Origin: a virus
Taxonomy: Duplodnaviria; Heunggongvirae; Uroviricota; Caudoviricetes
IMG/VR virus record: IMGVR_UViG_641736216_000007
Length of the DNA stretch: 16,391 nt
Reading direction: 5' to 3' (one strand)
Part shown: positions 1 through 16,391 of the stretch, piece by piece
How positions within the stretch are numbered: the stretch's first letter is position 1
Layout of the letters: each line of letters opens with the position of its first letter
Program-made: the position numbers and the translations under genes
Notes under the pieces: generated by a model
The model's database searches: none
What the model saw: only the letters and a program-made list of their open reading frames with translations
What the model was told of the DNA's origin: nothing

Positions 1-1723
1 ATTTTTTTATACCAAGATCTTTATCATCCCAATCATAATATACCTTACCATTAGGCTTAATTATTAAGTCGTAGTATATTATAGTGTTTCCTACCTCAAA
101 AGAAGAATATTCAAGTCCTTTATGGTATTGTATCTTAAACCCATCTATTAATCTTATAAATTCAAAGTCTTGGCAAATATCGCTACCCCCAGAATAAATC
201 ATTTTATAATTATTATTATTAAATAAGCTAAGACCTATACCATCCAAAATTTTTAAATTAGATTTAGTTGTATATCTATAGTCAACTCTAAAATTTAAAC
301 TAATATCTTTAAATTTACTAAATCGATCTATAACATTCGATACATTTGAATCAGTCGTTAAAACACTATTTATTCTTACTTCCTTTTTTATATCAGTAAA
401 ATAACTATCTTCCGCTAAATTATCTAAAATCACATTATCATGTCTGCTTATACTCACACCTTTTATTCTATCTTCTGTATTAATATAATTAATAGTATCT
501 AATATCCTATTTTTAGGTAATGTAGTATTTATATAGACAACTTTATCATTATCTATTAGATTGATTAATTCTTTTAATGTGTCTAAGTCAGCAAAAGGTT
601 CTCCTCCAGTAAAAACAAAACTCTTAAATCCTTTTTTATTTAACATACTTATAGACTTTTTAATATTTTTAATATTAGGTCTATCTTTTTTATATTCCCT
701 TTTTGATGTACAAAACTCACAGTTATTTACACAATCAGAAGGCACAAATACCGTTACAGAAATATCCTCTCTTCCTTTTCTAAAGCTTATATTCAGTTTA
801 TCCATGAAGGTATCCAAATCACACCCAGCAGAAGAAGGATGCCCTCCTCCATTAAAGTTTAGTTTAGCTATTTCACTTAAATCAATATCTTTATTTGTTC
901 TCAAACTGACATTATTATTTAAGTTATTCAATATAGCTATAAAATCCAAATTATCAAATTTAGTATATAAGAAATGGCCTAAAAGACTTATTTCTCTCCT
1001 ATCATCAACACTTACTATCCCAACATTAAACTCTTGTTGTTTTTTATCTTTTAATAAATTCATTTTTCTCTGTATTAACTTTTCTCCAATTTCATTAAAA
1101 TAGTCTATTCTTCTTTTTGTTTTTAAATTTATCTTAATATTTTCTTCCTCACTAAACAATTCCTTATTATTAGTTATTTTCTCGACAATAGACTTTCTAA
1201 AATCAATTGCTCCCATTTCCTCAAATAAATCATTCAATCTTACAGCTTCAAGATTGTTAGTTTTTGTCCATGAAAAAGTATCCCAATCTTGTACTAATTC
1301 AACAAAATATTTTAATTCTTTAAAATATAAATCTGAGGGTCCAAATATGTCTTCAAAGAGAAGTTTTGTACCACAAGTTGGCTCTCCCTTTCTATCAAAT
1401 AATATAACCTTAGCCCAAAAATATTTATTTAAGTCTAAAGCTGTTTTATGATGATCTATAAGTTTAAACTTTGCTCCTTCTTTTACAACTTCATCTATCT
1501 TTTTAGCAACTTCATTTGATACACTTATATCAACTATATAAGTCATATCAAAATTTAAATATTCTTTTTTATTAATAAAATCTAATACAAACTTGTCTAC
1601 ATTGCTATAATCACATCCAACCGATTTTAAAATATTAATATTATTTAACCCTAAAACAATCTCTGAACTTTCCCCATCCATATCAATATGTTTAAATAAA
1701 CATACTTTAGCTATACTTTCCAT
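1..1723 (-). CDS. DHH/DHHA1-family phosphoesterase fused to a radical SAM domain (3'-partial, at least 574 aa; missing from the ORF track)
   Basis: Manual translation from ATG at 1723 (RBS GGGAGG at about 1733-1738) is open to the window edge. DHH motifs: H12-I-D-M-D-G17, YIVDIS, D90-H-H92, QDWDTFSW, DHHA1 motif VSLRT...NGGGH295. Radical SAM motifs: C331-VNN-C-EF-C338, FTGGEP, INTTL, VSISRH, ending ...IIKPNGKVYYDWDDKDLGIKN. Confidence 0.88.
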   Translation of the reverse strand, partial: MESIAKVCLFKHIDMDGESSEIVLGLNNINILKSVGCDYSNVDKFVLDFINKKEYLNFDMTYIVDISVSNEVAKKIDEVVKEGAKFKLIDHHKTALDLNKYFWAKVILFDRKGEPTCGTKLLFEDIFGPSDLYFKELKYFVELVQDWDTFSWTKTNNLEAVRLNDLFEEMGAIDFRKSIVEKITNNKELFSEEENIKINLKTKRRIDYFNEIGEKLIQRKMNLLKDKKQQEFNVGIVSVDDRREISLLGHFLYTKFDNLDFIAILNNLNNNVSLRTNKDIDLSEIAKLNFNGGGHPSSAGCDLDTFMDKLNISFRKGREDISVTVFVPSDCVNNCEFCTSKREYKKDRPNIKNIKKSISMLNKKGFKSFVFTGGEPFADLDTLKELINLIDNDKVVYINTTLPKNRILDTINYINTEDRIKGVSISRHDNVILDNLAEDSYFTDIKKEVRINSVLTTDSNVSNVIDRFSKFKDISLNFRVDYRYTTKSNLKILDGIGLSLFNNNNYKMIYSGGSDICQDFEFIRLIDGFKIQYHKGLEYSSFEVGNTIIYYDLIIKPNGKVYYDWDDKDLGIKK

Positions 1724-1884
1724 AAAAGAAATCCTCCCATTAAAATAAAGTTATATTTTCTAATCTATCTTATACTTTACGTATATAAAAATATAACTTT
1801 ATCATTTTAAATTTTGATTCTTTTAGCTTTAGCAATAATAAATCATAATGTTAACTTATTATTATATATAACTTCAAATTTTTA

Positions 1885-2265
1885 TTAACTCACTTCATTC
1901 TTTTTATTATTTAATAATATTATGGTATCATCATCTTGTACATAGCTAACTATTCCTTGTGATTCTGTCCATTTATCAACCATTTCTTGTAAAGATTTTA
2001 GACTATCCTTATTCACATGATTAATAGCATCCTCATAATGGTTATCCTCCAACTCATCTTTTACTATTCCATACATATCTAAGTTAAACTTTATTGGTAT
2101 ACAGCCATAAACATAATCAGGCAATTCCATTTCTTCATTTTCATAATATTCTTTCAAAACATCTATTTCCTCAAAATATCGTCCAGTTTTAACATCATAT
2201 AGAAAATCATGTTCATAATTCTCAATATTTATTTTTTTTGCTTTCTCAAACTTACTTTCCTCCAT
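1885..2265 (-). CDS. Hypothetical acidic protein, 126 aa
   Basis: ORF track gives 1885..2292, but AAGGAGGA lies just upstream of the ATG at 2265 (MEESKFEK...), so that start is preferred. No recognised family. Confidence 0.75.
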   Translation of the reverse strand: MEESKFEKAKKINIENYEHDFLYDVKTGRYFEEIDVLKEYYENEEMELPDYVYGCIPIKFNLDMYGIVKDELEDNHYEDAINHVNKDSLKSLQEMVDKWTESQGIVSYVQDDDTIILLNNKKNEVS

Positions 2266-2349
2266 AATATCCTCCTTATATAACATATCCAAACTACTAT
2301 TAAGTTTAATTTAAATAACAAATTATATATTTTATTTTCATTATTTTAT

Positions 2350-2991
2350 TCATTTTTCACTTAGATAATATATTATTATATTTTTCATATTTTCTAATAA
2401 TATATCTTTTTCTTTCAATGCTACTTCTTTTTTTGTGTCATTAACTATAGAATCAACTGTCTTCAATAAATTAATTAAAGCCAATTGCATTTCATTTCTC
2501 ATGTCTCTAATTGCTTTTAAATCTTCAATATATTCTTTTATATTATTATATTCATGTGCCAATGACTCAAAAGCAATTGCATATTTTACAACTATTTCAT
2601 AATGAGGACTTTCACGATCAGATAAAATATTTTCTGTAAGCCTAAACTCTTTGTCATATTGGTTCTTAATATCATATTCTTTATTAAACATAAGTTTAAT
2701 GGCATTTAATAAATATCGAGAATGTTCTTTCTCAAAGTCTCCTCCTAAGACTGAAAAAATACCCATTATCAAAGCTATGGGAATCACTAATCCCAAAACA
2801 GGTATAAATATTGCTACAAAACCTCCTATAAAAACTAAATCTTTGATAGGATTGTCACTTTGTTCTATAAAATTTAAAGACTTATTTTTATACTTAAATT
2901 TTTTAAGAACAAAAGCTATCAAGAATAATAAGACCCCTGAAACTACTTGGATCTTATATACAGGAATAATTAAATCCATTAATATACTCAT
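2350..2991 (-). CDS. Hypothetical membrane protein, paralog of 3023..3625
   Basis: 213-aa ORF with two hydrophobic N-terminal segments and a helical C-terminal region; RBS-like AGAAAGGA upstream; clear similarity to the neighbouring ORF. Confidence 0.8.
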   Translation of the reverse strand: MSILMDLIIPVYKIQVVSGVLLFLIAFVLKKFKYKNKSLNFIEQSDNPIKDLVFIGGFVAIFIPVLGLVIPIALIMGIFSVLGGDFEKEHSRYLLNAIKLMFNKEYDIKNQYDKEFRLTENILSDRESPHYEIVVKYAIAFESLAHEYNNIKEYIEDLKAIRDMRNEMQLALINLLKTVDSIVNDTKKEVALKEKDILLENMKNIIIYYLSEK

Positions 2992-3022
2992 TATATATTT
3001 TTCCTTTCTAAATTTTATTTAG

Positions 3023-3625
3023 TCAATATATTTCTATATTTTCTAATAACATATCCTTTTCTTTTAATGCTATTTCTTCCTTAGAATCATTAACTATACA
3101 GTTAACAACCTTCAAAAAATCAAGCAAAGATAATTTTATTTCATTTCTTATATTAATAAGTTCTTGTTCATCTTCAATACAATTCTTTATACTATTAAAT
3201 TCATTTATGCGTGATGCAAATATAATTATATTTTCTGCTACCATTTCATAATAAGGGCTTTTATCATTAGACAAAATTTCCTCAATTAGATTAAATTCAT
3301 TCTCATATTTTTCATTTTTTACTATAGCTTTTAGACTATATAATAAGTAGTTGTGATACTTACATTCAAAATTTTCTTGATAAATCTTATAAAAATCTGA
3401 TCCAATCAACATTATAAGTAAGCCAAATATAGGTATAAAAATAAATAAATAATCTTCTAATGTGAAAAATTCACTTTGATTTACAAAATCCAATTCTTCT
3501 TGATTTTGCTTTAGAAAGTTTAATAAATTATTTTTAGCCCTGGTTTTTTCTTGTATAAAAACTCTCTGTAAAAATAAGAAAACTAAACCTAATTGAATTA
3601 CATATATACAGATTAACAACTCCAT
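3023..3625 (-). CDS. Hypothetical membrane protein, paralog of 2350..2991
   Basis: 200-aa ORF, RBS AAGGAG, hydrophobic N-terminal segments; shares IFIPxxGL, YLLxxxK, SPxYE and IVNDxKxExALKEKDxLLEN with 2350..2991. Confidence 0.8.
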   Translation of the reverse strand: MELLICIYVIQLGLVFLFLQRVFIQEKTRAKNNLLNFLKQNQEELDFVNQSEFFTLEDYLFIFIPIFGLLIMLIGSDFYKIYQENFECKYHNYLLYSLKAIVKNEKYENEFNLIEEILSNDKSPYYEMVAENIIIFASRINEFNSIKNCIEDEQELINIRNEIKLSLLDFLKVVNCIVNDSKEEIALKEKDMLLENIEIY

Positions 3626-3680
3626 TCCACTTACTCCTTTTATATTTATATTTTAATTATACCATATTTATTGACTATAT

Positions 3681-3716
3681 AAAACGAAAAGAGCATATCT
3701 TTAATAAAATATGCTC
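3681..3716 (-). terminator. Intrinsic terminator after the XRE gene
   Basis: 8-bp stem GAGCATAT/ATATGCTC (3691-3698 with 3709-3716), followed on the minus strand by TTTTCGTTTT, 10 nt after the stop at 3727. Confidence 0.65.
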
Positions 3717-3726
3717 CTTAAAATAA

Positions 3727-4071
3727 TTATTTTAAATTTATATCAAATATCTCTTTTAGCAGAAACATCATTTTTGCTCTATCTTTGAGAGACATTTTTT
3801 CATACGCTATTTTAATAGCTTTCATATCATCTTCAAGCTCAAGTGATTTAATCTCGCTTCTTCCAAGAATAAAATCTAAAGAAACTCCATAAAAATTAGC
3901 CCATTTATATAATATTGACAGTTCGGGTTTTCTTTTATTATTTTCATACTGTGATATCGTCGATTTATTAAAATGTGTATCATTTAATTTATTAAATTTT
4001 TCTACAAGCTCTTCTTGTGTTAAACCCATTTCCTTTCTTAGACCTTTAAATCTCTCCCCAAATAAATCCAT
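3727..4071 (-). CDS. XRE/Cro-C1-type helix-turn-helix transcriptional regulator
   Basis: FGERFKGLRKEMGLTQEEL...KSTISQYENNKRKPE...ANFYGVSLDFILGRS is the typical HTH_3/XRE pattern; RBS AAGGAGG directly after the helicase stop. Confidence 0.92.
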   Translation of the reverse strand: MDLFGERFKGLRKEMGLTQEELVEKFNKLNDTHFNKSTISQYENNKRKPELSILYKWANFYGVSLDFILGRSEIKSLELEDDMKAIKIAYEKMSLKDRAKMMFLLKEIFDINLK

Positions 4072-4081
4072 TTTTTCCTCC

Positions 4082-6505
4082 TTATGCTACTAACATTCTA
4101 TCCTTCAATTTTGTATTTCTCTTAATTGCAATATCTTTTTTTATTCCCTGTTGTATTGTTTTTATGCTTCCTATCATTGCTAAAAAATCTCTTGCTCTTG
4201 TCATCCCTGTATAAATTAGATTATTATACAACATATAAATATGCTGTGGTACAATTGGAAGTAATATCGCTCTCCATGCACTACCTTGGCTTTTGTGTAT
4301 TGTAATTGCATAAGATAGCTCTAATTCATCTACACCATCATCATAAAATGCAAAATATTCATCGTACTGAACTATTACCCTTAAACCACCTTTTTCTAAA
4401 GGGACAACATCATAGACTACTCCACATTCTCCATTTGTAACATCTGTCTTGTTAATTTTCTTAAATGAACCATCTTTTAATTCATATAGAGCCATATTAT
4501 AATTATTTTTAACATGTATTACTTTATCATTCTTTGCAATAAAAAGGCTTACTTCTTCAGGTGCTCCAACTTCTGCAATTTGAGCTTCAAATTTTGTTTT
4601 TAAAACCTTCTTTTCAGAATTGGCATATGGGTTAAACTCTTTTTGTATTATATAATTAAAAACATTAGTTCCCAATGAACCTGTCCTTTGAGGTAGAAGA
4701 ACTTGTATTTCTTCAAGCCCATATTTATCAACGAGTCTTCTTATACTACTAATTACAGCTAATCTTACTTTTCTTACTGAATCTCTTTCTAAAACGTAAA
4801 AATCTTTATCTTCTTCATTTGGACAAACCATTTTTTTCTCAACAACTCCATTTGCATTTTTAGCTATTCCAGATAATAAGTCTTGTCGCTTTAAAACATC
4901 TAAAGTTATTACTTTTACAATCTGACTCTCTATAATATCTTTTAAAACTGTACCAGGTCCAACTGAAGGTAATTGATGTACATCTCCCATAATAATTAAT
5001 TTAGATGTAGTTTTTATGGCTTTTATAAAATTCCATCCTAATTCAATATCTATCATAGTTCCTTCATCACAAACAATTATATCTTTATTGAATTGGTTAA
5101 ACTCATTCATAGTAAATCCCATATAAGGCACATATCCAAGAGATCTATGAATTGTTGAACAATCCATGTAGGTAGCATTTCTAACTACTTTAGAAGCTTT
5201 TCCTGTTGGTGCAACAGCTTCAATTTTTAATTTTCTTTTACTTAATCGTTTTGCTACTTCTAAAATCAAATTAAGAGTAAATGTCTTTCCTGTCCCAGCA
5301 GGTCCATTTAATACAAATAACCCATTATTGTATAAATTAAATTCTATACATGCCTCTCTTTGTTTATCCTCTAATATATAACCTTTTTCAGAACATACTT
5401 CATTAAGAACTTTTTCTACTTCATCTTTTATATATATCTGGTTATAATTGGTAAATAACTTTAATCTTTCAGCAAGCAATTTTTCAGATAAATATAGATA
5501 CTTTAAGTAAATGCAATCATCCTCATTTACTATTTCATTTTCATTTATTAATTCTTCAATTGCTTCTAAAATCAACTCTTCCTTAATACTAAATAAAATA
5601 TAGTTGTTTTTTGTCTTCTTATTTTTCTCATATAAACAAATCTTTTCAGCCAATAGATATTTGTCTAATTTATATGTTTTATCAAACTTGATAATCTCAT
5701 CTGAAGAACTTTTATTACAAGAGCACATTTCTTTATAGCTTAAAGAAAGATTTAGCAAGTTAATTGCATCTTCAATTATTAATTCAAGAGGAAGATAACA
5801 GTGCCCACTAAGCAAAGCTTCTTGTAGTAAAAATTTTACTCCAGCTTTTAATCTATTGATATTATCTAATTCTATTCCTAAGTCTAATGCAATTTTATCG
5901 CATTTTAAAAATCCATAACCTCTTATTTCCTTTATTAGCATATAAGGATTCTCTTCTATTAACTTAAGTATTTCATCCTTATACTTTTCATGCAACTTTC
6001 TTGCATTTTTATAATTTATTCCATAATTTAATAATTCAATAAATATATATTGATTATCTTCAATTTCTTTTAATTCTTTTTGCCATTTTAAAACTGACTT
6101 CTTTCCAATACCCCTAACTTTATTAACTACTTCTAATGGATTATTAAGCAATACTTGTATGGATTCATCTCCAAATATATCGTATATATTTTCTGCTCTA
6201 CTTTTTAATCCATACAATGTTTTAAGATAGGCTATTATTCCTTTCTTTGTATTTGGCTTACATACTCTAAATTCATTTACTTTTATCTGTTTCTCTCTTT
6301 TATATAGAACTATTGTACCTTTTAATTCATAAGTTTGGCCTTCTACTAATTTTTTATTAAATATGCCTTTTATCGTTATCTTAATATCGTCATTCGTTTC
6401 AAAATTGTAAATCCCAAAGGAAGTATCCTCCATAAAAAAAATATTATTTCCACAGATACCAGTTACCTTAATAGAATCCCCATTTTTATATTTTTCTAAA
6501 TCCAT
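4082..6505 (-). CDS. recD2: ATP-dependent RecD-like (RecD2/TraA family) SF1B helicase
   Basis: 807 aa. N-terminal OB-fold and HhH-like region (VRGIGKK, ENPYMLI...GYGFLKCDKIA), Walker A GPAGTGKT, motif II DEGTM (variant of DEASM), GDVHQLPSVGPG, YAITIHKSQGS, YTGMTRAR. Confidence 0.93.
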   Translation of the reverse strand: MDLEKYKNGDSIKVTGICGNNIFFMEDTSFGIYNFETNDDIKITIKGIFNKKLVEGQTYELKGTIVLYKREKQIKVNEFRVCKPNTKKGIIAYLKTLYGLKSRAENIYDIFGDESIQVLLNNPLEVVNKVRGIGKKSVLKWQKELKEIEDNQYIFIELLNYGINYKNARKLHEKYKDEILKLIEENPYMLIKEIRGYGFLKCDKIALDLGIELDNINRLKAGVKFLLQEALLSGHCYLPLELIIEDAINLLNLSLSYKEMCSCNKSSSDEIIKFDKTYKLDKYLLAEKICLYEKNKKTKNNYILFSIKEELILEAIEELINENEIVNEDDCIYLKYLYLSEKLLAERLKLFTNYNQIYIKDEVEKVLNEVCSEKGYILEDKQREACIEFNLYNNGLFVLNGPAGTGKTFTLNLILEVAKRLSKRKLKIEAVAPTGKASKVVRNATYMDCSTIHRSLGYVPYMGFTMNEFNQFNKDIIVCDEGTMIDIELGWNFIKAIKTTSKLIIMGDVHQLPSVGPGTVLKDIIESQIVKVITLDVLKRQDLLSGIAKNANGVVEKKMVCPNEEDKDFYVLERDSVRKVRLAVISSIRRLVDKYGLEEIQVLLPQRTGSLGTNVFNYIIQKEFNPYANSEKKVLKTKFEAQIAEVGAPEEVSLFIAKNDKVIHVKNNYNMALYELKDGSFKKINKTDVTNGECGVVYDVVPLEKGGLRVIVQYDEYFAFYDDGVDELELSYAITIHKSQGSAWRAILLPIVPQHIYMLYNNLIYTGMTRARDFLAMIGSIKTIQQGIKKDIAIKRNTKLKDRMLVA

Positions 6506-6618
6506 AGTTTATCGTCCCCTTTTTTATATTTTATATATAAATACTTTTTCTAATGATATATATTAGATTTTAGGATCAATTCTTATAATGCTTAAATGGA
6601 TTGTTTTTACATAAAAAT

Positions 6619-6645
6619 AAAAGAAGGGGAATTTCCCCTTCTTTT
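6619..6645. terminator. Bidirectional intrinsic terminator closing the central RNA-rich unit
   Basis: Perfect 12-bp stem AAAAGAAGGGGA-ATT-TCCCCTTCTTTT with A/T tracts on both sides. Confidence 0.85.
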
Positions 6646-6648
6646 ACA

Positions 6649-6874
6649 AATAATCTATCATCGCTTTTAATAAATTTATACATTTTATGAACTTTCATTG
6701 TTCTTTTTAACTGGCATCAAATTTAATTTGTAAATTGTAAATTGTTATAATTTAATAAATAGTTATGTGTAAAATGTAATTTATATTCATTATAATTTAA
6801 TTGGTTAGAGTCTTTATGTACTCTGAATTCAAAAGCAGTAAATTACACAAATGATAAAAACAAGATAGATTATT
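6649..6874 (-). ncRNA. Candidate structured RNA downstream of the DIP1984-like gene
   Basis: Perfect 11-bp closing inverted repeat (6649-6659 with 6864-6874), internal TGTAATTTA/TAAATTACA helix, AGAGT/ACTCT and GAAC/GTTC hairpins, three tandem 7-mers at 6725-6745, no ORF. AT-richness weakens the inference. Confidence 0.45.
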
Positions 6875-6920
6875 TTTATATATAAAACATCAATAATTAA
6901 TTATTAATGTGATATAGCTA

Positions 6921-7442
6921 TTAAATTTCTAAATAGGTATCACTATTCATTTTACTTATTAGAGACTCAAGTGTATTAATTTTTTTTCTTAATTCATTTT
7001 TCCTCTCTATCATATTATCTCTATCAAAATTTAAAGTTTTTATTTCCATATAAAAAGAAGATGCATATTGAGTATCTACTTTTCTATGTTTTTTCTCTTT
7101 ATCTAATGAAGATAATTTATCAAGAACACTTAAATAGTTTCTATATTCTTTTAATTTTGTTAAGGCGCTTGATATAGTATCTTCATCACTTATTTTTGTT
7201 TTATTATTAGTATTTTGCAGTAAATTTTTATATTTAACAACATCCTCTGTCATTTCATTATATTCATTCAGTTCTTCATCGAATGAATATTCTGGAGTCA
7301 TTTGAGTTAACTCATTTTTCCCTTGAATAAAGGTAGAATGTTTAATTACAATACTATTGTCTAAAAGCTCTCTTCGCTTATTATATAAATCATTTTCTTT
7401 ATCGCTTATAAGTAATCTTAATTCGTTTAAATTTAATTTCAT
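6921..7442 (-). CDS. DIP1984/DUF6847-like coiled-coil protein (tentative)
   Basis: 173-aa helical protein with RBS AGGAGG. The pattern MKLNLNELRLL..., LQNTNNKT, TISSAL and C-terminal LNFDRD...LRKKINTLESLISKMNSDTYLEI resembles the DIP1984 family layout; recognised by eye, needs HMM confirmation. Confidence 0.55.
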   Translation of the reverse strand: MKLNLNELRLLISDKENDLYNKRRELLDNSIVIKHSTFIQGKNELTQMTPEYSFDEELNEYNEMTEDVVKYKNLLQNTNNKTKISDEDTISSALTKLKEYRNYLSVLDKLSSLDKEKKHRKVDTQYASSFYMEIKTLNFDRDNMIERKNELRKKINTLESLISKMNSDTYLEI

Positions 7443-7461
7443 TAAATTTACCTCCTATTGA

Positions 7462-7594
7462 TGGCAAGCAAGGGATTTGAACCCTTATATATACAACTTC
7501 CTTGATTAAAAGCTTTTAGTAGTAAAATTTTCAAAGGAATCGAACCCTTAAGTTTTCCAAAAGGAAAGTTGTAAATAGATACCTTCAGCCTGCC
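7462..7594 (-). ncRNA. 133-nt tRNA-like RNA with acceptor stem, two T-arms and no anticodon arm
   Basis: Acceptor stem GGCAGGC (7594-7588)/GCTTGCC (7469-7463) plus discriminator A; outer T-arm AAGGG-TTCAAAT-CCCTT (7486-7470); 12-bp helix with one bulge (7573-7561 with 7503-7492); inner T-arm AAGGG-TTCGATT-CCTTT (7549-7533). Confidence 0.75.
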
Positions 7595-7604
7595 AAATAA
7601 AATT

Positions 7605-7958
7605 TTATATTTTATTAAAGCTTTCATTACATTTTTCACATATATCTCCATATATACCTTTGCTTACATTATCTCCATATATGACATCACTACAAATTGT
7701 ACATCTATGTACAATTGGAAGCTCTACATTTATCGCTTCTTCAAGAATAATCTCACTTAATATAGATTCTGCTACGCTTAGAGAACTTGTTTTTACTGGA
7801 AAATATTCTTCAGTATTGTGGTTCTTTATATCATCAACACTGGTTAGATATATAGAATCATTAATTTCAAGTAAAACTTTTTTATCTTCCTCATTCTTAT
7901 TATATGAACTAAGTCTTTTCATTAAAAACCTAACAACTATAGTAAGTATTCTATCCAA
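7605..7958 (-). CDS. Hypothetical protein with C-terminal CxxC...CxxC (putative Zn ribbon)
   Basis: 117 aa, TTG start with GGAAGGGTGA upstream; CTIC and CEKC motifs near the C-terminus. Confidence 0.7.
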   Translation of the reverse strand: MDRILTIVVRFLMKRLSSYNKNEEDKKVLLEINDSIYLTSVDDIKNHNTEEYFPVKTSSLSVAESILSEIILEEAINVELPIVHRCTICSDVIYGDNVSKGIYGDICEKCNESFNKI

Positions 7959-7989
7959 AAATAAGTCACCCTTCCATACACTAATTTTT

Positions 7990-8257
7990 TATATTTGGTT
8001 ATTCTGTTAATCCAGACATGGTATCGAGCTTCTACCATAGCAAGTTTTTTACAAGTTTTCTCTTGAAGCTCCTACAGTAAAAAATATTTTTTATTAATAT
8101 TCTTTTTGCACGATTAAGGATTTATTCCTTTTCCAAATATGTTTGGATTTAATGTACTTTAAAGATGTAATTTATTTCTACTCGGATTTTTGTGAGAAAT
8201 ATTTGTAGTTTTATTTACATTATTAAATTTACATAGGTAGAAGAAGCTATCTTCTTC
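7990..8257 (-). ncRNA. Candidate structured RNA downstream of tRNA(CAU)
   Basis: ORF-free on the minus strand. Hairpins GAAGAAG/CTTCTTC, ATTTCT/AGAAAT, TCCAAA/TTTGGA, AAGGA/TCCTT; pseudoknot-type pairing of GAGCTTC (8071-8065) with GAAGCTC (8032-8026), which lies in the loop of the ATGGTA/TACCAT hairpin (8038-8018). Boundaries uncertain. Confidence 0.4.
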
Positions 8258-8258
8258 A

Positions 8259-8331
8259 TTGCAGGAGAGGGATTCGAACCCTCAACTTTTTGGTAATGAG
8301 CCAAATTTGCTACCATTTGCATTATCCTGCT
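8259..8331 (-). tRNA. tRNA with CAU anticodon (Met/fMet-like, atypical), no encoded CCA
   Basis: AGCAGGA-TA-ATGC-AAATGGTA-GCAA-A-TTTGG-CTCATTA-CCAAA-AAGTT-GAGGG-TTCGAAT-CCCTC-TCCTGCA-A: full 73-nt cloverleaf with A1.A72 mismatch, A10.A25 mismatch and U37. Confidence 0.85.
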
Positions 8332-8984
8332 ATAATGCTATTGTGCCTTGGCCAAAGGACTTATCCAATAGCAATACTCATACTATATAGTTAAACTAAT
8401 AGCTTGATACTGTTATCGCACTCGTCAATAACATATTTGTTTCATATAATTATATGAGAATTGTCCTACTTATTTGAGCTATGATTAAGCTTAGTAGGTT
8501 CCTTATTAGATAGCAAAAACAACAAACAATCTATCTCAAGCAAATATTAATAAATCGCCAAAACTCCAAACGAATATTTTAATCTACTTTTGTTTTAAAC
8601 TGTAAGGGGAGTTTTTATCCTATAGAGAATTTTTTAGTTGTTATTCTCTTCTTTTTACATCCAGAGAAGTCAAGATGTGTCTTAAAAACCCATGCAAAAG
8701 TATGACTTTTTCTACTTTTTTTTACTTAGTGTTTTAATACTAAAATAGGAAAATATAAAATCAATTCGGTAGAAGTTTGTGTTTCAATAATTACTTTAAA
8801 TTTACTTTAAAACTTTGGTGGAATCACCTCTTTCTTACTACTTAAATTTAATAGCCCCCACCAGCTAAAATATACTCCCAGTATCCTCATATGAATTTAT
8901 GCTTAAGATACTTCTCTTCCTTCTATAACAGCAAGAGAGAATTTATTCCTTTATCTTACATAAAAAGAATCTCTACTCTCCAAC
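8332..8984 (-). ncRNA. Candidate large (~650 nt) multi-helix ncRNA between tRNA genes
   Basis: No ORF in the track; at least 12 helices identified by eye, several with G-C pairs and with G.U pairs that only work on the minus strand (for example 8433-8426 with 8418-8411). Family not identified; boundaries approximate. Confidence 0.65.
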
Positions 8985-9107
8985 TTATGAATTTTTTATT
9001 TTTCTGTTTTTGTAGACATCTTTTTTAGGTTTATTTTTTTCATTTTTTTTACTAATTTCATATAATTCATTTATTATATCTTTTTTTAACATATCTCTAA
9101 TTTTCAT
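8985..9107 (-). CDS. Small Lys-rich ORF, 40 aa (MKIRDMLKKDIINELYEISKKNEKNKPKKDVYKNRKIKNS)
   Basis: Strong RBS GGGAGG (9120-9115) before ATG at 9107; TAA at 8987-8985; below the ORF-track length cut-off. Confidence 0.6.
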   Translation of the reverse strand: MKIRDMLKKDIINELYEISKKNEKNKPKKDVYKNRKIKNS

Positions 9108-9126
9108 TTGATGCCTCCCTTTTTAG

Positions 9127-9198
9127 TCGGAATAATAGGATTCGAACCTATGACCTGAGCACCCCAAATGCTCCGCCTTACCACCTGGCTATATCCCG
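9127..9198 (-). tRNA. tRNA-Pro(UGG), no encoded CCA (followed by CTA)
   Basis: CGGGATA-TA-GCC-AGGTGGTAA-GGC-G-GAGCA-TTTGGGG-TGCTC-AGGTC-ATAGG-TTCGAAT-CCTAT-TATTCCG-A; C1-G72, A73, G35-G36 and G37 fit Pro identity. Confidence 0.92.
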
Positions 9199-9199
9199 A

Positions 9200-9470
9200 A
9201 AATAACTCATCCTTCGTAAGGAACACGAACTTGATCACAAATATACCTGAGATTTACTCTATATTTAATAGTAATAAATCTCAGTTTTAAAATAAAAAAA
9301 TGGTTGCAATTCTATCTTTTAAAAGGGGGAATACATTATCAACAAATTTATAGCTAAACTATTTTTATTATATAAGCAACCATTCATAAATTTTGAGAGA
9401 TAGAATGTCCCTGCTAATTTTATTCTTACTTAAAGTTTACATTTCAGATGAGGTGCTTCACCTTCGTTTT
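9200..9470 (-). ncRNA. Candidate ~270-nt structured RNA with crossed (pseudoknot) helices
   Basis: Two perfect 9-bp pairings in crossed order (9406-9398 with 9317-9309; 9384-9376 with 9307-9299), a perfect 10-bp stem (9284-9275 with 9256-9247), small AGGTG/CACCT and TCCTT/AAGGA hairpins; no ORF. Confidence 0.55.
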
Positions 9471-9491
9471 ATAAAAATTACTTAATAATGA

Positions 9492-9551
9492 TTCCAAAGC
9501 TCTGATTTGAACTGACTATTAACAGTTCTCTCCTACTTGAGAAGCTTCGGT
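9492..9551 (-). pseudogene. Truncated tRNA-like element (60 nt)
   Basis: Acceptor-like stem ACCGAAG/CTTTGGA plus A then TCA, D-like hairpin TCTC-AAGTAG-GAGA, GTTCAAATC T-loop motif with an imperfect T-stem; too short to hold both anticodon and T arms. Confidence 0.5.
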
Positions 9552-9581
9552 ATTTTCCTTTTTCTGTAATTTTATATTCTA

Positions 9582-9610
9582 AATATATCATTTTTTTATT
9601 TTCATGTCAA
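9582..9610 (-). promoter_or_regulatory. sigmaA-type promoter for the RNA cluster
   Basis: TTGACA (9610-9605), 17-nt spacer ending in TGA (extended -10 TGn), TATATT (9587-9582). Confidence 0.8.
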
Positions 9611-9721
9611 CTTTTTTAACAAAAAAATTTTTTATAAAAAACGTAATCATTTATTTTTTTTATTTATATTAAATAAAACTATATAATAACAAATATTAAT
9701 AATAAAGGAGTTGTAAATTTT

Positions 9722-10471
9722 ATGAAAAATATAAACAAATTAAACATTTTGGATAAAGGTATCGATGCATCCAATTATATTATAAATAAGTTTAAACATA
9801 TTCTGGATATTTTTAATAACAGTAAAGAAAATAAATATAAATTGTTAACTGAAGATTTATTTTTAGATGTTGAAGACTTATCTTATTTTTTTAATACTTT
9901 TGAAAACATATTTGATTCAGAGGAGCTAAATGCTTTCCAAGAATTTTATTTAAAAAGTCTAATTGATATAATTAATAATAAAATTAACCATGATAATATC
10001 CATTTTAATATAAATACAAATCAGAAAATTTATTTTTTAGATGTTATCTTTACAGAACATAACAAAGAATATAATTTATTAACTTTAGACCCTTATTTAA
10101 AAACAATTAAAGAAAAAGAATACCAGTATATATTAAACATAAATAATTGTATTTCTGAAAAAAAAATAGAACTCAATAAATTAAAAGAATATGAACTTTA
10201 TTTATACTCTATTTCCCAATCCCCTCAGATGTTATCCAATGATAATATTTTAAAAATGGTTGATATTAGATTAAGAACAAAAAAGTATTTAAATGAAATA
10301 CAAAAAGAAATGGTTGCAAATTCTAATAACATAAATAGATTAGCCGAAGAAATTATTACATATAAAGTATTATTAGAAGAAGAATATAAAAACATAACAA
10401 ATATCGATGTTTTAAAAACTAATTTTTTAGATAAGCTAATAGTTTTCTTTAATTTTAAAAAATTAGTCTAA
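9722..10471 (+). CDS. Hypothetical protein, 249 aa, with coiled-coil-like C-terminal half
   Basis: Long ORF with AAGGAG upstream, divergent from the RNA cluster; no recognised family. Confidence 0.75.
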   Translation: MKNINKLNILDKGIDASNYIINKFKHILDIFNNSKENKYKLLTEDLFLDVEDLSYFFNTFENIFDSEELNAFQEFYLKSLIDIINNKINHDNIHFNINTNQKIYFLDVIFTEHNKEYNLLTLDPYLKTIKEKEYQYILNINNCISEKKIELNKLKEYELYLYSISQSPQMLSNDNILKMVDIRLRTKKYLNEIQKEMVANSNNINRLAEEIITYKVLLEEEYKNITNIDVLKTNFLDKLIVFFNFKKLV

Positions 10472-10524
10472 TATACTATATATTGATTAATTTATAAATA
10501 TAAGACTATATATAGTATTTTTAA

Positions 10525-10553
10525 TTGACTTTTGATATTTATTATTTTATTAT
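10525..10553 (+). promoter_or_regulatory. sigmaA-type promoter for the signal peptidase gene
   Basis: TTGACT (10525-10530), 17-nt spacer, TATTAT (10548-10553). Confidence 0.55.
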
Positions 10554-10674
10554 ATAAATTAAATATATATTTACATTTTATATATAAAACACTATCACTA
10601 CATTTTATATATTCATATATATATATAAATAATATTAATTAGCTATATTTATAGTTAATTTAGGAGGACTAAAA

Positions 10675-11199
10675 ATGAGTAAAAAACAAGTAAATGAAAA
10701 GTTTACTTTTAAAGATATAATCGTAACAGTAATATTAAGTGTAATAGCTTTTTTATTAATTTCTTCTGTTATACGTTTAACTACAGTAATGGGACATTCA
10801 ATGTCCCAAACTTTATATGATGGAGAAAAACTAATAATAAGTAAAATAGCATATAATAAAGAAGATCCAAAATATAAAGACGTGGTTGTAATTAAAAGAA
10901 GTGACCTAAATGTAAAATATATAATAAAAAGAGTTATTGCTGTTGAAGGGGATACTTTGAAAATAATAAATAATAAATTATATATAAATGATAAATTAAT
11001 TGAAGAAAATTATATAAATGAAAAAATGCAAACAAGCGACTTAGAGATAAAAATACCTAAAGATAAAATCTTTGTTATGGGTGATAACAGGAATAATAGC
11101 ATAGACAGTAGAAGCTCCATAATTGGTCTAATTGATCAAAAAGATATTGAAGGAAAAGTAATCTTTAATCTAAGTCAATTTAAAAAATTTAAATCTTAA
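10675..11199 (+). CDS. lepB: Signal peptidase I (S26 family)
   Basis: N-terminal TM helix, catalytic Ser box VMGHSMSQTL, catalytic Lys box YIIKRVIA, box E FVMGDNRNNSIDSR; RBS AGGAGG. Confidence 0.95.
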   Translation: MSKKQVNEKFTFKDIIVTVILSVIAFLLISSVIRLTTVMGHSMSQTLYDGEKLIISKIAYNKEDPKYKDVVVIKRSDLNVKYIIKRVIAVEGDTLKIINNKLYINDKLIEENYINEKMQTSDLEIKIPKDKIFVMGDNRNNSIDSRSSIIGLIDQKDIEGKVIFNLSQFKKFKS

Positions 11200-11236
11200 A
11201 AAGAAAGAGGTATTTATTAAATACCTCTTTCTTTTT
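11198..11236 (+). terminator. Intrinsic terminator after the signal peptidase gene
   Basis: Perfect 18-bp inverted repeat AAAAAGAAAGAGGTATTT-ATT-AAATACCTCTTTCTTTTT. Confidence 0.85.
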
Positions 11237-11323
11237 ATTTAGACATTCTTAAATTTGTTATAAGAAATTTTTTTAGAAATAGAATAATTTATAGAATATT
11301 ACTAAAGAAAGGTGTTTAATACT

Positions 11324-11755
11324 ATGCTATTTATATTTCTAATTTGTTTTATATATATATCAATAAATTCAGTAAATATAATATTTACTGATAAAATTAT
11401 ATTATATTTGTTAAAAAACACTACTTCCAAAGACAATATCTTCTTTAAATCCCAGTTATATAAACTACTATTATTTATAATTAATTTAGCTCCTTTAATA
11501 TTAGTTATACTAAGATCCTCTCATATACAGATTAAATATTTGTTAATAGTATTCTATGCTATATGGATTACATTATCATTTTGCCTTTATTTTAATACTA
11601 AATTTGTATTGCATATTTTAGATTTGAAATATGATATTGATAAGATTCCATCTTATTATAGTAAGGATTTTTTATTTGCTATAATAAATATAAGTAATAA
11701 TAAACTTACCCTAAAGTATAGATTTTTTAAGAAGAGATTGGAGATTGATTTTTGA
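11324..11755 (+). CDS. Hypothetical membrane protein (about three TM segments)
   Basis: ORF track starts at GTG 11312, but that GTG is inside the RBS (AAAGGTG), so ATG 11324 is preferred; hydrophobic segments; TGA stop lies within the IS end. Confidence 0.7.
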   Translation: MLFIFLICFIYISINSVNIIFTDKIILYLLKNTTSKDNIFFKSQLYKLLLFIINLAPLILVILRSSHIQIKYLLIVFYAIWITLSFCLYFNTKFVLHILDLKYDIDKIPSYYSKDFLFAIINISNNKLTLKYRFFKKRLEIDF

Positions 11756-11905
11756 CACATTCCCCATAACTAAAACAAGGGTATTCTTGGTGGCTAACTC
11801 ACTTATTTATACTTAGACAGTACAACAGAGGTGGTTAACAAAGCCAAGCTACTTATGAACGGTATCTTCGCCACTACTACCTTATATGGTCGATAATTTT
11901 AAGTA
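11752..11905 (-). mobile_element. Non-autonomous IS200/IS605-family miniature element (no tnpA/tnpB)
   Basis: Minus strand ends ...CCAAGAATACCCTTGTTTTAGTTATGGGGAATGTGTCAA, resembling IS200/IS605 right ends (subterminal hairpin then TCAA). The other end has a TCGACCA/TGGCGA hairpin and follows TTTAT (11910-11906), a TAM-like motif. Left boundary inferred. Confidence 0.65.
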
Positions 11906-11912
11906 ATAAATC

Positions 11913-11948
11913 AAATAAAAAGAAAACCTTAAGGTTTTCTTTTTATTT
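11913..11948. terminator. Bidirectional terminator between convergent genes
   Basis: Perfect 36-bp palindrome AAATAAAAAGAAAACCTT/AAGGTTTTCTTTTTATTT. Confidence 0.85.
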
Positions 11949-12630
11949 AACAGGATAATCCATTCTTAAAGGCAATCTGTGCAGATTCTAATATGTTTGA
12001 AATCTCCCTTATCGTATCTTCTAAAATTTTATTATTTTCAAATCCTGCTAATTTTATGTTGAAAGAGAGAAAAATTCCATAAGATTCTTCTTCTTTTTGA
12101 AAAAATACATCTGAGTTTATAACATCAAAAAATTCTCCTTCTTTTATAAAAGGGGCTATTATTTTAGGCATTCTTAATACTGCAAATTTATGCATAAATC
12201 CTTGTTGTTTTGTGATTTCTCTAAAGCTTTCTTCTGAATCAATATCAAAATAATCTCTAATAAAAGAAATGGGAATAATAAAAGCTTTTCTCAAAGAAAT
12301 TATCTCTTTCTCAACGTTTTCAGATACTTTTATGCCCAATTTTTCGAAATCTAAAAATTCACTTATTTTTTGTATTATAATTTCATATTCTTCTAACAAT
12401 TCTTCTTGCGTTTTTATACAATTGCTATTAGAAAGGATTGTATTTCTAAAATCATTAAAATTTATATTTTTATTTTTTAATAATTCAAACACATCTTCAT
12501 CTATAGTTTGTTTTTCTAACATATCTTTAGCAAAAAATATTAAACTATTAATTATTATCTCTGGATAATCTTTTAGCAATTCTCTTTTACAGTCCAAAAG
12601 AGAATCTCCTAATTTATTAAATTTATTCAT
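11947..12630 (-). CDS. Hypothetical protein, 227 aa
   Basis: Long ORF with GAGGTG upstream; no recognised family. Confidence 0.8.
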   Translation of the reverse strand: MNKFNKLGDSLLDCKRELLKDYPEIIINSLIFFAKDMLEKQTIDEDVFELLKNKNINFNDFRNTILSNSNCIKTQEELLEEYEIIIQKISEFLDFEKLGIKVSENVEKEIISLRKAFIIPISFIRDYFDIDSEESFREITKQQGFMHKFAVLRMPKIIAPFIKEGEFFDVINSDVFFQKEEESYGIFLSFNIKLAGFENNKILEDTIREISNILESAQIAFKNGLSC

Positions 12631-12714
12631 TTTATTATAATTTCACCTCTTTGTATTTAATTTTTTTTTATTATATACATTTAAAATCTATTTATTACTA
12701 AAACTTTATATAAA

Positions 12715-12746
12715 AATAAGTTACCTAAATATTTAGATAACTTATT
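12715..12746 (-). terminator. Terminator-like hairpin closing the orphan small transcript
   Basis: AATAAGTTATCTAAAT/ATTTAGGTAACTTATT near-perfect palindrome whose single irregularity is a G.U pair on the minus strand, followed by TTT. Confidence 0.6.
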
Positions 12747-12945
12747 AGTCAATTTTGCTAATATATTTTTTTTAATAATAATTCAAAGTCTAATTTCATG
12801 GCATAGTCAGATTTGTCGCACTGAATTTTACATGTATACTCAAATAAGTTTACATGTCTTCCTGCTATTCTACTCATATTATCTTATTATTGGATTAATA
12901 CTATAGCCATCCCTGCTTTATTATTAACTCAAATTTTTATTTATT
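12747..12945 (-). ncRNA. Candidate stand-alone sRNA with rod-like fold (6S-like, unproven)
   Basis: Lies between a strong promoter and a terminator; ATGGCTATAGT (12910-12900) pairs with ACTATGCCAT (12807-12798); flanking AAAG/CTTT and TAATAAT/ATTATTA extend the rod; no ORF with a good RBS. Confidence 0.4.
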
Positions 12946-12951
12946 AATAGT

Positions 12952-12980
12952 ATTTTATCACTTCTTCACTAATATTTCAA
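12952..12980 (-). promoter_or_regulatory. sigmaA-type promoter with extended -10
   Basis: TTGAAA (12980-12975), 17-nt spacer ending in TGA, TAAAAT (12957-12952). Confidence 0.7.
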
Positions 12981-13180
12981 CATTAATATTGTTTATAAAA
13001 AACAAAACAATTAATTTTCGGAATATTCACAACTACCCAGAACAATAACCTATATTAATATACTAAAAAATAATTTTTGTCAAGTTTATTTAAAAAAAAC
13101 ACTAAAAAATACTCAAAAACTAATTTTTCCTATACTACAATAGAAATAGCCAAATATATTTTATTTATAAGAGTTAATGA

Positions 13181-13495
13181 TTATTCCCAATCAAAAAGTA
13201 TACTTTCCCACATTGATAAATTATAGCTTATATCTTCAAATATCTTTTTTATATTGTTAAGGCCATTTCCATTTTGAATAAATTTGCAATGTTCCTTATA
13301 ATCATTTTCGAACTCTTTTTTTATATTAAGAAATTTAGAAGCACTTATTTCTATATATTCATTTTTGTTATGAGGATCAAAGAAATCTATAAAGTTTTTG
13401 AGAAAGTCAAATTCGCTTTGAGATAATTCATTTGATCTTAAAAATACATCCTGCTCTAATTTTTCTATGATAACGTTTACATTATAATAAAACAT
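13181..13495 (-). CDS. Hypothetical protein, 104 aa
   Basis: ORF with AAGGGG upstream; no recognised family. Confidence 0.7.
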   Translation of the reverse strand: MFYYNVNVIIEKLEQDVFLRSNELSQSEFDFLKNFIDFFDPHNKNEYIEISASKFLNIKKEFENDYKEHCKFIQNGNGLNNIKKIFEDISYNLSMWESILFDWE

Positions 13496-13752
13496 AAGAA
13501 ATACCCCCTTATTTTAACAAGAAAAGATATATAGGGCCCTTTACAAATTCTAATATCTTTATTGTTGTACATAAATTTGTTACTTGTTCTTATGGATTAT
13601 AATATCATTGTTTGTTGAATTTTAAAATAAGGAATCGAAAAAACCAATATTTTACAAAATTTAATTCTTTATGATATTATAATATATTATAAAGGAAAAG
13701 GAGTAGCTGGGATTATTACTAAAATATTTAATCTCTGGCATTAAGAAAATAT

Positions 13753-14808
13753 ATGTTTAATATAAAGGTCATAATAGATAATAAAAACAAAACACACTAT
13801 ATACACTATATTAATTCAAAGCAAATTAAAGATAAAAAAATAAATTATCCTGGAGAGGATTTAATAGAATTCTTACTAATGGATCTAACTGAATATAAAA
13901 ATAAACTAAACCGATACTTTATAAATAATAAAATAATTATTGAAGATATAGAAAATAATTACGATAATCTCCACAATATTATATACCATATAGCAGAACT
14001 TATAAAAAATAAACATGATATTGCTTATTCTTATTTAGTTAGCAAAATAGAATTTGTATTTCTAAGCGAGAAGAACATTTTAAACCAACTACATCTTGCT
14101 TTTAGAGCTTTAGAAGAAATAATTAGATTGCAAGAGATTTTTAAAGAAGGTGCTGAGATTTGTCTTAACGCAGAATCTTTAACGAAATTAACACAAAGTG
14201 AACGATTTATTCTATTTTTAGATAAACACCCTCAATATGAAAATTTTTCTTTTAAGACATCTCACTCTCTAACTCTTGTGAAAAATGGTGAATCAGATTT
14301 ATATAAGATAAATGACATAAATAATAACAATACCAATTATAAAACAAAACATCCTCCTCTTGCATATAAACAATTTGAAGAAGTAAATCCAATAAAGTAT
14401 TTAATTTTAGAAGAGTTAGAAGAATTTTTATTCTATGAGTTTGCAGAAATGTGTAAATTAGAGTTAAAAATTAAAAAATGTCAGCTATGTGGTGAATTTT
14501 TTATACTTAAAAGTAAACATAATGCTTATTATTGTAATAGAATTTATGAAAATAATCTTACATGTAACCAAATTGGCATTAAAAAAACATATAAACTAAA
14601 AATATCCAACAACCCTACTTTAAAAGAATATGAACGTATATATAATGCAAAATATGCAAAAATGAAAAGAGATGAATTAAAAGAAAATTCTATAGGAGAA
14701 TCAAAAGAAGATTTTATGAAATGGTCTAAAATTGCACAAAAACTAAGAAAACAATACATTAACAATGAAATAACAAAAGAAGATTTTTTGCTTCGACTAT
14801 CTTTATAG
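13753..14808 (+). CDS. DUF6076-type protein with C-terminal Cys cluster
   Basis: IKKCQLCGEFFI...AYYCNR...TCNQIG followed by the helical tail EYERIYNAKYAK...FMKWSK...YINNEITKEDF matches the DUF6076 pattern, recognised by eye. The RBS is weak, so the start is uncertain. Confidence 0.7.
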   Translation: MFNIKVIIDNKNKTHYIHYINSKQIKDKKINYPGEDLIEFLLMDLTEYKNKLNRYFINNKIIIEDIENNYDNLHNIIYHIAELIKNKHDIAYSYLVSKIEFVFLSEKNILNQLHLAFRALEEIIRLQEIFKEGAEICLNAESLTKLTQSERFILFLDKHPQYENFSFKTSHSLTLVKNGESDLYKINDINNNNTNYKTKHPPLAYKQFEEVNPIKYLILEELEEFLFYEFAEMCKLELKIKKCQLCGEFFILKSKHNAYYCNRIYENNLTCNQIGIKKTYKLKISNNPTLKEYERIYNAKYAKMKRDELKENSIGESKEDFMKWSKIAQKLRKQYINNEITKEDFLLRLSL

Positions 14809-14955
14809 CAAATATTTTTACTTTATACAATAATTTTTTAATATTAGATATATTTTGCTCTAATCAACATTACAAAAAAGAGAATCTCATGAACTTTTTA
14901 GTTTATGAGATACCCATTCTTATTTAATATGAATTTTAAAATAGTTTATACTTTA

Positions 14956-16296
14956 TTAGCTTGATATAAATTTTAAATAAATTTTTTTTGAAAATTTGAC
15001 TTCTTTTAGTCTTATTGAATAGAAAGATAATGGATTTTCATTTATAGCTTCTAAACATACTTTTTCTGTTTGATTTTCTACATCCTTAAGAACTTTTCCA
15101 TCTCGTCTTACTGCTTCTAAACACATTTCTTCTGTTTGATTTTCTATATATTGCAAAATACATGGTGATTTATGTATAGCTTCTATACATATTTCATCGA
15201 ACTGTTCTTTTGAGAATTCATCCAACTTTACAAATCTAAGAGCATATCCATTCCTTTTTACTGCCTCTATACAAATTTCTTCTGTTTGTACTTTTATATA
15301 CCTAAGAGATAATCCATTTTGTCTTACTGCTTCAAGGCATATCTCATCAGTTTGTTCACTAACAAATTCAATTGCCAATCCATTTTGTCTCACTGCTTCT
15401 AAACATATTTCATCAAGCTGATTATTTACATATCTTAAAGCATATCCATTCTGTTTGACTGCTTCTAAACATATTTCAGGTGTTTGCTCTTTTACATAGC
15501 CAAGTATATATCCATCCCTTTTTACGGATTCTATACATAAGTTATAAATTTGTTCCTTTGATAGTATATCCCAATTTACATACTGAAGAGCATATCCAGT
15601 CTGTTTGACCGCTTCTTTGCATATTGCTGGTGTTTGTTCTTTTATATGCTTAAGTGCTAATCCATCTTCTCTTACTGCTTCTAAAAATATTTCATAGAGT
15701 TGTTTTTTTGAAAGTTTATCCTTTAATCTACTCCATTTTAAATATATTAATGAACCTCCATGTTTTTTTACTGCCTCTATACATAAGTTACATATCTGTT
15801 CTTTAGTTAAATTAATTTCGTCCCAATTTACATATTGTATAGCCCAGCTATACTTCTTAACTGATTCAATACAAATTTCATAGCTTTGATTTTTTATATA
15901 TTGAAGCACATCCCCATTTTGTCTTACTGCTATTAAAAAGATATTCTTTATTTGTATTTCTGTTAACCCCTCTAATATTACATACTTTAATGCTAAACCA
16001 TTTTCTTTTACTGCATTAGTATATATGTTATATAATTGTTTGTTACTCAGTTTATCTATTAGTTGTTTTAAATCTATGAATTCAAGATTTAAACCTTGAT
16101 ACTTTACCCCTTCTATACATAATTTTTCTAACTCTTCACTTGTCATTCGGTTTTTTATTCGTTTCCACTTTATAAACTTTAAAGATTCTTCATTTATTTT
16201 TATTGCTTCCATACAATTATTAAAATTTTGGTCAACATAAATTAAATTTTGGTAGTCTTCTCTTATTTTTAATAAATTATATTTTTCTAATTTCAT
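14956..16296 (-). CDS. DUF4116-type helical repeat protein, 446 aa
   Basis: 16 copies of a unit like EICLEAVKQNGYALRYV; RBS AAGGGGG upstream. Confidence 0.85.
   Translation of the reverse strand: MKLEKYNLLKIREDYQNLIYVDQNFNNCMEAIKINEESLKFIKWKRIKNRMTSEELEKLCIEGVKYQGLNLEFIDLKQLIDKLSNKQLYNIYTNAVKENGLALKYVILEGLTEIQIKNIFLIAVRQNGDVLQYIKNQSYEICIESVKKYSWAIQYVNWDEINLTKEQICNLCIEAVKKHGGSLIYLKWSRLKDKLSKKQLYEIFLEAVREDGLALKHIKEQTPAICKEAVKQTGYALQYVNWDILSKEQIYNLCIESVKRDGYILGYVKEQTPEICLEAVKQNGYALRYVNNQLDEICLEAVRQNGLAIEFVSEQTDEICLEAVRQNGLSLRYIKVQTEEICIEAVKRNGYALRFVKLDEFSKEQFDEICIEAIHKSPCILQYIENQTEEMCLEAVRRDGKVLKDVENQTEKVCLEAINENPLSFYSIRLKEVKFSKKIYLKFISS
15030..16220 (-). repeat. Degenerate coding tandem repeats (22-32 aa units) within the DUF4116-type gene
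   Basis: Recurrent plus-strand motif actgcttctaaacatatttc and variants; the shortest units are 66 bp (22 aa), longer units carry W-containing helical inserts. Coordinates approximate. Confidence 0.8.
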
Positions 16297-16391
16297 AAGA
16301 AATCCCCCTTTTTTATTTATGTAATTATATTAAATTGGCAAATTATTTATAAAAAATATATTTGATAGACTCCCATTTCTTAGATTTTCAA

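Follow-up and report, generated by a model that had tools for sequence, protein, structure and literature searches.

The window analysed here, a stretch of 16,391 nucleotides from a virus of the Caudoviricetes (IMG/VR record IMGVR_UViG_641736216_000007), matches NC_017177.1, the circular 300,869-bp plasmid of Clostridioides difficile BI1, with 100% identity. A C. difficile megaplasmid was already known (PMC6807378). At the left end of the window, a minus-strand gene joins a DHH/DHHA1 phosphoesterase module to a radical SAM (rSAM) domain (Table 1). In agreement with the sequence-only reading of this DNA, which had described one uninterrupted frame leaving the window, the gene starts with the ATG at 1723-1721 and stays open for 574 codons to the left edge, and all named motifs of both halves are present, with CX3CX2C beginning (C331) 36 residues past H295. 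The C-terminus, which was to be sought beyond the window, is found in the public record: the last three codons and the stop lie past the left edge, and the frame ends at 577 residues. This entry (WP_014466325.1, NC_017177.1 48043-49776) is annotated only as "radical SAM protein".

Around the fusion gene, the window holds co-directional genes for a RecD2-like helicase, an HTH regulator and small membrane proteins, while genes for FtsH and LigA sit nearby, past the window edge. The distance from the fusion gene is 2.4 kb to the RecD2-like helicase and ~6 kb to LigA. Each megaplasmid has one copy of each domain, and this copy is the fusion gene. The fusion stretch received 0 reads in four C. difficile RNA runs; as most strains are without the plasmid, this says nothing about expression of the gene.

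Table 1. Features of the fusion gene, with positions in the window and residue numbers of the fusion protein.
Feature	Position	Strand	Basis
Fused DHH/DHHA1-rSAM gene	2..1723	minus	574 of 577 codons inside the window
Ribosome-binding site GGGAGGA	1732..1738	minus	read from sequence; 9 nt upstream of ATG 1723-1721
NrnB-like DHH/DHHA1 phosphoesterase module, residues 1-311	791..1723	minus	homologues cover query 6-311; model pLDDT 94.8
DHH motif I, H12-x-D14-x-D16-G17	1673..1690	minus	D14 and D16 invariant in 70 relatives
DHH motif III, D90-H91-H92	1448..1456	minus	invariant in the alignment of 70 relatives
DHHA1 motif G292-G-G-H295	839..850	minus	GGG invariant, H nearly invariant (70 relatives)
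Junction, residues 303-316	776..817	minus	alignment, model, ribosome-binding-site inspection
rSAM domain, residues 313-574 (577 in the record)	2..787	minus	Pfam, homologues, model pLDDT 95.3
C331-x3-C335-x2-C338, [4Fe-4S] ligands	710..733	minus	invariant in 76 sequences
G373-G-E-P376, SAM-binding 'GGE' motif	596..607	minus	invariant in 76 rSAM relatives
S514-x2-C517	173..184	minus	aligns with the nearly invariant CxxC of stand-alone relatives

Profile searches, and structure searches with models of the two halves taken separately, recovered both the DHH/DHHA1 and the rSAM fold. The N-terminal half is a predicted DHH/DHHA1 phosphodiesterase that belongs to the NrnB (nanoRNase B) clade and is of the Mn2+ type. 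It keeps 11 of the 11 columns that are invariant in this clade (D14, D16, D65, DHH 90-92, D148, R275 and GGG 292-294), and has the elements DxD, D, DHH, D and GGGH in common with NrnB, NrnA and the stand-alone DHH-DHHA1 proteins of the COG2404 clade and PHROG 4771. Hundreds of stand-alone proteins of 300 residues, many of them phage-borne, are 30-42% identical to this half; a 398-residue protein named NrnB-like by NCBI is 36% identical, and PHROG 4771 ('DHH phosphoesterase') matches with an E-value of 3e-21. NrnB-type proteins of 398-432 residues carry a C-terminal extension of ~100 residues, whereas the fusion has the rSAM domain in its place. NCBIfam gave no NrnB match for the fusion protein, and the Pfam scores for DHH (PF01368, 23.3 bits) and DHHA1 (PF02272, 22.3 bits) are below the gathering thresholds of 28.1 and 25.9 bits, respectively. 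As most DHH and DHHA1 scores of the stand-alone clade members tested are likewise sub-threshold, the low values are a property of the Pfam models and not a sign of decay. The AF2 model of the half, folded alone, shows the two-lobe fold, in which a helical linker connects a DHH and a DHHA1 lobe, and Foldseek matches it to 6mtz, PAP phosphatase, the RecJ core, NrnA, GdpP and PggH with E-values from 1e-14 to 1e-7; Pde2 is also among the structural matches. The established substrates of the wider DHH group are short oligonucleotides, dinucleotides, pAp and cyclic dinucleotides. NrnB is a nanoRNase without a solved structure (PMC9779919).

The C-terminal half belongs to an unnamed MoaA/viperin-like rSAM family, found mostly in prophages of gut Firmicutes and in large phages. 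Pfam Radical_SAM (PF04055) matches above its cut-off (E 5.6e-8, 33.6 against 29.5 bits), and Fer4_12 is matched too. The model of this half, also folded alone, has the partial (beta/alpha)6 TIM-barrel fold and aligns with many rSAM structures at Z 9-16, with MoaA on top (Z 16.4), followed by GDGT-MAS, SuiB, viperin, ChlB, SkfB and EpeE; all of these matches are distant, with 13-18% identity and a TM of about 0.6. None of the NCBIfam models approaches its cut-off for the fusion or for a family member, and the ESM Atlas neighbours of this half are clusters of "hypothetical protein", half of them viral. For the family, a specific Pfam or NCBIfam model, a PHROG-annotated member or a solved member was not found. 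Judged by its motifs, the domain is expected to bind a [4Fe-4S] cluster and SAM and should generate the 5'-deoxyadenosyl radical. Taking motifs and predicted folds together, both domains look catalytically intact.

Stand-alone members of the rSAM family often have an additional cysteine feature. A Gly/Ser/Tyr-rich tail closing with C-x3-6-C is found at the end of 38 of 74 members; 17 of these 38 have exactly C-x4-C as their final six residues. The nearly invariant CxxC of the family sits in a beta-hairpin. Class I/II ribonucleotide reductases (RNRs) carry C-terminal redox-shuttle cysteines, and the tail cysteines and the CxxC of the rSAM family could form an RNR-like redox shuttle or could be ligands of an auxiliary cluster. 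In the fusion, the first Cys of the CxxC is replaced (S514) and there is no C-terminal Cys tail. As tail and first Cys are lost, the fusion may work differently from the stand-alone members.

An exhaustive HMMER search against 1.84 billion representative proteins found 1859 homologues of the protein at E<=0.001, and 151 of them reach E<=1e-30, so that a chance resemblance is excluded. Besides the protein's own cluster, each of the best 150 of the 1859 covers query residues 6-311 or 313-576, never both; those on the DHH side have about 300-430 residues, those on the rSAM side 266-486. A two-domain relative would score at least 250 bits and rank at the top. As none did, the two domains are cleanly delimited, and the architecture has no second example at this search depth. 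The sequence-only reading did not know this architecture as a characterised family, and this assessment holds: among the best 150 of the 1859 matches from the 1.84 billion representatives, the own cluster is the sole one to match both halves, and the fusion is confined to Clostridioides clusters and is not a common annotated family. A search of longer proteins for other fusions of the rSAM domain returned only the two Clostridioides clusters of this fusion, which alone is weak evidence. Literature searches found nothing on a DHH-rSAM fusion or on its rSAM family.

Nineteen variants of the fusion, about 15 of them full-length, fall into two 90%-identity clusters and are found on roughly 90 contigs. 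All carriers are Clostridioides, mostly represented by ~300-kb contigs, and include plasmid pESW1602 of a Clostridioides sp. from a pond. A stop near the junction in close homologues, which had been named as the sign of a strain-specific or sequencing readthrough, is not seen; all full-length variants keep the join. The alleles retaining it are 87-95% identical, and independent assemblies and two species-level lineages share the 577-residue frame. At the junction, residues 306-320 are invariant in 17 aligned variants, and residue 305 alone varies (T/I). In a comparison of BI1 with the 87% allele, dN/dS is lowest in the DHH half (0.08), reaches 0.12 at the junction and lies at 0.17-0.19 in the rSAM half, with dS between 0.33 and 0.64. 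Hence, the fusion is genuine, selected and lineage-specific, and is neither a readthrough, an assembly error nor a decaying gene.

The origin that had been suggested for the join, in which a lost stop codon merged two neighbouring genes and an internal Met marks the junction, is not supported as it stands. The last DHHA1 helix (residues 303-311), which holds M307 (805-803), passes directly into the rSAM N-terminus. Stand-alone rSAM proteins begin with M-x-F-x-x-G-R, and their start Met aligns with I312-S313, not with M307; a strong ribosome-binding site precedes the first ATG, and none is present at M307. The internal Met is therefore not supported as the trace of a second start. In addition, the DHH half ends ~5-20 residues sooner than most of its stand-alone relatives, which fits a join by deletion or recombination better than a simple stop loss. 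A two-gene ancestor did not emerge from the homologous loci that were checked either, as no locus has both genes adjacent. An NrnB-like gene lies within 6 kb of the rSAM gene in 0 of 86 cellular loci and 0 of 14 full-length phage loci, and the two-gene arrangement is absent from 15 viral rSAM loci and from those of the nearest DHH and rSAM relatives whose loci could be inspected. Both halves occur together in none of the 20 phage records listed (of 21 matched); among five rSAM-carrying phage records, an NrnB-like gene is present in only one, where ~35 kb separate it from the rSAM gene. Since no adjacent two-gene locus was found, the join looks lineage-specific, the product of a probable deletion, and does not resemble the closing-up of a widespread operon.

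The rSAM family is mostly a mobile-element gene. Its neighbours vary widely; no neighbour family is found in three or more phage loci, and none is universal. In Oscillospiraceae, the rSAM loci are prophage-like early regions with a divergent HTH gene and, downstream, a MoCF_biosynth-like gene and YopX. DUF5662 is encoded directly upstream of the rSAM gene in 18 of the Oscillospiraceae loci, which may belong to one prophage lineage and thus represent a single event. From its invariant residues (H..HD..HH..HH..D), our guess is that DUF5662 is an HD-type hydrolase; a link to HD proteins was found in none of Pfam, NCBIfam, a PDB profile search and the Atlas. In large phages, the rSAM gene is located among genes for gyrase B/A, a RecD2-like helicase, DNA ligase, an HNH endonuclease and NrdD. 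One phage contig of 124 kb (L097) has a RecJ-type DHH nuclease gene whose end shares TAATG with the rSAM start; the rSAM ribosome-binding site falls within the end of recJ, an arrangement by which the two genes are predicted to be translationally coupled. Upstream of the rSAM gene and on its strand, 12 loci from Veillonellaceae and an oral bacterium encode a neighbouring ADP-ribosylglycohydrolase, and some of them have an IclR regulator gene between the two. In a 153-kb phage (L094) the order is nicotinamidase-like, rSAM, Prs-like, RlmN-like rSAM and Nampt-like, the last one 2 kb from the rSAM gene, and nicotinamidase-like genes are near the rSAM gene in three further loci. Another phage (L099) has a separate, weak rSAM match of 170 residues between nrdD and the rSAM-family gene. 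The partners of the family are thus repeatedly nucleotide or ADP-ribose hydrolases, or enzymes of NAD and DNA metabolism, and this setting suggests an involvement in the nucleotide, NAD and DNA metabolism of a phage-like element, more than in the modification of tRNA that had been considered.

Tentatively, and with a confidence somewhat short of even, we favour the fusion as a bifunctional nucleotide-processing enzyme of a phage-like Clostridioides megaplasmid, in which the DHH half acts in the pathway of the rSAM half. In this scheme, a MoaA/viperin-like radical enzyme would have its substrate delivered or trimmed by a phosphodiesterase of the nanoRNase type. This substrate may be a nucleotide or a nucleotide-derived small molecule, possibly related to NAD/ADP-ribose, or a short nucleic-acid fragment, which the DHH half would free in phosphorylated form from a phosphodiester; alternatively, it would trim a phosphate off the radical product. 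A nucleotide-type substrate is favoured by the fold matches to the NTP-using MoaA and viperin and by the phage replication genes in the neighbourhood, as well as by the RecD2-like helicase and LigA genes near the fusion, while the overlap with RecJ and the neighbouring ADP-ribosylglycohydrolase, DUF5662, nicotinamidase, Prs and Nampt genes favour the coupling to a hydrolase. Against the account as a whole, we count that the peptide-modifying EpeE, SuiB (Z 15.3) and SkfB resemble the fold about equally, that NrnB-like DHH and rSAM are not a recurrent pair, and that the neighbours of the rSAM gene vary. The halves were modelled separately, and both the substrate class and the coupling of the two activities are our inference.

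A broader reading, which we regard as unlikely, is that the rSAM half represents a new phage-borne radical family that transforms a ribonucleotide or a molecule derived from NAD/ADP-ribose, the substrate coming from a hydrolase partner that differs by lineage. This partner would be an NrnB-type DHH protein, RecJ, an ADP-ribosylglycohydrolase or DUF5662, and the C-x4-C tail together with the internal CxxC, recalling the shuttle cysteines of RNRs, would fit a reductive radical reaction. If this is true, the fusion would be a 'Rosetta stone' that links the rSAM family to phosphodiester-derived nucleotides, and a role might be, for example, the recycling of host RNA or NAD breakdown products while the element replicates.

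A fortuitous fusion, somewhat less likely than the favoured bifunctional enzyme, is its main rival. Two unrelated accessory genes of a phage-type replication module would have been adjacent in the ancestor of the megaplasmid and would have become joined by a small deletion, both useful and retained but sharing neither substrate nor pathway. As separate genes, both parent families are common in phages. Outside the Clostridioides lineage they were not found together, and the join is restricted to one plasmid family; the two-fold gap in dS between the halves (0.33 against 0.64) looks as if their histories were partly separate. However, the invariant junction was kept at dS up to 0.64 with purifying selection on both halves, the near-zero linker holds the domains close, and the same rSAM family was independently coupled to RecJ, itself of the DHH family, and to other nucleotide hydrolases. 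That there is no true fusion at all, and that sequencing readthrough or a pseudogene created the frame, is scarcely conceivable: one Clostridioides sp. record annotates residues 170-577 only (408 aa), but independent assemblies from the two species-level lineages agree on the frame, dN/dS is far below 1 and the catalytic motifs are all intact.

The phage-like nature of the carrier would also suit a role in counter-defence, a special case of nucleotide processing that we consider decidedly improbable. Here, the DHH half would linearise or degrade immune signalling nucleotides, such as cyclic oligonucleotides or molecules of the cyclic ADP-ribose type, while the rSAM half would inactivate signals chemically or make a modified nucleotide. 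DHH/DHHA1 enzymes hydrolyse c-di-AMP and pApA, and the DHH model resembles GdpP, Pde2 and PggH. Phages use NAD-salvage-type genes against NAD-depleting defence, and such genes as well as ADP-ribosylglycohydrolase neighbour the rSAM gene elsewhere. PADLOC reports a weak pVip match (E 3.5e-6) that is limited to the cluster loop, but gives no full-length match; no known defence or anti-defence gene was identified next to the fusion, and the surroundings in the window are those of replication and repair, not of an anti-defence island. We give even less credence to a modification of peptides or proteins by the rSAM half, of the RiPP or twitch type, with the DHH half unrelated or regulatory. The top folds do include the peptide epimerase EpeE/YydG, SuiB, SkfB, CteB and ChlB, and the Cys/Gly/Ser-rich tails on half of the stand-alone relatives might be self-substrates or cluster ligands. 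The fused form, however, has no such tail, a SPASM or precursor-peptide signature is missing, no RiPP family matches above threshold, neighbouring genes for small peptides, proteases or transporters were not seen at the rSAM loci, and the surroundings are replication and nucleotide metabolism.

Members of the rSAM family number well above a thousand, with ~1100 at E<=1e-10, and occur in gut Firmicutes, in the prophages of these bacteria and in very large phages. MoaA, viperin and QueE are nucleotide-acting rSAM enzymes that each opened new biology. The fusion ties this family covalently to a phosphodiesterase with a substrate range narrow enough to test, and it does so in C. difficile, a culturable and genetically tractable host. 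It is the best clue so far to the family's substrate, and it makes a gene labelled only "radical SAM protein" accessible to direct biochemistry. The fusion also adds to the view that Clostridioides megaplasmids of about 300 kb are phage-like elements running a nucleic-acid metabolism of their own.

Among the named rSAM systems, MoaA, the GTP 3',8-cyclase, is the closest structure, with 240 residues aligned at an rmsd of 3.9. MoaA and the rSAM family share the N-terminal CX3CX2C and a C-terminal beta-sheet, which in the family bears the CxxC. With its 13-18% identity, the fusion reaches 19 bits with the MoaA equivalog TIGR02666, against a cut-off of 284. The Mob_synth_C domain of MoaA is not matched, and while the C-terminal auxiliary cluster of MoaA has three Cys, the fusion keeps only C517 of its family's CxxC; on these three grounds, MoaA identity is ruled out. 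The sole Moco-related neighbour of the family is the MoCF_biosynth-like gene, found in 10 stand-alone loci; none is present in the window.

Viperins act in host-virus conflict, as rSAM enzymes that stand alone and modify nucleotides. Viperin/pVip gives the best sequence match of the rSAM half among solved structures (9dfn, E 3.9e-5) and a fold match of Z 14.4, but the viperin matches in the PDB span just the cluster-binding segment of ~80 residues, and the PADLOC match to pVip covers residues 327-389 only. As a full-length match to viperin models, which would take in their C-terminal NTP-binding extension, was not obtained, viperin/pVip identity was rejected as well; a member of the rSAM family scores 21 bits with the viperin model NF038283, whose cut-off is 180. 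The setting differs too, as the carrier is a phage or plasmid and not a defence island.

The anaerobic RNR activase NrdG was dismissed on a TIGR02495 score of 24 bits against 131 and because no NrdD was found on the megaplasmid. An SPL-type DNA repair enzyme is not the closest relative, with a Z of only 9.1 to 4fhc and no sequence match. A replacement of RNR by the rSAM family is unsupported, since a class I/II-like or class III RNR gene is present in four of five carrier records.

In concept, the fusion is the same as the TatD-nuclease-associated rSAM proteins (TIGR04038), which likewise combine an uncharacterised rSAM family with a habitual metal-dependent nuclease partner. The fusion is not a member of that family, matching it weakly with an E-value of 1.9e-4 and 21 bits against a cut-off of 129.7. 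Whereas the partner in TIGR04038 is a separate TatD gene, in the fusion it is of the DHH type and covalently joined to the radical enzyme.

On the 124-kb phage contig L097, the gene of a RecJ-type nuclease (DHH and RecJ_OB domains) ends in a TAATG overlap with the start codon of a radical SAM (rSAM) gene, a relative of the C-terminal domain of the fusion. A ribosome-binding site, GGGGAGGA, is located within the 3' end of the nuclease gene, ahead of the overlapping start. This arrangement is a second, independent coupling of a DHH-family gene to rSAM.

Other members of the rSAM family have different partners. In locus L065 and 17 other loci, a DUF5662 gene lies immediately upstream on the same strand. 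Its product has the invariant residues H20, H27, H47-D48, H86-H87, H93-H94 and D127, a His/Asp set that suggests a metal-dependent hydrolase; library and PDB searches found no link to a known family or PDB structure. One rSAM subclade, in which Arg replaces the second Cys of the CxxC motif, is preceded by an ADP-ribosylglycohydrolase gene, sometimes with an IclR regulator next after the latter. This arrangement occurs in Veillonellaceae as well as on contigs from oral metagenomes, with differing flanking genes. The gene run on phage contig L094 is an NAD-salvage-type cluster with two radical SAM genes.

When the BI1 version of the fusion gene is compared with the 87% identical allele, synonymous divergence is 0.64 in the rSAM half, about twice that of the DHH half (0.33), which may indicate recombination inside the gene. 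The relative P0197, on a 77-kb contig of Clostridioides sp. ES-S-0145-01, is annotated at just 408 aa and begins at the position of fusion M170; this strain may have a disrupted DHH lobe, or the start may be miscalled.

Between an HTH regulator and the fusion gene, the window carries two tandem paralogues with hydrophobic N-terminal stretches and similar C-terminal halves. They are without a Pfam match and probably encode membrane proteins; three such genes, with products of 193, 212 and 211 aa, are present on the related contig L001. Elsewhere on the megaplasmid, a ribonucleotide reductase (RNR) barrel match was detected, and no match to NrdD.

Coordinates of the fusion, its neighbours and related loci
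Feature	Location	Strand	Remarks
Fusion gene	window 2-1723	-	
Tandem paralogous genes	window 2350-2991 and 3023-3625	-	~200-aa products
Class I/II RNR barrel match	NC_017177.1 90406-90765		outside window; 712-aa open frame, 42.7 bits
RecJ-type nuclease/rSAM overlap	L097:4364-7023		
Stand-alone rSAM relative (example)	L097:6001-7023		alignment A2
Nicotinamidase-like, rSAM-family, Prs-like pyrophosphokinase, RlmN/Cfr-like rSAM, Nampt-like	L094:5442-10338		153-kb phage contig
DUF5662	L065:5272-5874		
ADP-ribosylglycohydrolase/rSAM	L003:4674-6975; L008:3833-6972; L057; L067; L073; L082		

In alignment A2, which collects stand-alone rSAM relatives of fusion residues 313-577, 38 of the 74 sequences carry a Gly/Ser/Tyr-rich C-terminal tail closing with C-x3-6-C, and in 17 the final six residues are exactly C-x4-C. 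The CxxC motif, placed in a C-terminal beta-hairpin, is nearly invariant across the family; the fusion has SxxC at this position and no Cys tail. By analogy, the tail and the internal CxxC recall the redox-shuttle tails of RNR or auxiliary-cluster ligands.

What the first reader, a model, noticed from the sequence alone, without database searches (positions are those of the whole stretch)
6619..9610. A ~3-kb RNA-dominated operon punctuated by tRNAs and tRNA mimics
Seen: between one extended -10 sigmaA promoter (9610-9582) and one strong terminator (6645-6619), everything identifiable reads on the minus strand. Four tRNA or tRNA-like units, none encoding CCA, alternate with four ORF-free structured blocks (about 270, 650, 260 and 225 nt) and only three short ORFs. 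Two of the tRNA-type units end 5-7 nt before an RBS. Established: RNase P and RNase Z cut at tRNA-like folds, and large ornate RNAs such as GOLLD and ROOL are often found beside tRNA genes in Firmicute prophages and plasmids. Inference: tRNA-punctuated processing releases several ncRNAs and mRNAs that may form a ribonucleoprotein system with the DIP1984-like and Zn-finger proteins. This is the best candidate here for an undescribed system.
Basis: partly seen in the sequence, partly recalled or inferred. Interest (0 to 1): 0.88.

Follow-up and report, generated by a model that had tools for sequence, protein, structure and literature searches.

The report
tRNA-punctuated non-coding RNA operon, megaplasmid
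A 3-kb, strongly promoted stretch of a 300-kb Clostridioides difficile megaplasmid holds two tRNA genes, one tRNA look-alike, three small protein genes and four gene-free blocks that are expressed and conserved. The last block is a folded RNA that follows the same small protein gene in distant relatives, which points to an undescribed protein-RNA pair.

Summary
The observation largely holds. On the minus strand, the best promoter (9610-9582) and the only strong terminator (6647-6617) of the region enclose two bona fide tRNAs (Pro-UGG and CAU; the only tRNAs on the whole plasmid), a 133-nt acceptor/T-arm mimic, three ORFs and four ORF-free blocks. The fourth "minimal tRNA-like" unit and the proposed pseudoknot are not supported.

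The window belongs to the pCDBI1 megaplasmid family. No block matches any Rfam family, including GOLLD and ROOL. Blocks 2 and 3 diverge 2-5 times less than other intergenic DNA. In one small RNA-seq library, all four contigs that hit the 16-kb window lie inside this locus.

Block 4 is the best-supported part. In six or seven distant lineages the DIP1984-like gene is followed by the same RNA architecture: a two-tier hairpin at the stop codon, a closing helix abutting the terminator, and a row of 7-nt repeats. The sequences differ completely between lineages. Earlier reports of this scan noted this gene-plus-RNA pair on other DNA.

Processing at the tRNAs and ribonucleoprotein formation remain inferences. 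Folds for blocks 1-3 could not be tested, because only four lineages 94-98% identical exist.

The parts
9582..9610 (-). Sigma-A-type promoter with an extended -10 (TTGACA, 17 nt, TG, TATATT). The predicted transcription start is near 9575.
   Evidence: 11 of 12 matches plus TG, the best site in 6400-9800. The RNA-seq contig 9326-9561 starts about 14 nt downstream of the predicted start.
9199..9575 (-). Block 1, the 5' leader RNA. It contains a Y-shaped two-hairpin element (9492-9551), an invariant 10-bp helix (9374-9383 with 9298-9307) and a 12-bp hairpin (9246-9287). It tolerates a 16-nt and a 39-nt deletion in the ES-W lineage.
   Evidence: The RNA-seq contig 9326-9561 has depth 38. Divergence is 7.8%, about the intergenic baseline of 8.4%. 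The a/a' helix of the proposed pseudoknot is not kept in the ES-W lineage.
9126..9198 (-). tRNA-Pro (anticodon UGG), canonical, with no encoded CCA.
   Evidence: 61.1 bits. Substitutions in the ES-W lineage keep pairing. CCA is the plasmid's commonest proline codon.
8985..9107 (-). ORF40, a lysine-rich 40-aa peptide with a strong RBS 7 nt after the tRNA-Pro discriminator.
   Evidence: It was called as a gene in L004 and L007. Variable columns: 3.3%. No family match.
8333..8984 (-). Block 2, a 652-nt ORF-free, constrained and expressed RNA of unknown class.
   Evidence: No Rfam hit at E<=10. Divergence is 3.9%, against 8.4% for other intergenic DNA and about 14% at third codon positions. RNA-seq contig 8580-8732 has depth 42. 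MFE z-score is -2.85. Its fold could not be tested with the lineages available.
8258..8332 (-). tRNA with anticodon CAU (Met or Ile2). It has no encoded CCA, an A1.A72 mismatch and U at position 37.
   Evidence: 52.2 bits. None of its 75 columns varies across four lineages. The unusual features were read from the sequence. ATA is the plasmid's commonest isoleucine codon.
7959..8257 (-). Block 3, a 299-nt ORF-free RNA and the most constrained block. It starts with a 7-bp hairpin (8240-8257) and runs up to the ORF117 start.
   Evidence: Divergence is 1.7%. MFE z-score is -4.43. In the alifold structure (which itself tends to leave variable columns unpaired), 2 of the 160 paired columns vary, against 10 of the 141 unpaired columns. 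No Rfam hit.
7605..7958 (-). ORF117, a small protein with a C-terminal CxxC...CxxC zinc ribbon.
   Evidence: Codon-position variability is 3.4/1.7/14.4% and dN/dS is 0.12, so it is a real gene. RNA-seq contig 7629-7796. No family match. Found only in this plasmid family.
7462..7594 (-). 'Dumbbell' tRNA mimic. A 7-bp acceptor stem stacks on a T-arm, a long helix replaces the anticodon arm, and there is a second T-arm. It begins 10 nt after the ORF117 stop and ends 5 nt before the ORF173 RBS.
   Evidence: Both T-loops fit TTCRANY (sequence). No tRNA-model hit at E<=10. It is absent upstream of the homologous gene in other lineages.
6921..7442 (-). ORF173, a DIP1984/DUF6847-fold protein that evolves fast.
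   Evidence: AlphaFold2 pLDDT is 93.4. Foldseek best match is 3kdq, TM 0.67/0.74, probability 1.0. Profile against 3kdq gives E 8.8e-6. Pfam and NCBIfam scores are below cut-off. dN/dS is 0.4-1.3. The subfamily has 106 clusters at 50% identity.
6648..6920 (-). Block 4, a closed structured RNA partnered with the DIP1984-like gene. It has a two-tier hairpin at the stop codon (6881-6916), a 12-bp closing helix (6864-6875 with 6648-6659) and a row of 7-nt repeats (6725-6749).
   Evidence: The same architecture, with unrelated sequences, is seen in L010, L030, L031, L033, L034 and L038. In the closing-helix position test, 31, 1 and 2 of 1000 shuffles reached the observed helix length. RNA-seq contig 6661-6810 has depth 27.
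6617..6647 (-). Intrinsic terminator: a 14-bp stem followed by a T run.

Best explanation
This is one strongly promoted transcription unit of the pCDBI1-type megaplasmid. It combines two functions.

(1) Two plasmid-borne tRNAs serve the element's very A+T-rich codon usage.

(2) It carries a set of non-coding RNAs and small proteins. The core of that set is a DIP1984-fold protein (ORF173) followed by its own closed, heptad-repeat RNA (block 4).

The likely mechanism is as follows. Transcription starts near 9575 and ends at 6617. Host RNase P and RNase Z excise the two CCA-less tRNAs, and probably also cut at the acceptor/T-arm mimic. This would divide the precursor into four pieces:
- a leader RNA (block 1);
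- ORF40 mRNA joined to the 650-nt block 2;
- block 3 joined to the ORF117 mRNA;
- a short-leader ORF173 mRNA carrying block 4 as its 3' domain.

The ORF173 protein would then bind the heptad row of block 4, forming a ribonucleoprotein. I guess that this particle acts in conflict between mobile elements and hosts. In relatives this cassette has its own promoter. In pCDBI1 it has been built into the tRNA operon, and the tRNA mimic would supply its 5' end.

Shown here: the parts, their conservation, their expression, and the conserved architecture of block 4. Inferred: co-transcription, the cuts, the binding and the biological role.
For: ANATOMY. One strong promoter and one strong terminator bracket the region, with no other minus-strand terminator between them. 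Two true tRNAs without encoded CCA are the only ones on the plasmid. ATA and CCA are the plasmid's commonest Ile and Pro codons. The mimic has tRNA minihelix geometry, and most of its variable pairs keep pairing.

EXPRESSION. Run X1 gives 4 contigs at 100% identity, all within 6661-9561, and none in the other 13.4 kb of the window. No contig crosses a tRNA border.

CONSTRAINT. Blocks 2 and 3 diverge by 3.9% and 1.7%, against 8.4% pooled for 11 other intergenic regions and about 14% at third codon positions. dS is 0.22-0.30. The locus has G+C 0.273, against a median of 0.191 for ORF-free gaps. The group II intron, the other G+C-rich gap, is a known structured RNA.

CASSETTE. ORF173 has the DIP1984 fold. 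Its homologues at 24-40% identity are followed by an ORF-free stretch with three shared features. First, a two-tier hairpin at the stop codon in 6 of 7 lineages (z down to -6). Second, a 10-16-bp closing helix that abuts the terminator where a terminator is identifiable (win, L030, L034), with different sequences in each lineage. Third, period 7 is the top repeat period among periods 4-12 in every lineage, though weakly in L034. In those lineages the gene has its own promoter and no tRNA mimic.

ESTABLISHED KNOWLEDGE. RNase P and RNase Z act on acceptor/T-arm minihelices. tRNA-like domains of bacterial Y RNAs are cut by RNase P and receive CCA (PMC4201824). tRNA-like 't-elements' define mRNA ends in plant mitochondria (PMC1920247).
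Against: Expression rests on a single tiny library kept as contigs. It gives no strand, no RNA ends and no proof of a single precursor.

A single-sequence fold test found no excess of pair-preserving substitutions in blocks 1, 2 and 4 within the plasmid family. The RNAalifold counts are biased towards leaving variable columns unpaired.

Block 1 and the mimic diverge at the intergenic baseline.

The mimic fails the tRNA covariance model and has no D-arm, so cleavage there is uncertain.

Blocks 1-3, ORF40 and ORF117 have no relatives outside four lineages 94-98% identical. Their link to the DIP1984 cassette therefore rests on adjacency alone.

The closing helix in the window itself is only marginally longer than chance (31 of 1000 shuffles).
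Confidence: 0.55

Rival explanations
1. The ORF-free blocks are not independent RNAs. They are long untranslated regions, meaning cis-acting leaders and trailers that control translation or stability of ORF40, ORF117 and ORF173.
For: Each block is contiguous with an ORF. Block 3 runs straight into the ORF117 start, and block 4 starts at the ORF173 stop. No data show separate stable species. The stop-codon hairpin overlaps the end of the coding frame in all lineages.
Against: A 650-nt constrained trailer behind a 40-aa ORF is out of proportion. RNA-seq contigs in blocks 1, 2 and 4 have higher k-mer depth (27-42) than the one in ORF117 (10.6), though depth from contigs is a weak measure. Block 4 forms a closed domain sealed by a helix next to the terminator, which is typical of a stable RNA body.
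Confidence: 0.2
2. The locus is a decaying tRNA island. Two tRNAs survive, and the mimic, the T-loop-like motifs and the blocks are remnants without function.
For: T-loop-like motifs occur in the leader (9503-9511) and twice in the dumbbell. Only two intact tRNAs remain. Block 1 and the dumbbell diverge at the intergenic baseline. The leader tolerates 16- and 39-nt deletions.
Against: Blocks 2 and 3 diverge 2-5 times less than other intergenic DNA. No tRNA-model hit occurs in any block even at E<=10. Block 4 has a conserved architecture in distant lineages that have no tRNAs nearby. The blocks are expressed.
Confidence: 0.07
3. The conserved non-coding DNA acts as DNA. It could be a replication origin, a partition site or a packaging site served by the adjacent RecD2 helicase, with the 7-bp repeats acting as iterons.
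For: The setting is A+T-rich. Short tandem repeats lie at 6725-6749 and vary in copy number between lineages. A RecD2-type helicase gene follows. L031 has a ParB_N gene after its copy of the cassette.
Against: The cumulative GC-skew extremes lie at about 69 and 251 kb, whereas the locus is at 40-43 kb. The blocks are richer in G+C than other gaps. They are represented in an RNA library while their surroundings are not. The conserved features are helices with covarying sequences, oriented with the gene. A 7-bp period does not match the DNA helical repeat.
Confidence: 0.07
4. The blocks encode unannotated small proteins or solitary CRISPR-repeat RNAs (RNA anti-CRISPRs).
For: The plasmid carries many mini CRISPR arrays. 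Small ORFs are easily missed.
Against: The longest minus-strand ORF inside the blocks is 27-33 aa and has no RBS. The plasmid's CRISPR repeat has no match in the window at up to 3 mismatches, and none in the locus at up to 8. No CRISPR-DR family hit occurs.
Confidence: 0.03

Closest known systems
GOLLD (Rfam RF02032) and ROOL (RF03087): large ornate RNAs of phages and prophages, often beside tRNA islands (bioRxiv 10.1101/2024.12.08.627333)
   Same: Both are large, ORF-free, expressed RNAs on a mobile element, directly flanked by tRNA genes and of unknown function. A related element (L010) carries a true GOLLD upstream of its DIP1984-like gene and RecD2 gene.
   Different: No sequence or structure match was found in the locus or anywhere on the plasmid. 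Ornate structure is not demonstrated for blocks 1-3. GOLLD and ROOL have no known protein partner, whereas block 4 has a dedicated neighbouring gene.
Bacterial Y RNAs (YrlA) with Ro60/Rsr (PMC4201824)
   Same: This is a non-coding RNA encoded next to its protein partner. It includes an RNA module that mimics tRNA (acceptor stem plus T-arm) and is a substrate for RNase P and CCA addition. It also occurs in phages.
   Different: No Ro60/TROVE protein is encoded in the window and no Y-RNA family hit was found. Here the tRNA mimic lies upstream of the protein gene and the partner RNA downstream. The protein has the DIP1984 fold.
tRNA punctuation and 't-elements' of organelle transcripts (PMC1920247, PMC3790967)
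   Same: tRNAs and tRNA-like folds between cistrons would define mRNA and ncRNA ends through RNase P and RNase Z. Two of the units here end 5-7 nt before an RBS.
   Different: That is an organellar system with mapped ends. Here the cuts are inferred, and only one mimic is credible.
Periodic protein-binding RNA rows: TRAP sites (spaced G/UAG triplets) and HutP sites (from my own knowledge, not checked here)
   Same: A row of evenly spaced short units in single-stranded RNA, suited to binding a multimeric protein.
   Different: The period is 7 nt, there are only 3-5 units in the window, and the unit sequence differs between lineages. Binding is untested.
DIP1984/DUF6847 gene plus downstream structured RNA, as noted by earlier reports of this scan on other genomes (AI notes such as e1-5281358 and e1-854213; not in Rfam, and no paper was found)
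   Same: A DIP1984-fold gene is directly followed by an ORF-free folded RNA of about 200-350 nt with a row of 7-nt units.
   Different: Here the cassette has no promoter of its own. It is embedded in a tRNA operon behind a tRNA mimic, and the protein belongs to a distant subfamily that scores below the Pfam and NCBIfam cut-offs.

Membership tests
tRNA (Rfam RF00005) | Cloverleaf scoring above the gathering threshold, with an anticodon called by ARAGORN | tested here: met
   Units at 9126-9198 (61.1 bits, UGG) and 8258-8332 (52.2 bits, CAU).
tRNA (Rfam RF00005) | The same criterion applied to the dumbbell (7462-7594) and the 60-nt element (9492-9551) | tested here: not met
   No RF00005 hit at E<=10 on 3.4 kb and no ARAGORN call. 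The dumbbell keeps only the acceptor stem and T-arms.
GOLLD RNA (RF02032) | Match to the conserved 3' core model | tested here: not met
   No hit at E<=10 in the locus and none at E<=1 on the two whole plasmids. As a positive control, L010 scores 213 bits.
ROOL RNA (RF03087) | Match to the family model | tested here: not met
   Note that no control genome gave a hit.
DIP1984 / DUF6847 (PF20935, NF038048) | Score above the curated cut-off | tested here: not met
   Pfam 23.4 bits against a cut-off of 27. NCBIfam 23.4 bits against a cut-off of 70.
DIP1984 / DUF6847 (PF20935, NF038048) | Same fold as the solved family member 3kdq | tested here: met
   The profile of 35 subfamily members against 3kdq gives E 8.8e-6. 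The AlphaFold2 model (pLDDT 93.4) against 3kdq gives TM 0.67/0.74, probability 1.0, and the next hit has E 0.6.
DIP1984-associated heptad RNA (uncatalogued; known only from earlier notes of this scan) | An ORF-free folded RNA directly after the gene, on the same strand | tested here: met
   Seen in the window and in L010, L030, L031, L033, L034 and L038.
DIP1984-associated heptad RNA (uncatalogued; known only from earlier notes of this scan) | A row of evenly spaced 7-nt units | tested here: met
   Period 7 is the top period among periods 4-12 in all 7 lineages. Between 0 and 3 of 200 shuffles reach the observed value, except in L034 (29 of 200).
DIP1984-associated heptad RNA (uncatalogued; known only from earlier notes of this scan) | Homology to the RNAs of the earlier reports (alignment or shared covariance model) | not testable with these tools
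Y RNA / Ro60 system | A Ro60 (TROVE) gene nearby and a Y-RNA model hit | tested here: not met
   No TROVE domain in any window protein. No Y-RNA family hit.

The most novel reading that the evidence does not exclude
The locus encodes an undescribed ribonucleoprotein system. A fast-evolving DIP1984-fold protein assembles on the 7-nt repeat row of its own closed 3' RNA. In this megaplasmid that cassette has been joined to two further large non-coding RNAs of new classes (blocks 2 and 3). tRNA-type processing signals release all of them from one precursor, making a bacterial counterpart of organellar tRNA punctuation that produces a multi-RNA particle used in conflicts between mobile elements and hosts.
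Probability: 0.3. Interest if true: 0.85.

Novelty: new variant of a known kind. Interest (0 to 1): 0.62.

Why it matters
Large non-coding RNAs next to tRNA genes on phages and plasmids (GOLLD, ROOL) are a long-standing puzzle, because none has a known partner or function. This locus offers a tractable case in a culturable species. The RNAs are expressed and constrained, their boundaries are predicted by tRNA processing, and one of them (block 4) has an obvious candidate protein partner whose gene-plus-RNA pairing recurs in distant elements.

No paper in the searched library describes a function for DIP1984/DUF6847. One paper mentions DIP1984 in passing and none mentions DUF6847. Showing that the protein binds the heptad RNA would therefore assign a first activity to a widespread protein family. 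It would also add a new RNA class to the catalogue.

Tried and rejected
DISTANT HOMOLOGUES OF THE RNA BLOCKS
- blastn (distant mode) against plasmids found only the two pCDBI1-type records, and against phages found nothing.
- tblastn with ORF117 and ORF173 found nothing new.
- The search for related loci with ORF173, RecD2 and ORF117 found no usable relative in genome, viral or metagenome collections. The one weak viral hit, L003, has an unrelated context.
- The profile alignment A2 was too divergent for pattern scans.
- Covariation for blocks 1-3 therefore could not be tested. The unbiased single-sequence fold test was not significant.

NO PARALOGUES. The locus has no paralogue elsewhere on the plasmid.

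GOLLD LINK. GOLLD occurs in L010 only. It is absent from L008, L009, L012, L013 and L030-L033 and from pCDBI1, so I treat it as context rather than homology.

ORIGIN OF REPLICATION. Rejected on GC skew.

RNA ANTI-CRISPR. Rejected because the locus holds no repeat-like sequence.

ORF40 AND THE SMALL ORF OF L010/L033. ORF40 resembles by eye the 50-aa lysine-rich ORF that follows the RNA in L010 and L033, but BLASTP finds no alignment.

The a and a' strands both change in the ES-W lineage without keeping complementarity. The b/b' helix is invariant and therefore uninformative.

OTHER RNA-SEQ RUNS. Raw-read runs X5 and X9 carry no reads from the plasmid. X2 looks like DNA of a relative. A second run search using block 2 alone found no further RNA run holding it.

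PROTEIN ATLAS. The search with ORF117 gave no informative hit.

Full report
WHERE THE WINDOW COMES FROM

The 3-kb region is 99.9% identical to the 300.9-kb circular 'plasmid unnamed' of Clostridioides difficile BI1 (NC_017177.1). It is 92% identical to the 305.9-kb plasmid pESW1602 of a pond-water Clostridioides isolate. No phage record matches it. The literature calls this element a megaplasmid or large extrachromosomal DNA that carries its own CRISPR arrays (PMC6807378; PMC4173771). Through the ORF173 protein I recovered two further lineages from public assemblies. In total there are four lineages (window; L004/L005; L002; L006/L007), 94-98% identical over the locus. Gene order is the same in all of them.

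THE OBSERVATION

On the minus strand, the best promoter-like site of the region is TTGACA-17-TATATT with TG (9610-9582), at 11 of 12 matches. The only strong terminator is at 6647-6617, with 14 bp and a T run. These two sites bracket the locus.

ARAGORN and Infernal agree on two tRNAs: Pro(UGG) at 9126-9198 and CAU at 8258-8332. These are the only tRNAs on either whole plasmid. Neither encodes CCA.

The third unit, at 7462-7594, has a 7-bp acceptor stem (GGCAGGC with GCTTGCC). This stem continues directly into a 5-bp T-stem with loop TTCAAAT, followed by a discriminator A. A long helix stands where the anticodon arm would be, and it leads to a second T-arm with loop TTCGATT. RNAalifold recovers this fold, and five of its six variable pairs keep pairing. 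With a single-sequence fold, substituted pairs are kept 6 times and broken 3 times on the minus strand, against 2 and 5 on the plus strand. The element scores nothing against the tRNA model at E<=10. It is therefore a mimic of the acceptor/T-arm minihelix and not a tRNA.

The fourth unit, at 9492-9551, is a plain Y of two hairpins with no model hit. I do not count it.

The ORF-free blocks are real. The longest minus-strand ORFs within them are 27-33 aa.

ARE THE BLOCKS FUNCTIONAL?

Three lines of evidence bear on this.

(a) Constraint. Third codon positions of six flanking genes vary in 13-14% of columns across the four lineages. dS between the window and the ES-W lineage is 0.22-0.30. Eleven other intergenic regions of the window, pooled, differ from the ES-W plasmid by 8.4% (158 of 1882 positions). 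The units of the locus compare as follows:

| Unit | Divergence from the ES-W plasmid |
|---|---|
| Block 2 | 3.9% |
| Block 3 | 1.7% |
| tRNA(CAU) | 0% |
| Block 4 | 3.8% |
| Block 1 | 7.8% |
| tRNA mimic | 7.5% |

So blocks 2, 3 and 4 are constrained well beyond ordinary spacer DNA. Block 1 and the mimic are not. Block 4 varies more in the other lineages: 10.5% of its columns vary across all four.

(b) Expression. One small RNA-seq library (X1, kept as contigs) gives four contigs at 100% identity to the window. They lie at 6661-6810 (block 4), 7629-7796 (ORF117), 8580-8732 (block 2) and 9326-9561 (block 1). None falls in the other 13.4 kb. The locus makes up about 18% of the window. If the contigs came from evenly spread contaminating DNA, the chance that all four fall in the locus would be about 0.001 (my arithmetic). 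No contig crosses a tRNA border. The contigs give neither strand nor RNA ends, and this is a single library.

(c) Composition. The 1765-nt gap holding blocks 1-3 is the third-longest ORF-free gap of the plasmid. Its G+C is 0.273, against a median of 0.191 for ORF-free gaps. The two longer gaps lie where the repeat scan finds mini CRISPR arrays. The gap richest in G+C is a group II intron. Elevated G+C in a gap on this plasmid therefore does mark structured RNA.

WHAT COULD NOT BE SHOWN FOR BLOCKS 1-3

MFE z-scores are modest, from -2.1 to -4.4. RNAalifold places most variable columns in loops, but that method is biased towards doing so. An unbiased test uses the fold of the window sequence alone and scores substitutions in the other lineages. 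It shows no significant excess of pair-preserving changes and no strand asymmetry for blocks 1, 2 and 4. With only four near-identical lineages, and no relatives in any collection, the folds of blocks 1-3 remain predictions. No Rfam family matches any block even at E<=10. GOLLD and ROOL are absent from both whole plasmids.

BLOCK 4 AND ORF173: THE BEST-SUPPORTED PART

ORF173 scores below the cut-offs of DUF6847 and of the NCBIfam DIP1984 family. An exhaustive profile search nevertheless finds 106 clusters of proteins of about 170 aa. A 35-member profile hits the solved DIP1984-type structure 3kdq at E 8.8e-6. The AlphaFold2 model (pLDDT 93.4) superposes on 3kdq with TM 0.67/0.74, and nothing else comes close.

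I fetched the DNA around members that are 24-40% identical. These are L010, L030, L031/L032, L033, L034-L036 and L037-L039. In every lineage the gene is followed by 300-700 nt without a called gene, and these stretches share an architecture:

- Stop-codon hairpin. Directly at the stop codon, a short outer helix (often CUAUA with UAUAG) encloses a 7-13-bp hairpin whose sequence differs in each lineage. This is seen in 6 of 7 lineages, with z-scores down to -6.
- Closing helix. Next comes the 5' strand of a 10-16-bp helix. In the three lineages with an identifiable terminator (window, L030, L034) its 3' strand ends immediately before that terminator. The sequences are again unrelated. I asked whether the 30 nt before the terminator pair this well with nt 11-80 of the RNA. 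In those three lineages, 31, 1 and 2 of 1000 shuffles reached the observed length.
- Heptad row. Inside the closed domain lies a row of 7-nt repeats. Period 7 is the best period among 4-12 in all seven lineages. Between 0 and 3 of 200 shuffles reach it, except in L034 (29 of 200). The unit differs by lineage: ACAATTT, TAACGAn, TTTAAGn, TTTTAGn, TTTTACA. The number of units varies even within the pCDBI1 family.

Helices kept in place while their sequences turn over completely are the classical signature of a functional RNA fold. A unit that changes together with a fast-evolving protein would suit a protein-binding row. ORF173 has dN/dS of 0.4-1.3, with 32.5 non-synonymous against 5.5 synonymous differences between two lineages whose flanks are 98% identical. 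That last link is an inference.

Earlier reports of this scan had already noted a structured RNA, in one case a 'heptad RNA', behind DIP1984 genes in other genomes. I used those notes as a lead and re-derived the pattern here on independent loci. I could not compare sequences with those reports.

HOW THE OPERON PROBABLY WORKS

In the other lineages the DIP1984-like gene has its own near-consensus promoter, a 130-200-nt leader and no tRNA-like element. In pCDBI1 there is no credible internal minus-strand promoter. The gene sits 5 nt behind the discriminator of the tRNA mimic.

It is established that RNase P cuts 5' of acceptor/T-arm minihelices. It is also established that, in Firmicutes, RNase Z cuts after the discriminator of CCA-less tRNAs (my own knowledge). 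tRNA-like domains of bacterial Y RNAs are RNase P substrates (PMC4201824). Plant mitochondrial 't-elements' set mRNA ends in the same way (PMC1920247).

If the unit is co-transcribed, maturation of the two tRNAs necessarily cuts the precursor. A cut at the mimic is plausible but unproven, because the mimic lacks a D-arm. My estimates:

| Step | Probability |
|---|---|
| Co-transcription | about 0.7 |
| Cuts at the true tRNAs, given co-transcription | about 0.9 |
| Cut at the mimic | about 0.5 |
| Blocks 2 and 3 act as RNAs | about 0.6 |
| ORF173 binds block 4 | about 0.5 |

The two tRNAs fit the element's codon usage. ATA (57 per 1000) and CCA are the commonest Ile and Pro codons. The CAU tRNA would read ATA only if it is modified as a tRNA-Ile2, and this is untested. 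It has an A1.A72 mismatch and U37, yet it is invariant across the four lineages.

RIVALS

- Long regulatory UTRs rather than free RNAs: confidence 0.2. This cannot be excluded without end mapping.
- A decaying tRNA island: 0.07. It conflicts with the constraint, the expression and the conserved architecture of block 4.
- A DNA-level role such as an origin: 0.07. It conflicts with GC skew, with expression and with RNA-type covariation.
- Small proteins or solitary CRISPR repeats: 0.03.

COMPARISON AND NOVELTY

The kind of thing is known: expressed RNAs of unknown function embedded among tRNA genes on a mobile element, as with GOLLD and ROOL (bioRxiv 10.1101/2024.12.08.627333). The members are not known, since no block belongs to any catalogued family.

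Two aspects are new variants. The first is a credible tRNA mimic placed as a punctuation mark between two protein genes in a bacterial operon. The second is a DIP1984-fold protein with a dedicated closed heptad RNA, for which I found no literature.

The scan has found that pair before on other DNA, so it is not new to this scan. The operon's other parts (blocks 1-3, ORF40, ORF117) are confined to one plasmid family, which limits both the evidence and the generality. I rate interest at 0.62.

Noticed in passing
window 8259-8331 (-): The CAU tRNA has an A1.A72 mismatch and U instead of a purine at position 37 (anticodon loop CUCAUUA). Even so, it is invariant in all four plasmid lineages. Whether it acts as Met, Ile2 or something else is open.
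   Followed up: partly
window 6921-7442 (-): ORF173 evolves far faster than its surroundings. dN/dS is 1.3 between the window and L004, although their flanks are 98% identical. Codon positions vary almost equally (13.8/9.8/12.6%), which suggests diversifying selection or recombination.
   Followed up: partly
window 8240-8257 (-): In the hairpin directly after the CAU tRNA, the 4-nt loop reads AUAG in two lineages and its reverse complement CUAU in the other two. This is a loop inversion.
   Followed up: no
NC_017177.1, 109-145 kb and about 290 kb (loci L019-L021, L028): Many mini CRISPR arrays with the repeat ATTAAACCTTAACACTATGTGTATTTAAAT coincide with the largest ORF-free gaps of the plasmid. 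By a crude ORF count the plasmid is only about 79% coding.
   Followed up: partly
NC_017177.1, 100-240 kb (L020, L021, L023, L025): Rfam finds two HEARO (IscB omega-RNA) copies, one group II intron (236998-237763) and one RAGATH-18 RNA.
   Followed up: no
L010:2140-3115 (+): A complete GOLLD RNA (213 bits) with its own promoter and terminator lies on a metagenomic contig. The same contig carries a DIP1984-like gene plus heptad RNA and a RecD2 homologue 51% identical to the window's.
   Followed up: partly
L008:12092-15271 and L009:11259-14438: Hen1 methyltransferase, PNKP-type RNA ligase and PTH2 genes (an RNA-repair set) lie near RecD2 homologues on phage-like contigs. L009 also has CRISPR repeats.
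   Followed up: no
L010:6717-6869, L033:1058-1204, window 8985-9107: L010 and L033 share a homologous lysine-rich ORF of about 50 aa right after the heptad RNA. Window ORF40 looks similar by eye (xRDxL...K-rich tail), but BLASTP finds no alignment.
   Followed up: partly
window 2-1723 (-): A single open frame joins DHH/DHHA1 phosphoesterase domains to a radical SAM domain (Pfam hits).
   Followed up: no
L010:5375-5420 and the stop-codon hairpins of L010, L030 and L033: The motif 'hairpin followed by TTTATATATA(G)' recurs, also upstream of the L010 cassette. It could be a shared signal of these elements, such as a weak terminator, a processing site or a promoter.
   Followed up: no

What the first reader, a model, noticed from the sequence alone, without database searches (positions are those of the whole stretch)
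7462..7594. Dumbbell tRNA mimic: one acceptor stem, two nearly identical T-arms, no anticodon
Seen: a canonical 7-bp acceptor stem and T-arm close the molecule, but the anticodon arm is replaced by a 12-bp helix leading to a second module with its own T-arm (AAGGGTTCGATTCCTTT versus AAGGGTTCAAATCCCTT) and an A/U hairpin. A competing TTTCC-TTTT-GGAAA hairpin overlaps the long helix. Established: bacterial YrlA Y RNAs have a circularly permuted tRNA-like domain on a long helix, and tmRNA has an acceptor/T domain without an anticodon but with G3.U70, which is absent here (C3-G70). Inference: two tRNA elbows on one helix could act as a processing signal, a decoy for anticodon nucleases or T-box and synthetase proteins, or a Y-RNA-like adaptor. 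I know of no described family with this layout.
Basis: partly seen in the sequence, partly recalled or inferred. Interest (0 to 1): 0.8.

Follow-up and report, generated by a model that had tools for sequence, protein, structure and literature searches.

The report
Interrupted tRNA-Arg-like gene, second T-arm
The "dumbbell" is real, but it is best read as a degenerate arginine-tRNA-like gene on a 300-kb Clostridioides difficile megaplasmid whose anticodon loop is split by a 61-base insert carrying a second tRNA T-arm; such odd interrupted tRNA genes were reported in uncultured megaphages, and here one sits in a bacterium that can be grown.

Summary
On the minus strand, 7594-7462, there is a 7-bp acceptor stem, two canonical T-arms and a long helix. 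T-loop motifs number 4 in the window against 0.01 expected, and 5 in the whole 300-kb plasmid.

"No anticodon, no described layout" does not hold. After in-silico removal of 61 nt (7561-7501), ARAGORN at default threshold calls a tRNA-Arg(CCU). The outer 5 bp of the "12-bp helix" are the anticodon stem. The rest is the anticodon pairing with the insert's 3' end.

The insert lies at the classical Arg.5Ug group I site (U before it, G at its end). It is too small for a ribozyme, has no BHB motif and no Rfam match. The plasmid encodes no EndA, RtcB, RNA ligase or Ro60.

The closest precedents are the "enigmatic" T-arm-bearing tRNA introns of Lak megaphages and T4 species 1 RNA. This scan noted similar interrupted phage tRNA genes on other DNA.

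Only three haplotypes exist, all from Clostridioides megaplasmids, so covariation is not significant. Only the acceptor stem and T-arm 2 are robust. No RNA data cover the element.

Most likely it is a non-decoding tRNA-derived unit cut out by RNase P and RNase Z from a 3-kb operon transcript. That cut would create the 5' end of the downstream mRNA.

The parts
7462..7594 (-). Whole 133-nt tRNA-like element (interrupted tRNA-Arg(CCU)-like gene)
   Evidence: Sequence. The MFE is the dumbbell. ARAGORN calls it in intron mode at 80-90% threshold.
7588..7594 (-). Acceptor stem, 5' strand GGCAGGC
   Evidence: Pairs with 7469-7463. Base-pair probability 0.95-1.00 in all three haplotypes. C7->U7 keeps a pair with G66.
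7572..7587 (-). U8, G9 and a degenerate D region (AAG-GUAUCUA-UUU-A), with no G18G19
   Evidence: The ARAGORN drawing shows 3 weak pairs. Its 3' part can instead pair with the variable region and extend the long helix.
7567..7571 (-). Anticodon stem, 5' strand CAACU
   Evidence: Pairs with AGUUG at 7498-7494. It holds the only pair changed on both sides: C-G, U.G and U-A across the haplotypes.
7562..7566 (-). Anticodon-loop nucleotides 32-36, UUCCU (anticodon CCU at 7564-7562), last base U
   Evidence: Invariant in the three haplotypes.
7501..7561 (-). 61-nt insert in the anticodon loop. It ends in G, and its 3' end pairs with the anticodon.
   Evidence: ARAGORN intron call. Removing it gives a default-threshold tRNA-Arg(CCU) call. 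No Rfam family at E<=10. No second copy on the plasmid.
7533..7549 (-). T-arm 1 inside the insert (AAGGG-UUCGAUU-CCUUU)
   Evidence: T-loop motif hit. G.U becomes G-C in the other haplotypes. 18 of 21 nt identical to the variable loop plus T-arm of the neighbouring tRNA-Met. Predicted to be unformed in haplotype ESW1602.
7514..7527 (-). Small A/U hairpin UUUUA-CUAC-UAAAA inside the insert
   Evidence: RNAalifold consensus. An alternative, longer A/U hairpin is possible. No informative variation.
7499..7500 (-). Anticodon-loop nucleotides 37-38 (GA; GG in ESW1602)
7494..7498 (-). Anticodon stem, 3' strand AGUUG
7487..7493 (-). Variable region UAUAUAU: 7 nt here, 9 nt in haplotype L128
   Evidence: Unusually long for a class I tRNA.
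7470..7486 (-). T-arm 2 (AAGGG-UUCAAAU-CCCUU)
   Evidence: Rfam tRNA local hit of 13.8 bits. T-loop motif. Invariant in all haplotypes.
7462..7469 (-). Acceptor 3' strand GCUUGCC plus discriminator A. No CCA; the trailer is UCAAU.
   Evidence: Invariant in all haplotypes.
7440..7456 (-). Shine-Dalgarno AGGAGG (7456-7451), 5 nt after the discriminator, and the ATG (7442-7440) of the 173-aa DUF6847-like ORF
   Evidence: 100% conserved in all haplotypes.
9582..9610 (-). Promoter-like site of the roughly 3-kb transcription unit (TTGACA-17-TATATT with TG)
   Evidence: 11 of 12 matches.
6617..6647 (-). Intrinsic terminator that ends the unit
   Evidence: 14-bp stem and a T run. No other minus-strand terminator lies between 9610 and 6647.

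Best explanation
The element is a tRNA-derived gene on the pCDBI1-type 300-kb megaplasmid of Clostridioides difficile. Its frame is a tRNA-Arg(CCU)-like molecule: acceptor stem, weak D region, 5-bp anticodon stem, 7-nt variable region, canonical T-arm, discriminator A and no CCA.

Its anticodon loop is split after nucleotide 36 by a 61-nt insert. The insert carries a second, tRNA-derived T-arm, and its 3' end pairs with the anticodon. This extends the anticodon stem into the long rod of the 'dumbbell'.

The element lies inside a roughly 3-kb polycistronic transcript together with tRNA-Pro and tRNA-Met. I infer the following steps.
- The conserved acceptor/T-arm 2 minihelix is recognised by host RNase P at the 5' side of G1.
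- RNase Z cuts after A73, as the gene is CCA-less and U follows the discriminator.
- This releases a roughly 133-nt tRNA-like RNA.
- It also leaves the downstream 173-aa gene with a 5' end only 5 nt ahead of its strong Shine-Dalgarno sequence.

The released RNA probably cannot decode. Its anticodon is buried in a helix, the D arm lacks G18G19, and the variable region is 7-9 nt.

Shown: the anatomy, the reconstitution of a tRNA by excision, the operon context and the conservation pattern. Inferred: transcription of this segment, RNase P/Z cleavage, and lack of decoding.
For: 1. Identity as an interrupted tRNA.
- ARAGORN in intron mode calls tRNA-Arg(CCU) with a 61-nt intron.
- After excision it passes the default threshold.
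- Only 2 loci in the 300-kb plasmid pass that test, and the other lacks a T-loop motif.
- 1.8% of shuffles pass it.
- A covariance model of the element aligns ordinary tRNAs end to end with the inner module deleted. The plasmid's own tRNA-Met scores 21.6 bits.

2. Context.
- One promoter-like site at 9610-9582 and one terminator at 6647-6617, with no minus-strand terminator between them.
- An RNA-seq library holds contigs from four other parts of this unit.
- tRNA-Pro is likewise followed within 8 nt by a Shine-Dalgarno sequence and a small ORF.
- AGGAGG starts 5 nt after this element's discriminator.

3. Conservation.
- T-arm 2, the 3' acceptor strand, the discriminator, the trailer and the SD (7486-7443) are invariant in all haplotypes. 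All 10-13 variable sites lie upstream of them.
- The acceptor stem and T-arm 2 have pair probability 0.85-1.0 in every haplotype, while the interior refolds in one.
- Changes in tRNA-defined stems keep pairing: C7U; C27-G43 to U.G to U-A; T1 G.U to G-C.

4. No splicing toolkit was found on the replicon: EndA, RtcB and the two RNA ligase families gave no hit.

5. Established knowledge. tRNA-like 't-elements' direct RNase P/Z cleavage of mRNAs in plant mitochondria (PMC1920247). That RNase Z of Bacillota processes CCA-less precursors is from my own knowledge.
Against: - No RNA data cover the element itself. The one small RNA library with this plasmid has no contig on it, nor on the two true tRNAs.
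- Only three haplotypes exist, and covariation is not significant: 334 of 500 shuffles reach the observed score.
- The element diverges at 7.5-9.6%, as fast as its flanks. Much of it may therefore be drifting.
- The ESW1602 haplotype is predicted to abandon the dumbbell.
- The splice position, and so the anticodon, is not unique. Other cuts give CCG, CAG or AAG loops.
- A processing role is hard to separate from a harmless pseudogene that is still cut.
- The PF09511 ligase search had no positive control.
Confidence: 0.45

Rival explanations
1. A genuine intron-containing tRNA gene. The 61-nt T-arm-bearing insert is removed by an undescribed, non-group-I pathway, as suspected for Lak megaphage tRNA introns. 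A functional tRNA-Arg(CCU) results and reads AGG codons of the megaplasmid.
For: - Excision gives a default-threshold tRNA-Arg(CCU) with U33, CCU and G37.
- The insert sits at the classical Arg.5Ug site with U before it and G at its end.
- Loop nucleotides 32-37 are invariant.
- AGG makes up 14.5% of Arg codons, 4.4 per 1000, on the plasmid.
- T-arm-bearing inserts in phage tRNA anticodon loops are published and conserved.
Against: - The spliced product would be a poor tRNA: 3 weak D-stem pairs, no G18G19, and a 7-nt variable region that is 9 nt in L128.
- There is no ribozyme core, no BHB motif and no small-ribozyme hit.
- There is no EndA, RtcB or RNA ligase on the plasmid.
- The insert has no acceptor stem of its own, so RNase P/Z could not excise it.
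- The U/G rule is met by chance in about 40% of cases over 8 positions.
Confidence: 0.12
2. A decaying tRNA pseudogene with no function. An old tRNA-Arg gene was broken by a partial duplication or recombination with another tRNA gene of the cluster, and it now drifts.
For: - Its divergence equals that of the flanks.
- Position 64 is hypervariable (A, G and U), and the AT linker varies in length.
- The interior refolds in one haplotype.
- T-arm 1 resembles the variable loop plus T-arm of tRNA-Met and T-arm 2.
- The D arm is degenerate.
- Covariation is not significant.
Against: - All changes in tRNA-defined stems keep pairing, including one two-step compensatory change.
- The 3' minihelix half is invariant while 10-13 sites vary upstream of it.
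- The insert is retained in all haplotypes.
- The discriminator-to-SD distance (5 nt here, 8 nt at tRNA-Pro) is of the same short order as at tRNA-Pro.
Confidence: 0.3
3. A purpose-built two-elbow tRNA mimic. It would act as a decoy for tRNA-targeting nucleases or toxins, or as a Y-RNA-like adaptor that presents two T-loop elbows on one rod.
For: - Two full T-loop consensus arms sit at opposite ends of an approximately 18-bp rod in the MFE of two haplotypes.
- The inner module can be read as a circularly permuted acceptor/T-arm stack.
- Acceptor-closed units with two T-arms recur in phage tRNA arrays.
Against: - No Ro60/TROVE gene on the replicon.
- No YrlA or tmRNA match.
- T-arm 1 is predicted to be unformed in ESW1602.
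- No neighbouring gene points to tRNA biology.
- No test of binding was possible.
Confidence: 0.08

Closest known systems
'Enigmatic' introns of Lak megaphage tRNA genes (Devoto et al. 2019, PMC6784885, Table S6)
   Same: - The host gene is a tRNA gene of a very large, AT-rich mobile replicon, interrupted in the anticodon loop.
- The insert is under 100 nt and has no Rfam match.
- The Lak tRNA-Tyr(GTA) insert carries its own T-arm, so the gene has two T-arms inside one acceptor closure.
- The removal mechanism is unknown.
   Different: - The Lak inserts are longer (52-93 nt shown), and the tRNA-Tyr one has its own acceptor-like stem. The insert here has only a T-arm and a small hairpin.
- The host tRNA here is degenerate.
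- The replicon is a Clostridioides megaplasmid whose phage nature is not established.
- There is no sequence similarity.
[quoted passage not shown]
   Same: Same isoacceptor and same insertion point after the fifth loop nucleotide. U precedes the insert and G ends it.
   Different: The insert is 61 nt, far shorter than the group I introns I know of. It has no P3-P9 core and no RF00028 hit even at E<=10. The P1-like hairpin leaves the splice-site U unpaired rather than in a U.G pair.
Bacteriophage T4 species 1 RNA (rnaC), a 139-nt stable RNA in the T4 tRNA cluster
   Same: An RNA of about 135-140 nt encoded among phage tRNA genes. It has a canonical T-arm next to a terminal closing stem and long extra helices, and no contiguous anticodon loop. 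Its function is, to my knowledge, still unknown.
   Different: It has one T-arm, not two. There is no sequence or model similarity: model R1 does not hit rnaC. It cannot be read as an interrupted tRNA.
t-elements of plant mitochondria and mitochondrial tRNA punctuation (PMC1920247)
   Same: tRNA-like structures embedded in polycistronic transcripts. Cleavage by RNase P and RNase Z creates mRNA ends. This is the mechanism I propose here.
   Different: They occur in organelles rather than in a bacterial plasmid. Cleavage has not been shown here.
Bacterial Y RNA YrlA and the tRNA-like domain of tmRNA
   Same: An acceptor/T-arm module without a usable anticodon, carried on a longer RNA.
   Different: No Rfam match, no Ro60/TROVE gene, no G3.U70 and no tag reading frame.

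Membership tests
Canonical tRNA (Rfam RF00005 / ARAGORN) | 7-bp acceptor stem with a discriminator, next to a T-arm with the GGUUCRANYCC loop | tested here: met
Canonical tRNA (Rfam RF00005 / ARAGORN) | Contiguous anticodon stem with a 7-nt loop | tested here: not met
   Present only after 61 nt are removed in silico.
Canonical tRNA (Rfam RF00005 / ARAGORN) | D arm with 3-4 pairs and G18G19 | tested here: not met
   Three weak pairs (A-U, A-U, G.U), and the loop GUAUCUA has no GG.
Canonical tRNA (Rfam RF00005 / ARAGORN) | Score above the family threshold on the genomic sequence | tested here: not met
   No call at gathering score or at the ARAGORN default. A 13.8-bit fragment only.
Non-group-I ('enigmatic') introns of large-phage tRNA genes | tRNA frame interrupted in the anticodon loop by a short insert without a ribozyme core | tested here: met
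Non-group-I ('enigmatic') introns of large-phage tRNA genes | Insert carries tRNA-like parts (a T-arm) | tested here: met
   T-arm 1. The Lak tRNA-Tyr insert has one as well.
Non-group-I ('enigmatic') introns of large-phage tRNA genes | Insert absent from the mature RNA | not testable with these tools
   No RNA run holds the element.
Non-group-I ('enigmatic') introns of large-phage tRNA genes | Replicon is a large phage | tested here: inconclusive
   A 300.9-kb circular record annotated as a plasmid. The papers call it a megaplasmid or extrachromosomal DNA carrying CRISPR arrays. No structural phage genes were examined.
Group I intron (Arg.5Ug class) | Insertion after loop nucleotide 5, with U at -1 and G at omega | tested here: met
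   UUCCU/...G/GA. About 40% is expected by chance over the 8 positions.
Group I intron (Arg.5Ug class) | Catalytic core P3-P9 | tested here: not met
   Only 61 nt, and no Intron_gpI hit at E<=10.
Archaeal/eukaryal protein-spliced tRNA intron | Bulge-helix-bulge motif at the junctions, plus a splicing endonuclease and a ligase | tested here: not met
   Both junctions lie in a continuous helix. No PF01974 or PF01139 on the plasmid. The host chromosome was not searchable.
YrlA-type bacterial Y RNA | Match to the Rfam model, and a Ro60/Rsr (TROVE) gene nearby | tested here: not met
   No hit. No PF05731 on either plasmid, with positive controls ringing.
tmRNA | tRNA-like domain with G3.U70, a tag ORF, and a model match | tested here: not met
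   C3-G70. ARAGORN -m and Rfam find nothing.
tRNA-like mRNA processing signal (t-element type) | An acceptor/T-arm minihelix abutting an mRNA end inside a polycistronic unit | tested here: met
   SD starts 5 nt after the discriminator, with a single promoter and terminator.
tRNA-like mRNA processing signal (t-element type) | Cleavage by RNase P and RNase Z at its borders | not testable with these tools
   Needs end mapping or in vitro cleavage.

The most novel reading that the evidence does not exclude
The 61-nt T-arm-bearing insert is a working member of an undescribed class of bacterial or phage tRNA introns, with no ribozyme and no BHB motif. It would be removed with the help of the tRNA-processing machinery that its T-arm recruits, yielding a functional tRNA-Arg(CCU). 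Because C. difficile strains with this megaplasmid can be grown and manipulated, the 'enigmatic phage tRNA intron' problem raised by the uncultured Lak megaphages would become directly testable.
Probability: 0.12. Interest if true: 0.85.

Novelty: new variant of a known kind. Interest (0 to 1): 0.55.

Why it matters
Interrupted tRNA genes with tRNA-like inserts were reported in uncultured Lak megaphages in 2019 as 'enigmatic introns'. To my knowledge, nobody has shown how they are processed or whether they work.

This locus is a compact example on a replicon of a cultivable, genetically tractable bacterium. A northern blot, tRNA sequencing and end mapping could settle three questions: whether such units are spliced, whether they are merely excised as tRNA-like RNAs, and whether they serve as punctuation for mRNA processing.

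It also shows that default tRNA finders miss a third tRNA-derived gene in this plasmid's RNA-rich operon. Units with two T-arms inside one acceptor closure are common in viral contigs.

Tried and rejected
**Rfam and ARAGORN**
- Rfam at gathering and at E<=10: no tmRNA, YrlA, group I or small ribozyme. Only a T-arm fragment.
- ARAGORN default, tmRNA and mitochondrial modes: nothing.
- At 70-80% thresholds ARAGORN gives many false calls (329 per plasmid at 80%), so only the excision-then-default test was used.

**Coding reading**
- The overlapping 67-codon ORF has a stop and a frameshift in L128.

**Homologue searches**
- blastn against phages: none.
- Plasmids: only the Clostridioides megaplasmids.
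- Neighbour proteins in 5.8 billion proteins: only Clostridioides, 4 clusters and 1 cluster.
- Related-locus scan of viral contigs: one spurious hit, L125.
- T-arm-pair patterns in genome, viral and metagenome contigs: tandem tRNAs, or unrelated two-T-arm units.

**Origin of the insert**
- Mobile mini-element: no second copy on the plasmid.
- Duplication of the element's own 3' half: only the T-arm aligns (p about 0.03). The rest does not.

**Enzymes on the plasmid**
- TROVE, CCA-adding enzyme, RtcB, EndA and two RNA ligase families: none found.
- The PF09511 search had no positive control.

**Covariation and RNA evidence**
- Covariation on 3 haplotypes is not significant.
- Eight runs were laid. 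Only one tiny library contains the plasmid, and it lacks the element.
- The host chromosome could not be searched.

Full report
**Where it is**

The window matches a C. difficile BI1 circular record of 300,869 bp, annotated as a plasmid (NC_017177.1). Window 6900-8400 is 100% identical to record 41365-42865. The literature calls this record a megaplasmid or ~300-kb extrachromosomal DNA with CRISPR arrays.

The element reads on the minus strand, from 7594 to 7462. It lies between a 117-aa ORF (7958-7605) and a 173-aa ORF with a weak DUF6847 match (7442-6921).

A strong promoter-like site (9610-9582; 11 of 12 matches plus TG) and a 14-bp terminator (6647-6617) bracket about 3 kb. No other minus-strand terminator lies between them. 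This unit also holds tRNA-Pro(UGG), tRNA-Met(CAU) and several ORF-free blocks.

Yes.
- The 7-bp acceptor stem, the two T-arms and the long helix are all present.
- The T-loop consensus GGTTCRANYCC occurs four times in the window against 0.01 expected. It occurs five times in the whole plasmid.
- The minus-strand fold has z = -3.1, and its MFE is the dumbbell.
- With T-arm 2 and the 3' strand held fixed, only 0.9% of dinucleotide shuffles of the upstream 109 nt supply a 7-bp partner.
- A 67-codon ORF overlaps the element, but it is interrupted in one haplotype.

**What it is**

Standard tools do not call the element. Rfam at E<=10 sees only T-arm 2, at 13.8 bits.

ARAGORN with introns allowed and a 90% or 80% threshold calls a tRNA-Arg(CCU) with a 61-nt insert after anticodon nucleotide 36. 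When I removed 7561-7501 in silico, ARAGORN called tRNA-Arg(CCU) at its default threshold.

This is not a trivial result of a permissive search.
- Of eight intron-mode calls on the plasmid, only this one and one other pass after excision. The other has no T-loop motif.
- 1.8% of shuffles pass.
- A covariance model built from the element aligns ordinary tRNAs end to end with the inner module deleted. It scores the plasmid's own tRNA-Met at 21.6 bits and a T4 tRNA-Leu at 17.7 bits.

The first is the 5-bp anticodon stem CAACU/AGUUG. The second is the loop and anticodon pairing with the 3' end of the insert.

The frame is nevertheless a poor tRNA.
- The D stem has three weak pairs.
- There is no G18G19.
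- The variable region is 7 nt, and 9 nt in one haplotype.
- The cut site is not unique. Other cuts would give CCG, CAG or AAG loops. Among the cuts that leave a purine at position 37, only the CCU cut has U before the insert and G at its end.

**The insert**

It sits at the site known as Arg.5Ug, one of the four classical group I intron sites in bacterial tRNAs. At 61 nt it cannot hold a group I core, and it gives no Intron_gpI or small-ribozyme hit.

Both junctions lie inside a continuous helix, so there is no bulge-helix-bulge motif. The plasmid encodes no EndA, RtcB, Rnl1/Rnl2-type ligase, CCA-adding enzyme or Ro60. One ligase search lacked a positive control.

There is no second copy of the insert on the plasmid. 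Its T-arm is tRNA-derived:
- 18 of 21 nt identical to the variable loop plus T-arm of the neighbouring tRNA-Met;
- 16 of 19 nt identical to T-arm 2;
- the rest of the insert matches nothing.

**Relatives and selection**

Only Clostridioides replicons of 264-306 kb carry the locus. They give three haplotypes.

The element differs by 7.5-9.6% between haplotypes, like its flanks. Formal covariation is not significant: one double change, and 334 of 500 shuffles reach the observed score.

Still, every change in a stem defined by the tRNA model keeps pairing:
- C7-G66 becomes U.G;
- C27-G43 becomes U.G and then U-A;
- the T1 G.U becomes G-C.

All variable sites lie upstream of 7486. T-arm 2, the 3' acceptor strand, the discriminator, the trailer and the SD are invariant.

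Thermodynamic modelling agrees. The acceptor stem and T-arm 2 are stable in all three haplotypes. In ESW1602 an alternative helix (7538-7531 with 7505-7498) is favoured by 2.5 kcal/mol and displaces T-arm 1 and the anticodon stem. Five of the ten ESW1602 substitutions fall in this helix. The interior is therefore not robustly conserved.

**Expression**

One small RNA-seq library contains exact contigs from 6661-6810, 7629-7796, 8580-8732 and 9326-9561. The contigs show these stretches in an RNA library, which suggests but does not prove that the unit is transcribed. The library has nothing on the element or on the two true tRNAs. No other RNA run holds the plasmid. Neither the existence nor the ends of a 133-nt RNA could be tested.

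**Mechanism**

I commit to the following, with confidence about 0.45. The conserved acceptor/T-arm 2 minihelix acts as an RNase P/RNase Z site. This releases a non-decoding tRNA-like RNA and gives the downstream gene a 5' end 5 nt before AGGAGG. The tRNA-Pro unit has the same architecture, followed within 8 nt by an SD and a small ORF.

Rivals:
- a drifting pseudogene (0.30), which may still be cut;
- a truly spliced tRNA-Arg(CCU) (0.12);
- a two-elbow decoy or adaptor (0.08).

**Comparison with known things**

The closest published case is the set of 'enigmatic' introns of Lak megaphage tRNAs. Table S6 of that paper shows a tRNA-Tyr(GTA) with a 93-nt anticodon-loop insert that has its own T-arm and no Rfam hit.

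T4 species 1 RNA is a similar-sized tRNA-cluster RNA with one T-arm and a terminal closing stem.

Earlier notes of this scan describe interrupted phage tRNA genes with tRNA-shaped inserts on other genomes. I did not test those. I only checked the paper they cite.

My own pattern scans show that two T-arms 35-60 nt apart are frequent in viral and metagenome contigs. A minority of them sit inside one acceptor closure.

**Verdict**

The feature is real. It is a new variant of a known but unexplained kind. The evidence for function is thin. Its value lies mainly in offering a cultivable system for an open question.

Noticed in passing
window 9492-9551 (-): A 60-nt unit at the start of the operon. 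It has a 7-bp acceptor-like closure (CCGAAGC/GCUUUGG), a D-like hairpin and an AACUG/CAGUU stem-loop, but no clear T-arm. By eye, the closure holds.
   Followed up: partly
window 8333-8983, 7959-8258, 9199-9570, 6646-6920 (-): Four ORF-free blocks in the same transcription unit. None matches an Rfam family even at E<=1; ROOL, GOLLD and similar families were not found. Three of them, plus one stretch inside the 117-aa ORF, are represented by contigs in an RNA-seq library at depths of 10-42.
   Followed up: partly
L126 (GCA_038756585.1), tRNA-Pro region homologous to window 9127-9198: In this haplotype the tRNA-Pro gene shows 8 gap positions relative to BI1. The 173-aa ORF differs by 38 substitutions, although everything upstream is more than 99% identical. 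This is a recombination mosaic with a breakpoint near the element.
   Followed up: no
L094:6765-6876 and L094:3873-4002 (IMG/VR contig with at least 13 tRNA genes): Two uncalled tRNA-like units, each with two T-arms inside one 7-bp acceptor closure. The same phage tRNA array holds several further orphan T-arms.
   Followed up: partly
L023, L058, L085, L028 (IMG/VR contigs): Class II (Leu-like) tRNA genes that ARAGORN calls at default threshold only when a 79-123-nt anticodon-loop insert is allowed. Each insert contains a T-arm. In L058 the insert looks like a nearly whole nested tRNA.
   Followed up: no
L038:1291-1394 and L052 (two different IMG/VR contigs): A ~104-nt tRNA-like unit with two T-arms that is conserved between two viral contigs. 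The segment between the arms is variable.
   Followed up: no
whole plasmid (L266-L281): ATA is used at 57 per 1000 codons. The plasmid's tRNA(CAU) may therefore be a lysidine-type tRNA-Ile2 rather than tRNA-Met. This was not tested.
   Followed up: no
window 2-1723 (-): One reading frame joins a DHH/DHHA1 phosphoesterase to a radical SAM domain (Pfam and PHROG hits).
   Followed up: partly
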